64,000 nt of DNA, from assembly GCA_030523605.1 (NCBI GenBank), contig JAUNIE010000001.1, positions 8,632-72,631 on the forward strand. The letters run 5' to 3'. A program made the translations under genes and the position numbers. Positions 1 through 64,000 of the stretch are shown here, in pieces; the stretch's first letter is position 1; the number at the start of each line of letters is the position of its first letter. The notes under the pieces are model-generated. The model made no database searches and was not told the origin of the DNA. It saw only the letters and a program-made list of their open reading frames with translations. The stretch is from Clostridia bacterium. GTDB lineage: Bacteria > Bacillota > Clostridia > Oscillospirales > Acutalibacteraceae.

Positions 1-1797
1 ACCATAAACATCTCTAAACTGTGCGTCTAAAGAATCTGTTTTATTTGTTTTGTTCGCAAATTGATTCCATATTTCATAAATTTTTTCAGCTTCATCTCTT
101 TCAAGTACGCTATCCACAAGGCACATCTGAGAAGTAGCCATATCGGGATTTGTATATTTCAGTCTTGAATATGATGAGGATTTTTCGCTGAACTCCGTAT
201 TAATCGTAGTATAAAGCTTATTGTAGCGTTCAACGTAAGTGATTATATAATCACTTCTGTCACCTATTTTTAGCATCAAATCCGAATATCCGTTTTCAAC
301 CGAACGTTTTACCTTAATGTATTCCGGCGACATATATCCTTTTATATGGTTGAGGTTTGAAAAATCACTGCCTACTATACTATCCGCAACAGTTTTTGCG
401 CCTCGTTCTTGCTCACTTGTTAAAACCGACATATATTCATCAACGCCGTCACTTGTATTTATATAAACAAGCACGCCCATTGAAATAAAATAAATAGGGA
501 AAAACATTGTCACTATTCTTACCGCAAGAGGAATTCTTTTTATTTCAACGCCGCTAAGATATCTAATCAAATATATAATACCGATTATAGCCGCCGCAAC
601 AATTATCATAATCAGAAGTCCCCACGGGAATAACTTGCCTCTGATATCTGTGACAAGTCTGTTTTCTCCGCCGCATTTTACATAAAATACTTTGTCAAAA
701 GCCTTGGAAGCTCCGTAGAACAAACCATCACCCAAACACTTAAGGGGTTTCACGTCCTTGAGCAGTACATTAGAACCCGAAACAAGCTCTGTATTCAGCT
801 CATATACCGGATTTACCGTAACACTTTTGGTGTTGAATTTATAAAATCTTCCGCTTACGTTATCTGTAAAATAGATATTATCCGAATCGTCAACACTCAT
901 GTCTGTAAGAACAAAATCAGAGGTCGAAACGGCATTTGAATATTCGATGAATTCGCCTTGGTTATTCATTCCCCAAAGTTCACCCGTACGTGTGGCGTAG
1001 AAAACCCTACCGCCCGAAAGTACGCACATATCGCTTATCACAGACAATGTGCTGTCCGCAACTTCATAAGGAGGTTTCACTTCAAAAGAACTTATTTTTG
1101 TGGGGCTTGAGTTTGAAATCGGGTCTGCGGAAATAACATCGTAAGCATCATCTTTTCCGCAAATCACACTCATTTTTTGGCCCGAAAACTGTATTTTTCG
1201 AACATAGTTTTCATATGGAGGATTGGCATCTTTGGAAAAATCAAAATTCACCACTTGTTTAATATAATTCCCATCGGTATCGTACATCATAATGGTTTCG
1301 GAGGTAAGCGGCAAAGTATCTCTTCCGTTGGTAACGTTATCAAGTTTTTTCGTTCGTTTTACAAAATAAAAATTACCTTTTGCATCGGATTCCAAATTGC
1401 TGTAAGTATATTCATAATCATCATTTGATTTTTCAAGATCAATTTTGAAATCAGTCAAACCGTTTTTTGATATTTTGGTAATGAAATAATTTCCTTTTTT
1501 TTCGTCCACACTAAGATTATAGACGTTACCGGAAGGATCCATGTCCGAAGAAATATAAACTCCCAAATCAGGTTTGTTTATAAAATACTGCACCAAAAAT
1601 GCAAGTATGAGGATAAATACGGCGGCTATCGTGCGTCGTACATTTGGATTTTTAAAAAACTTCTTTGTTTTCGAGAATTTTTCTTTTACAGGTTCATTTT
1701 TAATTTTTTGCTTTTTGGTAGTTTTGGATTTTGCTTTAGATTCAAGTTTTTGCTTTTTTTCCGGGCTTTTAGCGGTTTCTTTTTTCTTGTCTTCCAT
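1..1797 (-). CDS. Hypothetical membrane protein, N-terminal 599 codons only (gene runs off the left edge): Lys-rich N-tail, TM segment, large extracytoplasmic domain, second TM block, cytoplasmic domain
   Basis: Absent from the ORF track because there is no stop in the window. Minus-strand ATG at 1797-1795 with AGGAGGA (rc of 1804-1810) 6 nt upstream. The frame stays open to position 1; positions 1-120 were spot-checked and read ...LVDSVLERDEAEKIYEIWNQFANKTNKTDSLDAQFRDVYG. Only short plus-strand ORFs overlap. Confidence 0.6.
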   Translation of the reverse strand, partial: MEDKKKETAKSPEKKQKLESKAKSKTTKKQKIKNEPVKEKFSKTKKFFKNPNVRRTIAAVFILILAFLVQYFINKPDLGVYISSDMDPSGNVYNLSVDEKKGNYFITKISKNGLTDFKIDLEKSNDDYEYTYSNLESDAKGNFYFVKRTKKLDNVTNGRDTLPLTSETIMMYDTDGNYIKQVVNFDFSKDANPPYENYVRKIQFSGQKMSVICGKDDAYDVISADPISNSSPTKISSFEVKPPYEVADSTLSVISDMCVLSGGRVFYATRTGELWGMNNQGEFIEYSNAVSTSDFVLTDMSVDDSDNIYFTDNVSGRFYKFNTKSVTVNPVYELNTELVSGSNVLLKDVKPLKCLGDGLFYGASKAFDKVFYVKCGGENRLVTDIRGKLFPWGLLIMIIVAAAIIGIIYLIRYLSGVEIKRIPLAVRIVTMFFPIYFISMGVLVYINTSDGVDEYMSVLTSEQERGAKTVADSIVGSDFSNLNHIKGYMSPEYIKVKRSVENGYSDLMLKIGDRSDYIITYVERYNKLYTTINTEFSEKSSSYSRLKYTNPDMATSQMCLVDSVLERDEAEKIYEIWNQFANKTNKTDSLDAQFRDVYG

Positions 1798-1969
1798 AGA
1801 AATTCCTCCTGCAAAAAATTTTGAAATAGCGCAAAATAAAAATTTTAAAAATATAAATATTTACTATTGAAATTATCGGTTGTATAATATAGTATATTAT
1901 CATAGAATAATACAGTCAAGTATTTAAAAAATGTTTTGTTTATCAATTTTAATAAGGCGGTGTAAATTA

Positions 1970-3118
1970 ATGCAAAAAGCGCTAAAACAAGGCGATTATG
2001 TGGTGGTTGCCACGCTGCATGAAAGCGAAACAGTAAACGTAAAACTTACTTATAAAGGCGAAAAAACACTCAGCAACATGTACACCCTTAATGAATTTCC
2101 TTATGAAAAAAATGATACCACATATTTTAAAATTTTGTTTAATTTGTTTAACTCAGAAAACAAACCTAAGGATTTTGTAGATTTTTTCGTCGCAAACGAC
2201 AATTTTTATGCTGTTTTTAAATATCACCAAGCCCCTAACATACCGCTAAAATTTAAAAAAGACTTGATAACCGCAAAATTTGAAGAAAGATGCTTTTTGC
2301 TCGAAAATATTTTGATAAGAATAGAAAAATATTATAAATCACCGATAGAATTTTCAGGATGCATAAGTGAGCCGAAAAATATTTGCATTGATGAAGAAAA
2401 CAACGTCTATTTCAATTATGATTTGAAAAATATAGATAAGTATTCGGGAAAAAATACTGATGTGCTTTTCGACCATATTCACGAAATTATTTATACCATT
2501 CTAAGACCTGAAGCCGACCAAGGATTTAATAAGCAACTTCATATAGTACTTGACAAGTGCAAAAATCACGTTTATACTTCAATCCCCGAACTTGTAATTG
2601 AGCTCCGAAAAGCTGAAATTGTTTCAAAGGCAAGCAACTGGATTTCTTACCTCAAATATAGATTTAGTCTCTATAAGCCTCAAATAATTCACGCAGGCAA
2701 AAATCTCCTTACGTTAGTTATTGTTGTGGGACTATTTTACATTGCATACCGCAAAATTCAGCAAGGCGCAGACGTCAAGGTGACAAACGCCGTTTCCATA
2801 GGTAATGTAAATTACACCGCAGACAAGGAGGACGACTCCAAAAAAACAATGACCTCCGAAAACGAAGCCGAAACTAAGAATAAAAAAATCGAGGGAGCGA
2901 ACATAACGCTCAGCGAAGGGCTTGACATGGAATATGAAGATTATATAGTCCAGCAAGACGATACGGTAGCTTCAATAGCACAGAGCTACTACAATGACAC
3001 CAAATACACAACCGCAATTTCAACTTTCAACGGCATAGATACAAACGAAAAACTAACGCCGGGAACTATCTTAAAACTCCCCAACCGCACAGCAATTGCA
3101 CTTTATACATCAAAATAG
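1970..3118 (+). CDS. LysM domain-containing single-pass membrane protein
   Basis: The C-terminus YIVQQDDTVASIAQSYYNDTKYTTAISTFNGIDTNEKLTPGTILKLP is a typical LysM repeat. TM segment LLTLVIVVGLFYIAY. ATG at 1970 (M14 of the track ORF) follows AAGGCGG. Confidence 0.75.
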   Translation: MQKALKQGDYVVVATLHESETVNVKLTYKGEKTLSNMYTLNEFPYEKNDTTYFKILFNLFNSENKPKDFVDFFVANDNFYAVFKYHQAPNIPLKFKKDLITAKFEERCFLLENILIRIEKYYKSPIEFSGCISEPKNICIDEENNVYFNYDLKNIDKYSGKNTDVLFDHIHEIIYTILRPEADQGFNKQLHIVLDKCKNHVYTSIPELVIELRKAEIVSKASNWISYLKYRFSLYKPQIIHAGKNLLTLVIVVGLFYIAYRKIQQGADVKVTNAVSIGNVNYTADKEDDSKKTMTSENEAETKNKKIEGANITLSEGLDMEYEDYIVQQDDTVASIAQSYYNDTKYTTAISTFNGIDTNEKLTPGTILKLPNRTAIALYTSK

Positions 3119-3146
3119 CAACTGATTTAAAAAATACTAAACACTG

Positions 3147-3174
3147 CCTCGCCTATGATTTTAGGCGAGGTTTT
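3147..3174 (+). terminator. Rho-independent terminator after the LysM gene
   Basis: 9-bp stem CCTCGCCTA / TAGGCGAGG (3147-3155 / 3162-3170) followed by TTTT. Confidence 0.7.
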
Positions 3175-3298
3175 GCATATTTTAGAAAAAATTTTTTGCA
3201 CGTTTTTACCACTAACTTCATTTCATATAAATATAAGCATTTTCATATTTATAATCGGCAAGGAATGAAAAATAATTCTTGCAAAAACTAAAAAGGCG

Positions 3299-3553
3299 GT
3301 GACAAAAATGGAGCAAAACAGCAAAAAATCACTCAGCGACATGCTTGAAACAGCATCTAAAAAACTCGGTACAGATCCGGAAAAATTAAAAGAAGCGGCA
3401 TCGAAAGGAAATATAAACGAAGTGCTCGGGAATCTCGGAACAGAAAAAGCAAAAGAAATTTCAGAGATACTCTCCGACAAAAACAAAGCCTCAAAACTAC
3501 TTTCTTCGCCTAAAGCCAAACAACTTCTTCAAAAATTTTTTGGAGGTAAATAA
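3299..3553 (+). CDS. Small hypothetical protein (Lys/Glu-rich, helical)
   Basis: Track ORF; first of three tightly spaced same-strand small ORFs. The start could be the ATG at 3308. Confidence 0.55.
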   Translation: MTKMEQNSKKSLSDMLETASKKLGTDPEKLKEAASKGNINEVLGNLGTEKAKEISEILSDKNKASKLLSSPKAKQLLQKFFGGK

Positions 3554-3556
3554 CCA

Positions 3557-3928
3557 ATGGAAGACCTGACAGAAAAAATAAGCTCTTTACTGGGCGATCC
3601 GGAAATAATGGATAAAATTCAAAATCTTTCCGGAATGTTCGGGTCTTCTGAAAATAATAAAAGCACCGACAATGAAGACAAAAACGAAACAAATGAAACT
3701 GCAAAAGATAAATCTGACGATTTTGGTTTTTCGCCCGACATGCTGGGCACGCTTTTTAAAATCATGCCGCTGATTTCCTCACTCGGAAAAGACGACAAAT
3801 ATACAAAATTTTTAAAATCACTGAAACCGCTACTCTCGGAAGAACGTCAAAAAAAACTTGGAGATTCCGCAAAAATTCTTAAACTTATGCGTATTTTACC
3901 GCTCATCAAAGATCAAGGTCTATTTTGA
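3557..3928 (+). CDS. Hypothetical protein
   Basis: Track ORF. GGAGGT sits 8 nt upstream of the ATG, 3 nt after the previous stop (operon-like). Confidence 0.6.
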   Translation: MEDLTEKISSLLGDPEIMDKIQNLSGMFGSSENNKSTDNEDKNETNETAKDKSDDFGFSPDMLGTLFKIMPLISSLGKDDKYTKFLKSLKPLLSEERQKKLGDSAKILKLMRILPLIKDQGLF

Positions 3929-3936
3929 GGTGAAAA

Positions 3937-4236
3937 ATGGAAAATTTTTCTCATTCACCCGAAGAAATTAAAAAAATGCAAGAAATCGCCATAAAATACA
4001 TGAAAGAACTTCATAAACAATCAAATAATCAAGGTGAAAAAGCTCAAAAAACAAAAACCAAAACTCATAAAAAACACGTTTTTAAATATCACCAAAACAG
4101 AAATCCCGCAAAAAACATACTGCAAAACTTCTTGAAAGAACCAGATAAAGCACTTATTTTGATTTTAATAGTTTTGCTTATGGATAATGAAGAAAACATC
4201 AATTTAGTACTTATACTCATGTATTTACTTATGTGA
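3937..4236 (+). CDS. Hypothetical protein with hydrophobic C-terminal tail
   Basis: Track ORF with GAGGTG RBS. C-terminal LILILIVLLMDNEENINLVLILMYLLM. Confidence 0.55.
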   Translation: MENFSHSPEEIKKMQEIAIKYMKELHKQSNNQGEKAQKTKTKTHKKHVFKYHQNRNPAKNILQNFLKEPDKALILILIVLLMDNEENINLVLILMYLLM

Positions 4237-4243
4237 TTTTTAA

Positions 4244-5017
4244 TTATTCCACAGCTGAAACATATTTTTTGCCTGTAGTTTTATCGGTTTTTAGGTGGTA
4301 AATTTTGTATTTTGAAATATTATTTTCAAGAATGCCGCTCATGTCGGGTTCAAAACTATCCGATGGCAAAACGTACCCAACTTTTAAAATAATATCGTCG
4401 TCTTTGCGGTAAGCGTTGACGGTATGAGGAATGTAATTATCGACACCGCTTACACTCTCCACAAAAAAACAATTTTTATTCTCATCAAACTTAAAATAAT
4501 CTTCATTTACGTCGGTCAAATCTTTTTTATCAAAAGTCCTGTCAAAAAGGCTCTCACAAGCCTCTCGAACTTCATCAAAACTCAGGACAAGCTGCCCTTC
4601 ATCGTTTGTTTTGCTTTTATCATCCTTTTTTTCAGCAGACGCCTTCCAAACAGCTGCCGATACCATAGTATCCACTTCGGCAGGTGAATTTTCATTAAAA
4701 CTTTCCGGATTCTGCATCACAACAGGCCAAATAAAATTATCATAGTCACTGAGCCCAAGTGCATTATCGCCTTTTTCCGCCACGCTGAGCGCAATGGAAA
4801 TCGCTACTATTGACGCCATCAGAATAAGACAAATGAGCAAAAATTTAACAGCATTTATATTATGTTTTTTTCTGTTTTTGCGCAGTATTTTCTTAAAAAA
4901 ATTATCATTATTTTCGGTCTTCCCAAAAAAACTCCTCACACAAATAAGATTATTACTCCTACTAATTCTCTCGTACTTATACATAACACTCCGCAAGCCA
5001 AAACTTGCACATTCCAC
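4244..5017 (-). CDS. Hypothetical signal-anchored protein
   Basis: Track ORF. Basic N-region, then TM segment FLLICLILMASIVAISIAL. The start may be an internal ATG (4984). Confidence 0.6.
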   Translation of the reverse strand: MECASFGLRSVMYKYERISRSNNLICVRSFFGKTENNDNFFKKILRKNRKKHNINAVKFLLICLILMASIVAISIALSVAEKGDNALGLSDYDNFIWPVVMQNPESFNENSPAEVDTMVSAAVWKASAEKKDDKSKTNDEGQLVLSFDEVREACESLFDRTFDKKDLTDVNEDYFKFDENKNCFFVESVSGVDNYIPHTVNAYRKDDDIILKVGYVLPSDSFEPDMSGILENNISKYKIYHLKTDKTTGKKYVSAVE

Positions 5018-5175
5018 CTTTCTAAACTTCCTTTTTAGGTTTAGCGTATCACAAAAATTTTGAATTTTTTGCCGTTTTATGTATGAATATTTTAAGTTTT
5101 TTTGAATAATTAATGTGAATAAGAAAAAAGCGCCCTATTAAAGGCACTTTTAAAATTAAATTTAGCATATAAATC

Positions 5176-5628
5176 CTATTTTATTGAAATATAAATATGC
5201 ACTTCTCCATTTAACATATCCATATTCTGGCATTCTTCGAAGTCACACTGAAACTTTCTCGGCAAATCCATTTTCCAAACGTTTCTCCAGAAATTTGAAA
5301 CTTCCTTAACCATATTACCTTTGACTACAAATTTGGCATATTTCCCCGCCGGAATAATTTTCTTTTTCCAGCCTTGTTTCAGTGAAGAATCGGCATCAAC
5401 TTCATAGCCAATCTCTACATCGTATTTGCCTTTTTCATCGCTTTCATAATTTGAATATGTGCAAATCGGTTTATTGGTAATTTTATCTTCCACTTCGCTA
5501 TGTTTTTCGGAAAAATTATGCCAAGCAAGTTCAATCTTTTGCGATACTTCAGAATCCAAATTCGAAAGACGAACAGGTTCCAACACTGCTAAAACTTTTT
5601 CTCGTAATTCTACTACTTCATAATTCAT
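5176..5628 (-). CDS. GyrI-like / AraC effector-binding (SbmC/Cass2-type) small-molecule-binding domain protein
   Basis: 150 aa. Family-typical features: IPAGKYAKFVVKG ... FWRNVW ... DFEECQNMDMLNGEVHIYISIK. Lies 28 nt downstream of gyrA on the same strand. Confidence 0.7.
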   Translation of the reverse strand: MNYEVVELREKVLAVLEPVRLSNLDSEVSQKIELAWHNFSEKHSEVEDKITNKPICTYSNYESDEKGKYDVEIGYEVDADSSLKQGWKKKIIPAGKYAKFVVKGNMVKEVSNFWRNVWKMDLPRKFQCDFEECQNMDMLNGEVHIYISIK

Positions 5629-5656
5629 ATTTTAATTCTCACCTTAATTATGTTTA

Positions 5657-8200
5657 TTATTCTTCGGTGTTTTCTTCCTCTATTTCAGCTTCGGCATTAG
5701 TTTGTACACCATCTTCAGAAATTGATTCATCTACTTCTTCATCATCATCTCTCGGCACACACGCAACCGCCACAACTTTATTCTCTTCGCCTAGCCTCAT
5801 TACTTTCACGCCCTTGGAAGGCCTTGAACACTTACGAATGCTATCGGCATGCATTCTGATGATAATTCCGCTATCCGAAATCATAATAACATCTTCATCA
5901 TCGCTGACGCTATTCACCGCCGCAACATCGCCGTATTTTTCGGTATGGTAGTTTATTACACCTTGCCCGCCTCTGGACTGAATTCTATAGTCATCAATAT
6001 CGGAAATCCTGCCATAACCAGTTTCAGAAACAGTCAAGATTGATTTTTGCTCATCAATAACCACCATTCCCACAACAGCATCATCTTCTTTGAGTCTGAG
6101 CGCTCTTACGCCTCTTGCACTGCGTCCGACTTCTCTGACGTCTGTTTCGTTAAATCTTATCGACTTACCTTTCTTGGTTGCAACGAGCATTTCTTTTTTG
6201 CCGTCAGTCATACGCACCCACGAAAGTTCATCACCTTCGTCAAGGTCAACGGCGATAAGACCGCCTTTTCGGGCAGTATCAAATGAAGTAAGTTTCGTCC
6301 TTTTAATAACGCCGTTTTTGGTAATCATAATAAGGTATTTATCGTCCTCAAACTCCGTTACCTTAATCATAGAAGTTACACGTTCTTCGCCTGAAATCGG
6401 CAAAAGATTGGCTATATTCATACCTTTTGACGTTCTGGAACTTTCATGAACTTCGTAGCACTTAAGTCTATATACACGGCCGAAATTCGTGAAAAACAGT
6501 ATATAATCATGACTGTTTATTACAAACATTTCATTGACCGTATCTTCGTCACGGCGTGCAAGTCCCGAAATACCTCTACCGCCTCTGCGCTGCGTTTTAT
6601 AACTATCCAAACTCTGGCGTTTGATGTACCCGTATCTCGTCATGGTAAGAACGCATTCTTCTTCGGGGATTAAATCTTCTATATCAACCTCTCCGCTGAC
6701 ATTTTCAATGGCTGTTCTGCGTTCATCTCCGAATTTTTCTTTTACTTCCAAAGCTTCATTTTTGACAATCTCACGAACCCTATATTCATTAGCCAGAATA
6801 TCTTTATAATCGGCGATTTTATTCGCGAGCGCATTTAATTCTTCTTCTATTTTACTTCTTTCGAGTCCCGTAAGACGTCCGAGTGGCATTTGTACTATAG
6901 CTTGCGTCTGAACGTCATCAAGTCCGAACCTTTCAGAAAGTCTTTGTCTACCTTCGGCAATCGACTTAGACGAACGCAGTATCGCAACAACTTCATCGAT
7001 AAAATCCAGTGCGATTTTGAGTCCTTCCAAGATATGCGCTCTTTCTTCGGCCTTTTTGAGATCGAATTTTGTGCGCCTTGTTATGACTTTCATCTGGAAT
7101 TTTATATACTCTTCAAGTACTTGTTTTAAATTCAGTATTTTCGGCTCGCCGTCAACTATTGCAAGCATTATCACGCCGTATGTTATTTGCAGCTGTGAAT
7201 ACGTATAAAGGTGGTTAAGTACTATTTGCGGCGCTGCGTCTTTCTTGAGGTCTATCTCTATATGCATACCGTTTCTGTCTGAATGGTCTTCAATCCTTGA
7301 AATGCCTTCAATTCTCTTATCTTTGACCATTTCTGCGATATTCTCGACAAGTCTTGCTTTATTAACCTGATACGGAAGTTCGGTAACTATTATTTTTGAT
7401 TTTCCGTTTTTATCTTCAACTATCTCTGTCTTCGCTCTGACAGCAATCTTTCCACGCCCTGTGGAATACGCCGCACGAATACCCGAGCGTCCCATAATCG
7501 TTGCACCTGTTGGGAAGTCCGGACCTTTAATATGCTCCATAAGTTCAGGGAGTTCGGCATCGGGATTATCGATAAGGCAGCACATACCGTCAATTACTTC
7601 ACGCATATTGTGAGGTGGTATATTTGTAGCCATTCCGACCGCTATACCCGTAGAACCGTTTACAAGCAAATTCGGAAATCTCGACGGCAAAACAGTTGGC
7701 TCTTTGCGCCTATCATCATAGTTCGGCGCAAAATCAACCGTATCTTTTTCAATATCCGTAAGCATTTTGAGCGAAATCTTGCTCATACGCGACTCTGTAT
7801 AACGGTACGCAGCAGGCGGGTCTCCGTCAACAGAACCGAAGTTACCGTGTCCGTCTACGAGCATATATCTCATTGAGAAATCCTGCGCCAAGCGTACAAG
7901 TGCATCATATACCGATGAGTCGCCGTGCGGGTGATATCTACCCAGAACGTCACCGACTGTGTTTGCGCATTTTCTATATGCTTTATCGGGACTAAGTCCA
8001 TCTTCAAACATTGTATAGAGTATGCGTCTATGAACAGGTTTCAAACCGTCACGCACATCAGGGAGCGCTCTCGAAACTATTACCGACATCGAATACGCCA
8101 AAAATGACGTTTTCATTTCTTTTTCTATGTCCACATCAACAACTTTAGGCGTCAAAACATGTTCTTCGCCCAAATTTTTCTCATCTTGATTATCCATCAA
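5657..8200 (-). CDS. gyrA: DNA gyrase subunit A
   Basis: 847 aa. Has [20 protein letters not shown], the active-site region [10 protein letters not shown] and an acidic C-tail. Confidence 0.97.
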
Positions 8201-8245
8201 ATACCCCTAATCTTTCAACATTTATTCTTTAAAATGTTAATAATT

Positions 8246-8947
8246 TTAATCTTCTTCTTTTGGCTTAATTCCCGCAAGAATTATAGCTTGAACTTCAGCT
8301 CTAAACTCGGGTTCGACCGCTCTCAGAGGCAGAATAAGCTTAATAACATTATCTTTCGTTATGACTATGATATCGTCGTACTCTTCGCTCTCATAGGAGT
8401 CGTCGAGAATTATTTCTCTCTCAACGCCGCCTTGAATAATATCGATTTCATCAGGAAAAACTTCCAAAGTAATCGGTTTGTTATTAAAAGCTTTTGAAAG
8501 TATTTTTCTTATCCCGAAAAACGGAACACTCCAGACAAGTATTATCGATAAAACCGGTAACAACGCAAACCAAAGATAAACCGGATTTCTCATGAGCAAA
8601 ACAAAAGCAATCATTATACCCAAAACACCGGCGTGTATAAGTGTTTGTTTTTGCTGCATTTTAACAACGTCTTTTACGTTTCCTATTTTACCAACTACGC
8701 TATAAATCTCCTCGGGTTTAAGTTTATAGCTTATCTTTATACCCGTGCTTTCTTCCTCATATTCTTCAAACTCGTCATCTGCTACGATTTTATTCTCATC
8801 TTGGTCAGTTTCTTCGCCCGATAATCGAACATCATCGCTTTCAGAATCAGTTTTTTCATTTTCCTTTGAGATATCTTTTGCCAAGTTGTCAATTTGAATC
8901 ATATTATTCCCCGTCTTAGACGGAGGGTACGAATCGCTGTCTTTCAT
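8246..8947 (-). CDS. Hypothetical membrane protein (acidic N-terminal region, two TM segments, YcxB-like C-terminal domain?) between gyrB and gyrA
   Basis: Track ORF. TM segments GVLGIMIAFVLLM and LWFALLPVLSIILVW. The YcxB-like assignment is from memory only. Confidence 0.6.
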   Translation of the reverse strand: MKDSDSYPPSKTGNNMIQIDNLAKDISKENEKTDSESDDVRLSGEETDQDENKIVADDEFEEYEEESTGIKISYKLKPEEIYSVVGKIGNVKDVVKMQQKQTLIHAGVLGIMIAFVLLMRNPVYLWFALLPVLSIILVWSVPFFGIRKILSKAFNNKPITLEVFPDEIDIIQGGVEREIILDDSYESEEYDDIIVITKDNVIKLILPLRAVEPEFRAEVQAIILAGIKPKEED

Positions 8948-9058
8948 ATCAGTTTCACTTACTCCTTAAATTTGTTATTTTAGTATATAAAAACACTAAC
9001 ATATCAGATTATATTGATAATTGAAATTAAAATCAACATATTTTTTTAAAATTATACA

Positions 9059-11014
9059 CTATACGTCTAAATTTTGTACGTATTTTGCATTTTGCTCGAT
9101 AAATTCACGTCTCGGCTCAACTTTGTCTCCCATGAGTATCGTAAATGTTTCATCTGCGGCCGCCGCATCTTCCAAAGAAACTCTGACCATTATGCGTGTT
9201 TCGGGATTCATCGTAGTTTCCCAAAGTTGTTCGGCGTCCATCTCACCAAGACCTTTATAACGCTGGATTTCATTGCATCCGCCAAGTTCGGCAATTATTT
9301 TATCTCTTTCTTCATCCGAAAATGCGTAAAAATGCTTTTTGTTTTTGGTAAGTCTATAAAGTGGAGGCTGAGCTATATATATATGCCCTTGCTCCACCAC
9401 CGGTTTCATAAACCTAAAGAAAAACGTAAGTAAAAGTGTGCGTATATGTGAACCGTCGACGTCCGCATCGGCCATTATTATAACTTTTCCGTAGCGAAGT
9501 TTACTTAAATCAAAATCTTCGCCTATTCCGCAGCCCAGCGCCATTATAACAGGCATTAATTTTTCATTCCCGTAAACTTTATCAAGCCTTGCTTTTTCTA
9601 CGTTAAGCATTTTCCCCCAAAGCGGAAGAATTGCTTGAAATTTACGGTCACGGCCGCTTTTCGCCGAACCTCCCGCAGAATCTCCCTCTACGATATATAT
9701 CTCGGTTTCTTCTGCGTTTTTAGATTGGCAATCCGCAAGCTTCCCTGGTAGCGACGCCGATTCCATCGCACTCTTTCTGCGCACCAAATCTCTGGCTTTT
9801 TTCGCTGCGTCTCTTGCTCTTGAGGCCGCAAGTGCTTTTTCTACTATCGCTTTACCGACAACCGGATTTTCTTCGAGATAACTTGTGAATTTGTCGGCTA
9901 AAATCCCGTCCACAAGACCTTTTATTTCGGTATTTCCGAGTCTTGTCTTTGTCTGCCCTTCAAACTGCGCATTCTGTACCTTTACGCTGATTATCGCCGT
10001 CAGACCTTCTCTTACATCATCGCCCGAGAAATTTTTATCATTTTCTTTTAGTAAATTATATTTCCTCGCATAGTCATTTATAACCCTCGTAAACGCCCTT
10101 TTGAAGCCGTCTTCATGAGTTCCGCCGTCCATAGTATGAATGTTATTCGCAAACGAAAGAACCAAATCGTTGTAACTGTCGTTGTATTGGAACGCCACTT
10201 CAGCACTTGCGGTATCATTAGGAAGTTTTCCCGAAAAACTAATAACATCATCATGCATAACCGAAAGTCCACGTTTTTTGTGAATATACTCAACAAAACT
10301 CTTTATTCCGCCGCTGTAATGAAAATCATCTTCACGAGGTTCATCTGCGTTTCTTGTATCTCTCAGGATAATCCTAACGCCCGCATTCAAAAACGCTTGT
10401 TCACGAAGTCTTGTTTGCAGAACTTCATAGTCATATACTGTTGTTTCTTTGAAAATTTCGGGGTCTGCTTTGAACGTTATAGTAGTACCTTTTTCGGTCG
10501 ATTTGCCTATTACTTCCAAATCGGTTACTATATTTCCTCTTGCAAACTTTTGTCTGTAAACTTTCTCGCCGTCGCAAACTTCAACTTCAAGCCACTCGGA
10601 AAGCGCATTAACTACAGATGCACCTACGCCGTGAAGTCCGCCTGAAACTTTATATCCGCTACCACCGAATTTTCCGCCCGCATGTAATACTGTAAACACA
10701 ACAGTAACTGCCGGAATTCCTGCCGTTGGGTGAATACCTACAGGGATTCCACGTCCGTTATCTTTTACTCTTATTATATCTCCGGGCAAAATATCAACTT
10801 CAATTTTACTGCAAAATCCCGCCAGTGCCTCATCAATTCCGTTATCGACTATCTCGTATACAAGATGATGAAGTCCACGAGGTCCAGTTGTGCCGATATA
10901 CATTCCTGGGCGCTTTCTGACGGCTTCAAGCCCTTCTAAAACCTGTATTTCGCCTGCACCATATTTTCCGCCGCTTTGATTTATTTCATTATTATCCAAG
11001 CTATCCAAAATCAA
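9059..11014 (-). CDS. gyrB: DNA gyrase subunit B
   Basis: 651 aa. Has [39 protein letters not shown] and [12 protein letters not shown]. Confidence 0.97.
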
Positions 11015-11061
11015 ATTCCTCCAAAAAATTCAAATATCTTTTATTTATTTTCAAAACAGAA

Positions 11062-11472
11062 TTAATTGCTGTAAATTTCTTTGTTGCTATCAGGTCCCGA
11101 ATGATTTTTATGAGTTTGTATTTCAACTTCTTCCGGAACCGTATCCCTCGAACGCCATTTGGAAAACTTCACCATGAAAGGCGATACCGCATAAAACACA
11201 ATCGCACACAAAACTACAACCGCAAGACCAAACAAACAATATCTTCCGCCCATAATAACAGCGAAAACGAATGCAATTATTGATATTATTTGGGTAATTA
11301 TAAAGAGTCTGAAAATATCGGTATTAATCCCCACTTTCGAAACTCTTCCGCAATTTGTACATCTGTGAGCCTCTTTGTTTTTTGCTATAAAAGAATCAAA
11401 ATAACCTGCCTCCGACCTACAATAAGGACAATCGGGTAAATTAAATTTTTTCAAAATAAGCACCTCCGTCAA
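11062..11472 (-). CDS. Hypothetical zinc-ribbon membrane protein
   Basis: CPYC...CTNC four-Cys motif, then two TM segments. Overlaps the remB stop by 4 nt. Confidence 0.6.
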   Translation of the reverse strand: MTEVLILKKFNLPDCPYCRSEAGYFDSFIAKNKEAHRCTNCGRVSKVGINTDIFRLFIITQIISIIAFVFAVIMGGRYCLFGLAVVVLCAIVFYAVSPFMVKFSKWRSRDTVPEEVEIQTHKNHSGPDSNKEIYSN

Positions 11473-26924: not shown

Positions 26925-28520
26925 TTATTGTTCTTCACTCGGGCATTCGCCATAATGTTTTAAGTATGAAAGCATAGTTAAAACAAAATAATTGTCGTCC
27001 GATGGGGAGTTACCTGCAGGAGAACTTTCTGTATTCAGAAGGTTAGAGAAAAGATATGAAAATTCTGCTAAGTCTTCTTCCTTGCAAACCTTACAATTTT
27101 TTCGGTGTTTATTGCATATGAAATTACTGAATATATATATTACACTTTTGCTTATATTACCATCTATGAGTTCCGGTAAATCATCTTTAGAAATATTAAA
27201 TGGAGAATCTTCAGGTGGCAAAATATCGCCAAAAGCTGTACATAAAAACAACATCATGAGATTGCCGTTATTGTGTATACGGGCAGATTCTCTGTCATAA
27301 TATTCCTTGTCTTCCTTAAAGTATTTTAATTTCTTACAGACAATGGCATCACTAAAATTTGAAGGAGTTAAGGTGCCGTATTCAAGTGTGTCTGCACACA
27401 TTATTGCATATTTAAGCTTGGTTATAATTGCGAACCACGATTTTCTAAATTGGTTAATTTGAAATTTTCCAAGTTCACTACAATTTTCTTTCATATATTT
27501 ATAAGTTTCAGAGAACGAACTCTTTTTCTCAAAGCTTGGAAGGAATCCAAAGTTACAGCTATAAAGCAGTGTACGTGCATCTTCTGCTAATTTTTTTACA
27601 TAGTCTTTAATTTCGGTAACATTTTTGAATGTATCAGGTTGTAACGAATCGCTTACGCAGTCTGTAGCTGGGATGCTTTGCGCACAAAATAAATGCCGTA
27701 GATGATCTTGCGTCCAATATATCGGAGTAGCAGATGGGTCACCGCTTATACGTAATTTACGAGAAAGCAAATTACTACAACAGAATGACAGCTGGTGGCA
27801 GACATCTAGTGGTTTGTCGCCTTGGTTGATAGATGCACTCATGAAGTCATCAAGTTTAATGTCTTTTTCTAAAAATTTACCAAAAGACTCTTCAATGAAT
27901 AGTTTTGTAAAATGGAATGAAAGCAATAAGCTTTGTAAATGCGGTGTTATTGGTATTTTTATGTCAGATTCAGTATCGTATTTATCTCCAAATTTAATAG
28001 TGCTGAGTAATAGAATGCCTTCATCGCTTCTTAAAAAATTTGGAGTTATTTCAGAAAGATACTCAGGCAATTCAGGCAAAGGTTTTGTACGTGGTTTGTG
28101 CCATGGTGTTTCTGCTTCTAAATCTAAAGAATCGATAATTTGTAAAAAACGATTGACCACGCTATAAACTTTGGCGTCGAATTCTATGCGTTGTTTTACA
28201 TCCATAATATAAAGACGTGATTTATTTTCATCGAGAATGGTTAGAAGGTCATGTGCCAAAGTTTTTACTCTCAATTCTTCTATTGAGAGATATTGTGTTT
28301 CAGTGTATGGTTTTGATAAAAAATTGGGGTCGTGATACGCATCACGCATATTGGCAATCATATCAAGAACATATTTTGTGGTGGGGTTGGAAAATTTTTT
28401 TGAATATGTTCTTATGAAATCCGAGGTATTTGCAGATTTCATAGCTTTACTTTCAAAGCTGATTTGGGGTGCGATTATTAGGGCGGACAAGACTAAAGAT
28501 GTGATTTTTTGGATATTCAT
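26925..28520 (-). CDS. Secreted hypothetical protein (531 aa, Cys-rich C-terminal half)
   Basis: Signal peptide MNIQKITSLVLSALIIAPQISFESKA. No recognisable domain. Confidence 0.65.
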   Translation of the reverse strand: MNIQKITSLVLSALIIAPQISFESKAMKSANTSDFIRTYSKKFSNPTTKYVLDMIANMRDAYHDPNFLSKPYTETQYLSIEELRVKTLAHDLLTILDENKSRLYIMDVKQRIEFDAKVYSVVNRFLQIIDSLDLEAETPWHKPRTKPLPELPEYLSEITPNFLRSDEGILLLSTIKFGDKYDTESDIKIPITPHLQSLLLSFHFTKLFIEESFGKFLEKDIKLDDFMSASINQGDKPLDVCHQLSFCCSNLLSRKLRISGDPSATPIYWTQDHLRHLFCAQSIPATDCVSDSLQPDTFKNVTEIKDYVKKLAEDARTLLYSCNFGFLPSFEKKSSFSETYKYMKENCSELGKFQINQFRKSWFAIITKLKYAIMCADTLEYGTLTPSNFSDAIVCKKLKYFKEDKEYYDRESARIHNNGNLMMLFLCTAFGDILPPEDSPFNISKDDLPELIDGNISKSVIYIFSNFICNKHRKNCKVCKEEDLAEFSYLFSNLLNTESSPAGNSPSDDNYFVLTMLSYLKHYGECPSEEQ

Positions 28521-28680
28521 TTTTAAATTTCCTTTCCGTTTTTTAATTGTTACAATTTCTAATTTTAATATACACTCAATTAAATGTCAACACTTTTTTA
28601 TAAATAATTTTTTTAATGGACAAATTTGTTATTTTGTTTTATGATTGTATATGAAAATATTTCGGGGGTGCTTTGATTTT

Positions 28681-29316
28681 ATGGTAAAAGAAGTATATGC
28701 TTCTGAAGAAACTGTGGCTCTCGCCAAGCAAAAGGCTTGCAGTATGCTCGGAGCAGAAGAAAAAGACGTGGAATTTGAAGTGGTTCAAGAGCCTTCAAAA
28801 AAGCTTTTGGGGGTGTTTGGAGGCAAACCTGCGCAGGTTAGGGCAATTTTAAAGGAGTCTGTTGCTTCAAAAGCTCTGAAGATTTTAAAAGAAATACTTT
28901 ATTATATGAATTTAAATTCTCTTGAAGTTGAAATCGTTTCTGAAGAAGATGGAATTTGCAATTTGAAAGTAAGCGGTGACGAAGTAGGTTATATTGTGGG
29001 TAAACATGGCGAAACGCTCGATTCTTTGCAATATATTGTAAGTCTAATTGCAAACGACAAGAACAAATCTAAGGAGTTCTGCCGAATTCGAATTGAGGCG
29101 GGAGATTACCGTGAAAAAAGAAAAGCCACACTTGAAGCTTTGGCTGAGCGCATGGCGCACAGAGCGCTTACTTCGGGAAGAAAATTCAGTTTGGAGCCGA
29201 TGCGTGCGTATGAGCGTAAGATAATACATAGTGCAGTCGGTGAAATTGAGGGTGCGCACTCTTGGTCTGAGGGAGAAGGTCCAGAAAGACATATTGTTAT
29301 TGCGCCGGAAAACTAA
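28681..29316 (+). CDS. jag: Jag/KhpB RNA-binding protein (Jag_N-KH-R3H)
   Basis: MVKEVYASEETVALAKQKA..., GYIVGKHGETLDSLQYI (KH) and C-terminal ERKIIHSAV...SWSEGEGPERHIVI (R3H). Start at the ATG at 28681. Confidence 0.9.
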   Translation: MVKEVYASEETVALAKQKACSMLGAEEKDVEFEVVQEPSKKLLGVFGGKPAQVRAILKESVASKALKILKEILYYMNLNSLEVEIVSEEDGICNLKVSGDEVGYIVGKHGETLDSLQYIVSLIANDKNKSKEFCRIRIEAGDYREKRKATLEALAERMAHRALTSGRKFSLEPMRAYERKIIHSAVGEIEGAHSWSEGEGPERHIVIAPEN

Positions 29317-29344
29317 AATTGCATTATTGTTTTTATGATGTATA

Positions 29345-29373
29345 TTGACAAAAAAGCAGTAACATGTTACAAT
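29345..29373 (+). promoter_or_regulatory. Strong promoter upstream of mnmE
   Basis: TTGACA (29345-29350), 17-nt spacer, TGtTACAAT (the -10 is at 29368-29373). Leaves a ~200-nt leader. Confidence 0.65.
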
Positions 29374-29583
29374 ACGCTTATACAAAATTTAAAACATCAA
29401 GGAGAGCGCAAAACTTTTACTTGATTACGCAGAAAGCTGTGATTTAAAAAAGCTATCCAATTGCGTTTAAATCTAAATATAGAAATAGGTGTCACAATAG
29501 TATTCATTTGATTAGAAGCTTTGCTCCCTAAACTCAGGGGGCAATTATAATTTTTAGTGGATATTTTTGAGAGGTGTATTATA

Positions 29584-30954
29584 ATGTCAACAATAGCTGC
29601 GATTTCGACAGCTCAAGGAGTCGGTGGAATAGGAGTAATACGGATTTCGGGGGAAGATTCGTTTAAAATAGCCGATAAAATATTTGTGCCGTTTGTCGGT
29701 GAGAGAGGCAAATGCTTGCAAAATCTTGGTGGTTACCGTGCTAAATATGGTACTATTCTGCATGAAAATGAATTAATTGATGATGCGGTAGTTCTTGTTT
29801 TTCGTGCACCTCACAGTTATACGGGTGAGGACGTTGTTGAAATATCGTGCCACGGAGGACTTTATATTACTAAACGTGTTTTAAGGGCAGTATTAGAGGC
29901 AGGTGCTACGCTCGCCGAGCCTGGTGAGTTTACCAAAAGAGCGTTCTTAAACGGTAAAATGGATCTTTCACAAGCGGAAGCCGTTATGGATTTAATATCG
30001 GCTAAAAGCAGGCGTGCCAATCAGATAGCATTCGGCATGCGTGAGGGTAAATCTTCAAAGAAAATAGCCCAAATAAAAGAAGAACTGCTTGAAATTTCAG
30101 CTGGGCTTAGTGTTTGGGCGGATTATCCTGAAGAAGATATTCCACAAGTTGATGAAAACGTGTTGAAAAACGGTGTTCAAAAAATATGCGAACGGCTACA
30201 TGGTATGATAGATAATTATGATACGTTTAAATCGATAAAAGAAGGGGTCAAAACGGCAATTGTAGGCCGTCCTAACGTCGGGAAATCAACGCTCATGAAC
30301 TTTCTCTCCGACTCACAAAAATCTATTGTTACGGATATTCCTGGTACGACAAGAGATGCCATTGAAGAAACTGTTATGATTGGTGATATACCCGTGCTTT
30401 TAATCGACACAGCGGGAATACGTGAGACATCGGATAAGGTGGAAAAAATAGGCGTAGAAAAGGCGAAAAAACAGATTAATGAATCCGAAATAACGCTTTT
30501 TATGATAGATGCCTCTTCCCCACTTTGTGAAGACGACAGAGAGCTTTTAAAGAGTCTTGACGCATCAAAAACAGTAATACTTTTAAATAAATGTGATTTA
30601 GGCATGCAGATAGACGCTCGGGAATTATCAACATTTGAAAATAGAATTGTTGAATTATCAGCTCTAAAAGGGCAAGGAATAGAAAAACTAAAGGAAATTA
30701 TAGAAAACATTATAGGCTTTTCGAATTTTGACCCGTCTGATGCCGTTATTTCAAATGAAAGGCAACTAATGGCACTTAAAAAAGCTACAGAAATACTTGA
30801 GGACATCATTAATCAACTGAACTTAGGTATCACTCTTGATGCCGTTACGGTTTTAATGCAAGACGCACTTTCGATATTTATGGAGTTCACAGGCGAAAAT
30901 GTCAGCGAAGCCGTAGTAAATAAAGTGTTTTCAAAGTTTTGTGTTGGAAAGTAG
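29584..30954 (+). CDS. mnmE: tRNA modification GTPase MnmE (TrmE)
   Basis: MSTIAAISTAQGVGGIGVIRISG, G1 motif GRPNVGKST, DTAGIR, and C-terminal FCVGK. Confidence 0.95.
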   Translation: MSTIAAISTAQGVGGIGVIRISGEDSFKIADKIFVPFVGERGKCLQNLGGYRAKYGTILHENELIDDAVVLVFRAPHSYTGEDVVEISCHGGLYITKRVLRAVLEAGATLAEPGEFTKRAFLNGKMDLSQAEAVMDLISAKSRRANQIAFGMREGKSSKKIAQIKEELLEISAGLSVWADYPEEDIPQVDENVLKNGVQKICERLHGMIDNYDTFKSIKEGVKTAIVGRPNVGKSTLMNFLSDSQKSIVTDIPGTTRDAIEETVMIGDIPVLLIDTAGIRETSDKVEKIGVEKAKKQINESEITLFMIDASSPLCEDDRELLKSLDASKTVILLNKCDLGMQIDARELSTFENRIVELSALKGQGIEKLKEIIENIIGFSNFDPSDAVISNERQLMALKKATEILEDIINQLNLGITLDAVTVLMQDALSIFMEFTGENVSEAVVNKVFSKFCVGK

Positions 30955-30980
30955 TAAATTTTTACAAAGGAGAAAAAATC

Positions 30981-32897
30981 TTGAATACTGAAGATGAGAT
31001 AATAAATAAAACTAATTATAATGAAGACTATGAAGTAAGCGTAATTGGCGCAGGACATGCGGGAATTGAGGCGGGACTTGCGGCGGCAAGGCTTGGTTGT
31101 AAAACCGTAGTTTTTGCAGTTAATTTAGATTCAGTCGGAAACTGTCCGTGTAATCCGTCCATCGGTGGAACAGCAAAAGGTCATTTGGTGCGTGAAATAG
31201 ACGCTTTAGGCGGCGAAATGGGTAGAACTACCGATGAATGCTTTTTGCAAAGTAGAATGCTTAATCTCGGTAAGGGCCCTGCCGTGCATTCTTTGAGGGC
31301 GCAAATTGACCGCAATAAATACAAAGAAATTATGAAACATAAGCTTGAGCTTCAAGAAAATTTATCTTTGAAACAGGCAGAAATAATTGACATTTTCCGT
31401 GACAAAACTAATGAAAAATGGGTGCTCACATCAAGAAACGGCATAAAATATGCTTCAAAGTGTGTTGTATTAGCTACGGGTACGTTTTTGGAGGGTGTTG
31501 TACATATAGGAGAAACATCGTATCAAAGCGGGCCTGATGGTATTTTCCCCGCAGTTTTGCTCGGTGAATCACTCAAAAAATTAGGTCTTAAATTAAAAAG
31601 ATTTAAAACAGGAACTCCGGCAAGAGTGCTGCGCTCAAGTATTAATTTTGAAAATCTTGAAGAGCAGTGCGGTGATGAGAATATAGTACCGTTTTCATAC
31701 GATACCGAAAACGTTGGTGAAAATAAAGTTAAGTGCTATATTTCGTGGACGAACGACAAGACTAAGGAAGTAATTTTGAAAAATATTCACCGTGCACCGA
31801 TGTATAGCGGTAAGATTGAAGGCGTGGGACCTCGTTATTGCCCGAGCATTGAGGATAAAATCGTAAGATTTCCCGAGAAAAAGCGTCATCAAATGTTTAT
31901 AGAACCATGCGGATTAAACACAGAAGAAATGTATCTGCAAGGAATGTCTACTTCCCTACCCGAAGAAGTTCAGATAGAAATGTATAGAACCATACCGGGG
32001 CTTGAAAACGTAAAAATAATGCGTGCGGCGTATGCGATAGAATACGATATTGCCGACCCACAACAAATGAATTCAACGCTTGAATTTAAGGAGTATTCCG
32101 GGCTTTTCGGAGCGGGGCAATTTAATGGAAGTTCGGGCTATGAAGAGGCGGCAGCACAAGGATTAATTGCAGGAATAAATGCGGCGCTTAAAGTAAAAAA
32201 TAGAGAACAGCTCATTTTAGATAGGGGCACATCGTACATCGGAACGCTGATAGATGACTTGGTGACAAAAGGCGTAAATGACCCATACAGAATGATGACA
32301 TCGAGATCTGAATATCGATTAGTGCTAAGGCAAGATAATGCGGACGAAAGATTGACTCCGATTGGACGCAAAATAGGGCTTATAAGTGATGAGAGATATG
32401 AAAAGTTTACTAAATACTTAAGTTTAAAGTGCGAGGAAAAACAGAGAGTAAAAAATGTCGTAATTGCGCCGAGTGAAGAGTTAAATCAAGTGCTTGTTTC
32501 ACGTGAAACATCGCCTATAATAACGGGTGTAAAAATGAGTGATTTACTAAAACGTCCACAAGTAACATATAAAGATTTAGAAGCGTTTGATAAAACCAGA
32601 CCTAATATTGATAAATCGATTTTTGAAAAAGTTGAAGTGGAAATTAAGTATGAAGGCTATATAGCACGTCAGAATAATCAAATTAAAGAGCTTAGACGTC
32701 TTGAAGAAAAACTTATACCAAATGATATTGACTATAAGCAAATAAAAGGATTGCGGTTAGAGGCGATTGAAAAATTAGGTAAAATTAAACCTCAAAATAT
32801 TGGACAGGCGTCACGTATTTCAGGAGTTAGCCCTGCGGATATTTCTGTTTTAATAATTTGGTTGTCGGCAAAAACACGTAAAAAAGAAGGGTGCTAA
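30981..32897 (+). CDS. mnmG: tRNA uridine 5-carboxymethylaminomethyl modification enzyme MnmG (GidA)
   Basis: VIGAGHAGIEAGLAAARLG, GPRYCPSIEDK and TSRSEYRL. TTG start at 30981 after AAGGAG. Confidence 0.95.
   Translation: MNTEDEIINKTNYNEDYEVSVIGAGHAGIEAGLAAARLGCKTVVFAVNLDSVGNCPCNPSIGGTAKGHLVREIDALGGEMGRTTDECFLQSRMLNLGKGPAVHSLRAQIDRNKYKEIMKHKLELQENLSLKQAEIIDIFRDKTNEKWVLTSRNGIKYASKCVVLATGTFLEGVVHIGETSYQSGPDGIFPAVLLGESLKKLGLKLKRFKTGTPARVLRSSINFENLEEQCGDENIVPFSYDTENVGENKVKCYISWTNDKTKEVILKNIHRAPMYSGKIEGVGPRYCPSIEDKIVRFPEKKRHQMFIEPCGLNTEEMYLQGMSTSLPEEVQIEMYRTIPGLENVKIMRAAYAIEYDIADPQQMNSTLEFKEYSGLFGAGQFNGSSGYEEAAAQGLIAGINAALKVKNREQLILDRGTSYIGTLIDDLVTKGVNDPYRMMTSRSEYRLVLRQDNADERLTPIGRKIGLISDERYEKFTKYLSLKCEEKQRVKNVVIAPSEELNQVLVSRETSPIITGVKMSDLLKRPQVTYKDLEAFDKTRPNIDKSIFEKVEVEIKYEGYIARQNNQIKELRRLEEKLIPNDIDYKQIKGLRLEAIEKLGKIKPQNIGQASRISGVSPADISVLIIWLSAKTRKKEGC
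32495..32510. promoter_or_regulatory. parS centromere-like site (perfect palindrome) inside mnmG
   Basis: TGTTTCACGTGAAACA, exact match to TGTTNCACGTGAAACA. Confidence 0.85.
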
Positions 32898-32901
32898 ATT
32901 T

Positions 32902-33609
32902 ATGATGGATTTGTTGTTTAGAGAAGCCGAAAAAAATGGATTGGTTTTAAATGATGACCAATTGGAAAAATTTCAAAAGTATATGGATTTTTTGCTCGAA
33001 TACAATTTGCATACCAATTTAACGGCAATAACGGATTCAGATGATGTGATGATAAAGCATTTTTTTGATAGTATTATAATAAATAAGTTCTTAGATATTC
33101 GAAAAAATGCAAAAGTTGTGGACATAGGTACAGGCGCCGGATTTCCAGGAGTGCCGATGAAAATATTTCGTGAAGATATAGAACTTACTTTAATTGATAG
33201 TTTGAATAAAAGAGTCGTTTTTTTAAATCAGCTTATGGAAAAACTTTCGCTTAGTGCAAATATTTTTCACGCAAGGGCGGAAGAACTCGGCCATAAAAAA
33301 GAGTACCGTGAAGTGTATGATTTGGCAGTTTCCAGGGCCGTTGCGCCGCTTAATATACTGTGTGAATTATCTCTACCTTACGTGAAAAAAGGCGGATATT
33401 TCGTTTCATTAAAAGGTTCAAATGCTCAGGAAGAAATCAATAAATCTAAAAAAGCAATAGAGATTTTAGGCGGTAAATTAGAAATTGTTAAAACCTTGGA
33501 ATTGCCTGAAAATAAAGGTTTACGAAACATCTTAATAATTAAAAAAGTATCAAATACACCAATAAAATATCCTAGAAATAATTCTCAAATTTCGAAGTCT
33601 CCCCTCTAA
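32902..33609 (+). CDS. rsmG: 16S rRNA (guanine527-N7)-methyltransferase RsmG (GidB)
   Basis: NLTAITDSDDVMIKHFFDS and DIGTGAGFPGVPMKI. Confidence 0.93.
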   Translation: MMDLLFREAEKNGLVLNDDQLEKFQKYMDFLLEYNLHTNLTAITDSDDVMIKHFFDSIIINKFLDIRKNAKVVDIGTGAGFPGVPMKIFREDIELTLIDSLNKRVVFLNQLMEKLSLSANIFHARAEELGHKKEYREVYDLAVSRAVAPLNILCELSLPYVKKGGYFVSLKGSNAQEEINKSKKAIEILGGKLEIVKTLELPENKGLRNILIIKKVSNTPIKYPRNNSQISKSPL

Positions 33610-33625
33610 TGTTTCACGTGAAACA
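33610..33625. promoter_or_regulatory. parS site immediately after the rsmG stop codon
   Basis: TGTTTCACGTGAAACA at 33610-33625. Confidence 0.85.
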
Positions 33626-33695
33626 TATTAAAAAACATTTTCTTTTTTTGAATGTCGTGGTATAATGAAATGGAGATTATATTTAAGGAGGATTT

Positions 33696-34469
33696 ATGGG
33701 CAGAATAATATCAATTTCTAACCAAAAGGGTGGCGTTGGAAAAACTACAACAGCGGTAAATCTTTCATCTGCACTGGGTATTTTGAATAAAAAAGTGCTG
33801 TTAATTGATTTTGACCCTCAAGGTAACACAACAAGCGGCTTGGGATTTAATAAGAGAGAAGTCAAATTATCTTCTTATGATTTGCTTGAGAAAGAATCAA
33901 AACCTGAAGAAGTTATAATCCATACTGAGTTTAAAAATTTAGATTTAATACCGTCGCATATCAATTTAGCGGCGGCGGATTCGGGGATTAGTTTGTTTTC
34001 GGGTAAAGAATCAAGACTTAAAAGCAAAATTGAGCATTTAAAAAATGTTTACGATTACATAATAATTGATTGTCCCCCGTCGCTTGGAATTATAACTATA
34101 AACGCATTTTGTGCCAGCGATGGTGTGTTGGTGCCAATTCAGTGCGAATTCTACGCTTTGGAAGGCTTGTCGCAACTCGTTAATACCATAAAAGTTGTAA
34201 AGCGGCATCATAATCCTAATTTGGAAATCGAAGGTATTTTGATGACCATGTGTGATATGCGATTAAAATTGACGCATCAGGTTATGGATGAAGTAAAAAA
34301 GAGCTTTCCCGATAAAGTCTTCAAGACGAATATTCCACGCACTGTAAAGCTTTCTGAGGCGCCAGGATTTGGTAAGCCTATTGCGTACTTTGCGAGGTTC
34401 AATCCGGGCACGTGGGCATACAAAGGCTTGGCTAAAGAAATTATCAACAATGATAATAAAAGGAGTTGA
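33696..34469 (+). CDS. parA: Chromosome partitioning ATPase ParA/Soj
   Basis: Deviant Walker A NQKGGVGKTTT; DCPPSLG. Confidence 0.94.
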   Translation: MGRIISISNQKGGVGKTTTAVNLSSALGILNKKVLLIDFDPQGNTTSGLGFNKREVKLSSYDLLEKESKPEEVIIHTEFKNLDLIPSHINLAAADSGISLFSGKESRLKSKIEHLKNVYDYIIIDCPPSLGIITINAFCASDGVLVPIQCEFYALEGLSQLVNTIKVVKRHHNPNLEIEGILMTMCDMRLKLTHQVMDEVKKSFPDKVFKTNIPRTVKLSEAPGFGKPIAYFARFNPGTWAYKGLAKEIINNDNKRS

Positions 34470-35335
34470 AAATATTGTCTGAAAAATTAAGTGGACTTGG
34501 TAAGGGTTTAGATTTAATTTTTATGGAGAATAATATGGAAAGCGAAAACACTCCCATAACGTTAAATTTAAATGAATTAGAAGCAAATACAAACCAACCG
34601 AGAACTGAATTTAATGATGAAGCGCTTAGAGAATTAGCGGATTCAATAGCAAAGCACGGGATTATACAACCTATCGTAGTTAAACCGCTTTCCTCAGGAA
34701 AGTATAGAATAATTGCCGGAGAGCGGCGCTACCGAGCCTCTAAGATGGCAGGACTTAAAGAAGTACCGGTAATTATTAAGGATATTTCGGAATCTCAAAT
34801 AATGGAATTAGCTTTAGTGGAAAACTTACAGCGTGAAGATTTGAGCGCATTGGAAGAAGCTAAAGGATATAAGTCATTAATGGACAATTATGGTATGACA
34901 CAAGCCGAAGTGGCTGAAACAGTTGGTAAATCGAGGCCGTATGTTGCAAACACAATAAGATTATTAAATTTGCCGCAATCGGTAGTAGAAAAGTTGGAAA
35001 TTGGAGAAATTACGGCAGGACACGCCCGAGCAATGCTTGCACTTTCAAATGATGATGATATTGAAAGAGTATTAAAGATTACAATTTCACAAGGGTTAAA
35101 TGTGCGCCAATTAGAGCAGTTAATTAAAAAAATGACTTTTAAAGAAATAGAAAAGCCAAAGTCATTTAAGAGTATAAAATCCGATGTCTTCTATAAAAAA
35201 ATCGAATCAGATCTTCAAAAAAGGTTAAAGCACAAAGTTAAAATTATTTCCGGAAAGCGTAAAAAAGGAACAGTTCAGATAGAATTTTTGGGAGAAGAAG
35301 ATCTTTCAAATATTTATCAGATGCTTCTTGGGTAA
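34466..35335 (+). CDS. parB: Chromosome partitioning protein ParB/Spo0J
   Basis: GLGKGLDLIF, IQPIVVKP...YRIIAGERRYRA, and an HTH region. Confidence 0.94.
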   Translation: MKILSEKLSGLGKGLDLIFMENNMESENTPITLNLNELEANTNQPRTEFNDEALRELADSIAKHGIIQPIVVKPLSSGKYRIIAGERRYRASKMAGLKEVPVIIKDISESQIMELALVENLQREDLSALEEAKGYKSLMDNYGMTQAEVAETVGKSRPYVANTIRLLNLPQSVVEKLEIGEITAGHARAMLALSNDDDIERVLKITISQGLNVRQLEQLIKKMTFKEIEKPKSFKSIKSDVFYKKIESDLQKRLKHKVKIISGKRKKGTVQIEFLGEEDLSNIYQMLLG

Positions 35336-35348
35336 GGGGTGTTTGGTA

Positions 35349-35828
35349 GTGGAAAATTTAAAAAAATTAGCGCTGATAGTGATACTTATTTCGATTACCG
35401 GATGGATTGTGTTTAATCCGTATATTTACTGTGCAAATTCCGAATCCATACAAAACATTTGTTTTTTGATGAATGATTTTTGCAAGAATATTAGTTTGAA
35501 CTATCATTTTTCAAATAAAGATGTGTTCAGTTTGTTGCGCTTTTTGGAATACTCTATTTTGGGTATTACATCAGCGGTTTTGTATAGGAAATATTTTAAC
35601 AAAATCTGGGCGAATATAACAAATTTATTATTTTTTGGATTAATAGTTCCTGTGGTTGAGGTATTATACAGAAGTAATGCAGATTCCGTGTTTTCGGCAC
35701 AAGATATTTTGATTTCATTTTTTGAATTCTGTTTGGGTGCCTTTATAATACTAATTTGTTGTGTGCCCAAGAATAAAAGGATGTTTTCATCCAGATATAA
35801 GAAAAATAGATACACCGGGAGGGGTTAA
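35349..35828 (+). CDS. Hypothetical polytopic membrane protein (possibly VanZ-like)
   Basis: Four hydrophobic segments. Start is GTG at 35349 or TTG at 35328. The family assignment is weak. Confidence 0.5.
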
Positions 35829-35832
35829 AGTA

Positions 35833-37101
35833 ATGTTAGATATTAAATTTATTAAAGCAAATACCGAAAAAGTCAAGAAGGCCATGAAAGACCGCCAAAA
35901 AGACATGGATAATATAATAGATGAAATACTTGATTTGGATAAAAAAAGGCATGAAATAATAATTGAATCTGAATCTATGAAATGTGAGCAAAACGCTGTA
36001 AATAAAAGAATTCCAGCTATGAAAAAAGCAGGAGAGGATACAACAGAGCTCTTTGCCAAAATGAAAGAAATTTCTGTGAAAATTAGTCAAAAAAATAAAG
36101 AACTCAGCGACGTTGAAACTAAGCAAAGGGAACTTTTATTAAGTGTTCCTAATGTTCCTAATGATGCCGTTCCTTATGGAAAGGATGACAGTGAAAATCC
36201 TGAAATCAGACATTGGGGCGAGCCGAGAAAATTTAATTTTGAGGCTAAACCACACTGGGAAATCGGTAAAGATTTAAATATTTTAGACCCGGAACGTGCG
36301 GCAAAAGTGACGGGTACCAGGTTCCATTTTTATAAAGGTTTAGGCGCCAGACTCGAAAGGGCTGTAATTAATTTCTTTTTAAATACGCACACAAGTAACG
36401 GCTATACAGAAGTATTTCCGCCGTTTATGGCAAACACGGCATCACTTTACGGCACGGGGCAATTACCAAAATTTGATAATGGATTCAAGGTGGAAGGAAC
36501 GGACTATTATCTCATTCCCACGGCCGAGGTTCCCGTAACGAATTTCCATAGAGATGAAATTTTAAATGGCTCCGATTTACCTATTAAATATTGCGCATAT
36601 TCAGCGTGCTTTAGGTCTGAAGCGGGTTCGGCGGGGAGAGATACGAGAGGACTTATCAGGCAACATCAGTTTAATAAAGTGGAGCTTGTAAAATTTGTAA
36701 AGCCTGAAAACTCTTATGATGAGCTGGAAAAATTGACAAACGATGCAGAAAAGCTGCTACAACTACTGAAAATTCCTTATAGAGTGGTTATTTTGTGTAC
36801 GGGAGATATTACTTTCTGCTCCGCCAAAACGTATGATATAGAGGTTTGGATGCCTTCTTATGGCAAGTATGTTGAGATTTCTTCGTGTTCAAATTTTGAG
36901 GATTATCAAGCAAGGCGTTCGCAAATAAGGTATAAAGAAAATCCGAAAGATAAGGCAAAACTTGTGCATACTTTAAACGGTTCGGGTCTTGCCGTCGGAA
37001 GAACGGTCGCCGCTATTTTGGAAAATTATCAAAATGCAGATGGTAGCGTCACAGTCCCTGAGGTTTTACGTGAATATATGGGTACGGATGTTATAAAATA
37101 G
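35833..37101 (+). CDS. serS: Serine--tRNA ligase
   Basis: [42 protein letters not shown] and [13 protein letters not shown] at 35833 after GGGAGGGG. Confidence 0.95.
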
Positions 37102-37120
37102 AATATGAAATAAAAAAATT

Positions 37121-37150
37121 CCCCCGGTCCTGCATGACTGGGGGTTAATT
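37121..37150. terminator. Bidirectional terminator between serS and the convergent gene
   Basis: 9-bp stem CCCCCGGTC / GACTGGGGG (one G-U pair), with A7 upstream and T-rich sequence downstream. Confidence 0.7.
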
Positions 37151-37157
37151 AATTTGT

Positions 37158-37511
37158 TTAATAATAAACTACGGGATAATGACGTCCGCCCCAAATATAA
37201 TAGGATTGACCATTTGGTTGGCGCACTATGTTGCAGTGTTGACCATTGTATACCACATATTCATATGCATATCCTTGTGGTAATCTTACTGTTTCGCCAT
37301 GGGTATGTATTATGCGTGGTCCGGTTGGCACCTTATACGCCGGAACACCTGGTATCGGAGCAACCGGTGCCTTTACCACTACTACCCTTTTAGGCGGTGT
37401 TTGCGGGGTTGCCTCGGGACACAAAACGGCTACAGCTACCGCTCCTGCGAAGCATAACCCTATTGTAGTTGCCGTTACTACTGTTGCTGCTATTTCTCCT
37501 GCTTTTGACAT
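37158..37511 (-). CDS. Hypothetical single-pass membrane protein (Pro-rich linker, Tyr/Gly-rich C-domain)
   Basis: MSKAGEIAATVVTATTIGLCFAGAVAVAVL. RBS GAAAGGA. The N-terminus and 5' UTR are paralogous to the neighbouring gene. Confidence 0.6.
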   Translation of the reverse strand: MSKAGEIAATVVTATTIGLCFAGAVAVAVLCPEATPQTPPKRVVVVKAPVAPIPGVPAYKVPTGPRIIHTHGETVRLPQGYAYEYVVYNGQHCNIVRQPNGQSYYIWGGRHYPVVYY

Positions 37512-37604
37512 TTAAATCATCCTTTCGGTTTCTATATAATCCCATTGTAACACAAAATTAAATCAATGTCAACAAAAATAATTTATTTTTGCATAGTAAA
37601 CGAT

Positions 37605-38267
37605 TTAAATCCAGTAAACTATGAGCGTAGGTGTGTCATTGTCACCAACTTTGTCACCGACAACTAAAGCACATGTGTTACCGTCGCTGTGAAGGAGATT
37701 ACGAGGCTCTTTGTCGCCTTTAAACTGTATATACTGTGCAGTTTTTCTCCAATCTTTCGGAGTAACACCAAATTTCCTTTTTATCTTAAAATCTTCCGTG
37801 GGGCACGGAATGTCAACATGCAGCACTTTGCTTTTTTTATCTATAGTCGCTCTTAGAGTTTTTAACTCGGATAATGGCTTTTTCTTTTTTGGCTCTTTTG
37901 GCTCTACGGGTGTTTGTTTTGCTGGTGATTTTTTTTGGCATATAACTTGAGTTTGTTTTTGTGAAACAAATTTTGAAGTAAATTTAGGATCTGGTTTATC
38001 CGGGTGGATTATCATACTTCCTGTTTCATTAGTAGTTGTTTCGCTTTTTGGCGCAGATGTATCATCCGTATCTGAACTTTCGGTTGGGATTTCTTTTTCT
38101 TCACTTTTTGATACTACTTCTTGGGTTTGGGGTTTTTCTGTGATTTTCTCAGTTTTTTGTTTATAGTCTAACGGATAAAAATATACAAATGTTGCAGCTC
38201 CTCCCAGTAAAGCTGCTGTCACGACCGCAGATGTCAAACCTACAAATATTTCTCCTTTTTTAGACAT
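37605..38267 (-). CDS. Hypothetical single-pass membrane protein (Ser/Thr/Glu/Lys-rich linker)
   Basis: MSKKGEIFVGLTSAVVTAALLGGAATFVYF. Same 5' module as 37158-37511. Confidence 0.6.
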   Translation of the reverse strand: MSKKGEIFVGLTSAVVTAALLGGAATFVYFYPLDYKQKTEKITEKPQTQEVVSKSEEKEIPTESSDTDDTSAPKSETTTNETGSMIIHPDKPDPKFTSKFVSQKQTQVICQKKSPAKQTPVEPKEPKKKKPLSELKTLRATIDKKSKVLHVDIPCPTEDFKIKRKFGVTPKDWRKTAQYIQFKGDKEPRNLLHSDGNTCALVVGDKVGDNDTPTLIVYWI

Positions 38268-38436
38268 TTAAATCATACCTTTCAATATATTAATGAAATT
38301 ATTATAACGAAATTTTAAAATAAAGTCAAGAAATAATGAATATTTTTTCTATTTGGTAAATTTTTAGAAATGCATTATAATAAATTGTCTGATAAAATAA
38401 ATAAAGAGGAAGTGAAAGCGAATTTTCGCAAAATTT

Positions 38437-39273
38437 ATGCTAAGTATTGGATGTCATTTATCATCGTCTTTGGGCTATGAATCCATGGCGAAGACGGCGA
38501 TTTCAATCGGAGCAAACACGTTTCAGTACTTTACTAGAAATCCCAGAGGCGGCGCTGCCAAGGCGATTAAAGATGAAGATATTAAAGCGTACTTGAAGTT
38601 GGCAGATGAAAACAATTTTGCCAAAGTTGTGGCTCATGCGCCGTATACAATGAATTTGTGTTCTGCTGCCGAACATATAAGAGAGTTTTCTAAAAACATG
38701 TTTAAAGATGATATTATGCGTGCGGAACTAATACCCGAGAGCTACTATAATTTTCATCCTGGCAGCCACACTGGGCAAGGCACAGACGTAGGTATATCGC
38801 TAATTTGTGAGGCTTTGAACGAAACTTTAAAAGAAAGCCAAAAAACTATAGTTTTGCTCGAAACTATGGCCGGCAAAGGCAGTGAAATCGGTGGGAAGTT
38901 TGAAGAAATCGCAAAAATAAGAGAAAATGTAGAGTTAAAGGACAAAGTCGGAGTTTGTCTGGATACGTGCCACGTTTTTGATGGTGGATATAATATAGTC
39001 GGAAATTTGGAAGGTGTTTTGGAGGAATTTGATAGGATAATCGGCATTGAAAATCTCAAAGCCGTACACATAAACGACAGCAAAAATCCGATTGGAAGCC
39101 ACAAAGACCGCCATGAAAAGATAGGTGAGGGTCATATCGGAATTGATGCCATGAAAAATATAGTTAATAATAAACATCTTAAAAATCTTCCGTTTATTTT
39201 GGAAACTCCACATGATGATATTCAAGGGTATGCCGAAGAAATAAAGATGTTGAGGAATTTGTATGAAGAGTGA
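38437..39273 (+). CDS. nfo: Deoxyribonuclease IV (endonuclease IV)
   Basis: MLSIGCHLS..., AHAPYTMNL, FHPGSH, CLDTCH, HINDSKNPIGSHKDRHEKIGEG and ILETP. Confidence 0.92.
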   Translation: MLSIGCHLSSSLGYESMAKTAISIGANTFQYFTRNPRGGAAKAIKDEDIKAYLKLADENNFAKVVAHAPYTMNLCSAAEHIREFSKNMFKDDIMRAELIPESYYNFHPGSHTGQGTDVGISLICEALNETLKESQKTIVLLETMAGKGSEIGGKFEEIAKIRENVELKDKVGVCLDTCHVFDGGYNIVGNLEGVLEEFDRIIGIENLKAVHINDSKNPIGSHKDRHEKIGEGHIGIDAMKNIVNNKHLKNLPFILETPHDDIQGYAEEIKMLRNLYEE

Positions 39274-42200
39274 AACAGAGACCGAAAATGCTTTAGATTA
39301 CGAATATAAATGCGGAAAACTCAGTGAAGTAGTCATAATTTCGCTGCGGTCTTTTTTGAGTAAAATCAAGAAAAACGGACTTAAAAAAATGATAGAGACA
39401 TTTTTGCCGGGCGTAAATTTAGATGAGTTTGTTTTGCAAAAGATAAGAAATCAGATGCAAAAACGACGTGCCATTGAGCTAAAAAAAGGACTCGGGAGAA
39501 TTGATATTCAGTACCGCAGAAATGGCATTCAGATTGAGCCTGCAGGTTTTTTGCGTACGTTTATAAAGTGCATCACAATAACCGATGCTCAAATTATTCG
39601 TTCGTTTAATAATATAATTTTTCAAGTTGAAGAGTGCTATATTTACGATGATAATTACATAATCAGTAAGATTGATGAAATTATTTTTGAGCTTTCGAAA
39701 ACGGGAATTTATACGCCGAAAAACTCCGAGGAAAAGACGCTTTATGACTTTGCTATGCTCATAATAGCCAATTATTTTCAGGATAAAAACGACGTGCCGA
39801 AATGGATTTCGCCTGCGTTGAAGTCGCTTGAAAGCAGTGATTTTATTGAAAAATGGATTGAATTTCTAACCGAACACGTTTCAGAAATTATCGCACAGGT
39901 TAGCGAAAATATATTCTTTGATTTCAAATTTACGTTCGATTCTTTTTGGATTCGTACTTTTCTCAACAAAAAAACAAATAAAGGTCAGCTTTCCGAGCTT
40001 ATTAAAATGTTTGGTATTGATATAAAATCTATAATTGAAGGTTTTGCAAAAAGCTACGTGAGCCCGAGTTTTCTGCGTGGCGCCAGGGATATCATAAGCG
40101 ATATAGCTTGCGGACTTCTGAGTAATACGAGCGCCGCAAAAAATGGTCCTTTAATAATCGGTGGTGATCAGATACCTGACGGTGCATTTGATATAACAGT
40201 TTCGTTTGGCGTGAATGCGATGAACTCCAGAGCTTTTAGGTGGTACACCAAAGAAGATAAACAATGTACTTTTGAGTACTCATACGACGCAAATTTTAGC
40301 GAGTCATACTTTGCGCCTGTAGAGAGCGTCGGAGCTGCAAGGACGTTCCCGAACATTAATTTGGGACTGGTTTCGAGCTATCATGTTCAGAATTTAACAA
40401 AACATTCCGTAAATGTTGAAAACTTAAAAAGTGGCATATTTTATTATCATATTATTTGCGAAAATGACGTTTCAAAAACGTATAAACTTAGGATTAATGG
40501 AGAAAGTTCGAAGAGCAAATTTTTAGTTTTTGCGGATTCGCAGGGCATGGTCCAATCGGATTACGAAAGCTTTGAAAGTCTTACGAATAAAGCTGCGGGA
40601 AACAACCAAGATGCCGATTTTATGGTACATTTGGGCGATTTTGTGGATGACGGCAACAATGAGGATTACTGGAAATGGGTTCTTTCGGGCGATGTCTGGA
40701 AAGAAAACGCTTTTTTGGCACTCAGCGGTAATCACGAGGCACGCAGGAACGTCGTTGCACACGGTGCAAACGTTGGGAATTCGGTGTTGGGGCATTTTAA
40801 TTTGCCTGTTACAAAGGAGCAAAGCAAAGATTTAGGTGCATATTATAGTGTGGATTACAAAAATATGACTATTATCGCTCTAAATACCAATACAGGCGGA
40901 GAAGTTGGGCTTGATGATAAACAGTATAGATGGGCTATCGAAACGGCGAAAAAATCGAAATCCAAGTGGAAAATTTTGCTTACTCATAAATCTCTGTACT
41001 CCAACGGCCCGCACCACAAAGACCCCGATGTAAAGTTGATCGGCAAGCAGATTGACGACATAGCATACTATGGCGGTATAGATTTGGTAATCGGCGGGCA
41101 TGACCATGTTTATGCTCGGACGCCCGTGCTTGCTCAAGGATGTGTTAATTCGGCGCAAAGCGAAGCATGCATTTTAGGAGACAGAAAATATAAATCATAC
41201 ATTAACCCTAAAGGCACAATATTTGTTGTTCCAGGTACTTCGGGAGTCAAAAACTACAAGCAGCATTTTCCTGCAGGATTCCCCTCTGAAAAGCTCCTAG
41301 ATTTGCATTTACCTGTTTATTCTGAGGTTTCTGTGAGTGATGACGGACTTTATTTTGATGCGTATTCGTTCGACGAAAAAACAGATAAATTTACCAGAGT
41401 GGATTCTTTCGGAATAATCAAAAGAGCCGAAAATGAAGAGATTTTGAGCGCAAAATCGGTGGACGCCATGATTGAGGCTGTTCCTGATATTCCCTGGAAG
41501 GACCATGAAAAAGCCATTTTGGAAATTCAGCAAAAGTATTCTTTAATGGATTATTCGGAAAAGCTCAAGCTTGAGAATTATACTAAATTTTTGAATCTTT
41601 TGGCTGTAAACAGGCATTATAAAAACATCACACAGAGTAAGATAGCGGTTGTGCGGACTTTAAAAGAGTTTTTGGCGGCTGTAGAAGACGAAAAAATTGG
41701 TACGATTATAACGGATTGCAGCGAAATAAGCTTTGAGAGCGCTGTCCGGTTTGCAAGGAAGATATACATAAAGCGTTCGCTGTGCATTGCGGGCGATGCC
41801 AAGCTTTCGCACGTTAGATTTGTTATTTGCGAGGACTCTTGTGTCATGCTTAAAGGCAGTGTGTGCGTTGATAATACCCGAAAACCGTTTTCGGTTTTTC
41901 CCGCTTATGATGCCTTTGAAATGTATGATAATTCTATATTTATACTTAGTGAAAACGCCAGTGTAAATAATGGATATGGAATAGGAAAACAAGGATACGG
42001 CATAAACGTAAAGGGCGAAAACGCTACGGTATATTTGAGCACATCGGGCCATAATTTTGCGAGAAACGGATTTGTTTTTTCTCCAAACAGCACTTCATCT
42101 GTGAAAATAAATTCGGGCAAATATATTTCATGCAGTCGTAAGTATAGCTTGAATGTAAATGGTGATACTAGATTAAGCGGAGGTTTTGTGCGCAGTATAG

Positions 42201-42427
42201 AGCTGGGCGAAGATGGTAGGCTCTGTATGATAGGCGGCACAGTCGGTGATAATCAAAGAAAATCACTTACGTATCCTATCAAAATACAAGGGAAAGCGGA
42301 TATATTTTCGGGTACGATTAATTCTCACGGAGGCGTTTCGATATGTCTTGAAGAAGGTTCGGGTATAACTCTGGACAAAAAACACGATAATACTATTGAT
42401 ATAAAGGGGAAAGTTTTATATAATTAA
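39263..42427 (+). CDS. Large multidomain metallophosphoesterase (purple-acid-phosphatase-like core; unknown N-domain; repetitive C-terminal region)
   Basis: 1054 aa. Metal-ligand blocks FADSQG, HLGDFVDDGNNEDYW, SGNHE, LLTHKSLY and GGHDHVYAR. No signal peptide. Overlaps nfo by 11 nt. Confidence 0.8.
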   Translation: MKSETETENALDYEYKCGKLSEVVIISLRSFLSKIKKNGLKKMIETFLPGVNLDEFVLQKIRNQMQKRRAIELKKGLGRIDIQYRRNGIQIEPAGFLRTFIKCITITDAQIIRSFNNIIFQVEECYIYDDNYIISKIDEIIFELSKTGIYTPKNSEEKTLYDFAMLIIANYFQDKNDVPKWISPALKSLESSDFIEKWIEFLTEHVSEIIAQVSENIFFDFKFTFDSFWIRTFLNKKTNKGQLSELIKMFGIDIKSIIEGFAKSYVSPSFLRGARDIISDIACGLLSNTSAAKNGPLIIGGDQIPDGAFDITVSFGVNAMNSRAFRWYTKEDKQCTFEYSYDANFSESYFAPVESVGAARTFPNINLGLVSSYHVQNLTKHSVNVENLKSGIFYYHIICENDVSKTYKLRINGESSKSKFLVFADSQGMVQSDYESFESLTNKAAGNNQDADFMVHLGDFVDDGNNEDYWKWVLSGDVWKENAFLALSGNHEARRNVVAHGANVGNSVLGHFNLPVTKEQSKDLGAYYSVDYKNMTIIALNTNTGGEVGLDDKQYRWAIETAKKSKSKWKILLTHKSLYSNGPHHKDPDVKLIGKQIDDIAYYGGIDLVIGGHDHVYARTPVLAQGCVNSAQSEACILGDRKYKSYINPKGTIFVVPGTSGVKNYKQHFPAGFPSEKLLDLHLPVYSEVSVSDDGLYFDAYSFDEKTDKFTRVDSFGIIKRAENEEILSAKSVDAMIEAVPDIPWKDHEKAILEIQQKYSLMDYSEKLKLENYTKFLNLLAVNRHYKNITQSKIAVVRTLKEFLAAVEDEKIGTIITDCSEISFESAVRFARKIYIKRSLCIAGDAKLSHVRFVICEDSCVMLKGSVCVDNTRKPFSVFPAYDAFEMYDNSIFILSENASVNNGYGIGKQGYGINVKGENATVYLSTSGHNFARNGFVFSPNSTSSVKINSGKYISCSRKYSLNVNGDTRLSGGFVRSIELGEDGRLCMIGGTVGDNQRKSLTYPIKIQGKADIFSGTINSHGGVSICLEEGSGITLDKKHDNTIDIKGKVLYN

Positions 42428-42486
42428 CTATATAAAGTAGTGGGAGGTTATCAGGTTTTTGATTAATGGAAAACCGAAAATAGCAT

Positions 42487-43404
42487 ATGCAAAAATATAA
42501 ACATCTTGCGGAAAAAGACGAGAAAAGATTAAAACTTTTCAGAAAGTCCCGAAAAGTCGCAAAAAACGGTATGAAAAAGTCGCTGATAATTTGTGGATTG
42601 CTGCTTGTGCTCGGAGTAGGGGCGATAGCGTTCTATAAAGTGCTTGATAACGGCGATTCTTCCGAGGTCAGCGCCGTGTGCGACGCTTCAAGTGATAAGA
42701 AAGAAAAAGTAGACGACGAAACAAATTTAAATGCTCTTGACCAGAAAGAATTGGAGAGAGAGTCGGCAAAAACCGAGTCAATAGAGGCAGATGAAAATAA
42801 TGCGGAAAATGTAGGTACGGCGTGCGGGGATTTTGCGGATTGGAACAAAAAATGTTCGGCGGAAATGATAGTTGTAAACAAGGATAATTTTTTACCAAAC
42901 GGATACCAGCCGAAAATCAAGAGCTGCCGAGGCAAAGAGATTGCAGATGTTGCGTTTGATGACCTGAATAAAATGATAGACGATGCAAAAAAAGACGGAA
43001 TTAAACTCTGGATTTCGTCGGGTTACAGAAGCACCGAACTTCAAACAAAGCTTTTTAATCGTCAGATTGAAAAAGAAAAATCTAAAGCTGTAATTTCGCA
43101 AGAAGAGGCGGAAAAAAGAGCTGCAATGGTAGTTGCAAGGCCCGGAACCAGTGAGCATAACACAGGGTTGGCAGTGGATTTCAACGGGGTTTCGGATAAT
43201 TTCTATACCACAAAAGAATATGAGTGGCTCATGAAAAACGCTCATAAATACGGATTTATTGAGCGCTACCAAAAAAAGTGGAAAGAAAGAACCGGAGTTA
43301 TATATGAACCCTGGCATTTTAGATATGTGGGCAAGGATAACGCAGAAAAAATCAAAAACAGCGGTCTTTGCTTGGAAGAATATGTTTCGAGAAATTTAAA
43401 GTAG
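42487..43404 (+). CDS. D-alanyl-D-alanine carboxypeptidase, VanY/peptidase M15B family, membrane-anchored
   Basis: TM segment SLIICGLLLVLGVGAIAFY. SGYRSTELQ, ARPGTSEHNTGLAVDF and EPWHFRYVG. Confidence 0.88.
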   Translation: MQKYKHLAEKDEKRLKLFRKSRKVAKNGMKKSLIICGLLLVLGVGAIAFYKVLDNGDSSEVSAVCDASSDKKEKVDDETNLNALDQKELERESAKTESIEADENNAENVGTACGDFADWNKKCSAEMIVVNKDNFLPNGYQPKIKSCRGKEIADVAFDDLNKMIDDAKKDGIKLWISSGYRSTELQTKLFNRQIEKEKSKAVISQEEAEKRAAMVVARPGTSEHNTGLAVDFNGVSDNFYTTKEYEWLMKNAHKYGFIERYQKKWKERTGVIYEPWHFRYVGKDNAEKIKNSGLCLEEYVSRNLK

Positions 43405-43420
43405 ACGGGAAGAAAAATTT

Positions 43421-44869
43421 ATGAATAAAGTCAGAACGAGGTTTGCGCCGAGTCCTACGGGATATATGCATATAGGCAATTTGCGTACGGCGCTTTATGA
43501 ATATTTGATTGCGAAATCACAAGGCGGAGATTTTATCTTAAGAATAGAAGATACCGACCGTTCAAGGTACGTAGAGGGTGCTGAAGAAGTTATATATAAT
43601 ACGCTTAAATCGGTAGGCTTAAAGCATGATGAAGGCCCCGATATCGGCGGAGATTATGGGCCGTATATTCAAAGTGAGCGTAAGGGCGGATATTTATCAT
43701 ACGCCAAAAAGCTTGTTGAAAGCGGCGACGCATACTACTGTTTTTGTGAGAAATCCGAAAGCGACGAGGGACATTTGGAGTCGGGTCATAAAGACGTTTG
43801 CAGAAATCTCAGCGAAAGCGAAATCCAGGCAAATTTAAAGGCCGGTAAACCGTATGTAATAAGGCAAAAAACGCCTGAAAACGGCACTGTAAAATTTGAT
43901 GATCTGGTTTTTGGCGAGGTCAAAATCGACAGTAAAGAAATCGAAGACCAAATTTTAATAAAAAGCGACGGATATCCGACATATAATTTTGCAAATGTAA
44001 TCGATGACCACGAGATGCATATAACGCATGTGGTTCGTGGCTGTGAATATCTTTCATCGACGCCGAAATATAATCTTTTATACGAAGCGTTCGGCTGGGA
44101 AAAACCGATATACATACATCTTCCTCTTATTATGGGTCAAAACGAGGACGGCAGTGTTTCAAAGCTTTCGAAAAGGCACGGAGCTGTGAGTTTTGAAGAC
44201 CTCATCAAGATGGGATACTTGCCCGAGGCGATAATAAATTATATAGCATTTTTGGGTTGGTGTCCCGAGAGCAATCGTGAGATTTTCACTTTACATGAAC
44301 TGGAGAATGAGTTTTCGCCTGAAAGAATAAGCAAATCTCCCGCAGTTTTCGACTATAAAAAACTTGACTGGTTCAACGCCGAATATATAAAATCCAAGTC
44401 TGCGGAGGAATTCTTAAAACTCGCAGAGCCATATATAAAATCCGCTCTGGTTGATGTGGAACTTAGCACGGTAAAAATTTCCGAGCTTCTTCAGAGCAGA
44501 ATTTCAAAGCTTAGCGAAATACCCGATTTAATTGATTTTTTTGGCAAGTTGCCTGATTATGATACCGAACTTTTTGTTAATAAAAAAAGCAAGACGAATA
44601 AAGAAATTTCGGTGGATGTTTTGCAAAAAATCAAAACTGAACTTGCTGAGTTAAAATTGTGGGATTATAACTCAATCCATGACCTACTCATTGAGTACGC
44701 AAAGAAAAACGAACTTAAAAACGGTACGGTAATGTGGCCGGTGAGGATAGCTGTTTCTGGCAAGGCGATGACTCCTGGCGGTGCGATAGAGATTTTGGAT
44801 ATACTCGGGCGTGAAGAAGCTTTAAACCGTATAGACAAGGCGATTAATTTACTGAAAGGAGAAAACTGA
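43421..44869 (+). CDS. gltX: Glutamate--tRNA ligase
   Basis: [19 protein letters not shown] (HIGH) and KLSKRHG (KMSKS). Confidence 0.95.
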
Positions 44870-44871
44870 TT

Positions 44872-46560
44872 ATGGAGAACGCAGAAGACCTGGCCAAAAC
44901 CGAAGAAGAAACAGGTAATTTTGTATTTGAAGAGATAAAAAAGGAGATTTCGGAAGGCGGTAGAGTTGCGGGCTGTGAGGTGCATACCAGATTTCCTCCC
45001 GAACCCAACGGATATCTTCATATAGGCCACGCAAAAGCGATATGTATAGATTTTGGTGCGGCTAAAAAATTTGGCGGAAAGTGTAATTTGCGTATGGACG
45101 ATACAAATCCATCGAAAGAAGATGTAGAGTATGTCGATTCTATCAAAGAAGACGTAAAATGGCTCGGTTTTGACTGGGAGGATAGATTCCACTATGCGTC
45201 GGATTATTTTGATATAATGTTTGAAAATGCGTGTAAGCTTATTGAAAAAGGACTTGCATATGTTTGTGAGCTTACACCCGAAGAGGTTAAGAAAAATAGG
45301 GGCGATGCCAAAACACCGGCTGTCAGTCCGTATCGAGACAGACCTATTTCGGAAAGCATGGATTTGTTTAAGCGCATGAAAGACGGTGAATTTCCTGACG
45401 GTAAAATGACGCTCAGAGCAAAAATAGACCTTAGTTCAGGGAATTTTAATATGCGTGACCCCGTTATTTATAGAATAAACCATGCGCATCATCATAGGAC
45501 GGGCGACAAATGGTGTATTTATCCGATGTACGATTATGCTCACCCCATTGAAGATATTGTTGAAGGCATAACACATTCACTTTGTACGCTGGAGTTTGAA
45601 GACCACAGACCGCTCTATGACTGGGTTGTAAATAATTTTGATTGTAGTGTAAAGCCTCGCCAGATTGAGTTTGCGAGACTTAATATAAATAATACAGTTA
45701 TGAGTAAGCGTAAGCTAAGAAAGCTCGTCGAAGAGGGTTATGTTGACGGTTGGGACGACCCAAGACTCCCTACGATTGGGGGGCTAAGGCGCCGTGGATA
45801 TACTCCCGCTTCGATTAGAAATTTTTGCGATAGAATAGGTGTTTCAAAGGTTATCAGTACGGTTGAGTATTCGTTTTTGGAGCATTGCCTGAGAGATGAC
45901 CTCAATTTGACGGCTACTCGTGCAATGGCCGTGCTTGACCCTGTTAAACTGGTGATTACCAATTATCCCGAAGGTAAGACCGAAGAACTTGAAATAGAAA
46001 ACAACCCGAACGATGAGTCGGCAGGTACGAGAAAAATCACGTTTTCGAGAGAGGTATATATCGAGCGTGATGATTTTATGGAAGAACCTCCAAAAAAGTA
46101 TTTTCGTTTGTTTGTTGGGAACGAGGTCAGATTAAAATCGGCGTATGTTGTGAAGTGTACGGGATTTAAAAAAGATGAAAACGGCAATATTACTGAAGTT
46201 TATGCCGAATACGACCCCGATTCAAAGGGCGGAAATCCGAAAGACGGTCGTAAGATTAAAGGCACTATACACTGGGTTGATGTCAATACCGCTGTCAATG
46301 CCACGATTAACCTGTACGATAATCTTTTTATGAGCGAAAATCCCGATGCCGAAGAGGATTTTATGAGTGTTTTGAACCCCAAATCTTTGACGGTACTTAA
46401 AGATTGTAAGCTTGAAAGTGGGTTGAAAAGCGCCAAACTGGGAGATTCTTACCAATTTATGCGTAAAGGGTATTTTTGTTTGGATAAAAATAGTAGAGCA
46501 GACAAATTGATTTTTAATCGTAGTGTGGGGCTTAAGGATAGTTTCAAATCCAAAAAATAA
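44872..46560 (+). CDS. glnS: Glutamine--tRNA ligase
   Basis: [24 protein letters not shown] and [10 protein letters not shown]. Confidence 0.94.
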
Positions 46561-46654
46561 TACAATTTTCGACAAAACCAAAAGAATGTATTGACTACTA
46601 TGAACTGCATATGGTAAAATGTAATATATTTGTATTCAAATTTATTTAAAAAGA

Positions 46655-47650
46655 GTGGGGGATTTTGTAGTGACTAAAATTAGAACGTTTACAAAAATTG
46701 TATTTTTACTGTGTTTGTCATTGCTTTTCGGTAATTATCAAGTGGGTGCCGTTTCAAAAAATAATTCCGGAAAAGTATCTCAAAGTAGGAAAGTGTCATC
46801 CGGTAAAGATTTTCGGATAGACAGCAGCGGAGTTCTGATGAGTTATAGTGGTACAGCGGAAAATGTTGTGGTTCCAAACGGTGTTAAGTCTATATCTTTT
46901 GGGGCTTTCATGGACCACCCTGAGATAAAAAGTATAAGCCTTCCAAACGGATTGCTGACAATTGATGAATGTGCATTTTATGGTTGTACGTCGCTGAAAA
47001 TGATTGATTTACCAGAAAGCGTAGTTCGTATCGATAGGCTTGCGTTCGGTAGTTGTACTTCGCTTGAGAAAATTTATATGGGTAAAAATGTAAAGGATAT
47101 TGCCGAACTTTTTGTGTGTGATTGCCCGAAATTATGCAAATTTGAAGTGAATGAGAGTAATGAAAACTTCAAAGTGGTTGACGGTATTTTATACAGTAAA
47201 GATATGACCAAATTAATTTTATGTCCTCAAAATACGCCTGAAATTATATCGATACCCGATGAAGTCTTGACGATTAAAGAACAATCATTTTTTGAGTGTA
47301 ACAATTTGAATATAGGTAAAAACGTGAAATATATTGATGAAGCTGCATTTTACGGCTGTAAAAATTTGAAAACTGTTAATATAGGCGATTCAGTAAAGAA
47401 AATTCGTTCGTATGCTTTTGCGGAATGTTCATCACTTGAGGAATTCTGCGTGGGTAAAAATGTTACATATATCGGCAATGGAGCATTTTATAATTGTAAT
47501 AATCTAAACAAATTCACCTGTTTGAATAAGAAAATTGAATTTGGGGCAGATGTTTTTACGCAGGGACTGGGTTTAACGTTCTGTGTTTCAGACAATTCTG
47601 ATGCGTGTGAGTATGCCGTGAGTAATAAATTCAATTTTGAAATTGTGTAA
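46655..47650 (+). CDS. Secreted leucine-rich-repeat protein (BspA-like LRR_5 type)
   Basis: Signal peptide TKIVFLLCLSLLFGNYQVGA. Repeated units of ~23 aa of the form I..I...AF..C..L..I.IP..V (e.g. SISFGAFMDHPEIKSISLPNGL, IDECAFYGCTSLKMIDLPESV). The start may be GTG at 46670. Confidence 0.8.
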   Translation: MGDFVVTKIRTFTKIVFLLCLSLLFGNYQVGAVSKNNSGKVSQSRKVSSGKDFRIDSSGVLMSYSGTAENVVVPNGVKSISFGAFMDHPEIKSISLPNGLLTIDECAFYGCTSLKMIDLPESVVRIDRLAFGSCTSLEKIYMGKNVKDIAELFVCDCPKLCKFEVNESNENFKVVDGILYSKDMTKLILCPQNTPEIISIPDEVLTIKEQSFFECNNLNIGKNVKYIDEAAFYGCKNLKTVNIGDSVKKIRSYAFAECSSLEEFCVGKNVTYIGNGAFYNCNNLNKFTCLNKKIEFGADVFTQGLGLTFCVSDNSDACEYAVSNKFNFEIV

Positions 47651-47662
47651 ATTCGACATAAA

Positions 47663-47693
47663 ACGGCCATAATTTGTGTGTGGCTGTTTTTTT
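47663..47693 (+). terminator. Rho-independent terminator after the LRR gene
   Basis: ACGGCCA / TGGCTGT stem followed by TTTTTTT. Confidence 0.65.
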
Positions 47694-47726
47694 ATGCAAA
47701 AAAAGCGAAAAAACTAAATTTTACTA

Positions 47727-47755
47727 TTGCTTTTCAAAATAGTTTGTGATATGAT
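47727..47755 (+). promoter_or_regulatory. Promoter of the nucleotide translocase gene
   Basis: TTGCTT (47727-47732), 17-nt spacer, TGaTATGAT (the -10 is at 47750-47755). Confidence 0.6.
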
Positions 47756-47817
47756 TAATCGGCAAACCCTAAAATAGGGTAAAGTGATTAAATTTTTTAA
47801 GAAAGGATTTGGTGTCG

Positions 47818-49326
47818 ATGAACGACAAACAATCAACCGGTTCTACGCAACCTGAATTTGGTCGCATAAGATCGGCTCTGTGGCCTGTACACGGCTACGA
47901 AATGAAGAAGTTCCTTTCAATGAGCTTCCTCATGTTTTTCATTCTCTTCGTATACACAATGGTAAGAGATTTGAAAGACCCCTTGGTGCAATATTACGCA
48001 GTAGGAGGCGGCCCTGAGCTTATTTCTCAGCTTAAGCTTTTCTTCGTTATGCCGATGGCATTTTTACTGGTAATGGTGTACTCAACACTTATTAATAAGT
48101 TCGGCTTCAACAAAACATTCTACATAATGATAACATTTTTTGTAGCGTTCTATGTTTTGTTCGTAACGTTCTTATTCCCGCAAAGAGCACTCATTCACCC
48201 CGGCGAAGCCACAGTTAAGGCAATGCAAGAATCCTGGCCCCCGTTCCTTTATTGGACGATTCCGTGTTTGACAAACTGGTCAATCACATTATTCTATGTA
48301 TTCTCCGAGCTTTGGGGAACAATGGCAGTATCGTCACTCTTCTGGCAATTCGCATACAAAGCAACCATGAAAAATGAAGTTAAGAGATTCTTCGGACTTT
48401 ACGCACTTGTTGCAAACGTTGGTGTTATCGGTTCGGGATCACTCCTTAAGTACATATCTCACGCATTCCCCGGTGAAATGTCAATCACCGTGAGCGTTAT
48501 TTGTGCTATTATTGGCGGACTTATCTCCGTGGGACTTTTCGCTTATATCAATGGCGTTGTATTGAAAGACCCGAGATATTTCGATGCATCACAAGTAAAA
48601 GAAAAGAAAAAGAAGGAAAAAGTCGGAGTTATGGACGGAATCAAGATGCTATTCCAAAATCCATATTTGCTCCTCATTTGTACAATCGTAATTTGCTACG
48701 GTGTTGCTATTAACTTCTTTGAAGTTATTTGGAAAGCATACATGAAACTTGCATTTAGAGATCCTAACCAATATCAGGGCATGATGGGAAATCTGTCTAT
48801 TGTTACGGGCGGATTGACTATCGTCGCTTCGATAATCGGTCAGAACATTCTAAGAAAAACAAAATGGAGAACCGCAGCTCTTATTCCTGCCTCCATATTG
48901 GCAATTTTCGGTGGTATATTCTTTGTTATAGTTCTTTATCACAGAGGCGGCGTGAACGAATTCATGGGATTGAATTTAGTTATGTTGGCAGTGTGGTTCG
49001 GACTTGTACAAGATGCACTTTCAAAGAGCGTAAAATATTGTCTATTTGATGCAACCAAGAACATGGCTTACTTGCCGCTTGACGCAGATACAAAGACAAA
49101 AGGTCAAGCAGCGGTCGAAGTTATTGGCGGACGTGCAGGTAAAGCAGGCGCATCTGCAATTCAGACGATTCTTATCAACGTAGTTGCAGCAGGCTCAAAA
49201 CTTACAAGTCACGTAGGAACAATTGCAGTAGTTTTCGCACTTACGGCAATCGGTTGGATTACTTCGGTATTCAAACTCAGCAAAAAATATGAAGCAAAAG
49301 TTGCAGAAAACGCAGCAAAAGAATAA
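47818..49326 (+). CDS. tlc: ATP:ADP antiporter / nucleotide transporter of the Tlc-NTT family (PF03219-like)
   Basis: About 12 TM segments. N-terminus RSALWPVHGYEMKKFLSMSFLMFFILFVYTMVRDLKD. Blocks FSELWGTMAVSSLFWQFA and KYCLFDATKNMAYLPLDADTKTKGQAAVEVIGGRAGKAGAS are nearly identical to the Rickettsia Tlc1 / Chlamydia Npt1 signatures as I recall them. ATG at 47818 after GAAAGGA. Confidence 0.9.
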   Translation: MNDKQSTGSTQPEFGRIRSALWPVHGYEMKKFLSMSFLMFFILFVYTMVRDLKDPLVQYYAVGGGPELISQLKLFFVMPMAFLLVMVYSTLINKFGFNKTFYIMITFFVAFYVLFVTFLFPQRALIHPGEATVKAMQESWPPFLYWTIPCLTNWSITLFYVFSELWGTMAVSSLFWQFAYKATMKNEVKRFFGLYALVANVGVIGSGSLLKYISHAFPGEMSITVSVICAIIGGLISVGLFAYINGVVLKDPRYFDASQVKEKKKKEKVGVMDGIKMLFQNPYLLLICTIVICYGVAINFFEVIWKAYMKLAFRDPNQYQGMMGNLSIVTGGLTIVASIIGQNILRKTKWRTAALIPASILAIFGGIFFVIVLYHRGGVNEFMGLNLVMLAVWFGLVQDALSKSVKYCLFDATKNMAYLPLDADTKTKGQAAVEVIGGRAGKAGASAIQTILINVVAAGSKLTSHVGTIAVVFALTAIGWITSVFKLSKKYEAKVAENAAKE

Positions 49327-49337
49327 TAAATATTTTG

Positions 49338-49376
49338 GAGCGACCGGGAATAGTTCGGTTGCTCTTTTATTTTTTT
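49338..49376 (+). terminator. Rho-independent terminator after the translocase gene
   Basis: 9-bp stem GAGCGACCG / CGGTTGCTC, then TTTTATTTTTTT. Confidence 0.75.
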
Positions 49377-49396
49377 AAAAAAATTTAAGAAAATGC

Positions 49397-49425
49397 TTGC
49401 TTTTATTGAATTTTTATGTTATCAT
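49397..49425 (+). promoter_or_regulatory. Promoter of the S10 ribosomal protein operon
   Basis: TTGCTT (49397-49402), 17-nt spacer, TGtTATCAT (the -10 is at 49420-49425). Leaves a ~280-nt leader before rpsJ. Confidence 0.65.
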
Positions 49426-49712
49426 ACTTAAGTACGACTGCAAATGATATGCGTTGAAGCGGGAGGTTGCGGCATTTATGTCGGTTTTTCCGTGGAGTAT
49501 GTCCGATTTTAAACCGGGCGAAAGTTTTAATGTTTTTAATTCAGGTTTACATATTTATGGTTAAATTTGTATTTAAAATCATACTTTTATCTTATTCGGG
49601 TCGAACGTAAAAGTTTAATCCGTATTTTATTTGCCCAATTTTGGAAACACCCGGGCAAGTGGATAATTTAAAAGTGCGCCCACCACTAAATTTTAAGTAA
49701 GGAGGCGATTTA

Positions 49713-50039
49713 ATGGCAGTCAGAGCCGCAAAGGCTAAAGAAAAAATAAGAATCAGAGTAAAGGGTTATGATCCGCAGTTAGTCGACGGAGCATCTCAAA
49801 AGATCGTTCAGACGGCGTCAAGAACGGGCTCGAAGATTTCAGGTCCGGTACCGCTACCGACCGAAAAGCAAGTCGTAACAATTCTTCGTTCCACACACAT
49901 CAACAAAGATAGCCGTGAACAGTTTGAGATGAGGACCCACAAAAGACTTATTGATGTTCTCAGACCATCAAATAAGACAGTTGATTCTTTAACAAACTTG
50001 GAACTCCCTGCAGGTGTTGAGATTGAGATTAAACTCTAA
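49713..50039 (+). CDS. rpsJ: 30S ribosomal protein S10
   Basis: [15 protein letters not shown]...GPVPLPT and operon position. Confidence 0.96.
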
Positions 50040-50109
50040 TCAATGGATATGCAGCTGGGGTCATGTTGGCGTTATGGCCAACCAATAACCTAATATAGGA
50101 GGAAAAGAA

Positions 50110-50742
50110 ATGAAAAAAGCAATCCTTGGAAAGAAAATCGGAATGACGCAGATTTTCGATGAAAAAGGAAAAGTCATTCCCGTAACTGTCGTTGAGGCAG
50201 GCCCGTGTGTTGTGTCGCAGAAAAAGACAGTCGAAACAGACGGCTACAACGCAGTTCAAATCGGTTTTGGCGATGTAAGACCAAAACTTGTCAACAAACC
50301 TATGAAAGGACATTTTGACAAATCTGACGTAGCACCCAAGAAAGTGCTCAGAGAGTGCCGTCTTGAAGACATCAGCAGTTACAACGTTGGCGATATAATC
50401 AAAGCAGATGTATTCGCAAACGGCGAAAAAGTCGATGTTGTCGGAACCAGCAAAGGTAAAGGTTATGCAGGCGTTATTAAGCGCTGGAACTTTGGTAGAC
50501 TTAAAGAGTCGCATGGTACCGGACCTGTTGTAAGAAAAGGTGGTTCAATCGGTGCATGTTCGGATCCGTCCAGAGTATTCAAAGGAAAGAAAATGTCCGG
50601 ACATCTTGGGGCTGAGAGGGTTACAGTACAAAATCTCACAGTGGCCAAAGTCGATGCCGAAAACAATCTTATCGCAATCAAAGGAGCAGTGCCTGGCCCG
50701 AACGGCGGCATAGTGATGATTAGCGATAGTGTTAAAGCGTAA
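50110..50742 (+). CDS. rplC: 50S ribosomal protein L3
   Basis: [27 protein letters not shown]. Confidence 0.96.
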
Positions 50743-50758
50743 GGAAGGAGGAATTGTA

Positions 50759-51382
50759 ATGCCTAAAGTAGCAGTACTTGATATGACGGGTAAAGAGGTC
50801 GGAAACGTAGAACTTTCTGATGCGATTTTTGCCATCGAACCGAACATGGCGGTTATGCATGATGTTGTTGTAAATCATCTGGCAAATATGCGTCAAGGGA
50901 CACAAAGCGCTCTTACACGTTCGGAAGTTTCCGGAGGCGGAAGAAAGCCTTGGAGACAAAAAGGAACAGGTCATGCAAGACAAGGTTCTATCAGAGCTCC
51001 GCAGTGGAGACACGGTGGTATCGTATTTGCGCCGAAGCCTCGTGATTACAGCTATACACTTAATAAGAAAGTTAAGCGTTTGGCGATGAAATCTGCATTT
51101 TCCAGCAAAGTTCTCGATAATAACTTGATAGTTTTGGATTCGATGAACCTGGAAAATTATAAAACAAAAGCAGTTGTCGATGTTTTAAATGCAATCGGAG
51201 CAAACGATAAAGCACTCATAGTTTTACCGTCGATGGAAGATAAGATTATAAAATCAGCGAGAAACATTCAGGGAGTAAAGACAGCACAGGTCAATACACT
51301 GAACGTATATGATATGCTCAATGCCCGTAAACTGGTAATACTTAAAGACGCAATCAGCAAAATTGAGGAGGTGTATGCATAA
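50759..51382 (+). CDS. rplD: 50S ribosomal protein L4
   Basis: [15 protein letters not shown]...[23 protein letters not shown] at 50759 after GGAAGGAGG. Confidence 0.96.
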
Positions 51383-51672
51383 TGTTGGCACACGACATCA
51401 TAATCAAACCGATTATTACAGAAAAAACAATGGGTGGTATGCCTAATAAAAAATACACCTTCAAAGTAGCTAAAGAAGCCGGAAAAATCGAAGTAAAAAA
51501 AGCAGTCGAAGAAGTTTTTAAAGTAAAAGTTTCGAAAGTAAATATGCTCAACGTCAGAGGAAAGTTCCGCCGTCACGGCAGATATCAAGGTTATACACCT
51601 TCGTGGAAGAAAGCGTATGTAACCTTGACCCCGGACAGTAAAGCAATCGAATTCTTTGAAGGAATGTTCTAA
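51382..51672 (+). CDS. rplW: 50S ribosomal protein L23
   Basis: [10 protein letters not shown]...[25 protein letters not shown]. Confidence 0.95.
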
Positions 51673-51673
51673 T

Positions 51674-51847
51674 ATGAAACATTCAAGATCGTACGGCTCT
51701 GTTTTATTTGTGGTCGGAGAAATTATTTCAATCATGTTTGGACTCAAAATTTTTTATGATAATTTTCCGAGCGACATGATGTGGGCCATAATCGGAGCAT
51801 CGCTCGTTATCTTCAATGTTTTAAGTTTAAGATACTATCTTAAGTAG
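51674..51847 (+). CDS. Small hypothetical two-TM membrane protein (57 aa) inserted between rplW and rplB
   Basis: The ATG lies 1 nt after the rplW TAA (TAATATG). MKHSRSYGSVLFVVGEIISIMFGLKIFYDNFPSDMMWAIIGASLVIFNVLSLRYYLK has two clear hydrophobic helices. Confidence 0.5.
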   Translation: MKHSRSYGSVLFVVGEIISIMFGLKIFYDNFPSDMMWAIIGASLVIFNVLSLRYYLK

Positions 51848-51928
51848 TTAGCTTAAGTAGCTAATCGGAAAGCAGAGTAAGGAGGAGTCAGCCTCCGCAA
51901 AGCTTAAATTTTAAGGAGATGAATTTAA

Positions 51929-52762
51929 TTGGCAATTAAGAATTATAAACCGACGACGGCATCAAGACGTAATATGTCGGTTACGGATTATTCAGAGCTG
52001 TCGAAAGTGGCGCCTGAAAAAAGCTTGTTACTGCCGATGAATAAACATGCGGGACGTAACAGCTACGGAAGAATTACCGTTAGACATAGAGGTGGCGGAA
52101 ACCGTAGAAAATATCGTATTATCGATTTCAAACGTCAGAAATTCGGAGTACCAGGTAAAGTCCTGACGCTCGAATACGACCCGAACCGTTCATCGCATAT
52201 CGCACTCGTTGAATATGCAGACGGTGAAAAGAGATACATCATAGCTCCTCAAGGGCTGACCGTCGGACAGGAGATTATCGCAGGAGAAAGCGCCGACATT
52301 AAAACAGGTAACGCACTTCCGCTTGTAAATATCCCCGTAGGTACGTTCGTACACAACATCGAACTTTATCCTGGAAAAGGTGCACAGCTTGCAAGAGCAG
52401 CGGGAATTATGGCTCAGCTCATGGCAAAAGAAGGCAAATATGCACTTTTAAGACTTCCGTCGGGCGAACTCAGAAATGTTCCTGTTGAGTGTATGGCGAC
52501 CATCGGTCAAGTCGGAAATATCGACCATGAAAACGTGAAAATCGGTAAAGCAGGACGTAAACGTAATATGGGTTGGAGACCGCAAGTTCGTGGTTCCGTC
52601 ATGAACCCGTGTGATCACCCGCACGGTGGTGGTGAAGGTAAGTCACCTGTCGGACGTCCGGGCCCAACAACACCTTGGGGCAAACCTGCACTTGGATATA
52701 AGACAAGATCTAAGAAGAAAGCTTCAAATAAATATATTGTTAAACGCAGAAACAGTAAATAA
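51929..52762 (+). CDS. rplB: 50S ribosomal protein L2
   Basis: [14 protein letters not shown]...[11 protein letters not shown] start after AAGGAG. Confidence 0.96.
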
Positions 52763-52784
52763 TTAGGGAAAGGAGTGCACTATC

Positions 52785-53063
52785 TTGAGTAGAAGTTCGA
52801 AAAAAGGGCCTTATGTGCTTAAATCACTTTATAATAAAGTGAAGAAGATGAATGAATCCGGTGAGAAGAAGATTCTTAAAACTTGGAGCAGACCGTCAAC
52901 GATTTTCCCTGAATTTGTAGGACACACATTTGCAGTGCATGATGGACGCAAACACGTTCCCGTGTATGTAACGGAAGACATGGTTGGTCACAAGTTGGGA
53001 GAATTTGCTCCGACAAGAACATTTAAAGGTCATGCCGGTTCAAAAACCACAGCTAAAAAATAG
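52785..53063 (+). CDS. rpsS: 30S ribosomal protein S19
   Basis: [10 protein letters not shown]...[17 protein letters not shown]. Confidence 0.96.
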
Positions 53064-53084
53064 TCAGCGAAAGGAGTTGCAATC

Positions 53085-53420
53085 ATGGAAGCAAAAGCTC
53101 ATTTGAGATATGCCCGTATATCACCGCGAAAAGTTTCTATCGTACTCGATTTAATCAGAAACAAACCGGTTGAATACGCAATGGCGGTACTTAAAAACAC
53201 CCCAAAATCAGCTTGCGAATACCTTGAAAAACTGCTCAAATCGGCAATGGCGAACGCAGTCAATAACTATCAAATGGACGCATCTCGCCTTTATATATCA
53301 GAATGTTTTGTATGTCCAGGACCGATTCTTAAGAGGATTAGACCGATGTCAAAAGGCAGAGCATACAGAATCGAGAAGAGAAGTTCGCACGCTACAATAG
53401 TTCTAAAGGAAAAAGATTAA
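53085..53420 (+). CDS. rplV: 50S ribosomal protein L22
   Basis: [22 protein letters not shown]. Confidence 0.95.
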
Positions 53421-53437
53421 GTCAAAGGAGGTTAATT

Positions 53438-54127
53438 ATGGGGCAAAAGGTAAATCCACACGGATTTCGTGTAGGAGTAATTAACAACTGGGACTCACGT
53501 TGGTTTGTAAAGAAGAAAGATTTTGCCGATGCTTTGGTCGAAGACTATAAAATTCGTAAAGTTCTTCTGAAGAAACTTAAAGCGGCAGGAGTACCCAAGA
53601 TTGAAATTGAAAGAGACAATGCAAAAGTACGTTTGCATATTCACTGCGCAAAACCAGGTATTGTAATCGGTAAAGGCGGCGCAGAGATTGAAAAATTAAG
53701 AACATTTTGTGAAAAATTAATCGGAAAACCTGTAGTTATCAATATTATCGAGGTCAAGAACGCTGATGTTAATGCTAAACTCGTAGCAGAAGGCATTGCA
53801 GCACAGCTTGAGAAGAGGGTTTCGTTCAGACGTGCTCTTAAACAAGCTATGGGACGTTCGATGAAAGCAGGAGCAAAGGGTATTAAGACCCAAGTTGCGG
53901 GAAGACTCGGAGGTGCCGAAATCGCAAGAACAGAGCACTATCATGAGGGAACCATTCCGCTTCAGACAATCAGAGCGAATATTGATTATGGTTTTGCGGA
54001 AGCAGCCACAACCTATGGTATTATAGGCGTAAAAGTTTGGATTTATAAAGGCGAAGTTTTGTCGAATGCGCCGAAGAAAGAAGTAAAGAAAGGGGGCAAT
54101 AAAGATGTTGATGCCGAAAAGAACTAA
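53438..54127 (+). CDS. rpsC: 30S ribosomal protein S3
   Basis: [20 protein letters not shown] and the KH domain [10 protein letters not shown]. Confidence 0.96.
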
Positions 54128-54533
54128 GTTCAGAAAAGTTCATCGTGGACGCATGAAAGGCCGTGCGCTCAGAGGAAACAAAGTTTCAAACGGTGAATTC
54201 GGATTGCAAGCTTTAGAGCCCGCTTGGATAACTTCGAACCAAATCGAAGCCGCCCGTGTCGCTATGACAAGGTTCTGCAAAAGGGCAGGAAAAGTTTGGA
54301 TAAAGATTTTCCCGGATAAGCCGGTAAGTAAGAAACCCCTTGAAACTCGTATGGGTAAAGGTAAAGGCGCACCGGAATTTTGGGTAGCGGTAATTAAGCC
54401 AGGCAGAGTAATGTTTGAAATCGGCGAAGTGCCGGAAGAAACAGCAAGGGAAGCAATGCGTTTGGCATCGAATAAGTTGCCGATAAAATGCAAATTTGTA
54501 ACAAAGCAGGGAATGGATGGTGAAGTTGAATGA
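54105..54533 (+). CDS. rplP: 50S ribosomal protein L16
   Basis: [19 protein letters not shown]... Confidence 0.96.
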
Positions 54534-54736
54534 AAATTTCCGAAATCAGAAATTTGAGCGTCGAAGATTTGAAAAATAAGCTCAAAGATTTAAAATCCGA
54601 GCTATTTAATCTTAGATTTCAACTCGCTGTTAATCAGCTTGAAAACCCGATGAGAATTAAAGCGGTGAGAAAAGATATCGCAAGAGTTCAGACAGTCATT
54701 CGTGAAAAAGAGCTTAGTGAAGAAGCAAGTGCATAA
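54530..54736 (+). CDS. rpmC: 50S ribosomal protein L29
   Basis: [24 protein letters not shown]. Confidence 0.94.
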
Positions 54737-54753
54737 CGGAAGGAGGCCATATT

Positions 54754-55008
54754 GTGGAAAGAAATATGAGAAAGACCGAAGTTGGCAAAGTCGTAAGCGA
54801 TAAAATGGATAAAACCATAGTTGTTGCGGTTGAAGACAGCGTTAAGCACTCACTTTACGGAAAAATCGTTAAGCAGACGAAAAGACTTAAAGCGCACGAT
54901 GAAAGCAATGAGTGTAGAGTTGGCGACCGTGTAGAAATTATGGAAACCAGACCTCTGTCCAAGGATAAGAGATGGAGACTTACAAGCATTTTAGAAAAAG
55001 CAAAATAA
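54754..55008 (+). CDS. rpsQ: 30S ribosomal protein S17
   Basis: [16 protein letters not shown]....H.LYGK... Confidence 0.95.
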
Positions 55009-55059
55009 TTTAATAAGGTTAATTAATAAATTTTGACCGGTTAGGAGGAAGGATTAACA

Positions 55060-55428
55060 GTGGTACAGCCTCAAACACGTTTAAAGATAGCCGATAACAC
55101 AGGTGCAAAAGAGATTATGTGTATCAGAGTATTGGGCGGAACTAGAAGAAAATACGCTCATATAGGCGATGTAATAGTTGCTTCCGTTAAAAAAGCAACA
55201 CCCGGAGGCGTTGTCAAGAAGGGCGACGTCGTAAAAGCGGTAGTTGCACGTTCGGTGAGCAAAGTACGCCGTGAAGATGGTTCATATATTAGTTTTGATG
55301 AAAATTCAGCTGTAATTATTAAAGAAGACAAAACTCCAAAGGGCACTCGTATTTTTGGACCTGTCGCAAGAGAATTGCGTGCAAAAGGATACATGAAAAT
55401 ACTTAGCTTGGCCCCTGAAGTTCTGTAA
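55060..55428 (+). CDS. rplN: 50S ribosomal protein L14
   Basis: [26 protein letters not shown]. Confidence 0.96.
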
Positions 55429-55441
55429 CAGGAGGTGTTTA

Positions 55442-55801
55442 TTGTTGGCTAAAGAAAAGATGACAAAAGCGGCACGTTCCGGAAACGGTCAGGTACACGT
55501 CAAGACCGGCGATACCGTAGTTGTTTTAAGTGGTAAAGATAAAGGAAAACAAGGAAAAGTTGTAGCAGTCAGCCCCAAAGAGGCGAAGCTGATTGTTGAA
55601 GGTGTAAACGTAGTTTCAAAACACGTCAAACCCCGCAAGCAAGGTCAGGAGGGCGGCATTATCAAAACAGAAGGTGCGATGTATGCATCGAAAGTTCAGC
55701 TGGTATGCCCTCATTGCGGTAAACGTACACGCATCGCCCATAAGTTTATGGAAGATGGTACGAAAAAACGTAGCTGCAAAAAATGCGGAGACGTTCTGTA
55801 A
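55442..55801 (+). CDS. rplX: 50S ribosomal protein L24 (with CxxC...CxxC in the C-terminal part)
   Basis: [21 protein letters not shown] (KOW). C89/C92/C112/C115. The start may be the internal ATG at 55460. Confidence 0.93.
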
Positions 55802-55812
55802 GGAGGATACTA

Positions 55813-56352
55813 ATGGCAAGATTGAGAGATTTCTACAAAGAAGCTGTCCGTGCAAAACTTCAAGAGAAGTTCGCCTATAAAAACGTGATGCAGATTCCGA
55901 AAATCGAGAAAATCGTAATAAACGTCGGCGCAGGCGAGGCGAAAGATAACTCAAAAGTTATTACTTCAATCATCGAAGATTTGACAATAATTACGGGTCA
56001 AAAACCTGTTGTATGTACTGCCAGAAAGTCCGTTGCTAACTTCAAAATTCGTGAAGGCATGAAAATCGGTGCAAAAGTTACCCTCAGGGGCGACAAAATG
56101 TACGAATTTCTGGATAGATTCTTCAACTTGGCACTTCCGAGAGTTAGGGACTTCAGAGGGATTAATCCGAAGTCTTTTGACGGAAAAGGCAACTACAATA
56201 TGGGCGTAAAAGAACAGCTCATATTCCCTGAGATTGAATATGATAAGATTGATAAAATACGTGGTATGGATATATCGATTTCCACAACTGCAAAAACAGA
56301 TGATGAAGCAAGAGAATTACTAAGATTAATGGGTGCACCATTTGCAAAATAG
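55813..56352 (+). CDS. rplE: 50S ribosomal protein L5
   Basis: [12 protein letters not shown]...[19 protein letters not shown] at 55813 after AGGAGG. Confidence 0.96.
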
Positions 56353-56363
56353 GAGGGATTATT

Positions 56364-56549
56364 GTGGCTAAAACATCACTAAAAGTAAAGCAACAGCGTA
56401 AGCAGAAGTTTTCTACCCGTGAATACTCCAGATGTAGATTATGCGGTAGGCCGCATGGTTACCTTCGCAAATTTGGTATATGCCGTATTTGTTTTAGGGA
56501 GCTTGCATACAGAGGAGAAATTCCAGGCATCAGAAAAGCAAGTTGGTAA
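56364..56549 (+). CDS. rpsN: 30S ribosomal protein S14 type Z (zinc-binding, 61 aa)
   Basis: [34 protein letters not shown]. Confidence 0.95.
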
Positions 56550-56576
56550 AAACTTAAGCAAGGAGGTAAAGTATTT

Positions 56577-56975
56577 ATGCAGATTACAGATACAATCGCA
56601 GATTTATTGACGAGAATTCGTAATGCGATTTCCGCAAAACACGAAACTGTTGAAGTTCCTGCGTCCAACATGAAAAAGGATATTGTTCAAATTCTTTTTG
56701 ATGAAGGTTATATAAGTAAGTTTGTTGTGTCGGACGACGGAAAACAAGGTATCATCAAGATTTTCTTAAAATATACCGAAAATAAGAAGTCTGCCATAAC
56801 GGGACTTAAAAGAGTTTCAAAGCCTGGTCTGAGAATTTACAGCAGCGTCGAAGATATGCCTAAAGTAATGAAAGGATTGGGAGTTGCCATAATTTCCACA
56901 TCAAAAGGAATTATGACAGACCGCAAAGCAAGACGTGAAAACGTCGGAGGAGAAGTCCTCGCATTTATTTGGTAA
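56577..56975 (+). CDS. rpsH: 30S ribosomal protein S8
   Basis: [13 protein letters not shown]...GGEVLAFIW. Confidence 0.96.
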
Positions 56976-56993
56976 TGAAAAGGGGGGGCAGAG

Positions 56994-57530
56994 ATGTCCA
57001 GAATTGGAAGAAAACCTATAAATATTCCCGCCGGAGTCGAAGTAAAAATGGATAACGGCGTAATAACGGTAAAAGGGCCGAAAGATACTCTTACTCATAA
57101 AGTACACCCGAAAATGAGCGTGGAAATAAATGATGGAGTTATCACGGTTACAAGACCTAACGACCAGAAAGAATCAAGATCACTTCACGGACTTACAAGG
57201 TCAATCATAAGTAACATGATTGAAGGCGTAACGAATGGCTTTAAGAAAGAGCTTGAAGTCAACGGTGTAGGTTATCGTGTGCAAAAGCAAGGCACAAACC
57301 TTGTACTCAATCTTGGTTACTCGCATCAAGTTACAGTTCCTGAAATTCCCGGAATTAAATATGAAGTTAAAGGAAACGTGATAACTGTTCTTGGCGCAGA
57401 TAAGCAAAAAGTCGGTCAGATTGCAGCGGAAATTCGTGAGAAACGTCCGCCTGAACCTTATAAAGGAAAAGGTATTAAGTACGTCAACGAAGTAATTCGC
57501 CGCAAAGAAGGCAAGACCGGTAAAAAATAA
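56994..57530 (+). CDS. rplF: 50S ribosomal protein L6
   Basis: [17 protein letters not shown]. Confidence 0.96.
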
Positions 57531-57543
57531 TTAAGGAGCGTGA

Positions 57544-57909
57544 ATGAACATGGTAAACAAGGCAGATAAGAATCAGGCCCGTTTGAGACGTCACAAAAGA
57601 GTACGTGGCAAAGTAATGGGCACAGCGGCACGTCCACGCATGAATGTTTTCCGCTCCAGGAGCAACATTTATGCTCAGATTATTGACGATATCGCAGGTA
57701 AAACATTAGTATCAGCTTTTTCGGTTGATAAAGAATTTGACGGATACGGCGGAAATAAAGAAGCAGCGAAAAAAGTAGGTCAAATGATAGCAAAACGTGC
57801 ACTTGATAAGAAAATTGAAAGTGTAGTATTTGACCGTGGCGGATATATTTTCCATGGTCGTGTCAAAGAATTAGCAGAAGGCGCCAGAGAAGGCGGACTT
57901 AAATTTTAA
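57544..57909 (+). CDS. rplR: 50S ribosomal protein L18
   Basis: [33 protein letters not shown]...[24 protein letters not shown]. Confidence 0.96.
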
Positions 57910-57930
57910 TTGAGAAGGAGGGAAATACTT

Positions 57931-58431
57931 TTGGCTAGAATAGATGCATCAGTACTTGATTTAAAAGAAAGATTAGTTGCCATTAATAGAGTTTCAAAAA
58001 CAGTTAAAGGCGGACGTATTTTCAAATTTGCGGCACTCATGGTAGTCGGCGACGGAAATGGTCATGTCGGATTCGGTATCGGAAAATCGGGTGAGGTTCC
58101 GGATGCTATCAGAAAAGGCATTGAAGACGCCAAGAAAAATTTAATAAAAGTTCCGATTAAAGGTAGCACAATACCGCATGAAATCATCGGAGAATTCGGA
58201 GCAGGCAGAGTACTTATGAAACCTGCGGCGCCAGGTACCGGAGTTATCGCGGGAGGACCGGTCCGTGCGGTTGCCGAGTCGGCGGGAATTAAGGATATTC
58301 GTACAAAAGCTCTTCGTTCCAATAATCCTTGTAACGTCGTCAGAGCTACAATCGAAGGACTTAAAAGTTTGAGAAGTGCCGAAGAAGTGGCAGAGCTACG
58401 TGGTAAAACCGTAGAAGAAATATTAAAGTAG
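57931..58431 (+). CDS. rpsE: 30S ribosomal protein S5
   Basis: [36 protein letters not shown] at 57931 after AAGGAGGG. Confidence 0.95.
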
Positions 58432-58444
58432 GAGGTCAGCTGAT

Positions 58445-58618
58445 ATGACATTAAAATTAGTAAAGAGTTTGGCTGGCCGTTTGAAAAAACATATTGCAAC
58501 AGCTAAATCTCTTGGACTCAGAAAAATCGGCGATAAAACCGTGCAGCCCGATAATGAGGCTACAAAAGGTAAAATCGCACAAATCGGATATCTCTTGGAA
58601 GTATCTGAAGGGGAATAA
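58445..58618 (+). CDS. rpmD: 50S ribosomal protein L30
   Basis: Below the track cut-off; my own translation is MTLKLVKSLAGRLKKHIATAKSLGLRKIGDKTVQPDNEATKGKIAQIGYLLEVSEGE (57 aa). Confidence 0.9.
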   Translation: MTLKLVKSLAGRLKKHIATAKSLGLRKIGDKTVQPDNEATKGKIAQIGYLLEVSEGE

Positions 58619-58648
58619 CTCGTAGATTTATTATTATCGGGAGGTGAA

Positions 58649-59095
58649 TTGAAGTTGGAATTACAAGATTTGGTAAGTGTTAAGGGTTCAACTCGCAGCA
58701 AAAGACGTATTGGCCGTGGACATGGTTCAGGTTGGGGGAAGACAGCCGGGAAAGGACATAAAGGTCAAAACGCACGTTCGGGCGGCGGAGTACGTCCCGG
58801 ATTTGAGGGAGGCCAAATGCCGCTTCAAAGGAGAATCCCAAAGAGAGGGTTCAACAATATTTTTGCCAAAAAGGTAGTAGCGGTGAACGTCGGGGAGCTT
58901 GAGAAATTCGGTGAAGGCTCGGTTATCGACGCAAACGAACTCATTTCAATGGGACTTGTAAACCGCAGTTTTGACAAAATCAAAATTTTGGGTGAAGGCA
59001 ATCTTACAAAGAATTTGACGGTTAAAGCACAGATGTTTTCGAAATCTGCAAAAGAAAAAATTGAATCTGCAGGCGGGAAGGCGGAGGTGATCTAA
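58649..59095 (+). CDS. rplO: 50S ribosomal protein L15
   Basis: GRGHGSGWGKTAGKGHKGQNARSGGGVRPGFEGGQMPL.RR.PKRGF. Confidence 0.96.
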   Translation: MKLELQDLVSVKGSTRSKRRIGRGHGSGWGKTAGKGHKGQNARSGGGVRPGFEGGQMPLQRRIPKRGFNNIFAKKVVAVNVGELEKFGEGSVIDANELISMGLVNRSFDKIKILGEGNLTKNLTVKAQMFSKSAKEKIESAGGKAEVI

Positions 59096-59096
59096 G

Positions 59097-60422
59097 TTGA
59101 TTAGAACCTTAATAAATTCATGGAAAGTACCGGAACTAAGGAAAAAATTATTATTTACAATCTTTATAATTATAGTGTTCAGAATCGGATCAGTTATACC
59201 GGTGCCGTTTTTGAACGTTGAGGCACTTGCAGGCATGATGGGAAGTTTAGCCGATGGTGGAGCAATACTTGCATACCTCGATACGCTTTCGGGCGGTGCA
59301 TTTGCTCAGGCAACGATTTTCGCAATGTCGGTTTCGCCGTACATTAACGCATCGATTATCATGCAGCTGATGACGGTAGCGCTTCCTTACCTTGAAAACC
59401 TTCAAAAAGAGGGCGAAGAAGGGCGTAAAAAATTAACGGCAATAACCAGGTATTTGACCATAACAATCGGTTTGATGCAAGGTACAGCGTTTTATTTCTA
59501 CCTAAAGAGCGGAAGCTACATGGGACAATCAATAGTACGCTATACCGAAGGATTTGCGGGAATTTTTGTAGCGATAGTAATCGTGCTGTCATTCACGGCA
59601 GGAACTGCGCTTATGATGTGGCTCGGTGAGCAAATCAACGATAAAGGTGTCGGAAACGGAATATCAATTTTGATGTTTGCGGGTATAGTTTCGAGGATGC
59701 CTAGCTTGATCTTAAAATTGGTTGCATATTTCAATGCGGCGCTCGCAGACCCCACAACGTGCGGACAATATTTTGTATATGTACCGGTTTTCGTGTTTAT
59801 GTTCCTGTTCATGATGTGGGTAATCGTATTCATGAACGATGCCGAACGTAGAATTCCGATTCAATATGCGAAACGTACAGTCGGAAGAAAAATGTATGCC
59901 GGGCAAAGCAGCCACATTCCTTTAAAAATAGGTATTGCAGGCGTTATGCCGATAATCTTTGCGACATCGATTTTGGCAATCCCGAACTTTATAAACTTCT
60001 TTGCTCGTCCAACGGGCTGGGTGAAGACTGTTTTGGATTCGCTATCGGTTAACGGACCTGTTTATACGGTTGTGTATTTCTTCTTGATATTAATGTTTGC
60101 GTATTTCTACGTTGCGGTTACTTATAATCCAATCGAAATGGCGAATAATCTTCGTCAGAGCAACGGCGTAATACCCGGAATCAGACCCGGTAAACCAACA
60201 TCGGATTATTTTGGAAAAATCCTTTCGAAAGTGACGTTACTCGGTGCTTTGTTCTTGGCGTTCATAGCGCTTTTGCCAATTGGATTTTCTGCGTTTACAG
60301 GAATGGGTAACTTATCCATGGGCGGTACATCGATTATAATTATGGTTGGTGTTGCGCTTGAAACTGTAAAACAAATGGAATCGCAACTCATGATGAAACA
60401 CTATAAAGGATTTTTAGATTAA
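59097..60422 (+). CDS. secY: Preprotein translocase subunit SecY
   Basis: 441 aa with 10 TM segments. LRKKLLFTIFIIIVFRIGS.IPVP, GALFLAFIALLP and a C-terminal MMKHYKGFL-type ending. Confidence 0.96.
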   Translation: MIRTLINSWKVPELRKKLLFTIFIIIVFRIGSVIPVPFLNVEALAGMMGSLADGGAILAYLDTLSGGAFAQATIFAMSVSPYINASIIMQLMTVALPYLENLQKEGEEGRKKLTAITRYLTITIGLMQGTAFYFYLKSGSYMGQSIVRYTEGFAGIFVAIVIVLSFTAGTALMMWLGEQINDKGVGNGISILMFAGIVSRMPSLILKLVAYFNAALADPTTCGQYFVYVPVFVFMFLFMMWVIVFMNDAERRIPIQYAKRTVGRKMYAGQSSHIPLKIGIAGVMPIIFATSILAIPNFINFFARPTGWVKTVLDSLSVNGPVYTVVYFFLILMFAYFYVAVTYNPIEMANNLRQSNGVIPGIRPGKPTSDYFGKILSKVTLLGALFLAFIALLPIGFSAFTGMGNLSMGGTSIIIMVGVALETVKQMESQLMMKHYKGFLD

Positions 60423-60455
60423 AAATCAGCATCTTGAATTAAAGGAGTTTGACCC

Positions 60456-61091
60456 ATGAACATAGTACTTTTGGGGGCTCCGGGTGCCGGAAAAGGTACG
60501 CAGGGAGCGATGATATCCAAGCACTTTGGTATTCCTACGATTTCGACGGGGAATATCATAAGAGATGCGTTGAAGAGCGGCAGTGAAATGGGTCTTAAGG
60601 TCAAGTCGTACGTTGATAAAGGTCAGCTTGTGCCTGATGAGATAGTCATCGGAATCGTGAAAGACCGCATCAAACAGAGCGACTGCGAAAACGGTTTCAT
60701 TTTGGACGGTTTTCCAAGGACCTTAGCTCAAGCCGAGGCCTTAGACAAATCGGGAGTAAATATTGATAAAGTTGTCGATATAGAAGTCGCCGACGAACTC
60801 ATTTATAAACGTATGTCAGGGCGTCGAATTTGCAGTAAATGTGGGCAGACGTATAACGTTGAGCTCGGCATGAACCCGAAAACAGAGGGTATTTGTGACG
60901 ACTGCGGAGGAGACCTTATTCAACGCGCGGATGATAAATTAGAGACAGTAAAAGCAAGACTTAAAGTTTATTATGACCAGACACACGTTTTGAAATCGTA
61001 TTACGATAAGCAAAATAAGAGGTTGGTCATAGATGGTTCGAAATCACCGCAAGAAATAATAGATTATATAGTAAATAATCTCGAGGCTTAA
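60456..61091 (+). CDS. adk: Adenylate kinase (zinc-lid type)
   Basis: LLGAPGAGKGTQG, GFILDGFPRT, and CSKCG...CDDCGG. Confidence 0.96.
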   Translation: MNIVLLGAPGAGKGTQGAMISKHFGIPTISTGNIIRDALKSGSEMGLKVKSYVDKGQLVPDEIVIGIVKDRIKQSDCENGFILDGFPRTLAQAEALDKSGVNIDKVVDIEVADELIYKRMSGRRICSKCGQTYNVELGMNPKTEGICDDCGGDLIQRADDKLETVKARLKVYYDQTHVLKSYYDKQNKRLVIDGSKSPQEIIDYIVNNLEA

Positions 61092-61094
61092 TTT

Positions 61095-61847
61095 ATGGTA
61101 GTGCTTAAGACGGTACAAGAAATCGAAAAAATGAAGTTGGCGGGGAAGATATCCGCCAGGGCCTTGAAACTTGCGGGAGAGATGGTAGAACCGGGGGTTT
61201 CGACCGGAAAAATTGACGAAGCGGTAAGTAAATATATAAAATCTCAAGGCGCCGCTTCATCAACTCTCGGCTATAGCGGATTCCCGAAAAGTTGTTGTAT
61301 ATCTGTCAATAATGAGATCATCCACGGCATACCCAGTAACAGCTGTATTTTGAAAAGCGGCGACATCGTCAGTATAGATATAAGCGCCAACATCGGTGGA
61401 TATCACGGCGATAATGCTTATACTTTTGCGTGTGGTGATATCGGCGAGAATGTCAGAAAGCTTATAAATGCGACGAAAGAAAGCTTGCAAAAGGCGATAA
61501 GCGTCGCGAAAGTCGGTAATAGACTCGGCGACGTGGGGAATACGGTTGAGGAGTATGTCAAAGAGCGTGGCTACTCGGTGGTACGTGATTTCGTAGGACA
61601 CGGAGTAGGTACGTCATTACACGAAGATCCGTCGGTACCGAATTACGGTAAACCGGGACATGGACTGCGTTTGCGTGAAGGCATGACGATAGCGATTGAG
61701 CCGATGGTGAACGAAGGTACGAGCGAATTTATAACGCTAGACGACGGATGGACGATTATCACTGCCGATAAGAAATTATCTGCACATTTTGAACACACTG
61801 TTGCAATTACGTCATCAGGACCTCTAATTTTAACTGACCCGACATAA
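61095..61847 (+). CDS. map: Type I methionine aminopeptidase
   Basis: ISVNNEIIHGIP, DISANIGGYHGD, GHGVGTSLHE and EPM.NEG. Confidence 0.95.
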   Translation: MVVLKTVQEIEKMKLAGKISARALKLAGEMVEPGVSTGKIDEAVSKYIKSQGAASSTLGYSGFPKSCCISVNNEIIHGIPSNSCILKSGDIVSIDISANIGGYHGDNAYTFACGDIGENVRKLINATKESLQKAISVAKVGNRLGDVGNTVEEYVKERGYSVVRDFVGHGVGTSLHEDPSVPNYGKPGHGLRLREGMTIAIEPMVNEGTSEFITLDDGWTIITADKKLSAHFEHTVAITSSGPLILTDPT

Positions 61848-61862
61848 TTAAGGAGAGTACGA

Positions 61863-62120
61863 ATGGAACTAAAAAAAGGAACAATAGTGTACTCTTTGGC
61901 GGGACACGATAAAGGTGATTTTCAAGTAATAATTGAATACGATGATAAATATGCTAAAGTGTGCGACGGAAAATATAGACCTCTTGAAAGGCCGAAAAAG
62001 AAGAAACTTATTCATATAAAGCTTACGAATACTGTTGTTGATGAGAGCTTTTTGAGAACGAATAAGTCGATACGAAATATCTTGAAGCCGTTCAGTGAGG
62101 CGAAGCGAAATGCGGAATAA
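61863..62120 (+). CDS. KOW-domain RNA-binding protein (common Clostridia map-infA spacer gene)
   Basis: KKGTIVYSLAGHDKGDFQVII. Conserved position. Confidence 0.75.
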   Translation: MELKKGTIVYSLAGHDKGDFQVIIEYDDKYAKVCDGKYRPLERPKKKKLIHIKLTNTVVDESFLRTNKSIRNILKPFSEAKRNAE

Positions 62121-62185
62121 AACTATTTGAATAGGTGGTGAATAGGGGTATAGAATTTAATAATTAAATTTTATGCTCGTAGACT

Positions 62186-62518
62186 ATGGCAAAATCTGAT
62201 GCGATTGAACTGGAAGGCACCGTAACCGAAGTTTTACCGAACGCAATGTTCAAAGTTGAGATTGCGCCGGGACGAGAAATTTTGGCACATCTTTCAGGGA
62301 AAATGAGAATGAACTATATTAAAATTTTACAAGGAGACAATGTCACCGTTGAAATGTCGCCTTACGACCTCACAAAAGGACGTATAACATGGCGTAATAA
62401 GAATAAAGGTTCGAGTAAAAACAAACCTGAGGACGAAACCAATAAAACTGTGGACGACAAAACGGTTGACGACGTAACGGCAGAAGTATCAAACGATATG
62501 GCTGACGGAAATGGCTAA
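62186..62518 (+). CDS. infA: Translation initiation factor IF-1 with a 38-aa C-terminal extension
   Basis: Residues 1-72, [25 protein letters not shown]...[15 protein letters not shown], form canonical IF-1. The tail [38 protein letters not shown] follows in frame. Confidence 0.9.
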
Positions 62519-62545
62519 AAAATAAATAATTGGGAGGGAGATAGA

Positions 62546-62659
62546 ATGAAAGTCAGACCTTCAGTTAAGAAAATTTGCGACAAATGCAAAATTATTAAAA
62601 GACACAGAAAAGTTATGGTGATTTGCGAAAATCCCAAGCATAAACAAAGGCAAGGATAA
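62546..62659 (+). CDS. rpmJ: 50S ribosomal protein L36
   Basis: Below the track cut-off; my own translation is [49 protein letters not shown]. Confidence 0.94.
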
Positions 62660-62692
62660 TTTTAATAAAAACGTATGGAGGTGGGGTTAAGA

Positions 62693-63061
62693 ATGGCCCG
62701 TATATCAGGTGTAGATTTGCCGAGAGATAAGAGAATCGAAATCGGACTTACTTATATTTTCGGTATTGGAAGAACCAGAGCAACAAAGATAATTGCAGCT
62801 ACAGGTGTAAATCCCGATACAAGAGTCAGGGATTTGACCGAAGACGATGTAGCAAAACTCAGAGCTCATATCGAGCAGAATTACAAAGTGGAAGGTGACC
62901 TCAGAAGTGAAATCGCTTTCGATATAAAGAGACTTATCGAAATCGGTTGTTATAGAGGAATCCGCCACAGAAAAGGACTTCCGGTTCGTGGACAGCGTTC
63001 AAAGACGAATGCAAGAACCAGAAAAGGTCCGAGAAAAACCATGGCAGGCAAAAAAGGTTAA
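62693..63061 (+). CDS. rpsM: 30S ribosomal protein S13
   Basis: [29 protein letters not shown] at 62693. Confidence 0.96.
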
Positions 63062-63081
63062 TGTGAAGGAGGAATAGTTTA

Positions 63082-63474
63082 ATGGCAGAAAAGAAAGTGA
63101 CTGTTCGCAGACGCCGTGACAGAAAGAACATCGAACGTGGCGCAGCACATATACAGTCAACGTTTAACAATACAATAGTAACAATTTCAGACATCAACGG
63201 TAACGCAATTTCATGGGCTAGTGCCGGCGGACTCGGATTCAGAGGTTCAAAGAAATCCACACCGTTCGCAGCTCAGACAGCAGCCGAAACAGCAGCAAAA
63301 GCGGCTATGGAACATGGACTTAAATCCGTTGAAGTATATGTAAAAGGTCCGGGGTCAGGACGTGAAGCAGCAATACGTGCGCTTCAGGCAGCGGGACTTG
63401 ATGTAACAATGATTAAGGACGTAACACCGATTCCGCATAATGGTTGTCGTCCGCCGAAAAGAAGACGTGTTTAA
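63082..63474 (+). CDS. rpsK: 30S ribosomal protein S11
   Basis: [38 protein letters not shown]. Confidence 0.96.
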
Positions 63475-63495
63475 TTAGGAGGTGCAGTAGCAAAT

Positions 63496-64000
63496 ATGGC
63501 AAGATATACAGGAGCTGTGTGCAGAATATGCCGCAGAGAAGGACAAAAATTATTTTTGAAAGGCGAAAGATGTTATAGCGGAAAATGTGCTTTTTCTCGC
63601 CGTTCATACGCTCCTGGCCAACACGGTCAAGGACGTAAAAAATCTTCCGAATACGGATTACAGCTTCGTGCAAAACAGAAAGCAAGACGTTATTACGGAG
63701 TTTTGGAAAAACAATTTTCACACTATTTTGACTTAGCTACAAAGATTAAAGAAGGTAAGACAGGTGAAAACTTGCTCGGTATTTTGGAATCCCGTTTGGA
63801 TAACGTAATTTATCGTTTGGGATGGGCAAGTTCCAGAGCAGAGGCCAGACAGCTTGTTGTCCATAAACATTTCAGAGTCAATGGCGTGAGAGTTAATATA
63901 CCTTCATTCTTGGTAAGAATAGGCGACGTGATTTCGGTTGACGAAAAATCACAAAGTAATGCGAAAATCAAAGGTGTTATTGAAGCGAATTCTTCACATC
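63496..64000 (+). CDS. rpsD: 30S ribosomal protein S4 (3' end beyond the window)
   Basis: My own translation is [49 protein letters not shown]... GGAGG RBS. Open to position 64000. Confidence 0.93.

What the first reader, a model, noticed from the sequence alone, without database searches (positions are those of the whole stretch)
47727..49376. Tlc/NTT-type ATP:ADP (nucleotide) antiporter as a self-contained transcription unit next to the ribosomal operons of a Clostridia-like genome
Seen: a 502-aa protein with about 12 TM segments. Its N-terminus (RSALWPVHGYEMKKFL..FFILFVYTMVRDLKD) and internal blocks (FSELWGTMAVSSLFWQFA; KYCLFDATKNMAYLPLD..TKGQAAVEVIGGRAGKAGAS) match, almost residue for residue, the most conserved segments of Rickettsia Tlc1 and Chlamydia Npt1 as I remember them. 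It has its own extended -10 promoter (47727-47755) and a strong terminator (49338-49376). Established: this family (PF03219) is the classic energy-parasitism and nucleotide-scavenging transporter of Rickettsiales, Chlamydiae, plastids and microsporidia, and it is uncommon in Firmicutes. Inference: this organism may import ATP or other nucleotides from a host or partner cell. The neighbouring BspA-like LRR protein and the many secreted orphan proteins in this window fit a host-dependent lifestyle.
Basis: partly seen in the sequence, partly recalled or inferred. Interest (0 to 1): 0.72.

Follow-up and report, generated by a model that had tools for sequence, protein, structure and literature searches.

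The report
Nucleotide (ATP/ADP) transporter of gut Clostridia
The gene is a genuine Tlc/NTT-type nucleotide transporter, the kind intracellular parasites use to take ATP from a host, but it belongs to a small-genome group of gut and rumen Clostridia in which this transporter was already described in 2023, so it is a correct but ordinary finding.

Summary
Window 47818-49326 (+) encodes a 502-aa protein that matches Pfam TLC (PF03219) end to end (E 1.3e-137). Its model superposes on the solved Chlamydia pneumoniae and Arabidopsis ATP/ADP translocators (TM 0.89 and 0.86). It keeps all four charged residues needed for transport in AtNTT1. A promoter-like site, a strong terminator and the separate promoter and S10 leader of the ribosomal operon bound the gene. 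Two orthologous loci keep the same layout.

The exact protein is in NCBI as [quoted passage not shown]. It falls in a tight clostridial NTT cluster that includes the translocases of the protist endosymbionts Ca. Paraimprobicoccus trichonymphae (54% identity) and Ca. Vesiculincola pelomyxae (50%). Takahashi et al. 2023 described this cluster as "Clostridia ATP/ADP translocase I", the hallmark of a small-genome, putatively energy-parasitic clade of Acutalibacteraceae from termite, human and ruminant guts.

Substrate, exchange mode and host dependence cannot be tested from 64 kb. One small addition: the cluster has two paralogue types, which lie in tandem in human-gut relatives. The window carries the "a" type next to the S10 operon.

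The parts
47727..47755 (+). Putative sigma-A promoter of the NTT gene: TTGCTT, 17-nt spacer, extended -10 TGaTATGAT
   Evidence: Sequence located by script. It falls below the consensus-scan threshold because the -35 matches 3 of 6. Orthologous loci carry a stronger promoter-like site (11 of 12) in the same intergenic position. The S10 promoter in the window has the same format. Function is inferred.
47801..47807 (+). Ribosome-binding site GAAAGGA, 10 nt before the ATG
   Evidence: read directly from the sequence.
47818..49326 (+). NTT/Tlc-family nucleotide transporter gene, 502 aa ('a'-type clostridial ATP/ADP translocase I)
   Evidence: PF03219 E 1.3e-137. PDB 9j3n E 2e-99. Model against 9j3n TM 0.89, rmsd 2.3 A. 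K73, E164, E302 and K442 correspond to AtNTT1 K155, E245, E385 and K527. Identical to NCBI MDO4199189.1.
49337..49373 (+). Intrinsic terminator of the NTT gene (12-bp stem, 5-nt loop, T run)
   Evidence: -18 kcal/mol, z -4.5. Terminators of different sequence sit at the same position in L001 and L012.
46655..47650 (+). Upstream neighbour: BspA-type LRR_5 protein with a signal-peptide-like N-terminus; adjacency to the NTT gene is conserved
   Evidence: PF13306 E 1.2e-47. LRR_5 followed by NTT also occurs in L001, L006 and L012. LRR_5 is listed as a eukaryote-like domain, and an LRR orthogroup as a gain of the clade ancestor, in PMC10579323 Tables S12 and S13.
49397..49521 (+). Downstream boundary: S10-operon promoter (TTGCTT-17-TGtTATCAT, 49397-49425) and S10-Clostridia leader RNA (49445-49521)
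   Evidence: Rfam RF03136, 48.6 bits against a gathering score of 35.1. Promoter located. The same leader is found in L001 and L012. This shows the ribosomal operon is a separate unit.

Best explanation
The gene encodes a membrane nucleotide transporter of the NTT/Tlc family (TC 2.A.12) with 12 helices and an MFS-like fold. It belongs to the clostridial subfamily published as 'Clostridia ATP/ADP translocase I'. That subfamily was probably acquired once by the ancestor of a small-genome clade of Acutalibacteraceae and has been inherited vertically since. The most likely mechanism is the one solved for C. pneumoniae NTT1 and AtNTT1: alternating-access counter-exchange, with external ATP moving in and internal ADP plus phosphate moving out. 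This would let the bacterium draw energy, and probably purine nucleotides, from the cytoplasm of a eukaryotic host, most plausibly a gut or rumen protist. The gene is expressed as its own monocistronic unit, with its own promoter, strong RBS and terminator. It lies immediately upstream of the S10 ribosomal operon, about 32 kb from dnaA (the likely replication origin) and co-oriented with replication, a position that favours high constitutive expression. Shown here: family, fold, key residues, the gene boundaries (coding region, terminator, separate S10 promoter and leader), conserved synteny and the position in the clostridial cluster. Inferred: the promoter's function, ATP/ADP as the substrate pair, exchange mode, an intracellular lifestyle and the identity of the host.
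For: Family and fold. The four charged residues required for transport and counter-exchange in AtAATP1 (K155, E245, E385, K527; Trentmann 2000 as cited in PMC10654386) are identified by their exact spacing in the 9j3j chain. They are K73, E164, E302 and K442 here and are kept in 127-129 of the 129 aligned sequences. The best structural match is the ATP-bound ATP/ADP exchanger CpNTT1 (TM 0.89). A neighbour-joining tree puts the window protein inside a monophyletic clostridial cluster with Ca. Paraimprobicoccus trichonymphae (P0077, 54%) and Ca. Vesiculincola pelomyxae (P0117, 50%). Holosporaceae (35%), another proteobacterium (37%), CpNTT1 and AtNTT1 fall outside. In the library clustered at 50% identity the clostridial cluster collapses to three representatives, and the score then drops from 497 to 410 bits. 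Close relatives of both the NTT (P0156, 68% cluster) and GyrA (P0275, 83%) are labelled Acutalibacteraceae. Window GC is 38%, within the clade's 30-39%. A relative with 86% GyrA identity sits on a 1.316-Mb contig. NTT GC and GC3 match those of housekeeping genes, so there is no sign of recent transfer. NTT and GyrA of relatives occur on contigs of identical recorded length (160,521 and 378,450 bp), probably the same contigs, and their identities fall together. The order Metallophos-VanY-GltX-GlnS-LRR_5-NTT-S10 operon is kept in L001 and L012. Literature: members of this clade lack net ATP-generating pathways, carry the translocase, and transcribe it (PMC10579323). In Ca. Vesiculincola NTT expression exceeds that of most glycolytic enzymes (PMC10579272). 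A rumen-ciliate-associated Acutalibacteraceae MAG carries the gene (bioRxiv 10.1101/2025.07.29.667580).
Against: No transport assay exists for any clostridial NTT. NTT phylogeny does not reliably predict substrate: Rickettsia Tlc1-5 and Protochlamydia NTT1-5 differ in substrate and mode despite sharing the fold (established knowledge, not tested here). The four charged residues are also kept in the 'b' paralogue, so they do not discriminate specificity. The TIGR00769 score (378.2) is just under its curated cut-off of 387.2. Membership of the window organism in the published small-genome clade is inferred, not shown by a marker-gene tree: the GyrA search was saturated by relatives of at least 81% identity and never reached the named endosymbionts. 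Nothing in the 64 kb bears on glycolysis, ATP synthase or purine synthesis. Ca. Vesiculincola, which has the same transporter, keeps glycolysis. The promoter is a modest consensus match.
Confidence: 0.62

Rival explanations
1. The protein is an NTT used mainly for net import of nucleotides as building blocks (Npt2Ct, PamNTT3/5 or RpTlc4/5-like, proton-driven or broad NTP exchange) rather than for energy exchange.
For: [quoted passage not shown] The clostridial cluster holds two old paralogue types, found in tandem in human-gut relatives (L002, L013). Paralogue sets in Chlamydia and Rickettsia show this kind of division of labour. The window protein is the 'a' type, whereas the endosymbiont Ca. 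Paraimprobicoccus is nearer the 'b' type (59-61% against 51-55%).
Against: The closest solved and characterised relatives are ATP/ADP exchangers. All four residues tied to counter-exchange are kept. Only 13 mostly conservative positions separate 'a' from 'b'. In L001 and L012 only the 'a' gene was found within the 13.5 kb sampled around it, as in the 64-kb window, where a sole transporter would be expected to cover ATP.
Confidence: 0.2
2. The bacterium is not intracellular. The transporter scavenges extracellular ATP and nucleotides from the gut lumen, from lysed cells, or from a surface-attached partner (epibiont lifestyle).
For: Related MAGs are reported from human guts on several continents (Table S11), and the authors say their localisation is unknown. 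The window and its relatives encode cell-wall and envelope functions (VanY, Wzy-like, sugar transferase, LysM). Relatives keep sporulation or germination genes (SpoIIP, SpoVAD, CspB), which fits life stages outside a host cell.
Against: Every member of the cluster with a known location is inside a protist (termite flagellates, Pelomyxa), and the one rumen MAG studied is enriched in ciliate-associated fractions without microscopy. Counter-exchange needs a high external ATP/ADP ratio, which cytoplasm provides and lumen does not (established knowledge).
Confidence: 0.13
3. The protein transports a cofactor such as NAD+ (PamNTT4-like) or another adenine-containing metabolite.
For: The NTT fold accommodates NAD+/ADP exchange in Protochlamydia (established knowledge; cited in the reference list seen). 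Clade members lack cofactor biosynthesis.
Against: No specific similarity to such a transporter could be tested. The nearest characterised proteins are ATP/ADP exchangers.
Confidence: 0.04
4. The protein is a non-nucleotide MFS carrier that only resembles NTTs.
For: Weak secondary hits to MFS and GPH models (TIGR00792 E 9.5e-05; PF07690 on some homologues).
Against: The full-length TLC match is about 130 orders of magnitude better. Other MFS structures match at TM 0.60 or lower and about 12% identity, against 0.89 and 35% for NTT1.
Confidence: 0.01

Closest known systems
'Clostridia ATP/ADP translocase I' of the small-genome Acutalibacteraceae clade (Takahashi et al. 2023, ISME J, PMC10579323), e.g. 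Ca. Paraimprobicoccus trichonymphae BED92579.1
   Same: Same monophyletic clostridial NTT cluster (54% identity). Same length and conserved charged residues. Low-GC host genome with LRR_5 proteins. Related MAGs from ruminant and human guts.
   Different: The genomic context differs: alr and tsaD flank the gene in Ca. Paraimprobicoccus, LRR_5 and the S10 operon here. The window protein is the 'a' paralogue type, and the termite endosymbiont is nearer the 'b' type. Whether this particular MAG was among the 23 (2023) or 41 (2025) genomes analysed is unknown.
NTT of Ca. Vesiculincola pelomyxae (MDQ5983515.1; Treitli et al. 2023, PMC10579272)
   Same: Same clostridial cluster (50% identity). Acutalibacteraceae endosymbiont of an anaerobic protist. 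The transporter is highly expressed.
   Different: That organism keeps full glycolysis and lives in host vesicles. Its gene context is different.
Chlamydia pneumoniae NTT1 (Npt1), PDB 9j3n and 9j3o
   Same: Sequence E 2e-99. Model superposes at TM 0.89, rmsd 2.3 A, 35% identity. N-terminal FG.LRS.LWP.H..E.KK motif and all four charged residues shared.
   Different: Different phylum. It lies outside the clostridial cluster in the tree. ATP/ADP exchange is demonstrated for it and not for the window protein.
Arabidopsis plastid ATP/ADP translocator AtNTT1 (AATP1), PDB 9j3j, 9j3l and 9j3m
   Same: E 2e-78, TM 0.86. K155, E245, E385 and K527 are all conserved.
   Different: Eukaryotic plastid envelope protein with a transit peptide, and more distant in sequence (about 33%).
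Rickettsia prowazekii Tlc1 (archetype of PF03219)
   Same: Same Pfam family. An alphaproteobacterial relative (a Holosporaceae MAG) is 35% identical.

Membership tests
NTT / Tlc nucleotide transporter family (Pfam PF03219; TC 2.A.12) | Significant, full-length match to the TLC profile | tested here: met
   E 1.3e-137, 460 bits against a cut-off of 21; residues 10-491 on profile positions 4-491 of 491.
NTT / Tlc nucleotide transporter family (Pfam PF03219; TC 2.A.12) | 12-helix MFS-like fold matching solved NTT structures | tested here: met
   Model pLDDT 84, pTM 0.85. TM 0.89 to 9j3n and 0.86 to 9j3l; the next non-NTT MFS hits are at 0.60 or lower.
NTT / Tlc nucleotide transporter family (Pfam PF03219; TC 2.A.12) | Four charged intramembrane residues (AtAATP1 K155, E245, E385, K527) | tested here: met
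   K73, E164, E302 and K442. The mapping was fixed by the 90/140/142-residue spacing in chain 9j3j.
NTT / Tlc nucleotide transporter family (Pfam PF03219; TC 2.A.12) | Score above the curated cut-off of NCBIfam TIGR00769 (NTP/NDP exchange transporter) | tested here: inconclusive
   378.2 bits against a cut-off of 387.2, E 6.4e-113, full-length alignment. This is a marginal miss of a superfamily-level model.
NTT / Tlc nucleotide transporter family (Pfam PF03219; TC 2.A.12) | Measured nucleotide transport | not testable with these tools
   Needs heterologous expression and radiolabelled uptake.
Class I ATP/ADP counter-exchangers (Npt1, Tlc1, AtNTT1, PamNTT1) | Phylogenetic placement with characterised exchangers rather than with proton-symport or NAD+ NTTs | tested here: inconclusive
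   The only characterised references available (CpNTT1, AtNTT1) are exchangers and are the best solved matches. No Npt2, Tlc4/5 or PamNTT2-5 sequences could be obtained for the tree. The published tree puts the cluster sister to an Alphaproteobacteria and Chlamydiae clade.
Clostridia ATP/ADP translocase I (small-genome Acutalibacteraceae clade) | Groups with the translocases of the named clostridial endosymbionts, to the exclusion of proteobacterial and chlamydial NTTs | tested here: met
   Neighbour-joining tree of 129 sequences. 50-54% identity to the endosymbiont proteins against 35-37% to proteobacterial ones. Score gap in the library clustered at 50% identity. No bootstrap or maximum-likelihood analysis was run.
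Clostridia ATP/ADP translocase I (small-genome Acutalibacteraceae clade) | Host genome is a small (0.86-1.4 Mb), 30-39% GC member of Acutalibacteraceae | tested here: inconclusive
   GC 38%. Close relatives are labelled Acutalibacteraceae. A relative with 86% GyrA identity sits on a 1.316-Mb contig. The genome size and phylogenomic position of this organism itself were not obtainable.
Clostridia ATP/ADP translocase I (small-genome Acutalibacteraceae clade) | Absence of net ATP-generating pathways and of nucleotide, amino-acid and cofactor biosynthesis | not testable with these tools
   Only 64 kb is available. It holds replication, tRNA-modification, aminoacyl-tRNA synthetase, envelope and ribosomal genes.
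Clostridia ATP/ADP translocase I (small-genome Acutalibacteraceae clade) | Accompanying eukaryote-like or effector-type proteins (LRR_5, Metallophos and others) | tested here: met
   The LRR_5 protein is adjacent. A 1054-aa Metallophos protein lies at 39263-42427. Both domains are on the clade's published list. These domains are common in gut bacteria, so this is weak evidence.

The most novel reading that the evidence does not exclude
Within the gut Acutalibacteraceae the translocase duplicated early into 'a' and 'b' types, which lie in tandem in human-gut lineages. The two may have divided the work independently of Chlamydia and Rickettsia, one exchanging ATP for ADP and the other importing nucleotides. 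The rumen lineage of this window would then have moved the 'a' copy to a high-expression slot in front of the S10 operon near the origin as its main energy gate. This would mark it as an obligate energy parasite of rumen protists.
Probability: 0.2. Interest if true: 0.5.

Novelty: already known. Interest (0 to 1): 0.25.

Why it matters
ATP/ADP translocases are the signature of energy parasitism, and finding one in a Gram-positive gut lineage is biologically notable. That point was made in 2023 (PMC10579323, PMC10579272) and extended to rumen ciliates in 2025. This window adds one more annotated example. It also adds some detail: conserved monocistronic architecture, placement next to the S10 operon about 32 kb from dnaA, and two paralogue types within the clostridial cluster. 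The open questions are substrate and exchange mode, the identity of the hosts in ruminants and humans, and whether these bacteria are truly intracellular. All of these need experiments and whole genomes, not this window.

Tried and rejected
(1) The genome-contig scan with the protein gave only 5 confirmed loci, with generic titles such as 'Clostridia bacterium', so no fine taxonomy came from it.

(2) A GyrA search meant to link the organism to the named endosymbionts was saturated: all 120 listed hits are at least 81% identical gut or rumen MAG proteins. It gave only a family-level label and a 1.3-Mb contig.

(3) Looking up the nearest non-clostridial representatives (P0289-P0298) returned no organism names, so the donor lineage could not be checked.

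(4) The paper behind PDB 9j3j-9j3o is not in the library. Nucleotide-contacting residues beyond the four classical charged positions could therefore not be mapped.

(5) No Rfam family, including any riboswitch, matches the NTT 5' UTR even at E up to 1. The only RNA element nearby is the S10 leader.

(6) A comparison of 'a' and 'b' paralogues found 13 discriminating, mostly conservative positions, which is no basis for predicting different substrates.

(7) There is no second NTT in the window (tblastn).

(8) Pairwise alignment of the window and L001 upstream regions is AT-rich and only 70% identical, so promoter conservation is positional rather than in sequence.

No bootstrap or maximum-likelihood analysis was done.

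(10) Recent horizontal transfer was considered and rejected: NTT GC and GC3 equal those of housekeeping genes, and the gene co-diverges with GyrA and the aminoacyl-tRNA synthetases.
Full report
**What is in the sequence**

The + strand carries an ORF from 47809 (TTG) or 47818 (ATG) to 49326. The ATG lies 10 nt after the ribosome-binding site GAAAGGA (47801-47807), while the TTG is 1 nt after it. The 502-aa product is therefore the likely one, although public databases hold both 502-aa and 505-aa versions.

The protein matches Pfam TLC (PF03219) over the whole profile (E 1.3e-137, 460 bits). It matches NCBIfam TIGR00769 'NTP/NDP exchange transporter' at 378 bits, just under that model's cut-off of 387. 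By sequence, the best solved structures are the Chlamydia pneumoniae ATP/ADP translocator NTT1 (9j3n, E 2e-99) and Arabidopsis AtNTT1 (9j3j, E 2e-78). An AlphaFold model built on 32 homologues (pLDDT 84, pTM 0.85) superposes on ATP-bound CpNTT1 at TM 0.89 and rmsd 2.3 A, and on AtNTT1 at TM 0.86. Unrelated MFS carriers reach TM 0.60 or lower at about 12% identity.

**Functional residues**

Four charged intramembrane residues of AtAATP1 (K155, E245, E385, K527) are reported as essential for transport efficiency, specificity and counter-exchange (Trentmann 2000, as summarised in PMC10654386). I located them in the 9j3j chain by their exact 90/140/142-residue spacing (chain K71, E161, E301, K443). 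They align to K73, E164, E302 and K442 of the window protein. In an alignment of 129 NTTs, the four are present in 129, 128, 127 and 128 sequences respectively.

**Transcription unit**

It is only a modest consensus match, and promoter-like sites in the region are no more frequent than in shuffled sequence. The terminator at 49337-49365 plus a T run is strong: 12-bp stem, -18 kcal/mol, z = -4.5.

Downstream there is a second promoter of the same format (TTGCTT-17-TGtTATCAT, 49397-49425). It is followed by an S10-Clostridia ribosomal leader RNA (RF03136, 49445-49521) ahead of rpsJ at 49713.

Two orthologous loci, L001 (goat MAG RGIG2248, NTT 76% identical) and L012 (NTT 65% identical), have the same layout. 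Each has a promoter-like site (TTTACA-17-TATAAT, 11 of 12) between the LRR gene and the NTT gene. Each has a 13-bp-stem terminator of unrelated sequence right after the NTT gene, and then its own S10 promoter and leader. A monocistronic unit is therefore well supported by comparison, although no transcript data were available. No riboswitch or other Rfam element lies in the 5' UTR.

**Genomic setting**

The window contains the likely replication-origin region:
- dnaA (14477-15856, minus strand), dnaN, recF, gyrB and gyrA run to one side.
- yidC, jag, mnmE, mnmG, rsmG, parA, parB and serS run to the other side.
- The GC skew switches sign near 16 kb.

The NTT gene is about 32 kb from dnaA, is co-oriented with replication, and lies directly ahead of the S10-spc ribosomal cluster. 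This is a favourable position for high expression (inference). Its GC (41.3%) and GC3 (41.7%) equal those of housekeeping genes, so there is no sign of recent transfer. The order Metallophos (1054 aa)-VanY-GltX-GlnS-LRR_5-NTT-S10 operon is conserved in L001 and L012. It is not conserved in Ca. Paraimprobicoccus, Ca. Vesiculincola or human-gut relatives.

**Relatives and taxonomy**

The exact protein is in NCBI as MDO4199189.1, 'Npt1/Npt2 family nucleotide transporter [Clostridia bacterium]'. A search of 5.8 billion proteins listed 120 best hits of 48-92% identity. All of those that carry names are Clostridia, Oscillospiraceae or Acutalibacteraceae MAGs, plus two named protist endosymbionts: Ca. 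Paraimprobicoccus trichonymphae (54%) and 'Eubacteriales bacterium SKADARSKE-1' (50%), whose contig belongs to the Ca. Vesiculincola pelomyxae assembly JARLUB.

A neighbour-joining tree makes these a single cluster. A Holosporaceae MAG (35%), another proteobacterium (37%), CpNTT1 and AtNTT1 fall outside it. In the library clustered at 50% identity the NTT family has 643 clusters at E up to 1e-30. The clostridial cluster collapses to three representatives there, and the score then drops from 497 to 410 bits.

GyrA from the window finds more than 120 clusters of at least 81% identity, all from gut or rumen assemblies, and one is labelled Acutalibacteraceae. One relative (86% identity) sits on a 1,315,876-bp contig. 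NTT and GyrA homologues occur on contigs of identical recorded length (160,521 and 378,450 bp), which are probably the same contigs. Their identities fall together, as expected for vertical inheritance.

**Comparison with the literature**

Takahashi et al. 2023 (PMC10579323) described clostridial endosymbionts of termite-gut flagellates with 1.0-1.3 Mb genomes. These lack any net ATP-generating system and carry an ATP/ADP translocase that is transcribed. The endosymbionts form a 'small genome clade' of Acutalibacteraceae with 23 MAGs from humans, cattle, goats, sheep and deer (0.86-1.4 Mb apart from one 1.9-Mb outlier, 30-39% GC). Within the family the translocase ('Clostridia ATP/ADP translocase I') is exclusive to this clade, is present in all members but one, and was inferred as a gain of the clade's ancestor. 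LRR_5 and Metallophos are on their list of eukaryote-like domains, and an LRR orthogroup is among the ancestral gains.

Treitli et al. 2023 (PMC10579272) reported the same transporter, highly expressed, in Ca. Vesiculincola pelomyxae. Solomon et al. 2025 (bioRxiv 10.1101/2025.07.29.667580) found a rumen-ciliate-associated Acutalibacteraceae MAG with the translocase, in a clade of 41 small genomes.

The window's GC (38%), family-level labels, LRR_5 neighbour and position in the NTT tree all fit this clade. Formal phylogenomic placement of this organism was not possible with the tools. It is reasonable and still untested biochemically.

**What is slightly new**

The clostridial cluster contains two paralogue types:
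- The 'a' type comprises the window, L001, L012, L002a and L013a (63-77% mutual identity).
- The 'b' type comprises L002b, L013b and L003 (71-85% mutual identity).

Ca. Paraimprobicoccus is closer to 'b' (59-61%) than to 'a' (51-55%). Human-gut relatives carry 'a' and 'b' in tandem (L002, L013). In the rumen lineage the 'a' copy sits before the S10 operon, and no second copy occurs in the window. Only 13 mostly conservative positions discriminate the two types, and both keep the four charged residues. Functional divergence is therefore possible but not indicated.

**Mechanism and confidence**

That this is an NTT-family nucleotide transporter is nearly certain. That it is an ATP/ADP(+Pi) counter-exchanger used to draw energy from a eukaryotic host is the best-supported reading, at about 0.6. 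The rivals are net nucleotide import (about 0.2), scavenging of extracellular nucleotides without intracellular residence (about 0.13) and cofactor transport (about 0.04). A non-nucleotide MFS function is excluded for practical purposes.

**Verdict**

Interest is low to moderate (0.25).

Noticed in passing
window 18559-18675 (+): A 5S rRNA gene (Rfam 91.8 bits) stands alone. No 16S or 23S gene is found anywhere in the window, and it lies among orphan ORFs about 3 kb from dnaA.
   Followed up: no
window 16039-17031 (+): An orphan 330-aa protein has a clear signal peptide (MKKHLSKLMAVVLLFNSFGGFTYA) and a Fic-like motif HTFYDGNIRT. The Pfam Fic hit is only E 0.0058, below the cut-off. It may be a secreted AMPylating effector.
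   Followed up: partly
window about 25552-27650: A tandem direct repeat with a 1041-nt period. Orphan ORFs 25884-26612 (242 aa) and 26925-28520 (531 aa, signal-peptide-like N-terminus) share an identical C-terminal stretch of about 240 aa. This is either a recent duplication or an assembly artefact.
   Followed up: partly
window 16039-19912, 23806-24837 and 25884-28520: A cluster of ORFs (177-531 aa) around the likely origin region has no Pfam match, and several have signal-peptide-like N-termini.
   Followed up: partly
window 51656-51847 (+); L012 9855-10046; L007 4328-4501: A conserved hydrophobic ORF of about 60 aa with no Pfam hit on record for the L007 and L012 copies (63 aa in the window and L012; called as 57 aa in L007) is inserted between rplW and rplB inside the S10 operon, in the window and its relatives.
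   Followed up: no
window 49397-49521 (+): S10-Clostridia ribosomal leader (RF03136). Its promoter has the same TTGCTT-17-TGnTAT.AT format as the NTT promoter.
   Followed up: yes
L002 3027-6203; L013 6001-9169: Human-gut relatives carry two NTT paralogues ('a' and 'b', about 60% identical to each other) in tandem. The mouse-gut MAG locus L003 has a 'b'-type gene next to an inverted GlnS-GltX-VanY block.
   Followed up: partly
window 39263-42427 (+): A 1054-aa protein with a calcineurin-like phosphoesterase (Metallophos) domain and a weak purple-acid-phosphatase N-terminal hit. Its position is conserved in L001, L003 and L012, but its sequence diverges fast (37-44% identity).
   Followed up: partly
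Database cluster of the window protein: Cluster mates MBR2734955.1 and MBR2578839.1 are named 'AAA family ATPase' in NCBI. This is probably a mis-expansion of 'AAA' (ATP:ADP antiporter family, TIGR00769).
   Followed up: no
window 14477-15856 (-) and the skew switch near 16 kb: The window spans the likely chromosomal replication origin, with dnaA-dnaN-recF-gyrB-gyrA on one side and yidC-jag-mnmE-mnmG-rsmG-parAB on the other. dnaA is present here, unlike in Ca. Paraimprobicoccus, which is reported to lack it.
   Followed up: partly
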